From: an uncultured Arcobacteraceae bacterium | Lineage (GTDB): Bacteria; Campylobacterota; Campylobacteria; Campylobacterales; Arcobacteraceae | Assembly (NCBI GenBank): GCA_964022095.1 | Contig: CAXHZO010000017.1 | Coordinates: forward strand, 1 to 51,837 | Direction: 5' to 3' | DNA: 51,837 nt | In this document: in pieces, positions 1-51,837 of the stretch | How the letters are laid out: each line of letters begins with the position of its first letter | How positions within the stretch are numbered: the stretch's first letter is position 1 | Translations under genes and position numbers: made by a program | Notes under the pieces: generated by a model | Databases searched by the model: none | The model's input: the letters and a program-made list of their open reading frames with translations, nothing else | What the model was told of the DNA's origin: nothing

Positions 1-68
1 TTTTCATATTTAAGCCTCACTTGGGTAAAATTCCTACCCAACAAATAATTTTACCTAAAGGACTTAAA

Positions 69-626
69 ATGCAGTTTAAAAGTATAGCATTTTTATCAAT
101 TTTACCATTATTATTTATTACAGGTTGTGGTTCTAAAGATAATAAAGAAGACACAAACGAATCAAAAGTTGAAGTAGTAAAGAAAAGAACTGACTTTGCT
201 TTAACAACAATTGATAATAAGACTATTAATGTTAAACTTGATGATAATAAAATAATTCTAAAAGACAATCAAAACAAAATTGTACTTTTAAATTTCTTTG
301 CAACTTGGTGTCCACCTTGTAAAGCTGAAATACCAAACTTAATAAAACTACAAAATGATTTTAAAAACGATTTCACAGTAATCTCTATCTTATTAGAAGA
401 TGATGAAACAAATGAAGCGATTCAAAGCTTTATAACTGAATATAACATCAACTATACAGTAACTAATTCAAAAGAGAACTTTGAGTTAGCAAAAGGTTTA
501 GGTGGAGTTAAATCTATTCCAACAATGTTTTTAATTGACAAAGAATCAAACTTATTCCAAAAATATGTTGGAATGGTACCATCAGAAATGATGGAAATAG
601 ATATCAAAAAATTATTAGAAAAATAA
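69..626 (+). CDS. TlpA-family thiol:disulfide oxidoreductase, lipoprotein
   Basis: FATWCPPC thioredoxin motif, lipobox LFITGC, IPT cis-Pro. Start moved from 21 to ATG 69, which follows an AAAGGA RBS. Confidence 0.88.
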   Translation: MQFKSIAFLSILPLLFITGCGSKDNKEDTNESKVEVVKKRTDFALTTIDNKTINVKLDDNKIILKDNQNKIVLLNFFATWCPPCKAEIPNLIKLQNDFKNDFTVISILLEDDETNEAIQSFITEYNINYTVTNSKENFELAKGLGGVKSIPTMFLIDKESNLFQKYVGMVPSEMMEIDIKKLLEK

Positions 627-635
627 AGGTCTATA

Positions 636-1718
636 ATGTTTAGTTTCTTTAAAAAGAAGAAAGAAGAAGAAAAAGAAGAAGTTGAAGTACTAAAAGAAGA
701 AGTTTCACTTGAAAAAACAGATGAAATAGAAGATATCAAAGAAGAACCAAACTTAGAGACTCAATCTATAAGTAGTGACAATTATGCTAATCCAGTAGAA
801 ATTGAAGAAAAAGTTATAGAAGAAAAGAAAGAAGAGAAAAAAGGTTTTTTTTCTAAAGCTTTAGAAAAGACTTTTGGAAATATAAAAGCAGTAATACCTC
901 AAAAGAAAGAAAAAATTGCCTTTGATGATATTGAAGAGATGTTAATTGAAGCAGATATGGAATATGAAATTATTGAAAAAGCAATGGATGGACTTCCAGA
1001 AGAGATTACAAGAAAACAGCTAAGACACAGACTTGTTATGCTTTTTGAGCATGCTCCTGATGTTGATTTATCAAACTTACCAAAACCATTTGTAAGACTT
1101 ATTATCGGTGTTAACGGTGCTGGAAAAACTACTACTATTGCAAAACTTGCAACTAAGTCTAAAAAAGATGGAAAGTCAGTTATTTTAGGTGCAGGAGATA
1201 CGTTTAGAGCTGCTGCAATTGAGCAACTATCAACTTGGGCAGAAAAAATTGATGTACCAATTATCAAAACAAAACAAGGTCACGATGCAAGTGCAGTAGC
1301 ATATGATACTATCTCTTCAGCAGTTGCTAGAAATATTGATAATGTAATTATTGATACAGCAGGAAGATTACAAACTCAACAAAACTTAAATAATGAGTTA
1401 AAAAAGATAGTAAAAGTTTGTGGAAAAGCTTACGAAGGTGCTCCTCATCAAAAACTAATGATTTTAGATGGAACACAAGGAAACTCAGCAATTGCACAAG
1501 CAAAAGCATTTAATGAAATTGTTGGAGTAGATGGAATAATAGTTACAAAACTTGATGGTACTGCTAAAGGTGGTGCTTTATTTTCTATTTCAAATCAACT
1601 TGAATTACCAATTTTCTTTGTAGGTGTTGGTGAGAAACAAGATGACTTAATCGAATTTAGTCCAGATGACTTTGTAGATTCATTACTTGATGAAATTTAT
1701 ACACCTCAAGAGCAGTAA
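636..1718 (+). CDS. ftsY: SRP receptor FtsY
   Basis: GVNGAGKTTT, DTFRAAA, DTAGR and TKLDGTAKGG motifs; acidic N-terminus. Confidence 0.97.
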   Translation: MFSFFKKKKEEEKEEVEVLKEEVSLEKTDEIEDIKEEPNLETQSISSDNYANPVEIEEKVIEEKKEEKKGFFSKALEKTFGNIKAVIPQKKEKIAFDDIEEMLIEADMEYEIIEKAMDGLPEEITRKQLRHRLVMLFEHAPDVDLSNLPKPFVRLIIGVNGAGKTTTIAKLATKSKKDGKSVILGAGDTFRAAAIEQLSTWAEKIDVPIIKTKQGHDASAVAYDTISSAVARNIDNVIIDTAGRLQTQQNLNNELKKIVKVCGKAYEGAPHQKLMILDGTQGNSAIAQAKAFNEIVGVDGIIVTKLDGTAKGGALFSISNQLELPIFFVGVGEKQDDLIEFSPDDFVDSLLDEIYTPQEQ

Positions 1719-1730
1719 ACTGCTTTTGAG
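1705..1730 (+). terminator. Putative intrinsic terminator at the end of ftsY
   Basis: CTCAAGAGCAG-TAAA-CTGCTTTTGAG hairpin overlapping the stop codon. Confidence 0.55.
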
Positions 1731-1758
1731 TTAACACTTAACTTTATCAAGGTAAATT

Positions 1759-2343
1759 TTGGAAACTAAAGAAAAAGGTATAAATCTTCTTTCAAATACA
1801 AAAAAAGTATTACTTACTATATTTATATTTTCTTTAGTTTTATTTTTAGTAATTAGCTATGTTGTTTACAATATTTTAGATGATGATTATAATTACACTG
1901 AATTTAATGCAAAAACAATTGATGAAAAAATCAAATTCCCATGGGTAGTAATAAAAAATATAGACTCTTTTGAGATTGATAAATCAAAAGTTATCATCTA
2001 CTTTCATAATAAAAAAGACATGGAAGCTAGTTGCCAAGGTGAAAATGAAAAGATAGAAAATACATTTAAAATAAAACAATCAGAATGTTTTTTTAAACTA
2101 CCAAAACAAAAGTTTTCAATAACTTCAAACAAAGCAAAAATAGTAATTGTAGAGGCAAAAGAAGAACTTGTATTTAGTTCTAATCAAACTTGGCTAGAAA
2201 TAGCTTCTAATAACAGTGATTATAAGTTTGAAATAAATGGAACTCAAAACTACATATGTGAATTAAACTCAAAAGAAAATGGTACTTTAATAAAAGGCAC
2301 ATTCAATCAAAGTTTAATAAATCTATATTCAAAAGAAGACTAA
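1759..2343 (+). CDS. Hypothetical membrane-anchored protein
   Basis: 194-aa ORF, AAGG RBS, TTG start, single N-terminal TM helix. Confidence 0.6.
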   Translation: METKEKGINLLSNTKKVLLTIFIFSLVLFLVISYVVYNILDDDYNYTEFNAKTIDEKIKFPWVVIKNIDSFEIDKSKVIIYFHNKKDMEASCQGENEKIENTFKIKQSECFFKLPKQKFSITSNKAKIVIVEAKEELVFSSNQTWLEIASNNSDYKFEINGTQNYICELNSKENGTLIKGTFNQSLINLYSKED

Positions 2344-2894
2344 AGGTTTAAAAAGTTTCCTATTTTTCTAAAATAGCTCTCTATATTTTCAAAAGAATGG
2401 TTACCACCCTCTTCTACAATTAGTTCACTGTCACATAATTTTTCTTCAGCTTCACTATAATCTAAAACTTCATCATCTGTCTGTAATAGCGTCAAAAAGT
2501 TTCCTTGATTTACTATATTTTGTACTTCAAAACCTTTTAAAGCTTCAATATGATTTCTTGTAATTTCAAAAGAGGTACCATCATAATAGTTTGTAGCCAT
2601 CCCTACTTTATCTAAAGTGTTATATGGATAAACAGCAGGGTTAATTAAAACTGCTTTTAAATTGTATTTATTGGCTAAATAAATACTATAATATCCACCA
2701 AGAGAAGAACCTACTAATCCAACTTTTTCATCTTTTTGTAAAAGCATTTCAATCATTTGCTCTAAAGTATCTATTGCTAAACTTGGAACATAAGACAAAG
2801 AAGGTGCGATTACCTCTTCTTCAAAATACTCTCTAAATAGTGTAGCTTTGCCACCATGTCCACTACTTCCAAATCCATGTATATATATAATCAT
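2340..2894 (-). CDS. YqiA/YcfP (UPF0227) alpha/beta esterase
   Basis: YIHGFGSS, GSSLGG nucleophile elbow, INPAV, GGNHSF. Confidence 0.9.
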   Translation of the reverse strand: MIIYIHGFGSSGHGGKATLFREYFEEEVIAPSLSYVPSLAIDTLEQMIEMLLQKDEKVGLVGSSLGGYYSIYLANKYNLKAVLINPAVYPYNTLDKVGMATNYYDGTSFEITRNHIEALKGFEVQNIVNQGNFLTLLQTDDEVLDYSEAEEKLCDSELIVEEGGNHSFENIESYFRKIGNFLNL

Positions 2895-2995
2895 TGTATC
2901 TCTTTTTAATTTTTTGTTTATTCTAAACTATTTTAGCTTTTAATTAGTCTGTTTTTTATAGAATAAGCAATCTTTGATAAAATAAAGGAATAAAG

Positions 2996-3565
2996 TTGAG
3001 CCCGAAAACAAGATCTGTATTAGAAGACGCATTTATTGTATTAATTGTAATTGGTATTATATATGCTGCTTATCACTTTCTTTTCAACACAAAAAGTGAG
3101 ACAATTAAAGCACCAATACAAGAAGTTAAAACTGAACAAACAATTAAAAAAGAAACATCAAAGATTATTGAAAAAGAAAATATTATTGAAGCTCAAAAGA
3201 TAATTTTAAAAGACAATAAAAAAGAAGAGATCAAAACTGAAGAAGTACCTAAAAAAGAAGAACCAGTTAAAGAACAAGTACAAAAAAAGATAACATTGGA
3301 GTCTTTTTATGCCCAAATTGAAAAACAAATTTACTCTAAAATCCAAAAAAATGTTGAACAAAAAGATTTAGAAAACAGAAAATCAACAAAGATAAGAATT
3401 ACAATATTAAAAAATGGAATGTATGAGCAACTAAGATTTATGAATGGAGATAAAAAGTATTATGAACTAATTAGAAGTTCGGTTGTTGAAGTTTTCCCTT
3501 TAAACATAGATGATTCATTAAAGAAAAACTTTCCAAGATATTTTAGAATGGAAGTAAAAAACTAA
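2996..3565 (+). CDS. Membrane-anchored protein with TonB/TolA-like C-terminal domain
   Basis: N-terminal TM, charged E/K linker, C-terminal beta-alpha domain resembling TonB_C. Confidence 0.55.
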   Translation: MSPKTRSVLEDAFIVLIVIGIIYAAYHFLFNTKSETIKAPIQEVKTEQTIKKETSKIIEKENIIEAQKIILKDNKKEEIKTEEVPKKEEPVKEQVQKKITLESFYAQIEKQIYSKIQKNVEQKDLENRKSTKIRITILKNGMYEQLRFMNGDKKYYELIRSSVVEVFPLNIDDSLKKNFPRYFRMEVKN

Positions 3566-4044
3566 TCTTTTACTTCACTTCTTAAAATATTTCTAGCAGC
3601 TTTATCAACAATATTAAAAATAGTATCAATTTCATCTTTTAAACTATTTTTTTTATGACCTTTTACTTTTACAAATTCGCAAGTATACTTATCTAATAAA
3701 TCGAAAAACTCTTTATATAATTCACTATTATTTAAAAGCTTTCCACTACTTGAGTGATAGTTCAAAGATTGAAGTTTTTCTTTTCTATTTGGTAGATTTA
3801 TGATATTTTGACAATCAGTATAAACTTTAATAGAAGTATCTTTTGTATCAATATTTTTTATTGCCCAAATAAATGTCTCAATCTCTAATTTAGTTGAAGA
3901 AGTATTTTCAAACTTTTGTAAAACAACTTTTTGTTTTAAATCTTCTATATTGATATTCTCATCATCTAGTAATATATAAGCACCATAACCAATCTTTTTT
4001 TGAGGATTACAACTTCCATCAATAAATAGTTTTATTTCATTCAA
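3562..4044 (-). CDS. Ribonuclease HI-family protein
   Basis: FIDGS, KLE, YTDCQ, VKGH and VDKAA give the D-E-D-D catalytic residues. Confidence 0.85.
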   Translation of the reverse strand: MNEIKLFIDGSCNPQKKIGYGAYILLDDENINIEDLKQKVVLQKFENTSSTKLEIETFIWAIKNIDTKDTSIKVYTDCQNIINLPNRKEKLQSLNYHSSSGKLLNNSELYKEFFDLLDKYTCEFVKVKGHKKNSLKDEIDTIFNIVDKAARNILRSEVKD

Positions 4045-4125
4045 TATTTGCCTTAATTGTTTGGTTTTTAATTATTTTCAATCAAATATATAGTAATATC
4101 ACATTAAAATATTTTAGGAAAAAAA

Positions 4126-4965
4126 TTGACAAAAAACATTATATCGACTCTTATATTATTAGCGGTTTTTATCTCACTTACTTTTTTTGCAATAACTTCA
4201 TATACAAGTGCAAAAGACTATGAAACAAGTTATAAACAATATGCCCAAGAACAAACTATCACAAGCAGTGTAGAAGAAAATACAAAAGAGATGTTAAATG
4301 GTTTTATTGGAGCAATTCTAGGACAAAAACCAAATACAAACAAAGATGAAGTATCATCAAAAAAACAAGAACTAGAGAATCTAAAAGAAAAACCAATAGA
4401 ATATCTAATCATCTTTGCAAGTATAATTGCCCTATCCCTTCTTAGCTTTTTTATAGTTTCTAAAAAAGTCTTTCTTACATACTTACATAGTGTGACATTA
4501 CTTAGTTTGGTATTTGGTCTTATTAGTCCTGTATTTATGATGTATATTTTACTTGACTATAATTTTCAAAATATAGTAACTATAAAAGATGCAATATTAC
4601 AATTTGAATCTCTTAGTATATTAGAGTCTATAAACAAACTTATAAATATCCAAGAAAAATACTTCGTAGGAGTAGTTATCTTGCTTTTTTCAGTAATTTT
4701 TCCTCTTATTAAAACCCTACTTTCGTTTGCAAATGTTTTTATAAATCATTTACCACTTCTAAATAAAAGTACAAAACTACTTTCAGCTTTTAGCAAATGG
4801 TCTATGACAGATGTATTTGTATTATCAATATTTTTAGTATATCTTTCATCAGTAAATAGTGGAATATCAAAAATAGTGACAGAGATTGAAGTTGGGTTTT
4901 ATTTCTTTTTTATATATGTGATTTTATCTATCATTCTTAGTTTTTTTAATAAGATTAAAGTTTGA
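4126..4965 (+). CDS. Paraquat-inducible protein A (PqiA)-family membrane protein
   Basis: Multiple TMs, FSVIFPLIK and KWSMTDVF motifs. Confidence 0.8.
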   Translation: MTKNIISTLILLAVFISLTFFAITSYTSAKDYETSYKQYAQEQTITSSVEENTKEMLNGFIGAILGQKPNTNKDEVSSKKQELENLKEKPIEYLIIFASIIALSLLSFFIVSKKVFLTYLHSVTLLSLVFGLISPVFMMYILLDYNFQNIVTIKDAILQFESLSILESINKLINIQEKYFVGVVILLFSVIFPLIKTLLSFANVFINHLPLLNKSTKLLSAFSKWSMTDVFVLSIFLVYLSSVNSGISKIVTEIEVGFYFFFIYVILSIILSFFNKIKV

Positions 4966-5548
4966 ATATCATTGTTGATGAACCACTAAAACCAAGGAAA
5001 TCTTTTAAAAAAGAATAGCTTTCAGTTTTTACAGTTTCAAAACCCACACGCTCATAGAGTTTTTTAGCTTTAGGGTTTATATCAATAACATCTAGTCGAA
5101 TTTGACTAAACCCTTGAGTTTTAGCTAGCTTTTTTATTTCACTAAGAAGTTTACTGCCTATGCCTTTACCTCGTCCCCAAGAACAAACAGAGATACCATC
5201 CATAACAAGCTCTCTTGGTTTTGGTTTTCTTTCATACAAACTAAATATTATGGCTGCCCAATTCCCCTTAATAATCCCTAATTGTGATAATAAATCACTA
5301 TATCCAATACCACTAGTTAAAGATCCCTCAGGTGTTTGGTAACCAGCAATACCTATTAGTTTTTCATCATAAAAAGCACCAATCGCATACTTTAGGATTA
5401 GTGAACTATTTAAAATATTCAGTCTCTTTTTTTTATCTTTAATTGCAATGCCTAATTTTTTACCAAAAGCTTCTTCATATAACTCTACTGCTGATTCTCT
5501 AAACTGTTCTGGTATTCCAATTTGGTATGAAACTTCGTTATCTTTCAT
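4955..5548 (-). CDS. GNAT-family N-acetyltransferase (distal end of the cassette array)
   Basis: GRGKGIG acetyl-CoA motif, NPKAKKLYERVGF. Confidence 0.88.
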   Translation of the reverse strand: MKDNEVSYQIGIPEQFRESAVELYEEAFGKKLGIAIKDKKKRLNILNSSLILKYAIGAFYDEKLIGIAGYQTPEGSLTSGIGYSDLLSQLGIIKGNWAAIIFSLYERKPKPRELVMDGISVCSWGRGKGIGSKLLSEIKKLAKTQGFSQIRLDVIDINPKAKKLYERVGFETVKTESYSFLKDFLGFSGSSTMIFKL

Positions 5549-5960
5549 TTTGATCCAGTTTTGTTATGATGTCTTGTGTTTTGGTATTTAGTACTTCAAT
5601 ATTTATATCATATGCTTTCTTAACTTGAGTTATGATTTTGCTGTTTTCACAAATCACTTGAATACTACTGTTTGTTTTCCACGAATATTCTAGTGACTTA
5701 CAGTAACCTGCAAATATTAGATAACCTTCTTTTGGAAAATTGATGGTATTTTTCTTTGTAAGAATTAATTCACTACCATATGGAGCATGACCAGTTTCTG
5801 ATCTGGATTCAAATTCAAAAATCGTATATTGTTTACTTGGTGATTGTTTACTCGTTTTAAACTTGTAATCAACTCCAAGAAAAGAGTTGCTTGCAATTTT
5901 TATTACTATACACCCTCCAATAACAAGTAGTAAAATTACAATTATTAAATTTTTGTTCAA
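5538..5960 (-). CDS. Hypothetical exported/membrane-anchored protein, probable former cassette
   Basis: 140-aa ORF with N-terminal hydrophobic segment; AAGGA RBS directly after a GTTAAGA core-like site. Confidence 0.65.
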   Translation of the reverse strand: MNKNLIIVILLLVIGGCIVIKIASNSFLGVDYKFKTSKQSPSKQYTIFEFESRSETGHAPYGSELILTKKNTINFPKEGYLIFAGYCKSLEYSWKTNSSIQVICENSKIITQVKKAYDINIEVLNTKTQDIITKLDQNER

Positions 5961-5971
5961 ATTAAAATCCT

Positions 5972-5996
5972 TCTTAACTCAAATGTTATGTTATAC
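5972..5996 (-). repeat. Collapsed (internally deleted) attC remnant
   Basis: Minus strand GTATAAC-ATAACATTTGA-GTTAAGA. The R'' matches the cassette's own entry core GTTATAC (6400-6406), but there are no L boxes and no stem. Confidence 0.6.
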
Positions 5997-6380
5997 ATCT
6001 ACTTTATAATTTAGTTTAATCTCATCGCCTGTCATACCTCTAAAACCCCAATTTGAAGCTGGACTTTCAATAATACAAATTTCTAAATCATTATTTTCTA
6101 TATTAAGCTCTTGTCTAATACTCTTAAACAATGACTTTATTAAATCTTTTTTTGTTTCTGTCTCTCGACCTTCTATCATCATAATCTCAATTATAGTATA
6201 TTGTTTGCTTTTATCAGCAGGAAATATCATCTCATCTTCATTGAGGGATATAAACCTATGATATTTTTTATCTTTAGGAAATGATAATATTTCAACTATT
6301 GCTGAATGTATAGTTTCTGATAATTTTTGTTTAATATTATCAAGATTATCTTTTAATCCATAGACTTTAACTTGTGCCAA
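5991..6380 (-). CDS. Tautomerase-superfamily protein (YrdN-like), cassette 6
   Basis: Beta-alpha-beta pattern, IIEIMMIEGR..ETKK.LI, NWGFRG; stop codon lies within R''. Confidence 0.85.
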   Translation of the reverse strand: MAQVKVYGLKDNLDNIKQKLSETIHSAIVEILSFPKDKKYHRFISLNEDEMIFPADKSKQYTIIEIMMIEGRETETKKDLIKSLFKSIRQELNIENNDLEICIIESPASNWGFRGMTGDEIKLNYKVDV

Positions 6381-6399
6381 GAGTTTGTTCCTTTCTTAA

Positions 6400-6468
6400 G
6401 TATAACGTTTAAAATGAGCCAATAAATTGCCCGCAGGGTAATTTATTGGCTCCACTGGTTTGTTAGGA
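6400..6468 (-). repeat. attC site (69 bp)
   Basis: TCCTAAC-AAACC-AGTGGAGC...GCTCATT-TTAAAC-GTTATAC; 17-bp inner stem with one G.T pair and a 3-nt loop. Confidence 0.92.
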
Positions 6469-6469
6469 T

Positions 6470-7654
6470 TTATAGCCATTCACCATCCATTTTTTTAACT
6501 CTAAATGTTTTCGCAAAGTCCATAATAATCTCATTGTTAGTTAACTGCAACCACTTGTTAAAACTTTTTATAAGTAAACTAATTATACCTGCATATTTAT
6601 CTAGATACTTTTCTTCTAATTTATAAAAATTTGTTAAATTTTCAACGTTACCAGAATAAAAATCACCTAGATTAGCAACTTGTCCATGAGTATCATCTAT
6701 TTTTTTCATTAATAAGTATCTTTTATTAAAATTATTATCCTCTGTGACTTTAGAGCTATGTACTACATAAAAACCTGTTTTCTTTTCATCAAGTTTAACT
6801 AATAGTTTAGAAAAATAGTTTGTTTTAATCTTATCATATTCAGAAAACCATTCATATATATCAATTAATGAATTTAATATTTCACGATTATAGTATTGAG
6901 AACCCATTGCTTGATTTACAAATGAGTAAAACTTTTTTTCATGTTCATGAAAACTTTTTAGAATATCAAAACCTAGAATCTTTTTATCTCTTAAAATTTC
7001 TATTATTCCTGATTTGTCTAAATTAATAAATGCAGTTGTATTGTCAAAAAAGTTATCACTGTTAGGTTTATTTATAAAACGTACTAAATGGGAAATAAGC
7101 ATTAGCATTTCTTGGTCAATTTCTTTTTTTAGAAAATCTAAAATTTTATCTGTTAAAATCCCTTTAGATTGCATTTCTGTAATTGATTTTTTAATTTGAT
7201 GGGATAGACTTCTTTTAATATCACTCTTCACATGATCTTTTAAACTATAGGGCATTATTCTTCTATTTCTTAAATCAAATGGCAAATCATCAAAGCTTCC
7301 AAAGTCAGTATTATATATACAAATAATTTTTTCCCAGCCTAATGTTCTTGCTGCATATCCTAGTTCAATTAATACATTGGGATTTGGAGTTTTTCTAATA
7401 CTTTCATCTGAACTATTAACTATGGATATATCAGCAACAAAAACACTGCTATTACTTATTTTACTAAATATAGACTCTGTAATATCAGGAGAACCTGTAT
7501 CTTCTCTTGTTGCCCTATCAATATTTATATTGATAGGGATAGGTTGAATTTTCTTGAGTTCTTTTGTTGCTAAGATAATGCTGTCCTCAATAAAAGTCCA
7601 ATTAGTTTTATTTGGTAAATCAGATTGCCATGAATAAAATATCGTTCTTTTCAA
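6470..7654 (-). CDS. Protein with N-terminal TIR-like/nucleoside-deoxyribosyltransferase-like domain and helical C-terminus, cassette 5
   Basis: IFYSWQSD, GSPDI..IF.KI, FVADIS, PNPNVLIELGYA, LPFDLR motifs. Confidence 0.7.
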   Translation of the reverse strand: MKRTIFYSWQSDLPNKTNWTFIEDSIILATKELKKIQPIPININIDRATREDTGSPDITESIFSKISNSSVFVADISIVNSSDESIRKTPNPNVLIELGYAARTLGWEKIICIYNTDFGSFDDLPFDLRNRRIMPYSLKDHVKSDIKRSLSHQIKKSITEMQSKGILTDKILDFLKKEIDQEMLMLISHLVRFINKPNSDNFFDNTTAFINLDKSGIIEILRDKKILGFDILKSFHEHEKKFYSFVNQAMGSQYYNREILNSLIDIYEWFSEYDKIKTNYFSKLLVKLDEKKTGFYVVHSSKVTEDNNFNKRYLLMKKIDDTHGQVANLGDFYSGNVENLTNFYKLEEKYLDKYAGIISLLIKSFNKWLQLTNNEIIMDFAKTFRVKKMDGEWL

Positions 7655-7671
7655 TTTATTATTTCCTTATA

Positions 7672-7741
7672 TCCTAACGTTTGTCGTGAGCAATAATTTT
7701 CCCGCTAGGGTAAATTATTGGTCTCCTCGTACTTGTTAGCT
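7672..7741 (-). repeat. attC site (70 bp)
   Basis: AGCTAAC-AAGTA-CGAGGAGA...GCTCACG-ACAAAC-GTTAGGA; imperfect inner stem AATAATTTACCC/GGGAAAATTATT. Confidence 0.88.
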
Positions 7742-7753
7742 TTGTGTGTCAAA

Positions 7754-8401
7754 CTAGTTAATTTTAATAAGTACTTGTTCTTCAATAGATTTTGAAATTA
7801 TAACCATTAAGACAAATGTAAACTTTAGGTACTCTTCACCAACAACTCTTTTATTCCCTATGTTTAGATTACTATCTTCATTTATTTTTAAATATGTTTT
7901 ATTAACTAATCCATTATTATGAAGGATGATATTTCGAGTACTAAATAATTCAATAATATTTACTTTCCACTTTTCAATATCTGGAAAAACTAAATTAAAT
8001 TCTTTTGCAAGGTGTTTTAATTTATCGTTAAACGATGAGTGTGAAAATCTTAAAATAATTTTTTCTCTCTTTTCTTCTTCCAAAGAAGGCTTTTTCCATA
8101 GATAAATTGATTTAACAATATCATTTAAGAAAGCATCTGTTCTAGCAATTAAATTGATAAAGCAGTATTTATATATTTCTAATTCGTAAGTACTTACGGA
8201 CTCTTGTAGGTTTTCAAATATTTTCATCCCTTCAATTTCTTCTGCACTTCTTTCTTTATTGTTAAACTCTTTTAATATCTCAGGGTATTTATCTTTAAAG
8301 AAGCCATATGAAGTACGAGTACCCGTTAGAAACTGGTCTATACTTAGAACATCTTTTTTAAAGTCAGTAATATTTTTTTCTATATATTCTTGTATATTCA
8401 C
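7754..8401 (-). CDS. HEPN-like domain protein, cassette 4
   Basis: All-helical, RNIILH (Rx4H) motif followed by NNG; GTG start with AGGAG RBS. Confidence 0.6.
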   Translation of the reverse strand: MNIQEYIEKNITDFKKDVLSIDQFLTGTRTSYGFFKDKYPEILKEFNNKERSAEEIEGMKIFENLQESVSTYELEIYKYCFINLIARTDAFLNDIVKSIYLWKKPSLEEEKREKIILRFSHSSFNDKLKHLAKEFNLVFPDIEKWKVNIIELFSTRNIILHNNGLVNKTYLKINEDSNLNIGNKRVVGEEYLKFTFVLMVIISKSIEEQVLIKIN

Positions 8402-8417
8402 TATAAGTCTCCTATGA

Positions 8418-8485
8418 AGCTAACGTTTGAATAGAGCGAATAAGTAACCGCTAGGTAACTTATTCGCTCCTATATTTTGTTATGT
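8418..8485 (-). repeat. attC site (68 bp)
   Basis: ACATAAC-AAAAT-ATAGGAGC...GCTCTAT-TCAAAC-GTTAGCT; L''/L' pair perfectly apart from one extra base. Confidence 0.92.
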
Positions 8486-8962
8486 ATTTATTGTAGTCAG
8501 TTTCAACTGTAAAATTTCTTCATCAGTTAATAATCTATCTTGAGTAATTGCAAACTTTATTGCACCAACTTGTTTTGCTAGTTCTTGTAATAAAAAAATC
8601 TCGCTTTGTTTTATTGCTTTTTGAGATTTTTTGTCAATATAAAATATCAGATGAAATCCTAAAAATCCAAATTTTCTATGAGACATTATATTTTGAATTA
8701 AATATAATATCATTGTTCGTGCAAAATCAATATCATCAAAAATAATTTCATTTGTTTTAAATGGATTGAAAATTTCACAATCTTGATGTTGCTGAACATT
8801 TTCTCCAATAGCTATAACAATGTCATTTTTAATTGCTATTTTTGAAGAAATAGAAATTGATGTATTTCTTTCAATATATTTCAAATGAAGCATTTCATTT
8901 TCAATAGCAAGATAAAATGTTTTTTTTAAAAATTTTGATATTAGAAATGTTGTTAAATCCAT
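8480..8962 (-). CDS. Short MreB-related (YjaA-like) protein, cassette 3
   Basis: IAIGE...NPF...IIFDD.DFA..M..Y.I and SE...LQELA.QVGA resemble the N-terminal lobe of MreB. Start moved to ATG 8962 (AGAGGA RBS) because the longer ORF runs into the attC. Confidence 0.6.
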   Translation of the reverse strand: MDLTTFLISKFLKKTFYLAIENEMLHLKYIERNTSISISSKIAIKNDIVIAIGENVQQHQDCEIFNPFKTNEIIFDDIDFARTMILYLIQNIMSHRKFGFLGFHLIFYIDKKSQKAIKQSEIFLLQELAKQVGAIKFAITQDRLLTDEEILQLKLTTINT

Positions 8963-8976
8963 TTTAATCCTCTTTG

Positions 8977-9107
8977 ACATAACGGTTGAGTTAAGTGGAC
9001 GAGGGTACTTGAACACTTGATTGTTTGAACTAAATTTTAACTTTTTTAGGCTTTAAAGCTTAAATTACCGCAAGTATACCCTCGTTCACTTCTAGGATTT
9101 GTTAAAC
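8977..9107 (-). repeat. Long attC site (131 bp)
   Basis: GTTTAAC-AAATC-CTAGAAGT-GAACGAGGGTATACTTG...CAAGTACCCTCGTCC-ACTTAAC-TCAACC-GTTATGT. Confidence 0.85.
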
Positions 9108-9114
9108 AACTGTG

Positions 9115-9699
9115 TTAGCGACTACAACCTCCAAACAACTTCCAACATTCACTAATTATTGTTTCTTCCATTTCTCTTGCTAACTTTGAATATTCTTCTG
9201 CTTCATCATATGAAATTTCAAAAGAAATTTCATGAACAGCTTGATTTCTTAATTGTTGCAATTTATGAATAATCTTAATTTCTTCTTTTTGTAAAACTTG
9301 TTTATCTTCATAAAGTTTTAAAACTTTCATTAACGGTAGATGCTTGTCTGAATCAATAATTTTGTAATGTTTTGCATTACTGAATGCAGTAAATTCTAAA
9401 GCAATCCAAGATTCTACAATAATTGTTCTTGGTGAAGTTTCTAAAGTGTCTTTATTAACATATGCATTATTTGTATTTGTTATAGTTTCTGTGGGTTGTT
9501 CTTTTTTCAATTTGTCTTTTTCATTTTTTAGTTCTTCTAATTCTTTACCAAATTCTATTTCTAATTCACCATATTTAAATTTACTTGTATAAGGAATTAG
9601 TTTTTTTATATAATCTTTTAGCCACCAAACAATTATCACTATTGAAATAGGCCAAGCAATTGAGTCAACTAATGATGAGAAAAATGTTAACCAATCCAT
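9115..9699 (-). CDS. Membrane-anchored protein with C-terminal HEPN-like domain, cassette 2
   Basis: N-terminal hydrophobic helices (AWP), coiled coil, LRNQAVH (Rx4H) motif. Confidence 0.6.
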   Translation of the reverse strand: MDWLTFFSSLVDSIAWPISIVIIVWWLKDYIKKLIPYTSKFKYGELEIEFGKELEELKNEKDKLKKEQPTETITNTNNAYVNKDTLETSPRTIIVESWIALEFTAFSNAKHYKIIDSDKHLPLMKVLKLYEDKQVLQKEEIKIIHKLQQLRNQAVHEISFEISYDEAEEYSKLAREMEETIISECWKLFGGCSR

Positions 9700-9716
9700 A
9701 TTTATTAATTTCCTTT

Positions 9717-9785
9717 GTTTAACGTTTGAAATGAGCTAATAAATTACCCACAGGGTAATTTATTAGCTCCACTGATTTGTTATGT
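9717..9785 (-). repeat. attC site (69 bp)
   Basis: ACATAAC-AAATC-AGTGGAGC...GCTCATT-TCAAAC-GTTAAAC; perfect 17-bp inner stem; 60/69 identical to the site at 6400-6468. Confidence 0.93.
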
Positions 9786-10370
9786 AGGTTCTTCAATCAT
9801 ACTAGGAAATTCATAAACAAACTTAAGCAGCATTTCAACAAAAACTAAAAGTTCTTTGGCGTCTGTAGCATTCATCAATTGAATCTCATGAGTTGCTTCA
9901 TTACCTTTTTTCCTTATATGGTCAACCCAGTGTCTACCATTTGGGGGAATAAATCCAGCATCTGAAAGATAATTTACATATTCAATGAACCGCTTACCCT
10001 CGTCTGCTCCTTGATTAACAGCAATATTCATCAAAATTTTTCTGCAAATTAATACAGATGCGGTAAAACAACTTTGTCCCGTGCATTTTCTCGCTTCATC
10101 ATATAATTTTGATAGTTCATCGGGTACATTTCCAACGGAATTACCCATAATGGATTGGGGAAATTGCTGACCAGATGGCGTGATAAAAATTATTCCACCA
10201 CAACTAGGACATATATATGCGGCTCCATTCTGTGATCCACTTCCATCACTATGTAACCCAATTTTTAGCCCTTTTTCTGAAGAAACTTTGTCTCCACAAT
10301 ATCCACATTTAAAAGATAGAACATTTAATTGTTGTGGTTTATACCAATTACTTCCATTTAAAAAATTCAT
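9780..10370 (-). CDS. DUF4145 (HEPN-superfamily) protein with N-terminal CxxC...CxxC zinc ribbon, cassette 1
   Basis: CGYC and CPSC, LYDEARKC..SCFTASVLICRKILM, IRKKGNEATH. Confidence 0.78.
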   Translation of the reverse strand: MNFLNGSNWYKPQQLNVLSFKCGYCGDKVSSEKGLKIGLHSDGSGSQNGAAYICPSCGGIIFITPSGQQFPQSIMGNSVGNVPDELSKLYDEARKCTGQSCFTASVLICRKILMNIAVNQGADEGKRFIEYVNYLSDAGFIPPNGRHWVDHIRKKGNEATHEIQLMNATDAKELLVFVEMLLKFVYEFPSMIEEPT

Positions 10371-10576
10371 TTTTCTACTTTAGACAACATAATAGATTTG
10401 AAAACTTTTTCTTTAACCTCTTTCCCTGAAAACCATTGACAGACAACATCTCCATCATCAAACCCTTGTAATTTAAACATATCATCATGATGACCATTAC
10501 CAACGACATAAGAAACTGTCATTTTTTCTCCACCAGAATTAAGTTGAACCACATCGCCTTCTTTTAATACACTCAT
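10367..10576 (-). CDS. YodC/DUF2158-family small protein, cassette 1
   Basis: GDVVQLNSGG.KMTV...CQWF motif; AGGAGG RBS; ATGA overlap with the next gene. Confidence 0.82.
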   Translation of the reverse strand: MSVLKEGDVVQLNSGGEKMTVSYVVGNGHHDDMFKLQGFDDGDVVCQWFSGKEVKEKVFKSIMLSKVEK

Positions 10577-10599
10577 TGTTTCCTCCTACTTAAATTTAT

Positions 10600-10618
10600 A
10601 CATAACTATTTATTAGTA
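10600..10618 (-). other. Putative attI-like recombination site at the head of the array
   Basis: TACTAAT-AAATA-G|TTATGT (degenerate L box, 5-bp spacer, core); core complements R'' at 9779-9786; no attC stem upstream. Confidence 0.6.
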
Positions 10619-10622
10619 ATAC

Positions 10623-10656
10623 ATTATATATTAATTACCCATAAAATTACTTAATA
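10623..10656 (-). promoter_or_regulatory. Putative cassette promoter (Pc-like), copy 1 of a 34-bp direct repeat
   Basis: Minus strand TATTAAGTAATTTTATGGGTAATTAATATATAAT ends in TATAAT, 16 bp upstream of the crossover G. Confidence 0.55.
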
Positions 10657-10846
10657 GTAATACATTTTTAATGTTATGACATCAAGTTAGACAAAGCCCT
10701 ATAAATAGGCTTATTTTAATAAAATATAAAATATTATATCAAAATAAATAATATTTTTTATCGTATTTTATATGTTTAATATAGTTATTTTTGCAAGATT
10801 ATTAACATATATCCTTAATAGTTTATCAAGATATCTTAGCTATATT

Positions 10847-11212
10847 TTAAACCCAAACATCCTCTTCTGCAGTTAGTTCACTATCTGTATCACCTGTATT
10901 AACAACACCTTTTGGCTCTACAATCATAATTTTACATTCACTACTAGCTACAGGTTTGTGTTCTACTCCTTTTGGAATCACAAACATCTCACCCGAATCT
11001 AAACTAACTGACCCATCACGGAACTCAATATTAAGTGTGCCTTCTATGACAATAAAAACCTCATCAGTATCAGTATGTTCATGCCAAACAAATTCACCTT
11101 CAACTTTTACTAACTTAAACTGATAATCGTTCATTTCTGCAATAACACGAGGTGACCAGTGTTCAGTAAACTTTGAAAATTTATCTTTAAAATTTATTGT
11201 ATCAAACTTCAT
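10847..11212 (-). CDS. Cupin-domain protein
   Basis: [13 protein letters not shown] and IPKGVEHKP cupin motifs. Confidence 0.9.
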
Positions 11213-11248
11213 TTTAACTCCATAATTTAATCTATTAATTTATAATAT

Positions 11249-11282
11249 ATTATAAATTAACTACCCATAAAATTACTTAATA
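11249..11282 (-). promoter_or_regulatory. Putative cupin-gene promoter, copy 2 of the 34-bp direct repeat
   Basis: 32/34 identical to 10623-10656 and also ends in TATAAT on the minus strand. Confidence 0.55.
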
Positions 11283-11300
11283 TATGACAATATGTCATAT
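11282..11300. promoter_or_regulatory. Palindromic operator-like site
   Basis: ATATGACA-ATA-TGTCATAT between the divergent cupin and radA genes. Confidence 0.4.
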
Positions 11301-11399
11301 TTTTTATCTTTTTTTATATGTTTGCTATAATTTTTAAGAATATAAAGAATTAAACAAAAATGATATAAAATCACCACTAGATTTTTAAGGACAATAAAT

Positions 11400-12749
11400 A
11401 TGGCGAAGAAAAAAACATCACTTTTTGAGTGTCAGCACTGTGGAGAACAAAGTACAAAATGGCTAGGAAAATGTCCCAACTGTGGAAGTTGGGATAGTTT
11501 TATAGAATTAAACCAAGACCAGCAAGAAGTACTAAAACAAACAGCAAAGGTAGTAAACACTACTTCAAAAGCAACACCAATCACTCAAATAAAACAAGAT
11601 GATGTTACAAGATTCACATCAAATAACGACGAATTTGATTTAGTTTTAGGTGGAGGAATTGTTCCTGGTAGTTTAACACTTATTGGTGGAAGTCCAGGGG
11701 TTGGTAAATCAACACTTTTACTAAAAGTTGCAGGAGCGATTGCAGCAACAAACAAAAAAGTACTTTATGTGTCAGGTGAAGAGAGTGCTGGACAAATAAA
11801 ACTGCGAGCAAATAGACTAGAAGCAAACAGTGATAATATGTACTTACTTAGTGAAATAAAACTTGAAGAGATTCAAGATGAGCTACTAAGACAAGATTAC
11901 GAAGTATGTATTATTGATTCTATTCAAACTATTTATTCTTCAAACCTTACAAGTGCTCCAGGAAGTGTATCCCAAGTGAGAGAAATCACATTTGAACTTA
12001 TGAGAAAAGCAAAAGAATCAGATATTGCTATGTTTATTATTGGGCATATCACAAAAGATGGTTCTATCGCAGGGCCAAGAGTACTTGAACACATGGTTGA
12101 TACAGTTTTATACTTTGAAGGTGAAGCTTCAAAAGAACTTAGAATGCTAAGAGGTTTTAAAAACAGATTTGGTTCAACTTCTGAAATTGGTATTTTTGAA
12201 ATGACAGCAGAAGGACTAATAAGTGCAAAAGATATTGCTTCAAAATTCTTTGATAAATCAAAAGCCCAAGCAGGCTCAGCCCTTACAGTTTCAATGGAAG
12301 GAAGTCGTGCAATCATACTTGAAGTTCAAGCACTAGTAACAGAAAGTACATATCCAAACCCTAAAAGAAGTGCCACAGGATTTGATGCAAATAGACTTAC
12401 TATGCTATTAGCTCTATTAGAGAAAAAAATAGATTTACCACTAAACAATTATGATGTATTTATAAATATCTCAGGTGGAATAAGAATCAAAGAGAGTTCT
12501 GCAGACCTTGCCGTAATCGCTGCAATTATCTCAAGTTTTAGAGATAGACCAATTTCTAAAGAATCAGTATTTATAGGTGAAGTTTCACTAACAGGTGAGA
12601 TTAAAGATGTTTATTCATTAGATTTAAGATTAAAAGAAGCACAAGCACAAGGTATAAAAAAAGCAGTAATTGCTCAAAAACCATCACTAAAACTTGATAT
12701 AAAAACCTTCCCTGTGGATGAAGTATCAAAAATGATAGAGTTATTTTAA
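11400..12749 (+). CDS. radA: DNA repair protein RadA/Sms
   Basis: C4 zinc finger, GSPGVGKST, KNRFG motif, Lon-like C-terminus. Confidence 0.98.
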   Translation: MAKKKTSLFECQHCGEQSTKWLGKCPNCGSWDSFIELNQDQQEVLKQTAKVVNTTSKATPITQIKQDDVTRFTSNNDEFDLVLGGGIVPGSLTLIGGSPGVGKSTLLLKVAGAIAATNKKVLYVSGEESAGQIKLRANRLEANSDNMYLLSEIKLEEIQDELLRQDYEVCIIDSIQTIYSSNLTSAPGSVSQVREITFELMRKAKESDIAMFIIGHITKDGSIAGPRVLEHMVDTVLYFEGEASKELRMLRGFKNRFGSTSEIGIFEMTAEGLISAKDIASKFFDKSKAQAGSALTVSMEGSRAIILEVQALVTESTYPNPKRSATGFDANRLTMLLALLEKKIDLPLNNYDVFINISGGIRIKESSADLAVIAAIISSFRDRPISKESVFIGEVSLTGEIKDVYSLDLRLKEAQAQGIKKAVIAQKPSLKLDIKTFPVDEVSKMIELF

Positions 12750-12759
12750 ATAACTCTAT
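12735..12759. terminator. Hairpin between convergent genes
   Basis: ATAGAGTTATT-TTA-AATAACTCTAT. Confidence 0.5.
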
Positions 12760-13163
12760 TCTTTTCCTACTCTTTTAGCTGCACCTGACATTAGTCTCTC
12801 TTCAGTTACTATTGCTCTTGTGTGAGTACAAGTTCCTATAAGTCCTCCTGAGTCTTTTGCTTCAATCTCAAACTTATATAGTTTTCCTTCCATTCCAACA
12901 AAAGTTGCAGTTGAAGATACAGTATCACCTTCAAGTGTAGGTGCAAGATGCTTTAGATTAACTTCAACACCAACTGATAATTTGCCATCACCTAAAAGTG
13001 GTTTCATAGCCTTTGCAGCAGAACACTCCATAAGTGCAGTCATTCTAGCAGTTGCCATAACAGGTGGGAAGTTATCATCACTAGATATCTCTAAGTTTTT
13101 TGCTAAGTCTTTATTTTTTACTACATATTCAATAGATGCTTTTGAACCTATTTCTAATTCCAT
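12756..13163 (-). CDS. Fluoroacetyl-CoA thioesterase-like (hotdog fold)
   Basis: VMATARMTALME, SVG..V...HLAPT, HTRAIV; ATG 13163 is best spaced from the AAGGAG RBS. Confidence 0.85.
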   Translation of the reverse strand: MELEIGSKASIEYVVKNKDLAKNLEISSDDNFPPVMATARMTALMECSAAKAMKPLLGDGKLSVGVEVNLKHLAPTLEGDTVSSTATFVGMEGKLYKFEIEAKDSGGLIGTCTHTRAIVTEERLMSGAAKRVGKE

Positions 13164-13277
13164 AGTCACTCCTTATTGTTTGAACTATTTTATATTTATA
13201 AAACTTAAAATCAAAAATTTCTTTTTATCTACTAATATGATTTATTTAGATATAATCGCGAAATTAAAAGGTATAAA

Positions 13278-13697
13278 ATGATTGAATTAGAAAACAATAC
13301 TGAATTTGAAATTAATCTAAAAACTATAGAAACAATAACTACAGAGTTAACAAACAGAGACGTAGAATTAATAGTAGTTAATAATAATGAAATTCAAGAA
13401 CTAAATAAAGAACATAGAAATATAGACAAAGCAACTGATGTTCTTAGCTTTCCTATGGATTTCGATTTTCCAAATATGCCATTAGGCTCAATTGTGATCT
13501 CAACAAATTTTGTTGAAGAAAAATCAAAAGAATACGGACATAGTTTTGATGAAGAGTTTACATTATTATATATTCATGGGATACTTCATCTTTTAGGATA
13601 TGATCACGAAGTAGATAATGGTGAACACAGAAGCAAAGAAGAAGAACTAATCAATCAATTTAATTTACCAAAAAGCTTAATAGTAAGGAGTTCATAA
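13278..13697 (+). CDS. ybeY: rRNA maturation endoribonuclease YbeY
   Basis: TDVLSFP and HGILHLLGYDH motifs. Confidence 0.97.
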   Translation: MIELENNTEFEINLKTIETITTELTNRDVELIVVNNNEIQELNKEHRNIDKATDVLSFPMDFDFPNMPLGSIVISTNFVEEKSKEYGHSFDEEFTLLYIHGILHLLGYDHEVDNGEHRSKEEELINQFNLPKSLIVRSS

Positions 13698-13699
13698 TA

Positions 13700-14620
13700 A
13701 TGGATATTTTAATTTTTATTGTCTCAATGGGGGCATTGATTTATGGAGCTGATTTTATTATTGAACAAAGTGAAAAAATAGCACTTAAATATAATATTTC
13801 TAGTTTTGTAATTGGTGCTACATTAGTTGCACTTGGTACAAGTTTACCTGAAATGGCAGTTTCAATGTCTGCTTCAGTTAAAGGGAGTGCTGATATTGCA
13901 GTTGCAAATGTAATTGGAAGTACAATTTTTAATATTTCACTTGTTCTTGGAATTGTATTTTTAATATCTAAAAAAATCAAGCCAGATAGAGATTTATTTG
14001 CCAAAGATTCTGCTTGGGCACTATTTCCAATTTTAATTTTTATTCTAATGGGAATTGATGGAAAACTAAATATGGTAGATGGACTTCTATTTTTACTTCT
14101 AATGGGAGCATATTTACTTTTCTTAATAAATTCAAATCAAGTTGAAGAGATAGATGAAGATTTAGCAAAAGAAGAGTTTTCATGGCCTAAAGCAATTGCT
14201 CTTTTAGTTTTAGGATTTGTATTTGTTATTGGAGGTGCTGACTTTGCTATTGATAGTGCGGGGAATATTGCAAGAGAGTTTGGAATTAGTGAATGGATTA
14301 TTGGTTTATTCTTAGTTGCATTTGGTACTTCTCTTCCTGAACTTATAATCTCTGTAAAATCTGCAATGAAAAATAATGCAGATTTAGCAATCGGTAATAT
14401 TATTGGTTCAAACGTAGCAAACTTTACTATGGTTTTAGGACTTGCTTCAATAGTAAATCCATTAAATATAGATTTTAATGCTTACTTCTTTGATATAGCA
14501 GCTGCAACAATAGCAACACTTATGTTAGTATTTATAACTGCTAATAAACTTTATAATAAATCTGCTGGAATTGCGTTGATGGTAGTTTTAGGATTAGTTA
14601 TTCAAAACACTCTAGCATAA
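13700..14620 (+). CDS. Calcium/sodium antiporter (YrbG family)
   Basis: Two GTSLPE alpha-repeats, GNIIGSN. Confidence 0.92.
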   Translation: MDILIFIVSMGALIYGADFIIEQSEKIALKYNISSFVIGATLVALGTSLPEMAVSMSASVKGSADIAVANVIGSTIFNISLVLGIVFLISKKIKPDRDLFAKDSAWALFPILIFILMGIDGKLNMVDGLLFLLLMGAYLLFLINSNQVEEIDEDLAKEEFSWPKAIALLVLGFVFVIGGADFAIDSAGNIAREFGISEWIIGLFLVAFGTSLPELIISVKSAMKNNADLAIGNIIGSNVANFTMVLGLASIVNPLNIDFNAYFFDIAAATIATLMLVFITANKLYNKSAGIALMVVLGLVIQNTLA

Positions 14621-14628
14621 GCTAGAGT
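14609..14628. terminator. Hairpin between convergent genes
   Basis: ACTCTAGC-ATAA-GCTAGAGT. Confidence 0.55.
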
Positions 14629-14641
14629 AGTTTCAAAAGTT

Positions 14642-15040
14642 TTATTGACACTTATTACAAGTACCACTTAAAACAATATCAGTAGAATCAATCTTGAATC
14701 CACTGATTTGTGAAGCTTCATTAAAGATAGTACTAGCATCTAGTGTTATATCTTCAATATGTCCACAAGAAGAACATACTAAATGAGCATGCTCAGCTTT
14801 CACTAGCTCATATACTGATTTGGTATTTGGTATTTTTACTTCTGATAAAAATACTTTTTCAACCATTGCATTGATATTTTTATAAATTGTAGCTAATGAT
14901 ACTGATGGGAATTTTGATAATAGTTTTTTATATAAATCATCAATATTCATATGACCATTTGTGTAAAGTTCTTCTACTATAGCTACTCTTTGTGGAGTAA
15001 CTTTTAAATCATACTCTTTAAGTAAGTTAGTATAGTTCAT
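14642..15040 (-). CDS. perR: Fur-family regulator, probably PerR
   Basis: LKVTPQR, SLATIYKN, HAHLVCSSCG, CNKC; divergent from rubrerythrin genes. Confidence 0.8.
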   Translation of the reverse strand: MNYTNLLKEYDLKVTPQRVAIVEELYTNGHMNIDDLYKKLLSKFPSVSLATIYKNINAMVEKVFLSEVKIPNTKSVYELVKAEHAHLVCSSCGHIEDITLDASTIFNEASQISGFKIDSTDIVLSGTCNKCQ

Positions 15041-15285
15041 CTTTACATCCTTTCGCGAAATTTTACTATATTAATCTTTTAGTTTCATATAATATATATT
15101 TAATACATAAAATTAACACTAATTAATTATAGCACAAAATTTGTTAAATGATAAACTTTTTCGTTTAAATCATTAAATTTAAGCTTAGCTAAAGTTTCAA
15201 TACTTTATACTTCCAAGATCTAAAGGAAAAAAATTATCCTTTAATAAAATTTATAATAATATTCAAAATCAAAAAGGAAACAAAT

Positions 15286-15948
15286 ATGAAACAATACGAA
15301 ACTTATAAATGTAACACATGTGGATGTGAAGTAGAGGTTCAAGAAACAGGAACAAATGCAAAACTATCTTGCTGTGGACAAGAGATGGAAATGATTACTG
15401 AAAACTTAACAGCTGTTAATTTAATGAAAGCCTTTGCAGGTGAATCAATGGCTAGAAATAAATATGAATTTTTTGGTGATGTTGCATTTGAAGAAGGGTT
15501 CCATAAAATTGCAAGATTCTTCAAAGAAGCTGCATTAAATGAAAAATATCATGCAATGGCAGAGTTTAAAGCATATAATAAATTAGTAAATAATATAGAA
15601 TTAGATAGTACAAAAAACAATATCCAATATGCAGCAGATGGTGAGAAATATGAACACGAAGAGATGTACCCTAACTTTGAAGCAATAGCTAAAGAAGAAG
15701 GATTAAAAGAGATTGCAAGAATGTTTAAAGCAATTGGAAAAGTTGAAGTTGAGCATGAAAAAGAGTACTTAGAATTAAAGCAAGCTTTAATTGATGAAGG
15801 TTTCTTAGAATCAGATGAGGAAGAAGAGTGGGTATGTGAAGTATGTGGACATGTACACAGAGGTAAAAAACCACCAAAACAGTGTCCTTTATGTGCAGTT
15901 GAAAAAGAGTATTTTAAGAAAAAACCAACTGATGTAACAGCAGGGTAA
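15286..15948 (+). CDS. rbr: Desulforubrerythrin (desulforedoxin + ferritin-like + rubredoxin domains)
   Basis: CxxC...CC, AFAGESMARNKY, ExxH pairs, C-terminal CEVCG...CPLC. Confidence 0.9.
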   Translation: MKQYETYKCNTCGCEVEVQETGTNAKLSCCGQEMEMITENLTAVNLMKAFAGESMARNKYEFFGDVAFEEGFHKIARFFKEAALNEKYHAMAEFKAYNKLVNNIELDSTKNNIQYAADGEKYEHEEMYPNFEAIAKEEGLKEIARMFKAIGKVEVEHEKEYLELKQALIDEGFLESDEEEEWVCEVCGHVHRGKKPPKQCPLCAVEKEYFKKKPTDVTAG

Positions 15949-16016
15949 CATTATACTTACTTAAGTAAATAATGTTATAATTTATCAATAATTAATATAA
16001 AATAATAGGAGAATTC

Positions 16017-16670
16017 ATGAAACAATATGAAAGTTATAAATGTAGTAAATGTGGTAATGTAGTAGAGGTTTCAAGTGTTGGTGGAGGTGAACTTCACTGC
16101 TGTGGTCAAAAGATGGATTGTATTACTGAAGATTTAACTTCTGTTGTTCTTATGAAAGCCTTTGCTGGTGAATCAATGGCTAGAAATAAGTATGAGTACT
16201 TTGCAAAAATTGCTCAAAAAGAAGGTTATAGAGATATTGCTGAACACTTCCAAAGAGCAGCAAACAATGAAAAGAAACATGCCCAATTAGAATTAAAAGC
16301 ATACAATGTTCTAAATTATGACAAAGAGTTTGGGGATACAGTTGAAAACCTTCAAATTGCGATTGATGGAGAAAGTTATGAAAACGAAACTATGTATCCA
16401 GACTTCTCAAAAGTAGCAAAAGATGAAGGTCATGCTGATATTTCAAGAATGCTAAGTATGATTGGTAAAATTGAAATTGAGCATGAGAATATGTACAGAA
16501 GATTAAAAGATAGACTTGAAAGCGGAAATGAATTCATAAGTGATAATGATGAAGAAGAATGGATTTGTGAAGTATGTGGACACGTTCACAGAGGTAAAAA
16601 AGCTCTAAAAAAATGTCCAGTATGTGATCACCCTCAAGAGTATCAATCAAGATTAAACTCTCAAAAGTAG
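16017..16670 (+). CDS. rbr: Desulforubrerythrin, second tandem paralogue
   Basis: Same three-domain architecture and motifs as 15286..15948. Confidence 0.9.
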   Translation: MKQYESYKCSKCGNVVEVSSVGGGELHCCGQKMDCITEDLTSVVLMKAFAGESMARNKYEYFAKIAQKEGYRDIAEHFQRAANNEKKHAQLELKAYNVLNYDKEFGDTVENLQIAIDGESYENETMYPDFSKVAKDEGHADISRMLSMIGKIEIEHENMYRRLKDRLESGNEFISDNDEEEWICEVCGHVHRGKKALKKCPVCDHPQEYQSRLNSQK

Positions 16671-16687
16671 TTTTTTAAGCTACTTTT
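16663..16687 (+). terminator. Putative intrinsic terminator
   Basis: AAAAGTAG-N9-CTACTTTT. Confidence 0.5.
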
Positions 16688-16744
16688 ACCTATTAAAAAT
16701 AATATCTTCGGTAATATAAGAAAAAATATTTACCGGAGATATAC

Positions 16745-18322
16745 TTGCAAAAAATTCTATTTTTATTACTTTTATGTATTGCATCTTATGCACAAAACTT
16801 CAAAATAGCTTCATACAATGTTGAAAATCTATTTGATTTAACGAAACAAAATAGTGAATATAACGAATACAAACCAAATACAAAAGCAAATTGGAATAGT
16901 AGAACATTTAATATCAAACTAAACAATGTAATTAAAGTAGTTAAAGAAATAGATGCAGATATTATTGCATTACAAGAAATAGAAAATAAAAATGTATTAT
17001 TACAACTTTTTAAAAGATTACCCCAATACAAACACTATTCATTTGTAAAATATCCTAGAAGTGCAGTTGGTGTTGCTTTTTTATCAAAAATAAAAATTAC
17101 TGAAAATAGACAAATAAATGTAAAATTTAGAAATAAACTTTTTAGACCAATATTAGAAACTACATTTGAAATTGATAATACACAATTTAAAGTATTTAAC
17201 AATCACTGGCCATCAAAAGCAGTTGAAGAGAGTTATAGAGTAACTTATGCAAAAGCACTTCAAGATAGACTTACAAAACTTCCAAAAGATTATGACTATA
17301 TTTTAGTTGGTGATTTTAATTCAAATTATGATGAAATGACAAGTTTTAGAAGTAATAGAAAGCTAAATAATACACAAGGAATCACAGGAATAAATCAAGT
17401 GCTAAATACTACTTATGATGGTGGTTATATTACATATGATGATGTTTCTAAATTCAAAAGAAAAGTTCATTTTAATCTTTGGCTTGAACTAAATAATACA
17501 AATAGATTTTCAAATAAATATAGAGGACAAAATAACACTCCTGATAATATCATTGTATCCCCTGCTTTACTTGATACAAAAAAAATCTCATATATACCAA
17601 ATTCATTTAATGTTTTTAAACCCTCATACTTATATAAAAACAACAAAGTTTATAGATGGAAAATGGCTGGGTATAAATATGAGAGAAAACACTTAGGTTC
17701 TGGTTACTCAGATCACTTACCAATTTATGCTTCATTTTCAACAAATAAAAAAGACACAAATGTCATTAAAAAAGTGTTAAAAACTCAAAATAGAAATATT
17801 GATTCAATAGTTGAACTATATGAAAAAGAAAAACTAATTGAACCAGTTATCATAAAAAATGCAACAGTAATTTATAAAAATGGTTCAAAAGCAATTATCA
17901 AAGATAATACAAGAGCAATTTATATTTATAAAAATGCTAATAATTTAAAACTAGGATACAACTACACAATACAAATAAATCAAATTTTTAACTACAATGG
18001 ATTAAAAGAGATTGATGATTTTTCTGTTTTAAATCAAAAAGCTAAGAACAAAAACTATAAAGATTTATATTTAAACGCGAAAGATATAAATGTATTAAAA
18101 CAAAACTATCAAAATGAAATAGTAACAAACTTAAAAGGTACAGTTAAAAATAGAAAACTATACTTTCAAAATGATATTTATATAAAGCTTTTTGCTAAAA
18201 ATAAAAAAGACTTACCAAAAAATGGAGACAAAATCATCACCAAAACTGGTCACTTAGGAGAGTATAAAGGTACTCCTCAAATATTAATTCATTCAAAAAA
18301 TGATTATCAAGTGATTAAATAG
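16745..18322 (+). CDS. Secreted endonuclease/exonuclease/phosphatase-family protein
   Basis: Signal peptide, SYNVENLFD, ALQEIEN, NHWPS, GDFN, SDHLP. Confidence 0.88.
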   Translation: MQKILFLLLLCIASYAQNFKIASYNVENLFDLTKQNSEYNEYKPNTKANWNSRTFNIKLNNVIKVVKEIDADIIALQEIENKNVLLQLFKRLPQYKHYSFVKYPRSAVGVAFLSKIKITENRQINVKFRNKLFRPILETTFEIDNTQFKVFNNHWPSKAVEESYRVTYAKALQDRLTKLPKDYDYILVGDFNSNYDEMTSFRSNRKLNNTQGITGINQVLNTTYDGGYITYDDVSKFKRKVHFNLWLELNNTNRFSNKYRGQNNTPDNIIVSPALLDTKKISYIPNSFNVFKPSYLYKNNKVYRWKMAGYKYERKHLGSGYSDHLPIYASFSTNKKDTNVIKKVLKTQNRNIDSIVELYEKEKLIEPVIIKNATVIYKNGSKAIIKDNTRAIYIYKNANNLKLGYNYTIQINQIFNYNGLKEIDDFSVLNQKAKNKNYKDLYLNAKDINVLKQNYQNEIVTNLKGTVKNRKLYFQNDIYIKLFAKNKKDLPKNGDKIITKTGHLGEYKGTPQILIHSKNDYQVIK

Positions 18323-19624
18323 ATGCTAATAAAATCGATTTTCACAAATAGTTCTGGTATTTTATTTTCTAGAATATTAGGATTTATTAGAGATTTATTA
18401 ACTGCATCAATTTTGGGTGCAAACATCTATTCAGATATTTTCTTCGTGGCATTTAAACTTCCAAATTTATTTAGAAGAATATTTGCAGAAGGTGCATTTA
18501 CTCAAGCTTTTATTCCTGCATATGCAAAGTCAAACCATAAAATTAGATTCTCTTCTATTGTTTTTTTACAACTTTTTGGATTTTTGATTGTTTTATCATT
18601 ATTGGTAACTGCATTTTCACATCTTGTCGCAAAAGCTATAGCAATAGGTTTTGATGAAAAAACCATAGATTTAGCAGCACCATTATTTGCAATAAACTTT
18701 TACTATTTACCAATGATATTTATAGTTACATTTATGGCAGCACTATTACAGTATAAAAACCATTTTGCAACAACTGCATATGCAACAGCGCTATTAAATA
18801 TAGGAATGATTGCTGCACTTTTAGTATCACAAAATTTAGATAAATACACAATCGCATTTTATTTATCTTATGGTGTTTTAGTAGGAGGAATACTTCAAAT
18901 AATCGTTCATGTAATAGCTATTAAAAAACATGATTTGTGTAAAATATTTCACTTCAAAAAACATAAGAAAAAAGAAGAAAATAAATTCTATAAAAACTTT
19001 TTTGCAGCAACTGTAGGTTCTTCAACTGCACACATTTCAGCATTTATTGATACTTGGCTAGCATCTTTTTTAATAACAGGTTCTATTTCATATTTATACT
19101 ATGCAAATAGAATTTTTCAACTACCCCTTGCACTTTTTGCAATAGCAACCTCAATCGCCCTATTCCCAATGGTAGCACGTGCGATTAAGAATAAAGATGA
19201 AAATAAAGCCTTACATTTAATGAAAAAATCTTCTATTATTTTATTTGGTTTACTATCAGTTGCGATGATTATTGGAATAGTTTTTAATGATTTAATTGTT
19301 TGGCTTTTATTTGAAAGGGGAGCTTTTACAAGTAATGACACATCAAACACTGCATTAATACTAAGTATGTATTTAATAGGTCTTCTTCCTTTTGGTATAG
19401 GAAAAATCTTTTCACTTTGGTTATATGCAAAAGAACAACAAGGAAAAGCTGCAAAAATCTCTATGCAAAGCTTAGGGTTCAATATAGTTTTTTCACTTAT
19501 TTTAATACAACCTTTTGGAGCAGCGGGACTTGCATTTGCAAGTACATTAAGTGGTTTTGTACTGTTTTTTCTAACAATAAAAGAGTTTGGATATAAAAAA
19601 TTCATAGAGATGTTCAAAAAGTAA
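18323..19624 (+). CDS. murJ: Lipid II flippase MurJ
   Basis: SRILGFIRD, PNLFRRIFAEGAF, YYANRIFQLP. Confidence 0.96.
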   Translation: MLIKSIFTNSSGILFSRILGFIRDLLTASILGANIYSDIFFVAFKLPNLFRRIFAEGAFTQAFIPAYAKSNHKIRFSSIVFLQLFGFLIVLSLLVTAFSHLVAKAIAIGFDEKTIDLAAPLFAINFYYLPMIFIVTFMAALLQYKNHFATTAYATALLNIGMIAALLVSQNLDKYTIAFYLSYGVLVGGILQIIVHVIAIKKHDLCKIFHFKKHKKKEENKFYKNFFAATVGSSTAHISAFIDTWLASFLITGSISYLYYANRIFQLPLALFAIATSIALFPMVARAIKNKDENKALHLMKKSSIILFGLLSVAMIIGIVFNDLIVWLLFERGAFTSNDTSNTALILSMYLIGLLPFGIGKIFSLWLYAKEQQGKAAKISMQSLGFNIVFSLILIQPFGAAGLAFASTLSGFVLFFLTIKEFGYKKFIEMFKK

Positions 19625-19699
19625 AATATACTTGCTTTAGCTCACAATCAATATATTTAGATATAATCTTAGCTATTTAACAAACTATTAGGATAATCA

Positions 19700-21409
19700 T
19701 TGAGAGAGTTTTATAAACACTATATACCCTATATTAAAGACTACAAATTAAAATTTTTCTTTGCTGTTATTGGTATGATTTTAGTTGCAGGAGGTACTGC
19801 TGGAACTGTATACATCATTCAACCTTTATTAGATGATATTTTCATCAACAAAGATAAAGAGATGCTATTTTTAATGCCTTTTATAGTAGTTGCTATATAC
19901 TCTACAAAAGGTATTGGTGGATATGTTCAAAAGTACTATATTTCATATATTGGACAAGACATTGTAAGAAGAATTAGAGACAAATTACTAAGTCATATAT
20001 TAAACTTAGACATGGCATTTTTCCATAAAAACCATGGTGGAAAACTAATTTCAAGAATTACAAATGATATCAATAGAATTCAGCTTGCAGTTTCAAATTA
20101 TGTAGCTGATATAATCAGAGAAGCCTTAACTATCGTTGGATTAGTTGGTGTTGCAATTTATCAAAGTCCTGAGCTAGCTTTTTATGGTCTTGTTGTACTT
20201 CCAATAGCATTAATTCCACTTTCAAAACTAGCTAAAAAAATGAAAAAACTGTCTTTTAGATCCCAAGAATCTATTTCAGATATTACTTCACATTTAAGTG
20301 AAACTTTCAATAACGTAGAATTAATAAAAGCTAATTCAACTGATGAATTAGAAATGAAAGATTTTAAAAGACACAATCAAAACTTTTTTGCAGTGACACT
20401 AAAAACAGTAAAAACAAATGCCTTAGTTTCTCCAATTATGGAAATAATTGGATCAATAGGATTTGCAGTAGTTATTTTAGTAGGTGGTACACAAGTTATA
20501 AATGGAACACTTACAACTGGTTCATTTCTTTCATTTACAACTGCCCTATTTTCATTATATACACCAGTAAAAAGGTTATCTTCACTATTCAATCAACTTC
20601 AAGATGCAATTGCTGCTGATATTAGAATCAAAGATATCTTTTCACAACAAGCGAAAATTAAAGATGGAACATTAGCATTTCCAAAAAATATTGAAAAAAT
20701 AAGCTTTAAAGACGTAGAGTTAAAATATGATGATTTTGTAGCATTAAAAAATATTAATTTTGAGATAAAAAAAGGTCAAACTATGGCTTTAGTAGGTGAT
20801 AGTGGTGGAGGTAAATCTTCATTAATTAATCTTTTAATTAGATTTTATGATATTTCAAAAGGTGAGATTATTTTTAATGATAATGATATTAAAGATTTCA
20901 CTTTATTATCATTAAGAAATAACATATCAGTTGTTACACAAAGAGTTTACATTTTCAATGACAGTGTTGCTGCTAATATTGCATATGGGTATGAAGTTGA
21001 TGAAAGAAAAGTTGTAAAAGCTTTAAAGCAAGCCCATGCATATGATTTTGTTTGTAATTTAGATGAAGGTATTTATACAAAACTTGATGAGTTTGGTACA
21101 AACCTAAGTGGAGGACAAAGACAAAGAATTGCAATAGCAAGAGCATTATATAAAAATCCTCAAATTTTAATACTTGATGAAGCTACGTCAGCTTTAGATA
21201 ATGAGAGTGAATCAATTATTTCTGAAGTAATCCAAGAAGTAAGTAAAGATAAAATCACTTTTGTAATTGCTCATAGATTAAGTACTATAAAAAATGCAGA
21301 TAAAATTGCAGTATTTAATAAAGGTGAGATAGTAGGCTTAGGAAGTGAAGCTGAATTAATAGACTCTTGTAAAGAGTATCAAAGACTACATAACTTAGCG
21401 AATATATAA
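19700..21409 (+). CDS. msbA: ABC exporter, MsbA-like
   Basis: TMD plus NBD, GDSGGGKS, LSGGQRQR, DEATSALD; murJ-pyrD context. Confidence 0.82.
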   Translation: MREFYKHYIPYIKDYKLKFFFAVIGMILVAGGTAGTVYIIQPLLDDIFINKDKEMLFLMPFIVVAIYSTKGIGGYVQKYYISYIGQDIVRRIRDKLLSHILNLDMAFFHKNHGGKLISRITNDINRIQLAVSNYVADIIREALTIVGLVGVAIYQSPELAFYGLVVLPIALIPLSKLAKKMKKLSFRSQESISDITSHLSETFNNVELIKANSTDELEMKDFKRHNQNFFAVTLKTVKTNALVSPIMEIIGSIGFAVVILVGGTQVINGTLTTGSFLSFTTALFSLYTPVKRLSSLFNQLQDAIAADIRIKDIFSQQAKIKDGTLAFPKNIEKISFKDVELKYDDFVALKNINFEIKKGQTMALVGDSGGGKSSLINLLIRFYDISKGEIIFNDNDIKDFTLLSLRNNISVVTQRVYIFNDSVAANIAYGYEVDERKVVKALKQAHAYDFVCNLDEGIYTKLDEFGTNLSGGQRQRIAIARALYKNPQILILDEATSALDNESESIISEVIQEVSKDKITFVIAHRLSTIKNADKIAVFNKGEIVGLGSEAELIDSCKEYQRLHNLANI

Positions 21410-21481
21410 CTACTTATATTCGTAAAGTTATATTTACTAACTTTTAGATAAAATATCATAATTTTACAAAAGGGAATTACA

Positions 21482-22540
21482 TTGTCAAAATATCAGATGC
21501 TAAAAAAAGTTTTATTTAAATTTGATCCTGAAACTGCTCATCACATTGCAGAGACTGGTTTAAAATTATTAGGGAACTGTAAACTTGCTAAAAAGTATAT
21601 GGAAAAAAGAAACTTTAACCAAAACCCAAAACTTTCACAAGAGGTTTTTGGAGTTACTTTTCAAAACCCAGTAGGACTAGCTGCAGGATTTGATAAAAAT
21701 GCAACAGTAGTTAAATCTATGAAATCTTTAGGATTTGGTTTTACTGAAATTGGAACAGTTACACCAAAACCTCAAGATGGAAATCCAAAACCTAGAATGT
21801 TTAGATATCCAGAAGTAAATTGTGTTCAAAATGCTATGGGATTCAATAATCTTGGAATTCACACAGTATTAAAAAACCTAAAGAAGTTATACCCTTTTGA
21901 AATACCAATTGGTGGAAATATTGGGAAAAATAAAATCACACCAGAAGAGTTTGCACTTGAAGATTACAAAGTACTAATTAAGAAAATCAAAGACTATTGT
22001 GATTACTTAGTAATTAATATTTCAAGTCCAAATACACCAAATCTTAGAGATTTACAAAATGAAAAGTTTATTACTGAACTTTTTACAATGGCAAAAGAGA
22101 TTACAGATAAACCAATTTTATTAAAGATTGCTCCAGATATGGAAGCACAAGTAGCTATTGATTTATGTAAAAGTGCTGTTAATGCAGGTGCTGCTGGAAT
22201 TATTGCGACTAATACAACAATTGATTATGATTTAGTTCCAAACTGCCAAGACTTTGGTGGATTAAGTGGTACATGTTTAACTGAAAAGTCTTATTTATTA
22301 TTTAAAGAGATTGCAAAAGAGTTATTTGGAAAAACAACTTTAATATCAGTTGGTGGTATATCAAATGGACAACAAGCATATGACAGAATAAAAGCTGGCG
22401 CATCACTTGTTCAAATATATACAGGATTAATTTTTGAAGGGCCATCAATGGTTAAAAAAATTAATGAAGAGTTATTAGAGTTATTGAAAAAAGATGGCTA
22501 CAGTAATATTACTGAAGCTATCGGAGCAGATTTAAAATAA
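21482..22540 (+). CDS. pyrD: Quinone-dependent dihydroorotate dehydrogenase
   Basis: GLAAGFDKN, NISSPNTPNLR, KIAPD. Confidence 0.97.
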   Translation: MSKYQMLKKVLFKFDPETAHHIAETGLKLLGNCKLAKKYMEKRNFNQNPKLSQEVFGVTFQNPVGLAAGFDKNATVVKSMKSLGFGFTEIGTVTPKPQDGNPKPRMFRYPEVNCVQNAMGFNNLGIHTVLKNLKKLYPFEIPIGGNIGKNKITPEEFALEDYKVLIKKIKDYCDYLVINISSPNTPNLRDLQNEKFITELFTMAKEITDKPILLKIAPDMEAQVAIDLCKSAVNAGAAGIIATNTTIDYDLVPNCQDFGGLSGTCLTEKSYLLFKEIAKELFGKTTLISVGGISNGQQAYDRIKAGASLVQIYTGLIFEGPSMVKKINEELLELLKKDGYSNITEAIGADLK

Positions 22541-22558
22541 ATTAAAAAGGAAGTAAAG

Positions 22559-23881
22559 ATGAAAACTTTAAAGAAATTATTTTTATTTATTTCATTTTTT
22601 ACTATTTTCGCAGGAGAATTAATGAGTAATAGTTTACCAAAGTATTATACAAAGACATTAGAAAATGGATTACAAATAGTTGCAATTCCAATGGATAATG
22701 GCTCAAATGTAGTGTCAACAGACATTTTTTATAAAGTTGGAAGTAGAGATGAAAAAATGGGGAAAAGTGGAATAGCCCATATGCTAGAACACTTAAACTT
22801 TAAGTCTACAAAGAATCTTCAAGCTGGGGAATTTGATGAGATAGTAAAAGGTTTTGGTGGATTAAATAATGCTTCTACTTCATTTGACTATACTCACTAC
22901 TACATAAAATCTAGTTCAAAAAATATGGATAAATCTTTAGATTTATTTGCAGAATTAATGCAAAACTTAACATTAAAAGATGAAGAGTTCCAACCTGAAA
23001 GAGATGTAGTTGCAGAAGAGAGAAGATGGAGAACTGATAATAACCCTATGGGATATTTACAGTTTAGATTATTTAACAACGCTTATTTATATCATCCATA
23101 TCACTGGACTCCAATTGGATTTATGAGTGATATTCAAAACTGGACTATTGAAGATATTAAAGATTTTCATAGTACTTATTATCAACCAAAAAACGCAATT
23201 GTTGTAGTTGCAGGGGATATAAATAAAGATGATGTTTTCAGTTCTGTTAAAAAACATTTTAAAGATATTGAAAATAAAAAAGATATTCAATCTAAGCTTC
23301 ATACAGTTGAACCAAAACAAGATGGTGCAAAAAGAGTAATGATCAAAAAAGATAGTGCTGTTGAAATGATTGCTATTTCTTATCATATACCAAATTTTGA
23401 ACATAAAGATCAGGTTGCACTTTCTGCACTTAGTGAATTATTAAGTTCAGGAAAGAGTTCAATTTTACAAAAAAGATTAGTAGATGAAAAAAGACTTGTA
23501 AACTCAGTTTATGCTTATAACATGGAATTAAAAGATCCAGGAGTTTTCCTTTTTGTTGCTGTTGCAAATGAAGGAGTTAAGGCTAAAGAAGTTGAAAAAG
23601 AAATTTTAGATATAATGCACGACTTGAAAAAAGGGAAGATATCAAAAAGCGATATTGATAAGATTAAAATCAATACAAAAGCTGATTTTATTTTTTCACT
23701 GGAAAGTTCAAGTTCAGTAGCATCATTATATGGATCTTATTTTGTTAGAGACAATATTAAACCTCTTTTAAAGTATGAAAAACAAGTAGAAGAACTTACT
23801 AAAAAAGATTTAATTAAAGTTGCTAATAAATACCTGAATAAAGATAATTCAACAACGGTTATTTTAAAACAGGAAAAATAG
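22559..23881 (+). CDS. M16-family zinc peptidase
   Basis: HMLEH (HxxEH) motif, NASTS.DYT.Y; alternative start at 22622. Confidence 0.93.
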   Translation: MKTLKKLFLFISFFTIFAGELMSNSLPKYYTKTLENGLQIVAIPMDNGSNVVSTDIFYKVGSRDEKMGKSGIAHMLEHLNFKSTKNLQAGEFDEIVKGFGGLNNASTSFDYTHYYIKSSSKNMDKSLDLFAELMQNLTLKDEEFQPERDVVAEERRWRTDNNPMGYLQFRLFNNAYLYHPYHWTPIGFMSDIQNWTIEDIKDFHSTYYQPKNAIVVVAGDINKDDVFSSVKKHFKDIENKKDIQSKLHTVEPKQDGAKRVMIKKDSAVEMIAISYHIPNFEHKDQVALSALSELLSSGKSSILQKRLVDEKRLVNSVYAYNMELKDPGVFLFVAVANEGVKAKEVEKEILDIMHDLKKGKISKSDIDKIKINTKADFIFSLESSSSVASLYGSYFVRDNIKPLLKYEKQVEELTKKDLIKVANKYLNKDNSTTVILKQEK

Positions 23882-24352
23882 ATGGACTATCATGTTAGTA
23901 AAACAAAATTTGGTGAAAAACCTTATTTTGAATTTCCTAAACAACTATTCTTAGAAGAGCTAGGAATAGAAGGTATGAAAAAGCTATTTAGTGATTTTTA
24001 TGACATAGTTGTTGATAGTGATATAGGAAACTTTTTTCCACAAGATGAAGAAGAGTTAGAGAAAGTAAAAAGTCATAATGTTAAGTTTTTCATAGAAGCA
24101 GCAGGTGGACCAAAGCTTTACACACAAGCTGTTGGTCACTTTGATATGATGAAAACACATGAACAATTTTCCATTACAGAAAAAGCAAGAAGAGAATGGC
24201 TTGGATGTATGGAAGAGGTTTTAAGAAAAACAGATATTTCAAATGAAGCAAAGCAAAGCTTTTGGGATTTTTTAGAAACTTTTTCAAAGCATACAGTTAA
24301 TGTTGATGAAAGACTTGAATTAGAAGATTTAGTAGTAGAGAAGAAAGGATAG
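23882..24352 (+). CDS. Truncated (2/2) haemoglobin-like globin
   Basis: FY...IGNFF, GGPKLY, H..F.I....R.EWL.CM pattern of group II-like trHb. Confidence 0.78.
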   Translation: MDYHVSKTKFGEKPYFEFPKQLFLEELGIEGMKKLFSDFYDIVVDSDIGNFFPQDEEELEKVKSHNVKFFIEAAGGPKLYTQAVGHFDMMKTHEQFSITEKARREWLGCMEEVLRKTDISNEAKQSFWDFLETFSKHTVNVDERLELEDLVVEKKG

Positions 24353-24354
24353 AT

Positions 24355-25242
24355 ATGGAAATAATTACTGGTGCAATGACTGCACTTATCACACCATTTA
24401 AAAATGGAAAAGTTGATTTAGAAAAATATGAATCATTAATTAAAAGACAAATAGAACAAGGTATTGATGTAGTAGTTCCTGTGGGAACAACAGGAGAGAG
24501 TGCAACTTTATCACATAGTGAACATAAACAATGTATTGAAGTTGCAGTTGCTACTTGTAAAGGTACTAACACAAAAGTAATTGCAGGTGCGGGTTCAAAT
24601 GCAACTCATGAAGCTTGTGATATTGCAAAACATGCTCAAGGTGTAGGAGCTGATGGTATTTTATCTGTAACTCCATACTATAATAAACCAACTCAAGAAG
24701 GTTTATATGAGCACTATAAAGCTATTGCACAATCTGTTGATATTCCATTTATGATGTACAATGTACCAGGTAGAACTGGAGTTGCTATTGATACTGAAAC
24801 CATAGTAAAACTATACGATGATGTTGAAAATATTTATGCAGTAAAAGAAGCAAGCGGTGATATTAATAAAATTGTTGAAATTCAAAGTCTTAGAAAAGAT
24901 TTAGTTTTAGTTTCAGGTGAAGATGCAATTGATTTCCCTATTTTAGCAAGTGGTGGACAAGGTATTATTTCTGTAACTGCAAATATCCTTCCAAATCTAA
25001 AATCTAAACTTGTACATGATGTACAAAGTGGTGATTACGCAAGTGCTAAAAAAATTAATGAAGATTTATTTGAATTAAATAAAGTACTATTTTGTGAAAG
25101 TAACCCTATCCCAATCAAAGCTGCTATGTATATAGCTGGTCTTTTAGATACTTTAGAGTTTAGACTTCCTTTAACAGCTCCAAGTGCTGATACAATGAAA
25201 AAACTTGAAGAAACATTAAAAAATTATGAGGTGATAAAATAA
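24355..25242 (+). CDS. dapA: 4-hydroxy-tetrahydrodipicolinate synthase
   Basis: GTTGES, PYYNKP, YNVPGRT, KEASG, SNPIPIK. Confidence 0.97.
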   Translation: MEIITGAMTALITPFKNGKVDLEKYESLIKRQIEQGIDVVVPVGTTGESATLSHSEHKQCIEVAVATCKGTNTKVIAGAGSNATHEACDIAKHAQGVGADGILSVTPYYNKPTQEGLYEHYKAIAQSVDIPFMMYNVPGRTGVAIDTETIVKLYDDVENIYAVKEASGDINKIVEIQSLRKDLVLVSGEDAIDFPILASGGQGIISVTANILPNLKSKLVHDVQSGDYASAKKINEDLFELNKVLFCESNPIPIKAAMYIAGLLDTLEFRLPLTAPSADTMKKLEETLKNYEVIK

Positions 25243-26021
25243 TGAGCAACGAAATGAAAGGTAAAACTTTAGTAATTACTGGTGGTACAAAAGGTATTGG
25301 TAAAGAGTGTGTTTATAAATTTGCAAGTAATGGTATTGATGTAGCATTTACTTATAATTCAAATGCACAAATTGCAGAAGATATTTGTAAAGATGTTGAA
25401 GATAAGTTTGGTGTAAAATGTAAATGTTACCCATACAATATTCTAGAGCCAGAAACTGCTAAAGAGTTATTCTTAGAAATCGACAAAGACTTTGATAGAA
25501 TTGATTTCTTCATTTCAAATGCTATGATTTATGGAAGAGCTGTTGTTGGTGGATATGGTAAGTTTATGAAATTAAAACCTAGAGGATTAAACAATATTTA
25601 TACTGCAACAGTAAATGCCTTTGTATGTGGTGCACAACAAGCAGCAAAAAGAATGGAAAAAATTGGTGGTGGATCTATTGTTTCATTATCATCTACTGGT
25701 AACTTAGTATATATTGAGAACTACTCAGGTCACGGTACAAATAAAGCAGCAGTTGAAGCAATGGTAAGATATGCAGCAACTGAACTTGGTGAAATGGGAA
25801 TTAGAGTAAATGCAGTGTCTGGTGGTCCAATTGATACTGATGCATTAAAAGCATTTACAAACTATGAAGAAGTAAAAGCAAAAACTGCTGAATATTCTCC
25901 ATTAAACAGAATCGGTCAACCTGAAGATTTAGCACAATCATGTTACTTCTTATGTACAAAAGATGCTTCATGGATTACTGGTCACACATTAATTGTTGAT
26001 GGTGGGACAACTTTTAAATAA
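25242..26021 (+). CDS. SDR oxidoreductase, enoyl-ACP reductase (FabL-like)
   Basis: TGGTKGIG, YSGHGTNK (Yx6K), NAVSGGPIDT. Confidence 0.8.
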   Translation: MSNEMKGKTLVITGGTKGIGKECVYKFASNGIDVAFTYNSNAQIAEDICKDVEDKFGVKCKCYPYNILEPETAKELFLEIDKDFDRIDFFISNAMIYGRAVVGGYGKFMKLKPRGLNNIYTATVNAFVCGAQQAAKRMEKIGGGSIVSLSSTGNLVYIENYSGHGTNKAAVEAMVRYAATELGEMGIRVNAVSGGPIDTDALKAFTNYEEVKAKTAEYSPLNRIGQPEDLAQSCYFLCTKDASWITGHTLIVDGGTTFK

Positions 26022-26563
26022 TGAAGAAAAGTTTAAATTTTCCAAATATCCTAGCACTTTTTAGAATAGCATTAGCTCCGCTAATGCTATGGTTTTTAGT
26101 AGATAGAGACTCTGCTATTTTTTCTTCTTGGCATCCTTCTTGGCTTGATTACTTTGCTGGACTTATATTTGTTATTGCTTCTGTTACTGATTTTTTTGAT
26201 GGATTTATTGCAAGAGCATGGAATCAAATGACAAAACTTGGTGCTATTTTAGATCCACTTGCAGATAAAATGTTAATGCTTGCAGGCTTTTTAGGTCTTA
26301 TGGTAATTGATAGAGCAAGTGCTTGGGCAGTATTTTTAATACTATCTAGAGAGTTTTTTATTACAGGATTAAGAGTTGTTGCAGTCTCTGAGGGTAAAAG
26401 TGTAGCTTCTACAATGGCAGGAAAAATAAAAACTGTAATTCAAATGATAGCAATTGGATTTTTAATTATGAATTGGCCTTTTGCAACGCAACTTTTATGG
26501 TTAGCTGTTATCTTAACAATTTACTCTGGTTATGAATATACTAGAGATTACTTCAAAGTATAA
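26021..26563 (+). CDS. pgsA: CDP-diacylglycerol--glycerol-3-phosphate 3-phosphatidyltransferase
   Basis: TDFFDGFIAR...G..LDPLADK motif. Confidence 0.95.
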   Translation: MKKSLNFPNILALFRIALAPLMLWFLVDRDSAIFSSWHPSWLDYFAGLIFVIASVTDFFDGFIARAWNQMTKLGAILDPLADKMLMLAGFLGLMVIDRASAWAVFLILSREFFITGLRVVAVSEGKSVASTMAGKIKTVIQMIAIGFLIMNWPFATQLLWLAVILTIYSGYEYTRDYFKV

Positions 26564-26572
26564 AGGCATTTT

Positions 26573-27631
26573 GTGGGTACTATAACTTTTCTATTAGTTT
26601 TATCATTTTTAGTATTTTTTCATGAGTTAGGACATTTCTTAGCAGCAAGATTTTTTGGTGTAAAAGTTCATGTTTTTTCAATTGGATTTGGAAAGAGAAT
26701 TTTCGCAAAAGAGTGGAAAGGTACAACTTGGCAGTTTGCATTAATTCCACTTGGTGGATATGTTCAAATGAAAGGTCAAGACGACACAAAACCAGGTCTT
26801 GTTGAAGAAGGCAATGATTCATACAATACAAAAAGACCTTGGCAAAGAATAGTTATACTTTTTGCAGGACCTTTTGCAAACTTCATACTTGCAGCAATTT
26901 TATATTTTGCAATTGCAATTATGGGAGCTACAACATTAGCACCTCAAGTTGGAAAAGTTCAAGAAAACTCTCCTGCATTTAAAGCAGGTATTTTAGCAAA
27001 AGATGAAATTATCAAGATTAATAATACACAAATAAAATCATGGGAAGATATAGGTAAATTTATCGTTGGTAGTGAAGGTTCACTTAAATTTTTCATTAAA
27101 AGAGATGGTAAATTAATTGCAAAAACCATTAATCCTTATATCTCTGATAGTGAAAATATGTTTAGAGAAAAAATCAAAAAAAGAATGATTGGTATTTCTC
27201 CATCAGGGAAAATTGTAAACCTAGAACTTTCATTTGGTGAATCTTTAGTTTATGCATATGAAAAAACTATTTTTGCTTCAACAATGATTTTTCAAGGTGT
27301 TCAAAAACTTATTCAAGGTGTTATTCCAAGTAGTGAAATTGGTGGAGTAATTACAATTGGAAAAGTAATATCAGATGCAAGTCAATCAAGTATTATTGCA
27401 CTATTTGCAATAACTGCTTTAATATCAGTTAACTTGGGAGTTTTAAACTTACTTCCTATTCCAGCACTTGATGGTGGACATATTATGTTTAACCTATATG
27501 AAATGATAGTAAGAAAAAAACCTAGTGATCAAGTTTTTATGTTTTTAACTATTATGGGTTGGGTGATTTTAGGAAGTTTAATGCTTCTTGGAATCTATAA
27601 TGATATTAATAGAATATTTTTAAAAGATTAA
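26573..27631 (+). CDS. rseP: RIP metalloprotease RseP
   Basis: HELGH, PDZ domain, NLLPIPALDGGH. Confidence 0.96.
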   Translation: MGTITFLLVLSFLVFFHELGHFLAARFFGVKVHVFSIGFGKRIFAKEWKGTTWQFALIPLGGYVQMKGQDDTKPGLVEEGNDSYNTKRPWQRIVILFAGPFANFILAAILYFAIAIMGATTLAPQVGKVQENSPAFKAGILAKDEIIKINNTQIKSWEDIGKFIVGSEGSLKFFIKRDGKLIAKTINPYISDSENMFREKIKKRMIGISPSGKIVNLELSFGESLVYAYEKTIFASTMIFQGVQKLIQGVIPSSEIGGVITIGKVISDASQSSIIALFAITALISVNLGVLNLLPIPALDGGHIMFNLYEMIVRKKPSDQVFMFLTIMGWVILGSLMLLGIYNDINRIFLKD

Positions 27632-27641
27632 AAGAGAATTT

Positions 27642-28322
27642 ATGGATAAACAAACTGCAACAAAAAATTTAGATACGTTAATTACAAAAGTTGAAGCTGC
27701 AAGATTAAGAGTTTCAGAGCATCATATTGTTAAAATGATTGGTGTTAGTAAATACTCATCTAGTGATGATGTAAAAACTTTATACCAAGCAGGTCAAAGA
27801 GCATTTGGTGAAAATAAAGTTCAAGATTTAAAAGAAAAAATAAATGACCTTGAAGAGTTACCATTAGAGTGGCATTTCATTGGAAGATTACAAAAAAATA
27901 AAATCAATAATTTAATTGATTTAAACCCTACTTTAATTCAATCTATTGACTCGCTTGAATTAGCTCAAGAATTAAATAAAAAACTTGAAGCAAAAGGGAA
28001 AAAACTAAGTGCCCTACTTCAAATAAACTCTGCAAAAGAAGATAGTAAATCTGGTGTTATGCCAGAAGTTGCAGTTGAAGTGTACAAAGAGATTTTAGAA
28101 AAATGCCCAAATATAAGACTAAAAGGTGTTATGAGTATTGGAGCACATACAGAAGATACAAATATCATAAAAGAGTCTTTTAAAACTACTAAAAAGATAT
28201 TTGACGAACTATCACCTCTTGGGGCTAAATATTGTTCTATGGGAATGAGCAATGATTATGAACTTGCCATTGCATGTGGTTCAAATATGATCAGAGTTGG
28301 CTCTACATTATTTAAAAACTAG
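27642..28322 (+). CDS. yggS: PLP homeostasis protein YggS
   Basis: VSKY, FGENKVQ, WHFIGRLQ.NK, SMGMS.D, RVGS. Confidence 0.95.
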   Translation: MDKQTATKNLDTLITKVEAARLRVSEHHIVKMIGVSKYSSSDDVKTLYQAGQRAFGENKVQDLKEKINDLEELPLEWHFIGRLQKNKINNLIDLNPTLIQSIDSLELAQELNKKLEAKGKKLSALLQINSAKEDSKSGVMPEVAVEVYKEILEKCPNIRLKGVMSIGAHTEDTNIIKESFKTTKKIFDELSPLGAKYCSMGMSNDYELAIACGSNMIRVGSTLFKN

Positions 28323-28358
28323 GATATAATTCCATATTAACTTTATAAAAGAAGAAAT

Positions 28359-29888
28359 ATGGAAAACCAAGAACAAATAGATAAAATTGAATTAGTTTAC
28401 TTAAAAAAACAAGATCATCTTGATATCGTAAAACTTATGGAAGATGAGTATAGATATCTTGATGATTCTACTTGGACTCAAGAAGAGTTCTACTCTCTAA
28501 TAGATAAATACCCAAAAGGTCAAGTTGCGATCAAAGTAAATGACAATCTTGCAGGTTTTGCACTAAGCATTATTGTTGATTATAATAAATTTGATGACTC
28601 TCATAGCTACAAAGAAATTACTGGTAATTATAGTTTTGATACACATGATGATGAAGGGAATATGCTTTATGGTGTTGATGTATTTATTAATAAAAAATTT
28701 AGAGGCTTAAGGCTTGGTAGAAGACTTTATGAGTTTAGAAAAGAGCTTTGTGAAGAGGAAAACTTACAAGGTATTATCTTTGGAGGTAGAATTCCAAATT
28801 ATGCAAAATATGCCAATGAAATTTCACCCAAAGAGTATATACAAAAAGTCAAATCTAGAGAAATATATGACCCTGTTTTAAACTTCCAACTTTCAAATGA
28901 TTTTTATGTAAAAAGAGTAATTAAAAATTATCTTGAGGGTGATATTGCAAGTAAAGAGTATGCTTGCTTATTAAGGTGGGATAATATTTATTATACTAAA
29001 CCAACAAAAAAACCAATGGCTGAAAAATCTGTAATTAGACTTGGATTAATACAATGGCAAGTAAGACCATATAAAAATATTGAAGAAGTACTTGAACAAG
29101 CTGAATACTTTGTAAAATCAGTATCATCATATAGAAGTGATTTTGCACTATTTCCTGAGTTTTTCAATGCTCCATTAATGGCTAAATATAATCATTTAAG
29201 TGAAGCAGATGCAATTAGAGAACTTGCAAAATATACTCCTCAATTTAAAGATGAGTTTTCAAAACTTGCAATTACTTATAATATAAATATTATCACGGGA
29301 AGCATGCCTGAACTTGTAAATGGGAATTTATACAATGTCGGATTTTTATGTAAAAGAGATGGAACAATTGAGAGGTATGCAAAAGTTCACGTAACTCCTG
29401 ATGAAGAAAAAGTTTGGGGATTAAAAGGTTCAAATGAAATTAGAACTTTTGATACAGACTGTGGAAAAATTGGAATATTAATTTGTTATGATTCAGAGTT
29501 TCCTGAGCTTAGTCGACTTCTTGCAAAAGATGGTATGAATATATTATTTGTGCCATTTTTAACTGATACTCAAAATGGGTATTCAAGAGTTAGATTATGT
29601 GCACAAGCTAGAGCTGTTGAAAATGAGTGTTATGTAGCAATTGCTGGTTGTGTGGGTAACTTACCAAAGGTTGCTAATATGGACATACAATATGCACAAT
29701 CAGCAGTATTTACACCATGTGATTTTGCATTTCCTGCAAATGGAATAAAAGCAGAATCAACACCAAATACGGAAATGATTTTAATAGCAGATGTAGATTT
29801 ATCTTTATTAAATGAATTGCATAATATTGGAAGTGTAAATAATCTAAAAGATAGAAGAACTGATATTTATGATGTGATTAGAAAGTAA
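28359..29888 (+). CDS. Bifunctional GNAT / carbon-nitrogen hydrolase
   Basis: FRGLRLGRRLY GNAT motif; nitrilase triad PEFF, YAKVH, ICYD. Confidence 0.9.
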   Translation: MENQEQIDKIELVYLKKQDHLDIVKLMEDEYRYLDDSTWTQEEFYSLIDKYPKGQVAIKVNDNLAGFALSIIVDYNKFDDSHSYKEITGNYSFDTHDDEGNMLYGVDVFINKKFRGLRLGRRLYEFRKELCEEENLQGIIFGGRIPNYAKYANEISPKEYIQKVKSREIYDPVLNFQLSNDFYVKRVIKNYLEGDIASKEYACLLRWDNIYYTKPTKKPMAEKSVIRLGLIQWQVRPYKNIEEVLEQAEYFVKSVSSYRSDFALFPEFFNAPLMAKYNHLSEADAIRELAKYTPQFKDEFSKLAITYNINIITGSMPELVNGNLYNVGFLCKRDGTIERYAKVHVTPDEEKVWGLKGSNEIRTFDTDCGKIGILICYDSEFPELSRLLAKDGMNILFVPFLTDTQNGYSRVRLCAQARAVENECYVAIAGCVGNLPKVANMDIQYAQSAVFTPCDFAFPANGIKAESTPNTEMILIADVDLSLLNELHNIGSVNNLKDRRTDIYDVIRK

Positions 29889-29905
29889 GAGTTTAACTCT
29901 TACTT
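29883..29905. terminator. Hairpin between convergent genes
   Basis: AAGTAAGAGT-TTA-ACTCTTACTT. Confidence 0.5.
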
Positions 29906-30691
29906 ACAAGCATTTTTAAATGATTTTAACTCTTCTTCAATTGAAGGAACTCTCATGAAATGTTCACCAATTAAAAATGCATCCGCACCTATTTCGCTAA
30001 GATTTTTAATAATCTCAGTATTACTAACTCCGCTTTCTGCAACAATAATTTTGCCATTAGGAATAAGTGGAATTAACTTTTCACATAAAGTCATATCCAT
30101 TTGCATTGTCTCTAAATTTCTGTGATTTATTCCAATAATAGTTGCTCCACATTTAATAGCTTTTGTTAAGTCTTCTTTATCATGAACTTCAACTAAAACT
30201 TCTAAACCTAAATAAATAGCATAATCATATAACTCTTTTAACTCTTTTGTTCCAAGTGATTTTGCAATAAGTAAAATAAAATCTGCACCATATACTAATG
30301 CTTCTACTATTTGATACTTATCTAAAATAAAATCTTTTCTAAGTAATGGAGTTGGTACATATCTTCTAATACCACTTAAGTAATCTAAACTACCTTTAAA
30401 ATAATGAGGTTCAGTCAATACTGAAATTGCATTTGCACCATTATGACTGTACTCTTGAGCTATTTTTAAAGGATCAAAATCCTCTTTTATAATTCCCTTT
30501 GAAGGACTAGCTTTCTTAACTTCTGCAATAATTCTTACTGGCTCTTCTTTAGTAGATGTCAAAAATGGTTTAACATCCCTTGGCTGATATGGATTTGAAG
30601 ACAAACTTCTTCCTAGCAAATCTAAAGGCATATCTTTTTTTCTTTTTTCTAAATCTTCTAATGTTCTTTTATTTATTTCATCTAAAATCAC
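29900..30691 (-). CDS. trpC: Indole-3-glycerol phosphate synthase
   Basis: [27 protein letters not shown]. Confidence 0.97.
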
Positions 30692-32007
30692 TTACTACAC
30701 TCCTTGATTCTTTCCCAATGTAATTTTACTTCACTATCTTCTAATCCTACCTCATCAACTACTTTTTTCATTAAGTTGTACGCATTAGAACAATTTTTTA
30801 ATTTGTATTCACCCCATGCTAAAGTATCTATGTATGCATAATTATTTGGTTCTTCTTTTAAAGCTTTATTAACAAGCTTAATTCCCTTATTTACATCAAT
30901 ATCATAATCAATTAATATATATGCTAAATAGTTCTCAAAAACATGATTTGACACATTTTCTAAAGTTTTCTCGAATTTTACTATAACAGAGTTTAAAACA
31001 CTTTGTTTATTCTCATTCATCTCAAATTCTAAAATTGCAATTTCACCTAAGTAATTATAATCATTAGTTTCACTAAACATCTTTTTTAATAATAAAGATG
31101 CCTCATCCAACTTATTAGCACTTTTATATAAACTCAATAAGATATTATCACTTTCATTATTTTGTTTTACAAATTGTATTGCTTTATTAATATCTTTTTG
31201 AACTAAATATCTTAAAAGAAGATCTCTAACTTTTATATTTAGAACATGCTTCTTTTCTGTTTTGTATTTATCATATAACTTTGTTAATAAATTTAATACT
31301 TTTTCATTTTCTTTATCTTTTTCATAAAAAGTAAGTAACTGTAAAGATAAGCCATAATGATATCCATTTGCTTCAATATATTTTTCTATTTTTCTTTTTG
31401 CTGATTGTTTTTTATTTAAGTAATAATATTCAACATTTGTTAATGTAAGTAAAGTTCTTCCTGAATTATTTAATGTATATGAATTTTCAAACTCTCTATA
31501 AGCATTGTTATATTTCTTTGCTTCTAAATATATACTTCCTAATAATTCATAATTAACTTCACTAGGTGATATTTTCAATACTCTTTTTGCAAAATATATT
31601 GATTCTTCTATCTTATTCATTCTCATTAATGAGAATGAATAAACTCTTAATATAGACTCTTCTTGTCTGATACCTTTCATTTGCTCTAATACACTAGGGT
31701 TAAGAGCATCACTAACACCTTTGTAATCTTTTTGGTGAAAAGCCAAAGAAACAAACTTTTCTAAATACTCATAATTATTTGTATTTATAAATAACTTTTT
31801 ATAGATAGCTTTTGCTTTTGAATATTGACCTTGATTCTCATACTCTAATGCAAACATAATATATGATGTATCATATGGATAATATTTTGTTTTAACAGTT
31901 TTATAGTTTGTTGGCTCTTCAACTTTTAAGTTTATTGAATTATCACTACAAGCTGTAAATGAAATTAATAATAAACTAAAAACTAAAGAGTTTTTATAGC
32001 TGGACAC
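30688..32007 (-). CDS. TPR-repeat lipoprotein
   Basis: Lipobox FTAC, helical repeats, NYLAY...[10 protein letters not shown]. Confidence 0.8.
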
Positions 32008-32366
32008 TCTTTAACCACCTCATCAATATTTTCTTTAAAATAGTCCCAAAAAGGAAACGTTCTACACTGTTTTGGTCTAACATTATAAATGGAACATTGT
32101 TTTTTATCTAAATCAAAAAAACAACATGCATAATTGTCTTTACTTAATTGTACCTCTTTTATACTATATTTGTAAGAGATCTTGTTTAAATATTTTACTT
32201 TTAAATCTTCAGTACTAAGTTTTAAATGTAAAGCTAAAGCTTCAATTTCTGTTGGATTAATCCAAATATATCCACTTTCACCAATACAGCAATTACCAGC
32301 ACAGCTATCACAGCCTTTAGGGTTAAATGCAAAATTAAAACCATCTTTTTTTACTAAATTATCCAA
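31983..32366 (-). CDS. YkgJ-family cysteine-cluster protein
   Basis: CxxCxGxCC, CSIY..RP.QCRTFPFW. Confidence 0.88.
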   Translation of the reverse strand: MDNLVKKDGFNFAFNPKGCDSCAGNCCIGESGYIWINPTEIEALALHLKLSTEDLKVKYLNKISYKYSIKEVQLSKDNYACCFFDLDKKQCSIYNVRPKQCRTFPFWDYFKENIDEVVKECPAIKTL

Positions 32367-33075
32367 CTTCTACCTTTATACTGTGTGTTCCACACTTTTT
32401 ATAAATCTCTTGTACACTATTTGTAAAATCTCCATTTTCATCAAATGCAATTAAAGGATTTAAAATTTTAGTTAATGACTTTGAATCTTTTCTAGCATAT
32501 ACTAAAACTAATGTAGCTTCTTTACTTTGTTTAGGATGAAGAAATTGTAAAGCTTCTAAATTAAATTTGTATTTACTTAATAATAGTAGTATCTCATTTA
32601 TTTGTTTCACATCGTAACAGAAAAAGAACTTACCTCTATTATTCAAAATTCCTGCACTTTTTTTGATAAATACTTCTAAAGGCAAAGAATCATTATACCT
32701 TGCAATCTTTAGATTTTTGTTCTCACTTTTGACAACATTGCTATGATAAAAAGGAGGATTTGAAACACAAATATCAAACTTTTTGTCAAACTGTAAATCT
32801 AAAAAAGAACCTTTATATAAATTGTTTTTTAAATTATTAGTTTCAGAATTTTTTGTACTTAAAAATTGAAACTCTTCTTGCAATTCTACTTGGTTTAAAT
32901 TTAGATGTTCAAACTCTCTTGAAACGAGTAATCCCAATATTCCACTACCACTACCAATATCTAATAACTCACCTTTTACATTTTTAAACTTTTTTAAATT
33001 TTCACATATAAAATTAAATAAAAAATGAGTATCACTATTATAACAATAACCATTAAGAGGTTGATATAAAACCAA
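32359..33075 (-). CDS. tRNA1(Val) adenine-N6 methyltransferase-like protein
   Basis: LDIGSGSG SAM motif, NPPFY, ARY. Confidence 0.82.
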   Translation of the reverse strand: MVLYQPLNGYCYNSDTHFLFNFICENLKKFKNVKGELLDIGSGSGILGLLVSREFEHLNLNQVELQEEFQFLSTKNSETNNLKNNLYKGSFLDLQFDKKFDICVSNPPFYHSNVVKSENKNLKIARYNDSLPLEVFIKKSAGILNNRGKFFFCYDVKQINEILLLLSKYKFNLEALQFLHPKQSKEATLVLVYARKDSKSLTKILNPLIAFDENGDFTNSVQEIYKKCGTHSIKVEVG

Positions 33076-33360
33076 ACAATTTCCTTTGATAAATTTATAT
33101 ATTATATCTAAGTAAGATAAATATGCCTTTTAAAGCTTTTCTTAGCTAATTCTTAAGTTAAAAAACTAGTTTAAACAAGTAAGTAAAACTTATATATTTT
33201 TAAGGGCAGATTGTTCTTGTATCGAAATGTAACATGGTCAAAATTAAGTGCATAAATTGGGGGATTTATTTTTTAATTAGATGTTAGATAGGTTATCATT
33301 CAACAATAATATATTGAGTTTAATCAATTATTCATATCAACAAAAAAATAAGGGGATATT

Positions 33361-33687
33361 ATGTCTAATATGGAAGCTCCTGCTAACACACCTGTTTGGG
33401 TTAACGAAGATAGATGTAAAGCATGTGATAAGTGTGTATCTGTTTGTCCAGCTGGCGTACTTGCAATGAGACAAGAGGTTACTTCAACTTTAGGTTCTAT
33501 GATTAAAGTAGTTCATCCAGATTCATGTATTGGGTGTACAGACTGTGAATTAGCATGTCCAGATTTTGCAATCTATGTTGCAGACAGAAAAGAGTTTAAA
33601 TTTGCTAAATTATCAGATGAAGCAAAAGATAGAAAAGAGAGAGTTATTAAGAATAACTTCAGAATTTTAGATGAAGATGAGGCGTAA
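33361..33687 (+). CDS. oorD: 2-oxoglutarate:acceptor oxidoreductase delta (ferredoxin) subunit
   Basis: Two CxxCxxCxxxCP motifs; first gene of the operon. Confidence 0.92.
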   Translation: MSNMEAPANTPVWVNEDRCKACDKCVSVCPAGVLAMRQEVTSTLGSMIKVVHPDSCIGCTDCELACPDFAIYVADRKEFKFAKLSDEAKDRKERVIKNNFRILDEDEA

Positions 33688-33696
33688 GGAGAATTA

Positions 33697-34827
33697 ATGG
33701 CAAGAGAAGTAATTTCAACAGGTAATGAATTAGCAGCAAAAGCTGCACTTGACTCTGGTGTTGAGTTTTTTGGTGGTTATCCAATTACTCCTTCATCTGA
33801 AATAATGCATGTTTTATCTTCTGCACTTCCAGAAAGAGGTCATGCATGTATTCAAATGGAAGATGAAATTTCTGGTATTTGTACAGCTTTAGGTGCTGCA
33901 ATGTCAGGAAAGAGATCAATGACAGCTTCTTCAGGACCTGGTATTTCTTTAAAAGCAGAAAACTTAGGTGTAGGATATATTTCAGAAGTTCCATTAGTTG
34001 TAGTTAATGTAATGAGAGGTGGTCCATCAACTGGTTTACCAACAAGAGTTGCTCAAGGTGACTTATTACAAGCTAAAAACCCAACTCATGGAGATGTAAA
34101 ATCAATTACATTATGTCCAGGTAACTTAAGTGAGTGTTATACAGAAACTGTAAGAGCATTTAACTTAGCTGATAGATTTATGCAACCTGTATTTATTTTA
34201 TTAGATGAAACTATTGGTCATATGAGTGGTAGAGCTTCAATCCCTGAACTAGAAGAAGTAGAAGAATCTAAAATCTCTAGAAAAAGATTTGATGGAGATA
34301 AAAAAGATTATAAACCATATGAAGTTGCAGCAGATGAGCCAGCAGTATTAAATCCAATGTTTGAAGGATATAGATATCACTTCACAGGATTACACCATGG
34401 ACCAACTGGTCACCCAACAGAAGATGCAGATACTTGTGATGCTTTAATGAAAAGATTATTCAACAAAGTAGATGCACATTTAGATGAAGTAGAATTAAAT
34501 GAAGAGTACATGTTAGATGACGCTGATATTATGATTATTGCATATGGTTCAGTTTCATTAGGTGTAACAGAAGCAATTAATAGATTAAGAGCAGAAGGTA
34601 TCAAAGTTGGTATGTTTAGACCATTAACAATTTGGCCAAGTCCTGCTGATAGAATTAAAGAATTAATGGGTAAATTTGACAAAGTATTAGTTGCTGAGTT
34701 AAATATGGGTCAATTTGCTGACGAAGTACAAAGAGCTTCTGGAAGAAGTGATTTTGATACTTTATTCAAAGTAAATGGTAGACCATTATCTCCATTAGAG
34801 ATTATTGAAAAAGTGAAAGGAATGTAA
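33697..34827 (+). CDS. oorA: 2-oxoglutarate:acceptor oxidoreductase alpha subunit
   Basis: GYPITPSSE, QMEDE, SSGPG, RGGPSTGLPT. Confidence 0.94.
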   Translation: MAREVISTGNELAAKAALDSGVEFFGGYPITPSSEIMHVLSSALPERGHACIQMEDEISGICTALGAAMSGKRSMTASSGPGISLKAENLGVGYISEVPLVVVNVMRGGPSTGLPTRVAQGDLLQAKNPTHGDVKSITLCPGNLSECYTETVRAFNLADRFMQPVFILLDETIGHMSGRASIPELEEVEESKISRKRFDGDKKDYKPYEVAADEPAVLNPMFEGYRYHFTGLHHGPTGHPTEDADTCDALMKRLFNKVDAHLDEVELNEEYMLDDADIMIIAYGSVSLGVTEAINRLRAEGIKVGMFRPLTIWPSPADRIKELMGKFDKVLVAELNMGQFADEVQRASGRSDFDTLFKVNGRPLSPLEIIEKVKGM

Positions 34828-34829
34828 TT

Positions 34830-35663
34830 ATGGCATTTAATTATGACGAATATTTAAGAACTGAAAAAATGCCAACACTATGGTGTTGGGGATGTGGTGA
34901 TGGTGTTATTTTAAAATCTGTAATTAGAGCCATTGACAAATTAGGATGGAACATGGACGAAGTTTGTGTTGTTTCTGGTATCGGTTGTTCAGGAAGATTC
35001 TCTTCTTACATCAACTGTAATACAGTACACACAACTCACGGTAGAACACTAGCATACGCAACTGGAATTAAATTAGCTAATCCAGATAAAAAAGTAATCG
35101 TTGTTGGTGGAGATGGTGATGGACTTGCAATTGGTGGTAACCATACAATTCACGCATCAAGAAGAAATATTGATTTAAATTACATTATTATCAATAACTT
35201 CATTTATGGATTAACTAACTCTCAAACAAGTCCTACTACTCCTCAAGGTATGTGGACAGTTACAATGAGTAGAGGTAATATTGACCCAACATTTGATGCT
35301 TGTAAGTTAGTTGAAGCAGCAGGTGCATCATTTGTAGCAAGAGAGACAATGTTAGATCCTAAGAAATTAGAAAGAACATTAGCTAAAGCCTTTGAACATA
35401 AAGGTTTCTCATTTGTTGAAGTATTCTCTAACTGTCACGTTAACTTAGGAAGAAAAAACAAAATGGCTACAGCAATGGCAAACTTAGAGTGGATTGATAA
35501 TATTTCATTAGCAAAAGCTAAATTTGAGAAATTAGAGCCTGAGGATCAAGTAGGAAAATTCCCAACAGGTGTATTAAAACACGATAAAGATGCTCAAGAG
35601 TACTGTGAAGCTTACGATAAAGTAAAAGAAGCTCACAAAAATAAAACAGCAGTTGAGCTATAA
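34830..35663 (+). CDS. oorB: 2-oxoglutarate:acceptor oxidoreductase beta subunit
   Basis: WCWGCG, SGIGCS, GDGD TPP-binding motif. Confidence 0.94.
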   Translation: MAFNYDEYLRTEKMPTLWCWGCGDGVILKSVIRAIDKLGWNMDEVCVVSGIGCSGRFSSYINCNTVHTTHGRTLAYATGIKLANPDKKVIVVGGDGDGLAIGGNHTIHASRRNIDLNYIIINNFIYGLTNSQTSPTTPQGMWTVTMSRGNIDPTFDACKLVEAAGASFVARETMLDPKKLERTLAKAFEHKGFSFVEVFSNCHVNLGRKNKMATAMANLEWIDNISLAKAKFEKLEPEDQVGKFPTGVLKHDKDAQEYCEAYDKVKEAHKNKTAVEL

Positions 35664-35678
35664 AAAGGAGTAATCATC

Positions 35679-36257
35679 ATGGCATCAAATAATAGAACAT
35701 TAATGAGATTTACAGGTGTAGGTGGACAAGGTGTACTTCTTGCAGGATCAATTTTTGCAGCTGCAAAAATCAACGTTGGTGGTTATGGTTTAAAAACTGC
35801 AACATATACATCTCAAGTTAGAGGTGGACCAACAGTTGTTGATATTACACTGCAAGATGATGAGATTTTATATCCTTATGCAAATGATGGTGAAATTGAT
35901 TTCATGTTATCAGTTGCAGATGTTTCATATCATCAATTCAAAGATGGTGTTAAAGAAGGTGGAACAATTGTAATTGAACCAAACTTAGTTAAACCAACTG
36001 ATGAAGATAGAAAAAGATGGAATATTGTAGAGATTTCTATTATTACTATTGCAAAAGAAGAAGTTGGAAATGTAATTACTCAATCTGTACTTGCATTAGC
36101 AATTGCTAATTACTTTACAGGTGATACAATTCCAGCTGAAAGTCTAAGAGAAACAATGCTATCAAAAGTACCTGCAAAAGTACATGATATTAATAATAAA
36201 GCATTTGACTTAGGTTACAAATACGCAAAAGAAGCTCAAGCAGCTCAAGCATCATAA
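35679..36257 (+). CDS. oorC: 2-oxoglutarate:acceptor oxidoreductase gamma subunit
   Basis: GVGGQG, YTSQVRGG. Confidence 0.93.
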   Translation: MASNNRTLMRFTGVGGQGVLLAGSIFAAAKINVGGYGLKTATYTSQVRGGPTVVDITLQDDEILYPYANDGEIDFMLSVADVSYHQFKDGVKEGGTIVIEPNLVKPTDEDRKRWNIVEISIITIAKEEVGNVITQSVLALAIANYFTGDTIPAESLRETMLSKVPAKVHDINNKAFDLGYKYAKEAQAAQAS

Positions 36258-36261
36258 TTAT

Positions 36262-36290
36262 TAATAAATAGGCAAAATGCCTATTTATTA
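36262..36290. terminator. Bidirectional terminator hairpin
   Basis: TAATAAATAGGCA-AAA-TGCCTATTTATTA between convergent genes. Confidence 0.7.
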
Positions 36291-36829
36291 TCTTCTAAAT
36301 ACTTTTCAAACTCTTTTATTTTTTCATTTAATCTATCAGCTAAATACACATTTGAATTTTTCAAACAAGAGTATATTAATTTTGAGTCTTTTATATAAGA
36401 CTCTATTTCATCTTCATCCCAAAATTCTGGTTCTACACATAAGTTATTGATTCTATCTGCTAATTTTATCATTTGAATTTCATAAGGTTGAGCCAATAAT
36501 CTTTCCATATTATCTTGAAATTGTTGCTTCTTATCTAGATCATAATTTTTACTTAAAGACTCTACTGCTTCAGCTATATCTAAACCAAAGTTATCAAAGA
36601 TATCATCATATGTAGTTCTTGTTTTTTCAAGTATGTCATGAAGTAAGGATACACTAATAGCAAAGTTTGTTTTTTCATCATCTATTTTTGATTCAATACT
36701 AGCATGAATAACCTCAGTCGTAACTCCAACTACATGAGTTATATATGGTAAGTCTTCAAATGTCACTTGCTTAGCGTGTGCTCTTGCTGCATATCTAAGT
36801 GTACGTGTATAATTATCTTGACAAAACAT
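36281..36829 (-). CDS. HD-domain protein, Mesh1/small alarmone hydrolase-like
   Basis: AARAH, PYITH, LLHD, IKLADRINNL. Confidence 0.82.
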   Translation of the reverse strand: MFCQDNYTRTLRYAARAHAKQVTFEDLPYITHVVGVTTEVIHASIESKIDDEKTNFAISVSLLHDILEKTRTTYDDIFDNFGLDIAEAVESLSKNYDLDKKQQFQDNMERLLAQPYEIQMIKLADRINNLCVEPEFWDEDEIESYIKDSKLIYSCLKNSNVYLADRLNEKIKEFEKYLEDNK

Positions 36830-37650
36830 TAGTTGTCCTTTTTAGCTTTAGGATTATTTATTATATTATCACTTTTAGAGAATTTTAGCAGATCTTCTGT
36901 TGTAACTATTTGACTTTTATCAATATTATTAAAACACTCTTTTAATACAATTGTTGTTGTTAATGCATCATAATAAGCTCTATGATGATTATCAACTTTT
37001 ATATCTAAAACTTCTTTTAAAGAACTCAGACCATATTTCTCAGATTTTATCGTTCTTTTTGCAAGATCAATTGTACATAATTTTCTATTTAGTAATTTTC
37101 CTAAATCAAACTTTTCAAAGGAATCTGAAATAAATGTATAATCAAATTTTATATCATGTGCTACAAATACATCATCTTCTAAAAATACTTTAAACTCTTG
37201 TAGTACTTTTTCTAATCTTGGAGCATTCACAAGCATTTTAGGTCTAATCTTTGTAACTTCTTGTACATAAGGAGGTATATCTTTTGCATAAACTAAAGAC
37301 TCAAACTTATCAATGATTTCACCATTTTTAATTTTGACTGCACCCAGTTCAATTATTTGGAAGCCTTTTTTGACAGAACCGCCATTTGTTTCAATATCAA
37401 CAATACAAAAAGTTTGTTCTTCAAGTTTTGACTTTGTTGTTTTTAAATATACATTATCATCATGAAAATCTAAAGGCAAGCCATTTGCAACTAGAAGCTC
37501 TAATTCTAGTTCTGGGTCATTAAAAAAACTATCACTACATTGGGATAGTTTTTCTAAAAACTCATCTATTAAGATAGGTTCTTTAATAAGTTGATTTATT
37601 AGTTTTTGTTGAGTAGCTCTTTGAGATACTGTTTTTCTATTTGATTTCAT
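36829..37650 (-). CDS. DEDDh 3'-5' exonuclease (DnaQ-like)
   Basis: VDIET, VAHD.KFD, HHRAYYDA. Confidence 0.9.
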   Translation of the reverse strand: MKSNRKTVSQRATQQKLINQLIKEPILIDEFLEKLSQCSDSFFNDPELELELLVANGLPLDFHDDNVYLKTTKSKLEEQTFCIVDIETNGGSVKKGFQIIELGAVKIKNGEIIDKFESLVYAKDIPPYVQEVTKIRPKMLVNAPRLEKVLQEFKVFLEDDVFVAHDIKFDYTFISDSFEKFDLGKLLNRKLCTIDLAKRTIKSEKYGLSSLKEVLDIKVDNHHRAYYDALTTTIVLKECFNNIDKSQIVTTEDLLKFSKSDNIINNPKAKKDN

Positions 37651-38230
37651 TTGCCTCTTTTACAAAATCAAGCATTTTTTGCTTATCTTTTTTGCCTTTA
37701 GAAGCTTCTACTCCACTACTAACATCAACTCCATAAAAACCAAATCCATTTAACTCTTTTAAGTTTTTAGAAGTTAATCCACCTGCAATAATAAATTTTG
37801 AACAATCAACTTTTTCAAACCAATCTAAAGCAAGTCTTTTACCTTCACCTCCAAAACCTTCTACAAAAGCATCAACTAGGGCAAAATTATTTCCTACTTG
37901 TAAAATATCTGATTCTTCTTTAACTCTTAATACTTTTATATACTTTACATCTAGTATTTCAAAATCTGTATAATTAAAATCATCAATAACTTGAGCTAAT
38001 TGCATCTTTGCATTTGCACAAACTTGATTTATATAATGTTCATTTTCATTTACAAATAAACCAACTGTTTGTACAAAAGGAGGAATTGAATCTACGATTT
38101 TTCTAGCTTCAAAAGGATCGATATATCTAGGACTTTTTGAATAAAAAACAAAACCTAAAGCATCAGCCCCTGCATTAATAGCATCTAAGGCATCTTGTAA
38201 GTTTGTAATACCACAAATCTTAACTTTCAT
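37637..38230 (-). CDS. trpF: Phosphoribosylanthranilate isomerase
   Basis: KICGIT, SPRYI, IAGGL, VDVSSGVE. Confidence 0.95.
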   Translation of the reverse strand: MKVKICGITNLQDALDAINAGADALGFVFYSKSPRYIDPFEARKIVDSIPPFVQTVGLFVNENEHYINQVCANAKMQLAQVIDDFNYTDFEILDVKYIKVLRVKEESDILQVGNNFALVDAFVEGFGGEGKRLALDWFEKVDCSKFIIAGGLTSKNLKELNGFGFYGVDVSSGVEASKGKKDKQKMLDFVKEANEIK

Positions 38231-38233
38231 TTT

Positions 38234-38875
38234 TTAAACCTGTAAACTCTTGATTGCTTTAGAATAATCATCATTTCCAAATACGTATGAACCGGCAACA
38301 ACAACATCAACTCCTGCATTTTTTAGTTCGTGAATATTTTTGTCATTTACTCCACCATCAACTTCAATTAAACAATTTGGATTTCTCTTATTTATAAGTT
38401 CTTTTAACTTTTTAGTTTTTTCTATAACTGAAGTAATAAACTTTTGTCCCCCAAACCCTGGGTTAACTGACATAAGTAAAACCATATCTAAATCTTCTAA
38501 TAAATACTCAATTGATTCAGGTGTTGAGTGAGGATTTAGTACAATTGCAGGTTTTATACCATAGCTTCTAATTTTTTGAATAAGTCTATGTGGATGTTTC
38601 TCACTTTCAATATGAAAAGAGATATATTCAGGTTTTAAAGGAGCAAAAAGCTCAACAAAAAATGTGTTGTTTTCAACCATTAAATGAACATCAAGTGGTT
38701 TAGTTGCTGCTTTAGCAACAGGATTAACAACAACAGGTCCAATAGTCATATTTGGAACAAAGTGTCCATCCATTACATCAACATGAATAAAATCACAACC
38801 ACCATCACAAATAGCTTTTATTTCTTCATCTAATTTCCCAAAATCTGCAGATAATATCGAAGGTGCAACTAACAT
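38234..38875 (-). CDS. rpe: Ribulose-phosphate 3-epimerase
   Basis: APSILSADF, HVDVMDGHFVPN, MSVNPGFGGQ; start set at ATG 38875. Confidence 0.97.
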   Translation of the reverse strand: MLVAPSILSADFGKLDEEIKAICDGGCDFIHVDVMDGHFVPNMTIGPVVVNPVAKAATKPLDVHLMVENNTFFVELFAPLKPEYISFHIESEKHPHRLIQKIRSYGIKPAIVLNPHSTPESIEYLLEDLDMVLLMSVNPGFGGQKFITSVIEKTKKLKELINKRNPNCLIEVDGGVNDKNIHELKNAGVDVVVAGSYVFGNDDYSKAIKSLQV

Positions 38876-38984
38876 ATAAAACAAGCCTTTTTATAAAATT
38901 TAAGGATTATATCATTTATAGTTTTTATACTCTATAAAAGTTTGTATATTATATAATTAATATAAAAAATTAAATGAGCTTTTT

Positions 38985-40007
38985 ATGAAAAAATATTTAC
39001 TACTTTTATGTTTAATAATTTCAAGTGTTTATAGTAACAATCAAATTCAAGAGTATGAAAAAGCTTTAAAGCTTGAAGAAGAAGGTAAGCTACTTGAAGC
39101 TATGGAAATATATAAAAAAATTGCAAAAAACAACTTATCAAATGAAGATAAATACTTATTAAATGTAAAAGATACTAATAATGATAAGCAAACTGAGTCT
39201 TTTACAAGCATGAAAAAAAACTTCTATCAAAAACAAATTGATAAAATAAATGATAATGAAACAGATGAAAGCATAAAACAAATAACTGTTGGTGATTTTG
39301 ATTTATATCCTTATGAAAAAAACTACTTATTACCAGTAACATATGATTTACAAAATAATAGTGATGGTCGAAGTAAATTTGAAACCCAGTTCCAAATTAG
39401 TGTAGAAAAGCCAATATCTTATGATTTTTTTGGATTAAATGAAACGATCAGTGGAGCATACACACAAAAATCTTTTTGGCAAACTTCAAAAGAGTCATCT
39501 CCTTTTAGAGAGACAAACTATAAACCAGAGGTTTTTGTAATGTTTCCATATACAAACTCTGAAACACTAAAAGCTATAAAGGTGTCAGTTTTGCATGAGT
39601 CAAATGGAAGGAACAATGAATTCTCAAGATCATGGAATAGAATTTATGCACAAGGTTTCTTTCAACTTTCAAATCTATTCATATCTCCAAAAGTTTGGTA
39701 CAGAATTCCTGAAAAAAGCAATGACGATGATAATCCAGATATTGAAGATTATTATGGTTATGGAGATTTAACTTTATTATATGCATATAAAAAACACACT
39801 TTTGAATTAAATTTACGAAACAATTTAAAATTCAGTGAAAATAATAAAGGAGCAGTAGATTTTAATTGGGCCTTTCCACTTCCTTCATTTTTATCTACTA
39901 AAAACTCTTATGGGATGTTAAATATCTTCTCTGGATATGGCAATAATTTAATAGATTACAATGAAGAAGTAAATAAAATAGGTCTAGGAATAGCTTTTTC
40001 TAGATAA
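38985..40007 (+). CDS. pldA: Outer-membrane phospholipase A
   Basis: YTQKSFWQ, PFRETNY.PE, HESNG, SRSWNR. Confidence 0.94.
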   Translation: MKKYLLLLCLIISSVYSNNQIQEYEKALKLEEEGKLLEAMEIYKKIAKNNLSNEDKYLLNVKDTNNDKQTESFTSMKKNFYQKQIDKINDNETDESIKQITVGDFDLYPYEKNYLLPVTYDLQNNSDGRSKFETQFQISVEKPISYDFFGLNETISGAYTQKSFWQTSKESSPFRETNYKPEVFVMFPYTNSETLKAIKVSVLHESNGRNNEFSRSWNRIYAQGFFQLSNLFISPKVWYRIPEKSNDDDNPDIEDYYGYGDLTLLYAYKKHTFELNLRNNLKFSENNKGAVDFNWAFPLPSFLSTKNSYGMLNIFSGYGNNLIDYNEEVNKIGLGIAFSR

Positions 40008-40442
40008 CTATTTTAAATTTTGAACATAATAGTATATTGCCTCAATCTCATCTTCAACTAAAAAGTACGTAGGCATTATATTTGCATAATACATTAACTT
40101 GTCACATACTTGATCTTTAGTGAATTTTTTATTAGGATTTCTTTTTTGGTTAATTTTATTTTTAAAAGTCTCTGCATCAGTTTCAGTGATACTTGGAATA
40201 ATCATACTACAGTTATATTTCTTTTTCTTATATGTATGAGTAAAGTTAACTAACTTTTTTCCTTCTGCTTTTTGTCCATGACACTTATTACAGCCTATTC
40301 CTCTAGGATTATTATAAAGCATTTTTCCATATTCAAACTTTGTAATAAAAGAGTTATCAATATCAATAACTTTTTTTTCTTGATCTTCTAAAGCAAAAGC
40401 TAAACTACTTACTAAAACTAATAAAAAAAATATTTTATTCAT
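40008..40442 (-). CDS. Periplasmic monohaem c-type cytochrome
   Basis: Signal peptide, CNKCH, distal MP; start set at ATG 40442. Confidence 0.8.
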   Translation of the reverse strand: MNKIFFLLVLVSSLAFALEDQEKKVIDIDNSFITKFEYGKMLYNNPRGIGCNKCHGQKAEGKKLVNFTHTYKKKKYNCSMIIPSITETDAETFKNKINQKRNPNKKFTKDQVCDKLMYYANIMPTYFLVEDEIEAIYYYVQNLK

Positions 40443-41023
40443 TAACACCCTAAACTTTCTCTATTTTTTATAAACCAATATAAACTGAACATTAATCCAG
40501 GTGTTTTTGCTTTTGACTCATCAAAAATAAACTCATCAATTTTATCAATTGGTAAAAACATTATTTCAATATATTCATCATTAATACCTCCACCATCATG
40601 TACTTTCATACTTTCATCAATTTTTGCAAAATAGACACTTTGACAGCCACCACTTACTCCAACATTATTATAAAATTGAGCTATCTTTGAGATATTCTCA
40701 ACCTTTACATCATATCCACACTCTTCATCAATTTCTTCTTTAACAATATTCTCTAATGGAATATCTTTATCAACTAAACCAGCACATAGTTCATAAGTAA
40801 ACTTTTTACTTTTGTCACTTAAGTATACAGGTGCTCTAAATTGATTTACCAGTAAAAAGGCATCTTTTTGAGTATGGTATAAAAGAACAGCAACACTATC
40901 ATGACTTCTTACCGCTTCCCAACTTTTATCTTTGCCATTTAATGTATATGTAACTCTAACTGGATGAATAAACCTAGTATCTTCTAAATCAATTACTTTA
41001 AAATTTTTTAATTCAATATTCAT
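40442..41023 (-). CDS. NUDIX hydrolase (NudK/ADP-sugar pyrophosphatase-like)
   Basis: QFRAP, ELCAGLVD...EEIDEECGY Nudix box. Confidence 0.88.
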   Translation of the reverse strand: MNIELKNFKVIDLEDTRFIHPVRVTYTLNGKDKSWEAVRSHDSVAVLLYHTQKDAFLLVNQFRAPVYLSDKSKKFTYELCAGLVDKDIPLENIVKEEIDEECGYDVKVENISKIAQFYNNVGVSGGCQSVYFAKIDESMKVHDGGGINDEYIEIMFLPIDKIDEFIFDESKAKTPGLMFSLYWFIKNRESLGC

Positions 41024-41097
41024 AATTATATCTTCTTATATATTTTATTTATTCTAACTAAAAAAGTAAAAAACTCTTTTTAAATCTAATTTTGTTC

Positions 41098-42264
41098 TTA
41101 CTGCTTTATAGAATTAAAATCTACAATAAAAGAGCTTCCAACATCAATTTGTGATTCTAAATTCAATTTTAAATCATACTCTTGACATACTCTTTTTACA
41201 ATATCTAAGCCTATACCAAATCCACCTTCTATATTATTTCCTCTTTTGTATCTTTTAAAAATCTCTTTTTGTTCTTGAATACTAATACCTATTCCAAAAT
41301 CTTTTACTGTAAATATATTATCTTTCAAAGTTATTTGAATTTGTGAATTCGAACTACTGTATTTTATAGCATTTGATATTAGGTTATTAACTAATTTTTG
41401 TGTTTTTGTTCTATCCATTTTTATAAGACAATTTTCTAAAGTAGAATCTAATACAATATTTTTAGTAATAGATATATCTTGAAAAAACTCAATACTTTCA
41501 CTAACTAAATCTTTTAGGTTAAAAATTTCATAAACATCTTCATTTATATCATTAAATGCTGCAAAATGAATATCATTATAAATTTGTGAAATCTGTTTTG
41601 AACTACTTAAAATATATTTCATCATTTTTTCAGGGTTTTTCCCTTTTTTTAACATACTTACTGATGTCATAAGAACAGAAACTGGAGTATTTAATTCATG
41701 TGCTGAATCTTTAATAAACTTATCCATTGATTCAACTCTAGCTTGTGCAGGTTTTAATAGTGTCTTAGCTAAAAAATAAGCAATACAAACAATAAATACA
41801 ATTCCTATAATAAATGCAAATAAAATATATAATTGAAGTTTTTTTGTATCCTCATAATTTTTACAAGTTTCCATTACAATATATCTAATTGGAATATCAT
41901 CATCTTTAATTGTTGTAATAAAGTAATCAAAACCTTTATTAGAGTACAAAGCCTTTTTCAAATCTACAAATTTTTGATTTTTTAAATCAGAATAAATTAG
42001 ATTTTTATCTTTATCATACAATGCATATTTTAATCTATTGTCTTTTAATTTATTTGGATTGAATTCTTGGTGTTTCATATGAGAATCTAAAATCTCATTT
42101 TTTAGCTCCATTGTTGTACTACTCATCCACATATTACAATGCTCTTTTAGTAATTTTACTTCATTATTATAATAAAAATAAAGCATGATTCCCACTAAAA
42201 AAACACCTGAGCCAACATAAATTGTAAGAAACTTTCTTAATGCACTTTTTTCATCTCTATTCAA
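41098..42264 (-). CDS. Two-component sensor histidine kinase
   Basis: Two TMs, HELNTP H-box, NAIKY, DFGIG, GFGIGL. Confidence 0.93.
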   Translation of the reverse strand: MNRDEKSALRKFLTIYVGSGVFLVGIMLYFYYNNEVKLLKEHCNMWMSSTTMELKNEILDSHMKHQEFNPNKLKDNRLKYALYDKDKNLIYSDLKNQKFVDLKKALYSNKGFDYFITTIKDDDIPIRYIVMETCKNYEDTKKLQLYILFAFIIGIVFIVCIAYFLAKTLLKPAQARVESMDKFIKDSAHELNTPVSVLMTSVSMLKKGKNPEKMMKYILSSSKQISQIYNDIHFAAFNDINEDVYEIFNLKDLVSESIEFFQDISITKNIVLDSTLENCLIKMDRTKTQKLVNNLISNAIKYSSSNSQIQITLKDNIFTVKDFGIGISIQEQKEIFKRYKRGNNIEGGFGIGLDIVKRVCQEYDLKLNLESQIDVGSSFIVDFNSIKQ

Positions 42265-42916
42265 ATCTGTACCCTATTCCTCTAATTGTAGTAATTCTTT
42301 CTTTCCCAACTATCTCTCTTAAGTTTTTTATATAAACTCTAATAGTAGCATCCGTTGGCATCTCTTCATATGCCCAAATATTTTGTAATAATTCTTCACT
42401 AGATATTACTCTATTTTTATGATTACAAAAATATTTTAATATATCTCTTTCTTTTTGAGCAATTTTAATAATCTTCGTGTCTGTTTGAATTTGACATAAT
42501 TCTGAGTCAAAAACTATATTTTCAGATATTGATATTTTGTCATCTTGTTCTATATTGAACTGTCTACAAAGCTTTAGTATTCTTTGATCTAATTCTTCTA
42601 AATCAAATGGCTTTTTTATATAATCATCAACACCATTTTCAAAAGACTCTTTTAAATGTTTTGTATCTTGATAAGCTGTTAAAATTATAGTTGGAACTTT
42701 TTTCTTATAATCAGTTCTAATAGTTTTTAAAACCTCTATTCCACTTAAATTTGGAGTATTTATATCTAATAAAGCTAAATCAAACTTTTCATCAATTAAT
42801 TTTTCTAAGGCATCTTGTCCATCTAAGCTTACAACTACTTCAAAACCCCTATCTTCTAAGTGGTCACTTAATAAGTCATTTAGTGCAATATCATCTTCTA
42901 ATAGTAAAACTTTCAT
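42257..42916 (-). CDS. OmpR-family response regulator
   Basis: LLEDD, LLDI, KPF receiver motifs; RGIGY winged helix. Confidence 0.94.
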   Translation of the reverse strand: MKVLLLEDDIALNDLLSDHLEDRGFEVVVSLDGQDALEKLIDEKFDLALLDINTPNLSGIEVLKTIRTDYKKKVPTIILTAYQDTKHLKESFENGVDDYIKKPFDLEELDQRILKLCRQFNIEQDDKISISENIVFDSELCQIQTDTKIIKIAQKERDILKYFCNHKNRVISSEELLQNIWAYEEMPTDATIRVYIKNLREIVGKERITTIRGIGYRFE

Positions 42917-42991
42917 ATTAATTCCTATTTATTATTTACAATTATATTTTAAATTTGTTTACTATATGTGTATTTAAAAAAGATCTTTAAA

Positions 42992-45640
42992 TTAGGCTTT
43001 TTTTAAAACAATTTTAAATCTTATTCCTTTTTGATTAATACCTTTATCATCTATCTTACTTATATCAATTAATTCTAATCTACCATTAACTTTTTCTATA
43101 ATAGTTTTAGTCATATAAAGCCCTAATCCAGTGCCTTTATCTTCTTCTTTTGTAGTAAAATATGCATCAAATATTTTTCCTTTTAGATCATTATTAATTC
43201 CACCTGCATAATCATCAACAAAAATAAAAAGCTCTTCTTTCTTTTGCTCAATATTTACAAAGATTTTATCAATAGAAGGCTTATTTTCAATTATTTGATC
43301 CCTTGAATTATTAAAAAGATTAATTAATACTTGAACAAGTTCATTTTCAAAACCAATTGTATTTAAGTCTTCATACTCTTGTTTAATATCAAATACAATA
43401 AATATTCCTTGATAATTAAAAATCTTTTGTACTAATTTAATAGATTTTAAAATCATACTACTAACATTATATTCATGAATATCATCATTTTTAAAAAAGT
43501 TTCTAAAATTTTCTATTGTTTCAGTTAATTGTTTAACTTGATATTTTATATCTTCATTATCTTTATGAGTATTTTCTATTGTGTTAATACCTAACATTAT
43601 TCTTAACTCTTGGGCTGATGAAATCATACTAATAGCATTTAATGGTTGTTTCCATTGATGAATAATCATAGAAATCATTTCACCCATTGTCGCCATTTTA
43701 TTATTTTGAATTAACTGAGCATCTTTTTGTCTATTTAGAAAAACAGCCTTATTTACTCTTTTTTCTAAATTTTCATTCATTAAAATTAATTCTTTTGTTT
43801 TTTCTTCAACTTTTTCTTCTAAATTTTCATTTAAAGAATTTTTTTCACCTATTAAATCTTCAATTTTAGAGGCCATTTTATTAAAAGCAAGTTCAAGCTG
43901 CCCTATTTCATCTTTTGATTTAATATCAATTCTATAATCTAAACTATTTTTAGAAATCTTTTTAGTTGCAAATATCAAATTTTCTATTTTTGAGGATATA
44001 TAGTTAGATAGCCATAATGCAATAAAAATTACCATTAAAATCATAATAACAGTATATACAGATAGTTCATTTATGATTTTTTTTATATTACTTTCAACAA
44101 TCTTTGCATTTTGTTCTACAACATCTTTTACTAAATCATTTTGTGTATTTAAAATCTTATTAACGTTCTCTCTTGTTTTATTTGCAGCTTCATGAAACTC
44201 TTCAACATTTGCTCCAATTGTTACAAATCCAAATCCAAGTTTAGAATTTCCATATTTACCAGTATAGTATGGAATAGCTGCAGCAGTTGTTAACTTCCAA
44301 ACTCCACTCCAAAAGATAATAAATGAACCATGTCCTCCATCTTTTACTAGTTCTCTCCACCCATGACATTGAGGTGCAAAATTCAGATATCTACAATCTA
44401 ATGGGAAGATTCCATCTTGGGTTACTTGAGACATTGTTGGTTTCTTTTTTAGTGTTTGATTATCATAAGTAGGATATTTTTCTAAAAATTCATAAGTATC
44501 CATATTTGTTTTTTCTATCTTTTCACTTATCTCACTACTTAGCCATGGTATTACACTTTTACCACTATTTTCATCATATCCATAAATAAAGTAATCTCTT
44601 GCATGGGATATATTTCTACCTAAATAATCCCACATAAATGCATAGTTACCTCTTTTTGCATCAGCAATATCAGTTTTTAAATAACTCCCTATAGTTTGAG
44701 CACTATCTGTTAATTCCATAACATGACGATGATCTAATGCAAGTGATAGATATCCTACTTTTTTATTTTCCTTAAAAACAGGGGTTACAAATCTAATAAT
44801 ACCTTCAAATCTTTTTCCATTTGGATTTTCTTTTCCAGCATATGCATAATTTTCAGGCTCAAAAGCTATATTTAACTCTTTTGCTTTATTTTTTGTAAAA
44901 CTTCCTATTATTTTTGTTCCAATATATTTGCCAATAACATCTGATACATAAATTTCATTACTTTTAATATCTTTTATTTCATTAAAATAAGTTTCTGAAT
45001 TAATATATGTATTTGATTTTTTTGAGATATTTAACTTTTTAGTATCAATTGTAGAAGTTTTATAAATCTCTTTTCCATTTAAGTCAAAATAGGTAATTTC
45101 TTTATATTTATTAATCTCTTTAGTATTAAATTTAATTGGCTTTAAATAATTAAACTCTCTTTCATTATCTTTTAGTACAACTCTTGAGATTGAATCTTCT
45201 TGTTTAATTTGATTTTCTAATATCCAAGTGTTAGTTTTATCATCAAATATATATTTACCGTGAACAAAGATTTTTCTTTTCTTAATATCAAAAAAATCTC
45301 TTAATACTTTGTCATTTAAATCTAGTTTAGATAAAAACAACAAGTCCTTATCTACACTATATAGTAAATTTGCAACTCTATTTGCAATATCCAAAGTAAG
45401 TTTTTCTAAATTTGTTTGTGATTGTTTATCTAGGTTTTTAATACTATCTTTAATAGACTCATTTGCAGTATTCAAAAGAATTTCTTTATTTTTACTATAA
45501 AGGTAATCTGTACTATTTTTCATGTAGGAATCAAGTTTTACAATACTTTCATATGCAATATATGAAATGATAACTAAGGGAAATATTTTAATTAATATGA
45601 ATAATAAAATTAATTTAATTCTAATTGATAGGTTTTTCAT
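42992..45640 (-). CDS. Large sensor histidine kinase (periplasmic Cache-like region, HAMP, HisKA, HATPase)
   Basis: DEIGQL..AFN.M HAMP, HQWKQPL H-box, FTTK..GTGLGL. Confidence 0.88.
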   Translation of the reverse strand: MKNLSIRIKLILLFILIKIFPLVIISYIAYESIVKLDSYMKNSTDYLYSKNKEILLNTANESIKDSIKNLDKQSQTNLEKLTLDIANRVANLLYSVDKDLLFLSKLDLNDKVLRDFFDIKKRKIFVHGKYIFDDKTNTWILENQIKQEDSISRVVLKDNEREFNYLKPIKFNTKEINKYKEITYFDLNGKEIYKTSTIDTKKLNISKKSNTYINSETYFNEIKDIKSNEIYVSDVIGKYIGTKIIGSFTKNKAKELNIAFEPENYAYAGKENPNGKRFEGIIRFVTPVFKENKKVGYLSLALDHRHVMELTDSAQTIGSYLKTDIADAKRGNYAFMWDYLGRNISHARDYFIYGYDENSGKSVIPWLSSEISEKIEKTNMDTYEFLEKYPTYDNQTLKKKPTMSQVTQDGIFPLDCRYLNFAPQCHGWRELVKDGGHGSFIIFWSGVWKLTTAAAIPYYTGKYGNSKLGFGFVTIGANVEEFHEAANKTRENVNKILNTQNDLVKDVVEQNAKIVESNIKKIINELSVYTVIMILMVIFIALWLSNYISSKIENLIFATKKISKNSLDYRIDIKSKDEIGQLELAFNKMASKIEDLIGEKNSLNENLEEKVEEKTKELILMNENLEKRVNKAVFLNRQKDAQLIQNNKMATMGEMISMIIHQWKQPLNAISMISSAQELRIMLGINTIENTHKDNEDIKYQVKQLTETIENFRNFFKNDDIHEYNVSSMILKSIKLVQKIFNYQGIFIVFDIKQEYEDLNTIGFENELVQVLINLFNNSRDQIIENKPSIDKIFVNIEQKKEELFIFVDDYAGGINNDLKGKIFDAYFTTKEEDKGTGLGLYMTKTIIEKVNGRLELIDISKIDDKGINQKGIRFKIVLKKA

Positions 45641-45718
45641 AGTAATCCTGGATATAATTAATATTGATTATATCCAAGATATTTTTAGTGTTTATTTATT
45701 CTTTATGTAAATTTTGAA

Positions 45719-46216
45719 TTATCTAAAGTTATCAAAAACTAAAGGTGCTTTTAACTCTAAACTTTTAAGATGTCTCATTACATTTTGTAAATCATCAAGA
45801 TTTTTTCCAGTAACTCTTATCTCATCACCTTGATTTACAGCACTAACTTTTAGTTTTAAACCTTTAATTTCTGTTTGAATTGTTTTTGCTTCATCTTTTT
45901 CAATTGAATCAATGATTTTAAATGAATACTTTCTATTAGCTCCACTACTATCTTCTTTTTTTAGCTCTTCTAAAGAGTTAATAGATATTCCTCTTTTGTT
46001 CATTTTAGAAATTAAAATATCTTTCATTGCATCAATTTTATTATCACTTGCACTAGTTAAAGTTATTGTTTTAGCTGTTTGATTAAAATCAATTTCTTTA
46101 GAAATTCCTTTAAAATCATATCTATTATCAATCTCTTTTTGTGCTTGTATTACAGCATTTTTCATCTCTTGCATATCAAGTTTTGCTGAAATATCAAATG
46201 AGTGTTCTTTTGCCAT
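45719..46216 (-). CDS. yajQ: YajQ-family nucleotide-binding protein
   Basis: SFDIS, RYDFKG, QGDEIRVTGK..DDLQ. Confidence 0.94.
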   Translation of the reverse strand: MAKEHSFDISAKLDMQEMKNAVIQAQKEIDNRYDFKGISKEIDFNQTAKTITLTSASDNKIDAMKDILISKMNKRGISINSLEELKKEDSSGANRKYSFKIIDSIEKDEAKTIQTEIKGLKLKVSAVNQGDEIRVTGKNLDDLQNVMRHLKSLELKAPLVFDNFR

Positions 46217-46285
46217 TTATTCTCCTTAAAATAGTACTTCTTATAATTTATTTATATTATAGATAAATGAAAGTTTTATAACTAT

Positions 46286-46314
46286 TAAACAAAAAGGATT
46301 TAACCTTTTGTTTA
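46286..46314 (-). terminator. Putative terminator after uraA
   Basis: TAAACAAAAAGG-ATTTAA-CCTTTTGTTTA imperfect hairpin directly after the stop codon. Confidence 0.5.
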
Positions 46315-47565
46315 TTATAAAATATGATCTTCTTTTCTTGGCTGTGGCAAAATTAAATTTAATATAATACCTGTAATTGCCCCAAGTCCAATTCCTGAAA
46401 AAGGAACACCACCAAGATTAAATGTCATTCCGCCAATTGAAAATACCAATATCATTGAAACAATAATTAAATTTCTAGGACAATTAAAATCAACATTAGC
46501 TCTAGTTAAAGTTGAAATTCCAACACTCGCAATAATTCCAAATAGTAACAACATAATACCACCCATAACTGGAACTGGTATTGTCGCTAATACTCCTCCA
46601 AGTTTTCCAACAAATGCTAAAATAATAGCTGCAATAGCAGCCCATGTCATAATTGCAGGATTGTATGCTTTTGTAACAGTAACTGCTCCTGTAACTTCAG
46701 AATATGTAGTATTAGGTGGACCTCCAAAAAGTGATGCAACAGATGTTGCTAAACCATCCCCTAAAAGAGTATTTTTTAAACCAGGCTTATCTAAATAATC
46801 TTTCTTTGTTACATTAGAAATAGCTAACATATCACCTATATGCTCAATCGCAGGAGCAATAGCAATTGGTAGAATAAACAAAATAGCTTGCCAATTAAAC
46901 TCAGGAGCAGTAAAATCAGGAATTGCAAACCAAGCAGCATCAATAACTGGTTTAAAACTCACTAAGCCTAAAAATAAAGCTACAATATAACCAACAATAA
47001 TACCACCTAAAATAGGAACTAATCTAAAAATACCTTTACCCAATAATGAGATTAGCATAGTAGTAAATAAAGCTACCATTGATACAATAATTGCTTGATC
47101 AAAAGGTATTAACTCAATTGCACCATCTCCTGTTTTTCCCATAGCCATATTAACAGCAACTGGGGATAAAATAAGTCCTATAGATATAATTACAGGTCCA
47201 ACTACAATTGCAGGAAGTAATTTATGAATAAATCCATCACCTTTTGCTCTAATTATAAAACTTAAAACAACATACAGTAAACCTGCTGCAATAAGTCCAG
47301 ACATTGTTGCAGCTATTCCCCAAGTTTGTACTCCATGTGAAATGGGAGCAATAAAAGCAAATGACGATGCTAAAAATATTGGAGGAATATTTCCTTTATT
47401 AACTAATTGAAAGACAAGTGTCCCAATTCCTGCAGTAAATAATGCTACATTTGGGTTAAGACCTGTCAAAATAGGTACTAAAACTAATGCACCAAATGCA
47501 ACAAATAAAAACTGAATACCTAAAATAGAGTCTTTAACCCTAAAGTTATAATCTGTGAGCTTCAT
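46315..47565 (-). CDS. uraA: Uracil permease (NCS2/UraA)
   Basis: SSFAFI, EHIGD, PNTTYSE; divergent from upp. Confidence 0.9.
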   Translation of the reverse strand: MKLTDYNFRVKDSILGIQFLFVAFGALVLVPILTGLNPNVALFTAGIGTLVFQLVNKGNIPPIFLASSFAFIAPISHGVQTWGIAATMSGLIAAGLLYVVLSFIIRAKGDGFIHKLLPAIVVGPVIISIGLILSPVAVNMAMGKTGDGAIELIPFDQAIIVSMVALFTTMLISLLGKGIFRLVPILGGIIVGYIVALFLGLVSFKPVIDAAWFAIPDFTAPEFNWQAILFILPIAIAPAIEHIGDMLAISNVTKKDYLDKPGLKNTLLGDGLATSVASLFGGPPNTTYSEVTGAVTVTKAYNPAIMTWAAIAAIILAFVGKLGGVLATIPVPVMGGIMLLLFGIIASVGISTLTRANVDFNCPRNLIIVSMILVFSIGGMTFNLGGVPFSGIGLGAITGIILNLILPQPRKEDHIL

Positions 47566-47679
47566 ATATTATGTTTCCTTTTTTAAAATATATTACTCTT
47601 TTTTTTATTCTATTTTAATGAAACCAGTATCTAATTTATAAGTGATTTTAGTATAGAATACACTTATAAAAGGATAATT

Positions 47680-48300
47680 ATGTACAAAGAAAGTAAAAAT
47701 GTAGTAGTAAAACATCTAGTAAATAGACTAAGAGATATAAGAACAAATTCTAATGAATTCAGATTAACTATTGAAGAAATTTCAAGAATTATTGCATCAG
47801 AAGCATTAAGTGAATTTCCCACAATAACAACTAATATTCAGACATGGCAAGGACCACTTGATGTTGAAGTATTAGAAGTTCAAAAGTTAGTATTGGTACC
47901 AATTTTAAGAGCAGGTGAGCCAATGTTAACAGGAATACTAAGAACACTACCTTATGCAAGAAGTGGCTTTCTAGCAATGAAAAGAGATGAGCAAACAGCA
48001 CTAAGTAAACTATTTTATGAAAATATACCACCATTAGAGGATAAAACTGTTTTACTTTTAGATCCAATGATTGCAACAGGAGGCTCATTAATTGACGGTA
48101 TTGATTACTTAAAAAGTAAAGGTGCTAAAAAAATCATATCTTTAAATATTTTAGGAGCTCCAGAAGGAATTAAAGCTGTTCAAGATGCACATAATGATGT
48201 TGATATTTATATAGCTCAAATTGATGAAAGATTAGATGACCATAAATATATTAGACCTGGCCTTGGTGATGCAGGAGATAGAGCATTTAATACAAATTAA
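47680..48300 (+). CDS. upp: Uracil phosphoribosyltransferase
   Basis: PILRAG, DPMIATGGS, YIRPGLGDAGDR. Confidence 0.97.
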   Translation: MYKESKNVVVKHLVNRLRDIRTNSNEFRLTIEEISRIIASEALSEFPTITTNIQTWQGPLDVEVLEVQKLVLVPILRAGEPMLTGILRTLPYARSGFLAMKRDEQTALSKLFYENIPPLEDKTVLLLDPMIATGGSLIDGIDYLKSKGAKKIISLNILGAPEGIKAVQDAHNDVDIYIAQIDERLDDHKYIRPGLGDAGDRAFNTN

Positions 48301-48325
48301 CAAAACAAGATTTATTCTTGTTTTG
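48301..48325. terminator. Bidirectional terminator hairpin
   Basis: CAAAACAAGA-TTTAT-TCTTGTTTTG. Confidence 0.6.
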
Positions 48326-49118
48326 TCTGTTTTAACTCTTTAACTTCTTTTCTTAATTCTCTTAATTCAGTTAATAACATATCTATTTTTTCATGATCTT
48401 CATGCATCTCTTCTTTCATATCTGCTTCTTGAAGTTTTTGCATCTCCCCAATTATAACAGCAACAAAAAGATTGAAGAAAACAAATGCGGCAATAATTAC
48501 AAAAGATACAAAATAAACCCAAGCCCATGGATATACTTCCATTGCTTCATACATAACATCTGTCCAGTCTTCAAATGTTAAAACTCTAAATAGTGTTAAC
48601 ATAGATACTAAAAAATCTTTCCATAATCCAGATGGTAAATCAACAAAGAAAAAACTTCCAATAATTGCATATATATAAAAAATTATAAACATCAATATAA
48701 CAATATCAATAATAGAAGGAATTGCCTTTATTAACATATCAATAATTGCTTTTAACTCAGGACGTGCTGTAAATAACCTAAGAACTCTAAATACCCTCAT
48801 AAGACGTGCAATTGCTGCAAAACTTGAAGACTCTAAAGGAAGAAGTGTAACTACAACAATTACAAAATCAAAGACATTCCATCCTGATTTAAAAAAGTTT
48901 AAAAACTTTTTCTCCGCAACCATTTTTATAGCTAATTCAAAAATAAAATATACTGTAACAAAATAATCAGCAAATCTTAAAAATATGTCATAACTAGTTT
49001 GTACTTCATCTAAAGTCTTAAACCCTAATATAGAAGCATATGCAATAATAATTGCTGTAGTTAAATTAGAAAACCATCTTGAATCTCGAACTTGTTCTAT
49101 TTTATCAATTGCAGTCAT
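48312..49118 (-). CDS. 6-TM voltage-gated cation channel (BacNav-like)
   Basis: GWNVFDF, S4 RLMRVFRVLR, pore filter TFEDWTD, NLFVAVI, C-terminal coiled coil. Confidence 0.92.
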   Translation of the reverse strand: MTAIDKIEQVRDSRWFSNLTTAIIIAYASILGFKTLDEVQTSYDIFLRFADYFVTVYFIFELAIKMVAEKKFLNFFKSGWNVFDFVIVVVTLLPLESSSFAAIARLMRVFRVLRLFTARPELKAIIDMLIKAIPSIIDIVILMFIIFYIYAIIGSFFFVDLPSGLWKDFLVSMLTLFRVLTFEDWTDVMYEAMEVYPWAWVYFVSFVIIAAFVFFNLFVAVIIGEMQKLQEADMKEEMHEDHEKIDMLLTELRELRKEVKELKQTKQE

Positions 49119-49121
49119 TTA

Positions 49122-49511
49122 CTATTCATCCTTTAAAATACTATAAGTTGTTATTAACCATCCAATAATTAACATAGTTCCACCAATTGGAGTTATTGCC
49201 CCTAAAATTGGCATATCTAAAATTACTAATAAATATAAAGAAAATGAGAAAATAAAAGTTCCAATTACTACTAACCATGAAGCAATAACTAATTTTTTAA
49301 TTTCCTCTTTAAAATTAATTAAAAACCCTAAACATAAAAGTCCCAATGTATTATAAAATTGATATTGTATACCCGTATGATAAACTGTTAACATTTCTTG
49401 TGTAAGTATTGATTTTAAGCCATGGGCTCCAAAAGCACCTAAAGCAATTGCTAAAGCCATAGAAAAAGTTGCTATTGCAATGAAGTTTTTTGATTGTTTT
49501 TTTAAATTCAT
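49122..49511 (-). CDS. DUF423 (YgdD/TMEM256) membrane protein
   Basis: GAFGAHGL, GAITPIGG. Confidence 0.9.
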   Translation of the reverse strand: MNLKKQSKNFIAIATFSMALAIALGAFGAHGLKSILTQEMLTVYHTGIQYQFYNTLGLLCLGFLINFKEEIKKLVIASWLVVIGTFIFSFSLYLLVILDMPILGAITPIGGTMLIIGWLITTYSILKDE

Positions 49512-49519
49512 AATAATAT

Positions 49520-49540
49520 CTTCCCAAGTTTTTTGGGAAG
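49520..49540 (-). terminator. Putative terminator hairpin
   Basis: CTTCCCAA-GTTTT-TTGGGAAG downstream of 49558..49854. Confidence 0.45.
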
Positions 49541-49557
49541 TATATCAAATTTCTGTT

Positions 49558-49854
49558 TTATTTATCTTTTTTTTCTTTCTTTTCTTTTTTCTCTTTTAAC
49601 TCTTTTTTCTTAGAAAAACCTGCACCTTTTTTTTCTTTCTTTTTTAATTCTAAATCATTAATCAGATCTTTATAGTCAATTCCTTCTTGATTCATTTTAG
49701 CAAAACAAGCTGCAATAGATGCAATTGTATTTGGAACTTCTTTCTTTTTTTTGTAAGCTTGAATATTCTTTTCACTAACTTTTATTAATGCAGTAAACTT
49801 TGGTATAGTTAACTCAGCATCTAATAAAAGTTTTTTAAAGTCTATAAATGTCAT
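49558..49854 (-). CDS. Small HTH-like protein with Lys-rich tail
   Basis: LTIPKFTALIKVSEKNIQAYK resembles an XRE helix-turn-helix. Confidence 0.55.
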   Translation of the reverse strand: MTFIDFKKLLLDAELTIPKFTALIKVSEKNIQAYKKKKEVPNTIASIAACFAKMNQEGIDYKDLINDLELKKKEKKGAGFSKKKELKEKKEKKEKKDK

Positions 49855-49911
49855 TTTTGATCCATTATTTCAATTTGTTTTGATTATACTCATTAATTTT
49901 TAAAATAACTC

Positions 49912-50358
49912 TTATAGATAATCAGATTCCCAAAAAAAATCAATCCACTCATTAGCTTCTCTAACACAATAATCAGGTTTTAAAATAGCAGTTTTCTTAT
50001 AAAATAACGTTGCTAATTTAAAATCGACATTTGGAAACTTTTCATTTAAAAGTTTTAAAATTGCTTCCATAGTCTCACCCGAATCTACAATATCATCAAT
50101 AATTAAAACTCTTTTTGCATGTGAAATATCAGGAATGTTAAAAATATTAAATGTATCTAATTTTAATTCCCCTTCATAATGAATAGAGTTTAGTGTATAT
50201 AAATTTCTCATATCTAAAGCTTGTGCCATACAATGCCCTAAAGTTAAACCACCTCTTGCTACTGCTAATAAAACATCAGCATCATAATCTTTACACTTAT
50301 CAACTAGTATCTTTGTATCTTTTTTAAATGAATCATAATCATAATATAATTTTTCCAA
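49912..50358 (-). CDS. Purine phosphoribosyltransferase-family protein
   Basis: AVARGG, LIIDDIVDSGET PRPP motif, WIDFFWE. Confidence 0.88.
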   Translation of the reverse strand: MEKLYYDYDSFKKDTKILVDKCKDYDADVLLAVARGGLTLGHCMAQALDMRNLYTLNSIHYEGELKLDTFNIFNIPDISHAKRVLIIDDIVDSGETMEAILKLLNEKFPNVDFKLATLFYKKTAILKPDYCVREANEWIDFFWESDYL

Positions 50359-50367
50359 TATTTTTCC

Positions 50368-51660
50368 TTATAAAATAAATGCTAATGCACTAATAATTGT
50401 AATAACCAATATACCTAAATTTAGATCTACAAACTCTTTTTTAACTAATTTAATAATTGTATAAATTAAAAAACCAGCAGCAATTCCATTAGTAATAGAA
50501 AAAGTTAAGGGCATTAAAATAACAATTAAAAATGCTCCTGCACTAGTTGCTAAATCAGTATCCTCAAAATTAATTTTACCAAGTTCTGTGAACATTAAAA
50601 CACCAACAACAACTAATACAGGATAAATTGCATTAGAAGGAATAGATTTAAATAGAGGGAGTAAAAATAAAGTTGCAATGAAAAAAGCTGCTGTAAATAC
50701 AGCTGTTAAACCAGTTCTTCCTCCCTCTTCAACTCCACTTGCACTTTCAATAAATGATGTAGTAGTAGAAACACCCAGTAAACTCCCTGCAGTTGTAGCA
50801 ATAGCATCTGCTTCAAGTGTTTTTTGTAGTGATTTATCATTTTTGTTGTTTTCTTGAAACAGTTTAGCCCTTGTACCAACACCAGTTAAAGTTCCTAAGG
50901 TATCAAACATATCGGTAATTAAAAAAGTAACAATTACAGGTAATAAAGATAAAGATAAAGCACTTAAAATATCAAGTTCTAAAAAAATTGGTGAAATTGA
51001 TGATGGTGCTGAGAATACCGCTTTTGGAAGTTCTCCTAAACCAAATACCCAAGCAACAATAGAAGTTAACGCAATAGATAAAATAAAAGCGCCTCTTAAT
51101 CTATATGCATAAAAAGCAAAAGATAATATCAAGCCTAACACACCTAGTAAAACTTCAGGATTTGAAAAATCACCTAAAGAGACTAAGGTTGCTTCATTTG
51201 AAGTAATCATACCCATTTGTTTTAAACCAATAAAAGCAATAAATGAACCAATTCCAGCACTAATAGCTCTTCTTAAATTCATAGGTATTGATGTCATAAT
51301 CCATACCCTAAAATTTGTAAGAGATAATAATACAAATAAAATACCAGATAAAAATACAATACCTAATGCAGTTTGCCATGGAATTTGCATTCCTAAAACT
51401 AAGCCGTATGAGAAATATGCATTAAGTCCCATTCCTACACTCATTGCAATTGGAGTATTGGACCAAAGACCTGAAAAAAGTGTTGCTAAAATTGTGATTA
51501 AAGCTGTGGCAGTAATAACTGCATCCATTGGTAAACCAGCATCTGCTAAAATAAATCCATTAACAGGAACAATATATACCATCGTTAAAAATGTGGTAAA
51601 ACCAGCAAAAAATTCAGTTTTTACTGATGTGTTGTTTTGTGATAACTTAAATAAACTCAT
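50368..51660 (-). CDS. NCS2/AzgA-family purine permease
   Basis: AGFTTFLTM, GMGLNAYF, IESASGVEEGGRTGL. Confidence 0.93.
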   Translation of the reverse strand: MSLFKLSQNNTSVKTEFFAGFTTFLTMVYIVPVNGFILADAGLPMDAVITATALITILATLFSGLWSNTPIAMSVGMGLNAYFSYGLVLGMQIPWQTALGIVFLSGILFVLLSLTNFRVWIMTSIPMNLRRAISAGIGSFIAFIGLKQMGMITSNEATLVSLGDFSNPEVLLGVLGLILSFAFYAYRLRGAFILSIALTSIVAWVFGLGELPKAVFSAPSSISPIFLELDILSALSLSLLPVIVTFLITDMFDTLGTLTGVGTRAKLFQENNKNDKSLQKTLEADAIATTAGSLLGVSTTTSFIESASGVEEGGRTGLTAVFTAAFFIATLFLLPLFKSIPSNAIYPVLVVVGVLMFTELGKINFEDTDLATSAGAFLIVILMPLTFSITNGIAAGFLIYTIIKLVKKEFVDLNLGILVITIISALAFIL

Positions 51661-51837
51661 GATTTTCCCTATATAAAGTAGTTAAGATTATATTTAATTT
51701 TTAATAAGACTTTAATTACAAATAGATTACATATGTGTGTAGTTTATAATCAATTAATCACTAATAATAAAAAGTAAGAAGAAATAAAAAAAAGGTAAAA
51801 AAAAAGCTTTTAGCTAAAAGAACAAAGAAAGTTCAAA

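Follow-up and report, generated by a model that had tools for sequence, protein, structure and literature searches.

In an Arcobacter-like marine bacterium, the locus described here represents what is left of a gene-capturing integron, with cassette recombination sites and docking site retained. It is located in a window of 51,837 nucleotides (the whole stretch of DNA that was analysed, contig C17 of the assembly of an uncultured Arcobacteraceae bacterium, GCA_964022095.1) and is very probably a CALIN which arose through deletion of the integrase gene intI from a sedentary chromosomal integron between a pqiA-like gene and radA. CALINs have been described as clusters of attC sites without an integron integrase (IntegronFinder; Cury et al., 2016, PMC4889954). 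With five attC sites in the array (two are enough for a CALIN) and no match to PF00589 or TIGR02249 on contig C17, the definition applies, as an earlier note on this DNA had proposed. A complete integron would have a functional intI next to attI and cassettes, of which 14 intI codons are left here.

Cassettes and open reading frames

Crossover G residues at positions 10606, 9723, 8983, 8424, 7678 and 6406 delimit cassettes of 883, 740, 559, 746 and 1272 bp, reproducing the sizes previously given for the five, and the seven co-oriented minus-strand ORFs described in the earlier note were found, all of them open. The short leaders it reported (approximately 20-30 nt) are present and have ribosome-binding sites, and the stop codons do fall in or just before R'', overlapping it in cassettes 1 and 3 and preceding it by 1 nt in cassette 5, 7 nt in cassette 2 and 12 nt in cassette 4. 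The attC sites are located at the 3' ends of promoterless co-oriented ORFs.

All cassettes are on the minus strand. Cassette 1 (9717..10605; 883 bp from 10605 to 9723) has two overlapping ORFs assigned by Pfam, 10367-10576 (DUF2158) and 9780-10370 (DUF4145), followed by attC1; the DUF4145 ORF matches PD-T7-4 of PADLOC at 6e-8. Cassette 2 (8977..9722; 740 bp) contains an ORF of 194 aa (9115-9699) with a weak DUF4145 match and a match to phrog_18019 at 1.5e-15, followed by attC2. The ORF of cassette 3 (8418..8982; 559 bp), with a likely start at ATG 8962 after a ribosome-binding site and its end at 8480, precedes attC3, and that of cassette 4 (7672..8423; 746 bp), encoding 215 aa (7754-8401), precedes attC4; searches of Pfam, NCBIfam, PADLOC and PHROGs assigned neither to a family. 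For the cassette 4 ORF, the protein atlas gave a HEPN lead below threshold (0.89). Cassette 5 (6400..7677; 1272 bp) encodes a protein of 394 aa (6470-7654) with a TIR-like N-terminus, matching CAP12-PCTIR_TIR at 1.6e-4, which is under the Pfam cut-off, while its atlas neighbours have PF10137; attC5 follows. With DUF4145/PD-T7-4-like and TIR-like proteins encoded in them, the cassettes look partly defence-related.

Cassette 5 was also detected in a genome of another genus (G095), with 87.7% identity over window positions 6401-7682, a homology bounded by two crossover points, and an attC follows the copy in that genome as well. Mobility between genera is thereby shown for this one cassette, which is present in only 4 of 184 genomes of the family.

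Beyond attC5 lies a terminal unit (5973..6405, minus strand) with an ORF of the tautomerase family (5991-6380; Tautomerase_2 at 1.5e-22). The sixth boundary which had been drawn for this unit, at 428 bp, did not hold: positions 5973-5991 are a 19-nt arm-like stretch, 89% complementary to the L'-R' arm of attC2, and this candidate for a sixth attC was rejected because it does not fold (z +0.8). Between the array and the conserved left-hand flank are two accessory ORFs (4955..5960, minus strand), encoding a protein of 140 aa without a family and a GNAT acetyltransferase. Decayed cassettes are a possible origin of both; the attC model detected no attC at 4955..5960, and the GNAT gene occurs in one of 184 family genomes, namely this one. 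Homology to the sister species (G156) stops at window position 4958; the flanks up to 4958 and from 11400 are common to both, and the genes between them are unrelated, so that gene content at this locus differs between the two (locus turnover). The sister species has its own attI-headed array elsewhere, with different cassettes.

Structure of the attC sites

The five minus-strand hairpins with attC geometry that had been reported are present, and they fold far better than shuffles when their bottom strands are folded as single-stranded DNA and compared with 200 shuffles per site. These are attC1 (9717-9785; 69 nt; 92.1 bits with model R1; z = -7.4), attC2 (8977-9107; 131 nt; z = -2.8), attC3 (8418-8485; 68 nt; 83.5 bits; z = -5.8), attC4 (7672-7741; 70 nt; 70.8 bits; z = -5.2) and attC5 (6400-6468; 69 nt; z = -5.5), with perfect 17-bp stems in attC1 and attC5. 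The full attC grammar claimed for all of them applies to the four short sites, which have a 7-nt R'' ending in AAC, a 5-nt spacer, an 8-nt L'' with one extra base after its third position, a stem-loop, a 7-nt L', a 6-nt spacer and an R' starting with GTT; attC2 is a long form which shares the outer boxes. All five sites of the window have inverse core sites (an R'' that ends in AAC and an R' that begins with GTT, in part complementary to each other) and an extrahelical base at the canonical position in L'', on the arm that faces the AAC triplet of the bottom strand.

The same features are conserved among 43 related sites, where AAC is present in 43/43 and the G, T and T of GTT in 42, 43 and 43, respectively. 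The extrahelical base is C on the bottom (recombined) strand and G on the top strand in 42 of the 43, in contrast to the G that is usual on the recombined strand (PMC5027507). Of the 43 related sites, 20 have a second bulged base; the short perfect-stem sites of the window do not have the second, conserved extrahelical T. Regarding covariation, 88.5% of cells are paired across the 43 sites (nine genomes), in an alignment which was fitted to the model and in which structure is therefore favoured, and 12 of 23 pairs are altered on both sides. None of 500 shuffles matched the observed percentage paired, the pairs or cells changed on both sides or the covariation score, and three of 500 matched the count of further pair types; slid controls had 31-45% of cells paired.

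Since MAFFT misplaced the long attC2 when all five sites were aligned, the covariance model was limited to the four short sites and is therefore blind to attC2 and other long forms. Membership of the attC class rests on this model, made from the sites themselves, and not on the attC model of IntegronFinder. Applied to the whole genome of 2,565,272 bases, it detected only those four sites, together with weaker reverse-strand echoes of three of them. A script applying the strict grammar found three of the five sites, with inner stems of 8-13 bp, and seven matches elsewhere with stems of 4-7 bp, compared to 14 in the reversed genome, which is noise level. A relaxed palindrome scan and a blastn search with attC2 detected six isolated TAAC...GTTA hairpins in the genome, on contigs C1, C2 and C18, and no second attC cluster. 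Rfam, which has no attC family, gave no matches in the window. The hairpins are genuine integron sites, at which an integrase would be predicted to act.

Remnant of the integrase gene

The last 14 codons and the stop codon of intI are present at 11344..11388 (plus strand), 11 nt before the start codon of radA (11400..12749, plus strand; TIGR00416, 622.7 bits), which is the conserved right-hand flank. The remnant peptide is identical in 14/14 positions to the C-terminus of the intact IntI of 320 aa in a relative (G048). DNA homology begins at about 11344 in an alignment with G048, G147, G045 and G047, and by blastn the remnant matches intI 3' ends at many intI loci. An intact intI is located directly upstream of radA in G048 and G147, and a tail remnant lies directly before radA in 7 of 80 radA loci; in a further category, 3 of 80 loci have intI matches upstream of radA (full length approximately 1.5 kb upstream in L080, partial in L113 and fragments in L069).

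No tyrosine recombinase is encoded in the window, in agreement with the earlier reading: matches to PF00589 were detected only on contigs C2 and C10. The genome-wide search with the IntI profile (TIGR02249) that the earlier note had recommended gave nothing above the cut-off, the best score being 53 bits against 265, in an assembly that is rated 99.99% complete and consists of 31 contigs, with metagenomes as possible source runs, such that an intI on a missing contig may exist. That note had left the integrase as either lost or acting in trans; the first part is borne out by the intI tail at 11344-11388 and the lack of an IntI in the assembly. It had overlooked the attI platform at 10600-10843 and its partial second copy (11232-11335), as well as the intI remnant and the lack of an attC in the last unit.

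The attI platforms and the cupin gene

Platform copy A (10600..10843, minus strand) consists of an attI-like site with its crossover G at 10606 and the former intergenic region between intI and attI. At 90% identity it matches the head of a further IntI-less array, in the sister species, where homology ends at the crossover between G and TT; it is 89% identical to the platform of G175, 64 nt from an intact intI, and 71-76% to those of G132, G048 and G130. The homologue of window positions 10600-10832 is located 64-76 nt upstream of intI in G175, G132, G048 and G130. The site has the position and conservation of an attI, between intI and the first cassette and with conservation ending at the crossover; in the sequence of the predicted attI, a 12-nt motif is present as two direct copies, together with a short inverted repeat at the crossover. 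The cassette promoter is probably located in copy A, and on the minus strand positions 10742-10713 give the best promoter-like match, such matches being as frequent as in shuffles (38 versus 40.2).

Platform copy B (11232..11335, minus strand) has an attI-like core (11232-11282), 88% identical over 51 nt to 10606-10656, and a piece equivalent to 10733-10789 of copy A. Alignment with the platforms of G156, G048, G132 and G045 identifies it as internally deleted, and its crossover triplet is GAT, not GTT. Multiplied platforms are found within family genomes, with up to five matches per genome, and in G048 a single intI is accompanied by four copies.

Between the two attI-like sites is a cupin-domain gene (10847..11212, minus strand; Pfam Cupin_2, E = 4e-11) without an attC. 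Relatives were detected in 10 of 184 family genomes; the five loci searched (L049-L053) have no attC model match and no attI homology, and in four of them (L049-L052) DNA homology was detected that does not extend beyond the ORF. An ordinary cassette was considered and rejected, as the gene has no attC and its relatives elsewhere are outside cassettes. The cupin unit and the duplicated platform are left unaccounted for by a simple deletion of intI.

Distribution in the Arcobacteraceae

Matches to the attC model are present in 92 of 151 family genomes, and an IntI above the curated TIGR02249 cut-off in 44 of 184, not including this one. In all six loci inspected (G159, G045, G046, G088, G178 and G132), model R1 matches on the cassette side of intI, on the opposite strand. 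With an IntI in 44/184 genomes and like attC sites beside intI in 6/6 loci, the suggestion that the cassette system is native to the family was upheld. No IntI match at E <= 1e-30 was found in 48 of the 92 family genomes with this attC type.

A wider reading is speculative and rather unlikely to hold in full: integrons of the Arcobacteraceae would use a dialect of their own, with a near-invariant single extrahelical C (rather than G plus T), a multiplied platform of approximately 230 bp that outlives intI and tandem attI-gene-attI units like the one seen here, and the integrase-less arrays would remain competent docking and donor sites for a community integrase acting in trans rather than dead remnants.

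Proposed origin of the array and alternative explanations

The intact state would be represented by G048, in which intI reads towards radA, an attI platform of approximately 280 bp is located upstream of intI and the cassettes read away from it. From such a state, intI would have been cut by a deletion to its final 14 codons. The attI platform persists twice, as a shortened copy in situ by the remnant and a full copy at the head of the array, with the cupin gene between them. The full copy is followed by five complete cassettes, each a promoterless ORF (an ORF pair in cassette 1) with a terminal attC, and then the sixth unit and two accessory genes, all without attC. Without an integrase the array would be frozen and act as an ordinary co-oriented gene cluster, probably transcribed from a promoter inside the platform, and renewed cassette movement would occur only with an IntI from outside or upon uptake of the DNA by an IntI-bearing relative.

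An array that is still active, in which the attC sites and the two attI sites are served in trans by an IntI encoded on an unassembled or unbinned part of the genome or on a plasmid, is improbable. The undamaged attC stems (perfect in attC1 and attC5), the full attI platform, the seven open cassette ORFs, the several platforms per intI in relatives (as in G048) and a 31-contig assembly of possibly metagenomic source would be consistent with continued activity, but no IntI match exceeds 53 bits in a nearly complete assembly and the cognate intI is visibly deleted. Moreover, contigs of run X4, from another study than the possible source runs, have zero differences over 6403-7105, 7399-9128, 9103-9848 and 10648-11059, leaving attC1 to attC4 and their order unaltered, although coverage extends only approximately 30 nt into attC5 and some X4 joints are unreadable. 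Joints in metagenomes (from 4958 to 6403, and from attC ends to 10601-10603) have sides of 21-30 nt with unknown letters between them; as candidates for cassette loss or reordering they were discarded, being unreadable owing to the short sides and unknown letters.

It is very hard to credit that the intI deletion and the doubled platform are artefacts of assembly or binning, such as might result from a chimeric contig or from collapsed repeats. Two platform copies within 630 bp are a repeat of the kind prone to mis-joins, and in two metagenome runs the depth of the piece 10718-10771 is 262-397, compared to approximately 5 around it; however, the junction between the cupin gene and platform A is bridged without a difference by X4 (10648-11059), a run X6 contig matching across 11111-11403, again with zero differences, spans the cupin gene, platform B and the intI tail into radA, and comparable states with only an intI tail at radA exist in other genomes. 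A further reading, that the hairpins belong to another class of intergenic repeat (terminators, REP- or MITE-like elements), is already contradicted and has next to no likelihood. They are palindromic, lie between convergently ended ORFs and have no Rfam family, yet the geometry of attC boxes, spacers and bulge is exact, the hairpins are directional and clustered at this locus alone in the genome, like hairpins adjoin intI in relatives, and homology between genera stops at the borders of the cassette; a terminator scan of 5400-11500 gave two sites, both at 11462-11494 and neither at a hairpin. Decay of a chromosomal integron by deletion of intI is the preferred reading.

Comparison with known systems

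The array of the sedentary chromosomal integron of Vibrio cholerae holds well over a hundred cassettes. It has an active integrase (IntIA) and VCR-type attC sites of 133 nt with three extrahelical bases, whereas the locus described here has five attC sites, mostly of 68-70 nt, with a single extrahelical base, and no integrase. Common to both, as far as the V. cholerae system is outlined in PMC12614218, are the chromosomal location, homogeneous lineage-specific attC sites and cassettes that are mostly of unknown function or defence-like.

Loss of the integrase has been proposed as one origin of CALINs, and a recognisable intI pseudogene was reported near only 15 of 279 of them (PMC4889954). Like the CALINs outlined in that work, the present array has cassettes and at least two attC sites but lacks a neighbouring intI. 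The intI remnant found here, at 14 codons, is under the criterion of 50% profile coverage given there, and, unlike in the CALINs as presented in that study, an attI platform is kept, in two copies. Chromosomal integrons of Xanthomonas, located downstream of ilvD, are described as having undergone repeated lineage-specific inactivation of intI (bioRxiv 10.1101/2025.06.18.660453); according to that account, a fixed platform by a housekeeping gene, repeated intI decay across lineages and stable arrays thereafter are shared with the present case, whereas phylum and anchor differ (here radA, and in a subset of genomes only) and intI was lost here by deletion rather than by point mutation.

Cassettes of the attI-gene-attI and delta-attI types are reported from class 1 and class 2 mobile integrons, where they carry resistance genes and recombination has been shown (PMC12901181). 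The cupin gene resembles the former, as described there, in being bounded by two attI-type sites without a terminal attC, and differs in being chromosomal, in having a whole 240-bp platform as downstream site and in being known from sequence alone.

Campylobacterota are already among the integron-bearing phyla listed in PMC8618304. The literature search, which did not cover the IntegronFinder supplementary tables, where such genomes may be listed, found no paper on native integrons of Arcobacter or Arcobacteraceae. The discovery is modest, the kind of element being known and the phylum already listed for integrons; decay of this sort is a known and common fate of integrons, and the locus is ordinary within the Arcobacteraceae.

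Significance

The locus provides a clean, base-resolved case of chromosomal integron decay outside the Gammaproteobacteria, in which the integrase has been deleted and the docking site, promoter region and cassette sites are intact. As study material it offers a family-specific set of attC and attI sites, usable for testing site recognition by integrases, an unusual extrahelical base, repeated platforms and a cassette common to two genera. Arrays without an integrase occur in the family at about the same frequency as complete integrons.

Organization of the Cassette Array

On the minus strand, from 10606 to 6400, the window carries five complete units, each comprising an ORF with a leader of 20-30 nt that includes a ribosome-binding site (two overlapping ORFs in the first unit) and a hairpin. 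The observation of a cassette array as a whole, made in an earlier note from the sequence alone, was confirmed, and the cassette sizes given there (883, 740, 559, 746, and 1272 bp) equal the spacing of successive GTT crossover points, while the sixth boundary proposed at 5973-5991 consists only of 19 nt similar to a single arm of attC2 and lacks a fold (z +0.8). The five sites, all on the minus strand, are attC1 (9717-9785), attC2 (8977-9107), attC3 (8418-8485), attC4 (7672-7741), and attC5 (6400-6468); folded as single-stranded DNA, their non-coding strands give z-scores of -7.4, -2.8, -5.8, -5.2, and -5.5, respectively. The four short sites, of 68-70 nt, have a common layout. Before the stem, a 7-nt box with AAC at its end is separated by a 5-nt spacer from an 8-nt box in which a single extra base follows position 3; the stem itself is perfect or nearly so and closes in a loop of 3-4 nt; after it, a 7-nt box is separated by a 6-nt spacer from a box that begins with GTT. 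The longer attC2, of 131 nt, shares these outer boxes.

Identity of the Hairpin Sites

A covariance model built from the four short sites (R1) matched those four sites only in the window's own 2.57-Mb genome and had matches in 92 of the 151 family genomes searched. Of 184 family genomes, 44 had a match to the curated integron-integrase model TIGR02249 that passed the model's cut-off, and none of 14 control genomes had a match at E <= 1e-30. In all six intI loci fetched (from the genomes G159, G045, G046, G088, G178, and G132), R1 matches were found on the expected cassette side of intI and on the opposite strand. Alignment of 43 sites from nine genomes, which was fitted to the model and is therefore biased in favor of structure, had 88.5% of cells paired and two-sided changes in 12 of 23 pairs; the observed percentage paired, the pairs and the cells changed on both sides, and the covariation score were each attained by 0 of 500 shuffles, the count of further pair types was attained by 3 of 500, and slid-register controls gave pairing of 31-45% only.

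The 43 family sites differ from the textbook attC in their extrahelical bases: Nivina et al. (PMC5027507) give G as the usual bottom-strand base at the extra position of L'' and place a conserved T further up the stem, whereas in 42 of the 43 sites the extra base is G on the coding strand and thus C on the recombined strand, and a second bulged base occurs in only 20 sites and in none of the perfect-stem sites of the window. The position of the bulge is canonical, opposite the bottom-strand AAC triplet, and fits the gene orientation. The different base may point to a mode of site recognition peculiar to the integrases of this lineage.

Outside the array, TAAC...GTTA palindromes whose stems measure 10-12 bp occur singly at six places in the window's genome, none of them found by R1, on contigs C1 (113862-113918 and 290283-290363), C2 (36480-36573, 86538-86608, and 147114-147171), and C18 (13786-13845); they may be terminators or lone attC-like sites.

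The attI Platform and the Loss of intI

Upstream of the array there is an attI and probable promoter platform, which the earlier note had missed. The 240 bp upstream of cassette 1 (platform copy A, 10600-10843) share 90% identity with the start of another integrase-less array in the sister species (G156), and this homology ends exactly at the crossover G|TT, beyond which the first cassettes of the two genomes differ. In G175, where intI is intact, sequence 64 nt away from that gene is 89% identical to the same stretch, and identity to the corresponding region of G132, G048, and G130 is 71-76%. The value for G048, whose integron occupies the same chromosomal site as the window's, is only 71%, and copy A may have arrived by transfer. 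Homology to sequence beside intact intI in relatives identifies the stretch as an attI site together with what used to be the intergenic region between intI and attI. Copy A has no hairpin fold (z -0.5), as expected of a double-stranded attI. In the attI region at 10607-10680 (minus strand), a 12-nt motif occurs twice in direct orientation at a distance of 41 nt, and a short inverted repeat brackets the crossover, a pattern reminiscent of the multiple integrase-binding sites of attI1. An AT-rich piece of the platform (10718-10771) had a summed contig depth of 262-397 in the metagenome runs X4 and X6, with its neighbors at about 5, and may be common to more abundant organisms or a low-complexity coincidence.

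Directly before the start codon of radA, positions 11344-11388 hold 14 codons followed by a stop, whose translation matches the C-terminus of the G048 IntI (320 aa) at every residue, and both G048 and G147 have an intact intI at exactly the same position upstream of radA, showing that intI was once present here and has since been deleted. Of the two possibilities raised earlier, an integrase lost or one acting in trans, the 14-codon tail bears out the former; regarding the latter, no integron integrase was detected elsewhere in the window's genome, the best TIGR02249 match scoring 53 bits where the cut-off is 265. The claim that no tyrosine recombinase is encoded in the window also held, the genome's four Phage_integrase ORFs all being on other contigs.

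The integrase-less state is frequent, as a tally of both searches gave no IntI match at E <= 1e-30 for 48 of the 92 genomes that carry R1-type sites. A short intI tail immediately precedes radA in seven of 80 fetched radA loci, and G045 and G047 have their own intI deletion that left the same tail; loss of intI is thus recurrent at the radA site, comparable to the situation at ilvD in Xanthomonas, where a preprint describes integrons whose intI was inactivated repeatedly (bioRxiv 10.1101/2025.06.18.660453).

Multiplied Platforms and the Cupin Unit

A second, shortened platform (copy B, 11232-11335) lies between the intI tail and the array, and its attI core (51 nt) shares 88% identity with 10606-10656 but reads GAT at the crossover. 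The cupin gene that comes after it (10847-11212) has a stop codon 3 nt short of the full copy's distal end and therefore forms a unit between two attI-type sites, without an attC. Relatives of the cupin gene were detected in 10 of 184 family genomes, and neither attC model matches nor attI homology was found at the five such loci examined. The attI-gene-attI layout is known from mobile integrons, as described in PMC12901181, and is recurrent in the family, in G151 (locus L141, 4039-5387; two platform copies about 1 kb apart with an ORF within 12-17 nt of each), G154 (L142, 2527-7115; three attI cores within 4.5 kb), and G056 (L143, 2580-3673; two attI cores). Each tandem core in these three genomes has an ORF within about 12-25 nt, resembling the window's order of copy B, cupin gene, and copy A.

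The platform is present in 59 of 184 family genomes, with up to five matches per genome. G048 has four copies (C1 2102969-2103186, 2180763-2180981, 1231339-1231558, and 2445205-2445425) and a single intI, and at least two of its intI-less copies are followed by attC sites of the same type (loci L044 and L046).

Past Cassette Movement and Locus Turnover

Cassette 5, encoding a 394-aa protein with a TIR-like N-terminus, was detected in only four of 184 family genomes, including G095, which belongs to another genus and in which the DNA is 87.7% identical over 6401-7682, from crossover point to crossover point; the G095 copy is followed by an attC and has an attI-like core about 540 bp upstream. 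The sister species G156 shares the window's left flank up to 4958 and its right flank from 11400, and carries unrelated genes between them (a YoeB/YefM pair, an insertion sequence, and a PLD-helicase), with no attC at this radA-adjacent locus. Its attI-headed array is located elsewhere and holds other cassettes, namely a kinase gene split by the insertion sequence just named, a PIN-domain gene, and a ParE-type gene. At the level of sequence comparison, the occurrence of cassette 5 in G095 and the locus differences in G156 are evidence of past integron activity.

An ORF for a 454-aa DDE transposase occurs twice in G156 with identical Pfam scores (L033, 11511-12875; L040, 1852-3216), one copy splitting the kinase cassette that heads the array and the other at the radA-adjacent site syntenic with the window's array, and the integron of this species may have been relocated or disrupted by the insertion sequence. 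The GNAT gene adjoining the array is found in this genome alone among 184. In G048, too, the first cassette behind attI (L041, 10186-10332) codes for a DUF2158 protein, which shares 41% identity with the first-cassette ORF of the window.

Zero-difference metagenome contigs from a run of another study cover attC1 to attC4 and about 30 nt into attC5, in a run that also shows ambiguous joints, and contigs of the same study bridge both platform junctions; these matching contigs from a separate study support the assembly.

Expression and Cassette Contents

Transcription of the array probably begins in the platform, where the cassette strand has its best promoter-like match at 10742-10713; promoter-like matches were not enriched (38 vs 40.2 in shuffles). 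The cassettes encode DUF2158 and DUF4145 proteins, the latter matching the candidate defense protein PD-T7-4 at 6e-8, a second DUF4145-like protein (weak match), two ORFs of no family, a TIR-like protein, and a tautomerase-family protein, all function assignments being tentative. Integron cassettes often encode phage defense, as described in PMC12614218. With no integrase, the array sites would be unable to recombine, and the array would therefore be a fixed cluster.

The locus is a CALIN, a cluster of attC sites without an integron integrase, which arose when a chromosomal integron next to radA lost intI by deletion and kept attI. The interpretation as an integron cassette array without integrase is supported, and is sharpened by the intI tail and the kept attI. 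The Campylobacterota are already among the phyla listed as having integrons in PMC8618304, and the element is of a known kind that is common within the family Arcobacteraceae.

Follow-up and report, generated by a model that had tools for sequence, protein, structure and literature searches.

Where a cassette array is headed by what looks like an attI site with no integrase gene behind it, the question arises of whether that site is a self-contained platform or the residue of a once complete integron. This question is posed by a contig from an uncultured Arcobacteraceae bacterium, the whole 51,837-nt length of which was analysed (hereafter, the window). In a first-pass annotation, the site at the head of the array was interpreted as a stand-alone pad rather than a decayed remnant. 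Comparison with related genomes favors the opposite reading, to which we assign a probability of roughly 0.78: the locus would be a decayed sedentary chromosomal integron at the radA gene, with a true attI and a deleted intI, and it would now constitute a CALIN that has kept its attI.

The array itself is well defined. The flagged site heads six cassettes with five attC sites (9717–9785, 8977–9107, 8418–8485, 7672–7741, and 6400–6468), all in one orientation. As single strands, these five sites fold far better than their shuffled counterparts (z scores of −7.4, −2.8, −5.8, −5.2, and −5.5, respectively), and four of them align at a mean column identity of 82%, with invariant TAAC...GTTA ends. 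The locus thereby has the defining features of a CALIN, namely at least two attC sites in a single orientation, imperfect hairpins, and no integrase nearby. Moreover, each of the six cassettes opens with six bases exactly complementary to its own R″ box, as seen in the first cassette, where TTATGT is matched by the R″ box ACATAAC (9785 to 9779), and for this reason the flagged junction is considered a real cassette boundary. The R″ box overlaps a stop codon in three of the six cassettes.

All six cassettes lie on the minus strand. Cassette 1 (9723–10605, attC1 at 9717–9785) carries two overlapping ORFs with DUF2158 (10367–10576) and DUF4145 (9780–10370) domains. These ORFs, which together occupy 9780–10576, overlap at an ATGA and encode proteins of 69 and 196 aa, respectively; the pair may be a two-gene module, for instance a defence or toxin-antitoxin pair. 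Cassette 2 (8983–9722) encodes a 194-aa product with weak similarity to DUF4145 and ends in the long attC2 (8977–9107), while cassettes 3 (8424–8982, attC3 at 8418–8485) and 4 (7678–8423, attC4 at 7672–7741; 215 aa) contain ORFs lacking Pfam matches. Cassette 5 (6406–7677, attC5 at 6400–6468) encodes a 394-aa protein (6470–7654, minus strand) whose TIR-like similarity is weak, the match to the CAP12/Pycsar TIR effector domain falling short of the Pfam cut-off, and it is a candidate anti-phage gene. Finally, cassette 6 (5990–6405) encodes a tautomerase, and its R″ box (GTATAAC, 5996 to 5990) is not backed by a hairpin, the fold of 5900–5996 giving a z score of +1.07; the array is accordingly taken to stop near 5990.

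At the head of the array, the minus strand reads TATAAT (10628 to 10623), 16 nt, and then G (10606)/TTATGT (10605 to 10600), where the slash marks the crossover, and the letters TACTAAT-AAATA stand directly 5′ of the crossover G10606. Both the position of the TATAAT box and the start of cassette 1 are thus as first described, and so is the absence of an attC hairpin upstream of the first cassette, since the fold of 10590–10700 (z of −0.77) is no better than that of shuffled sequences. The core site GTTATGT (10600–10606, minus strand) has its crossover between G10606 and T10605, and it is here that homology to related attI regions ends. The TATAAT at 10623–10628 (minus strand) is unremarkable as a word, with 104 copies on both strands of the window, or about two per kb. 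A simple sigma-70 consensus scan did not include it among its eight sites (9.3 ± 3.3 expected from shuffled sequences), although such a scan is uninformative in AT-rich DNA of 28% GC. Alignments show that the box is kept in register across related attI copies, and it is this conservation that leads us to infer a role for it as the −10 box of a candidate cassette promoter. Allowing up to five substitutions, the 27-nt core beside the box has two occurrences in the 2.57-Mb assembly, both of them in this locus (10656 and 11282). They belong to the flagged site itself, here termed copy B (the inner copy), and to a degenerate outer copy, termed copy A. An 11-nt word, ATGTATTACTA, is found twice in copy B (10662–10672 and 10613–10624, minus strand), with starts 48 nt apart; the two words are partly conserved in related attI copies, the upstream one has been lost from copy A, and they could be additional integrase-binding sites.

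The first-pass annotation was correct in regarding copy B as attI-like, and the comparison allows a stronger statement. The element is a full-length attI region of 10606–10846 (minus strand), forms no hairpin, and stops approximately 60–75 nt short of the expected intI start. Some 235 nt upstream of the crossover G (10598–10832) recur at E ≤ 1e-8 in 49 of 184 Arcobacteraceae genomes, and intact IntI genes above the TIGR02249 cut-off are present in 44 of the 184. Over about 230 nt, copy B is 90% identical to the attI beside the intact intI of genome G202, the closest intI-adjacent copy, and a copy in G001 is likewise 90% identical over about 230 nt. Full-length matches adjoin intact intI genes in G202, G171, G169, and G105. 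In loci L038, L048, L047, and L044, copy B aligns with DNA directly upstream of, and divergent from, an intact intI, and it does so in part in six more loci. The first-pass annotation asked whether further copies of the site adjoin an intI or head arrays, and both situations were found in relatives; the possibility that the sequence might prove unique and unrelated to any intI-adjacent attI has turned out to be the reverse of what is observed.

The boundaries of the homology are equally telling. In a set of 19 intact-intI loci, chosen from 80 because their IntI was at least about 80% identical and their upstream flank was complete, a proximal consensus ending in ...AATAAATAG/TTA was found 245–304 nt from the intI ATG in 18, and the alignment of the 19 sequences loses its similarity right past GTTA. 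When 11 further loci from seven genomes were aligned with the window, similarity extended up to ...TAATAAATAG/TTA with none beyond, the relatives continuing with GTTATGT, GTTAAGT, GTTATAC, or GTTAGGT and then with unrelated ORFs. By homology, the element thus occupies the place that separates intI from the first cassette in complete integrons. It also possesses the G/TT crossover of a GTTRRRY core, and the cassettes that lie downstream of it are unrelated from one genome to another. Because it is homologous to intI-adjacent attI sites and breaks at G/TTRRRY, 10606–10846 (minus strand) is identified on comparative grounds as the true attI region of an Arcobacteraceae chromosomal-integron lineage.

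The comparison with the attI1 site of class 1 integrons, drawn in the first-pass annotation from an L-box-like sequence, held in part. Like attI1, the Arcobacteraceae site lies between intI and the first cassette, shares the G/TT of the GTTRRRY core, is double-stranded in character with no hairpin, and contains an internal direct repeat, here the word ATGTATTACTA. In contrast to that shared core triplet, the likeness of the L box is a resemblance without further similarity, and unlike attI1 the crossover of this lineage is situated approximately 245–304 nt from intI. A core-like GTTAAAC (in the cassette sense) about 35 nt from the intI ATG is also conserved in intact integrons (L063, L073, L075, and others); this perfect GTTAAAC, which copy B lacks, may be either a secondary site or one at which the integrase binds for regulation.

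If copy B is a true attI, the fate of its integrase becomes the central issue. The assembly (2.57 Mb, 31 contigs, 99.99% complete by marker genes) contains no IntI above the TIGR02249 cut-off of 265, the best match being 53 bits, and no match is located on this contig. It contains no second attC cluster, since the attC model matches this locus only and a heuristic scan agrees, and no attI core outside this locus at up to five substitutions. The attC covariance model (R1) is narrow, as the four sites underlying it are very similar; it missed the long attC2, and it may miss other attC types, for example near cupin homologs; the heuristic scan, which returned 146 mostly isolated matches, is informative only on the absence of a second cluster.

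What does remain of the integrase is a 3′ remnant at 11344–11388 (plus strand), comprising the last 14 codons and the stop, with all 14 amino acids identical in tblastn to those at the C-terminus of the intact G105 IntI. The coding portion (11344–11385, plus strand) specifies KELNKNDIKSPLDF, and the remnant ends 11 nt before the radA ATG. Its DNA is nearly identical to the 3′ end of the G105 intI as far as the radA start, and its 45 nt match intI 3′ ends in more than ten relatives. No functional intI lies beside the attI, as it would in a complete integron; there is only this 14-codon stub. The earlier view that no recognizable intI debris was present is therefore accurate for 10620–10846, where none was found, and mistaken for the locus as a whole. 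Of the four refuting conditions listed in the first-pass annotation, two thus weigh against a novel pad: the sequence is akin to intI-adjacent attI sites, as a true attI should be, and debris of intI is present, albeit beyond the interval named there.

The neighbors named in the first-pass annotation, a cupin gene (10847–11212, minus strand; PF07883) and radA (11400–12749, plus strand; RadA-typical Pfam matches), were identified correctly, and radA proves to be the conserved right-hand flank of the integron. At the DNA level, it is 74–89% identical to the radA genes of G001, G027, G105, G021, and G035. In G105, the order is array, attI, intI, and then radA 9 nt further on, and the far side of the array is bordered by genes homologous to those of the window's left flank; in both G105 and G027 the integron is situated between homologs of those left-flank genes and radA. 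The intI gene directly precedes radA in G105, G021, and G035, and in G027 it does so with a 1.5-kb insert. This arrangement is an exception in the family, where intI is directly upstream of radA in three of 80 intI loci and in two of the 46 with full flanks. In G001, a member of the same genus, the radA locus is without an integron and an attI-headed array is located elsewhere. Both the integron-free radA locus of G001 (L062, 5352–6716) and its attI-headed array (L020) contain 454-aa ORFs starting with the same residues, and these are probably copies of an insertion sequence.

It is the combination of no IntI, a single array, no other attI core, an intI remnant, and synteny at radA in relatives that underlies the decayed-integron reading. 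Judged by this comparison, the window is the orthologous chromosomal integron, its intI apparently deleted down to the last 14 codons. Without an integrase, the array would be frozen as a CALIN retaining its attI.

The sequencing runs that contain the stretch are marine and seawater metagenomes, with no RNA run among those listed for 9700–11400. The 31-contig assembly may itself derive from a metagenome, and an intI may conceivably lie on a piece left unassembled or unbinned. Contigs of four metagenome runs are too fragmented to provide clean alternative alleles, and they offer hints only. One is identical over 11344–11670 and unlike the window left of 11344; in another, which comes from a diverged strain, 48 letters replace seven at 11285–11293, inside copy A; and one has a 76-nt gap at 10758–10833, inside copy B. 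Joints of 7726 to 10603 and of 10662 to 11393 could be repeat artefacts.

Between the flagged site and the intI stub, the locus has an unusual tandem structure in which a cupin gene is enclosed by two attI copies. Copy A (11232–11338, minus strand) is the one joined to the stub, and it consists of the proximal 51 nt of an attI fused to a palindrome-bearing distal piece. The proximal portion is a repeat (D7) in which the 51 nt of 10606–10656 occur again at 11232–11282 with 88% identity, ending exactly at the crossover G. A further repeat (D5) of 67 nt is 76% alike between copies A and B. Copy A is without approximately 75 nt of the native attI middle, and its distal piece is 88% identical over 58 nt, including the palindrome, to positions 110–167 of an intI-adjacent attI (L080). 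Chance similarity between AT-rich sequences was set aside as a source of D5, since the same piece of copy A matches the attI regions of other genomes.

The element between the two copies (10847–11231, minus strand) comprises a complete cupin ORF (10847–11212; PF07883, E of 4e-11) and a 19-nt leader, and the ORF is thus bounded tightly, with 19 nt upstream and approximately 0–15 nt downstream. Its stop (10847–10849, GTT TAA) directly abuts the distal end of copy B. On the 5′ side, copy A remains homologous as far as the aligned G, and the next bases are AT rather than TT. Cupin homologs end at the same residue, and the ORF is accordingly complete; the idea that its C-terminus was built from attI sequence was ruled out by that shared end residue (DVWI/DVWV). 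The 3′ site of the ORF is attI-derived and ends in G/TTRRRY, with no attC and no intervening hairpin, as expected of an attI-type cassette. Elsewhere in the family, ten of 184 genomes have cupin homologs; these lie in ordinary surroundings outside integrons, and each has an upstream region of its own. Several of these loci (L052, L053, L054, L057, L058, and L061) share an upstream motif, caataatgttctat, and at two of the loci the downstream ORF resembles, by eye, an AraC-type regulator; these homologs have the look of chromosomal genes under regulation, which the window's copy does not.

The history we infer and prefer for this arrangement is that of an attI-type cassette. The cupin gene would first have formed an ordinary cassette in which the stop codon (GTTTAA) and the R″ box overlapped. 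A crossover between the AA/C of that R″ box and a position some 240 nt up in the attI could then have generated a circle of cupin plus attI, and the circle, with its roughly 240 nt of attI, may have been integrated at the resident attI as an unusual, attI-type cassette. Subsequent loss of the integrase would have let the normally unstable attI-ORF-attI structure persist. Copy B is not considered a recent derivative of copy A, because the two are 88% and 76% alike in their repeats, compared with 90% identity between copy B and the attI of other genomes. This counts against the attI-type cassette model, as does the crossover of copy A, which reads G/AT and not G/TT. In addition, the region upstream of radA in G027 resembles the window's intI/attI deletion junction (72% over 121 nt of AT-rich DNA), and if G027 shares that junction, the stub is old and integration at copy A would have needed an integrase from elsewhere.

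A second history, possible though less favored, treats copy A and the intI stub as an old, dead integron at radA with the cupin gene as its first cassette, and copy B as the head of a second module that was gained behind the cupin gene by horizontal transfer or recombination and later lost its intI up to the cupin stop. Copy B is indeed nearer to the attI of other genomes (90%) than to copy A, and tandem modules, in which a truncated intI, an attI, and an array are repeated, occur in G130 and G186. G027, moreover, seems to share the A-type junction, yet it possesses an intact intI, an attI, and an array 1.5 kb further on; the likeness of this junction is modest, however, as the 72% figure comes from AT-rich DNA. 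The same history demands that the deletion end within a few bases of the cupin stop and leave the ORF undamaged, and that the cupin attC be lost, and no second intI trace is present between the cupin gene and copy B. Either history leaves the verdict of a decayed integron unchanged. The 1.5-kb insert of G027 (L064, 16665–18183), which lies between the intact intI and radA, contains a 169-aa ORF. Behind this ORF, another intI 3′ remnant, likewise degenerate, is joined to a palindrome resembling that of attI, in what appears to be the junction seen in the window.

The attI element is by no means confined to complete integrons in the family, and it is here that the satellite-pad interpretation finds its best arguments. 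According to that interpretation, the flagged site is a minimal unit of attI and promoter with no integrase of its own, which is served in trans and permits an integron to be distributed over several loci. The attI element of 49 of the 184 genomes is often present in several copies, with at least four each in G105, G130, G143, and G127. G105 carries a single intact intI together with at least three further full-length attI copies that are 85–89% identical to the intI-adjacent one, giving at least four full-length copies at distant loci (L063, L066, L067, and L068), and at least two of the further copies are followed by attC sites. In G020, the intact intI is approximately 114 kb from one of three other attI copies, and satellite copies in relatives keep the conserved proximal core. 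Against these points, this assembly has no IntI, one array only, and no attI core elsewhere, and an intI remnant lies 740 nt from the flagged site at the orthologous position. Debris of intI is also found beside several intI-less copies in relatives (L021, L024, L025, L066, L070, L074, and L075), and the upstream ends of the G105 satellites differ, as independent decay, and not a defined unit, would give: 21 intI codons survive in one, and the others break off 23 and 63 nt short of the ATG. A satellite pad is therefore very improbable as an explanation of the flagged site, and the companion proposal that the integron is spread over several loci of this genome fails, with attI core and attC clusters confined to a single locus. 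Least credible of all is the alternative that the array arose by integrase-mediated cassette insertion at a secondary genomic GTT site (attG-type) and subsequent growth, events of a kind documented in other work (bioRxiv 10.1101/2022.09.11.507474; PMC4889954) and compatible here with the crossover triplet GTT, as the 240 nt upstream of the crossover G are homologous to intI-adjacent attI regions and are not the ordinary, attI-unrelated host sequence that such an origin would leave, leading us to reject it.

Other forms of the element are found among the relatives. In L070 (G130, two copies), L074 (G186), and L025 (G020), the same truncated intI is present, with approximately 13 codons followed by the stop. 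In these three genomes, which represent two genera, the truncated gene is joined to the same conserved sequence of about 90 nt, each time beside a full attI, and the junction looks like a shared or mobile module of truncated intI plus attI, or the end of an inserted element. Short, attI-derived copies are also embedded inside relatives' arrays, where they comprise the last 25–55 nt, including TATAAT, and end in AATAG/TTA. Examples include L024 (oriented positions 6948–6992 and 13619–13662), L069 (11686–11741), and L070 (9819–9855 and 12625–12658), and these copies resemble the ends of delta-attI-type cassettes or cassette-borne promoters.

Loss of intI is one of the origins listed for CALINs by Cury et al. 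2016 (PMC4889954), and of the 279 CALINs surveyed in that paper, only 15 had a recognizable intI pseudogene nearby, while attI could be searched for only in classes 1–3. The window resembles a CALIN formed by intI loss in having an array without an integrase, and it differs in its retained attI and intI stub; its attI is recognizable by comparison with relatives. A parallel case is found in Xanthomonas, where repeated inactivation of intI at a fixed locus downstream of ilvD has been described (bioRxiv 10.1101/2025.06.18.660453). Like those integrons, the present one occupies a conserved position (here at radA) and is complete in some genomes (G105, G021, G035, and G027), with the integrase lost and the array stable elsewhere. 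Unlike them, it belongs to Campylobacterota and is anchored at radA, a position common to only three of 80 intI loci of the family.

The closest likeness to the attI-cupin-attI tandem is found in the "unusual delta-attI-type" cassettes found in integrons of classes 1 and 2 (PMC12901181), which include, among the cases described, one with a 244-nt delta-attI2 and one with a full attI1-ORF-attI1 layout that was excised at 100% by IntI1. As in those cassettes, the cupin ORF is followed by an attI-derived G/TTRRRY end and preceded by another att site. Unlike them, the tandem is part of an environmental chromosomal integron and has a degenerate upstream copy with G/AT. Its occurrence in an integrase-less genome fits the instability reported for the attI-ORF-attI layout when an integrase is present.

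For this window, the result is mostly corrective: an apparently new type of platform is an integron minus its integrase, which is a known route to orphan arrays. To our knowledge, the attI site has otherwise been identified in very few classes of integron, and among the papers listed in a literature search, judged by titles and the beginnings of abstracts, none describes chromosomal integrons of Arcobacter or the attI belonging to them. For a Campylobacterota integron lineage, attI can now be recognized from sequence by the consensus ...TATATAATGTAT..T.AATAAATAG/TTA at approximately 245–304 nt from intI, and as few as 14 remaining intI codons have been enough to trace an orphan array to the loss of its integrase. 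The attI-ORF-attI layout, so far associated with clinical class 1 and 2 integrons, also appears in an environmental chromosomal integron. It is tempting to suggest that in Arcobacteraceae the attI module multiplies, and not the whole integron, with one IntI serving many sites, although we regard this as doubtful. If a single IntI did serve all attI sites, such genomes would possess a multi-headed, distributed integron, and the attI-cupin-attI tandem of the window would be a fossil of attI-by-attI traffic.
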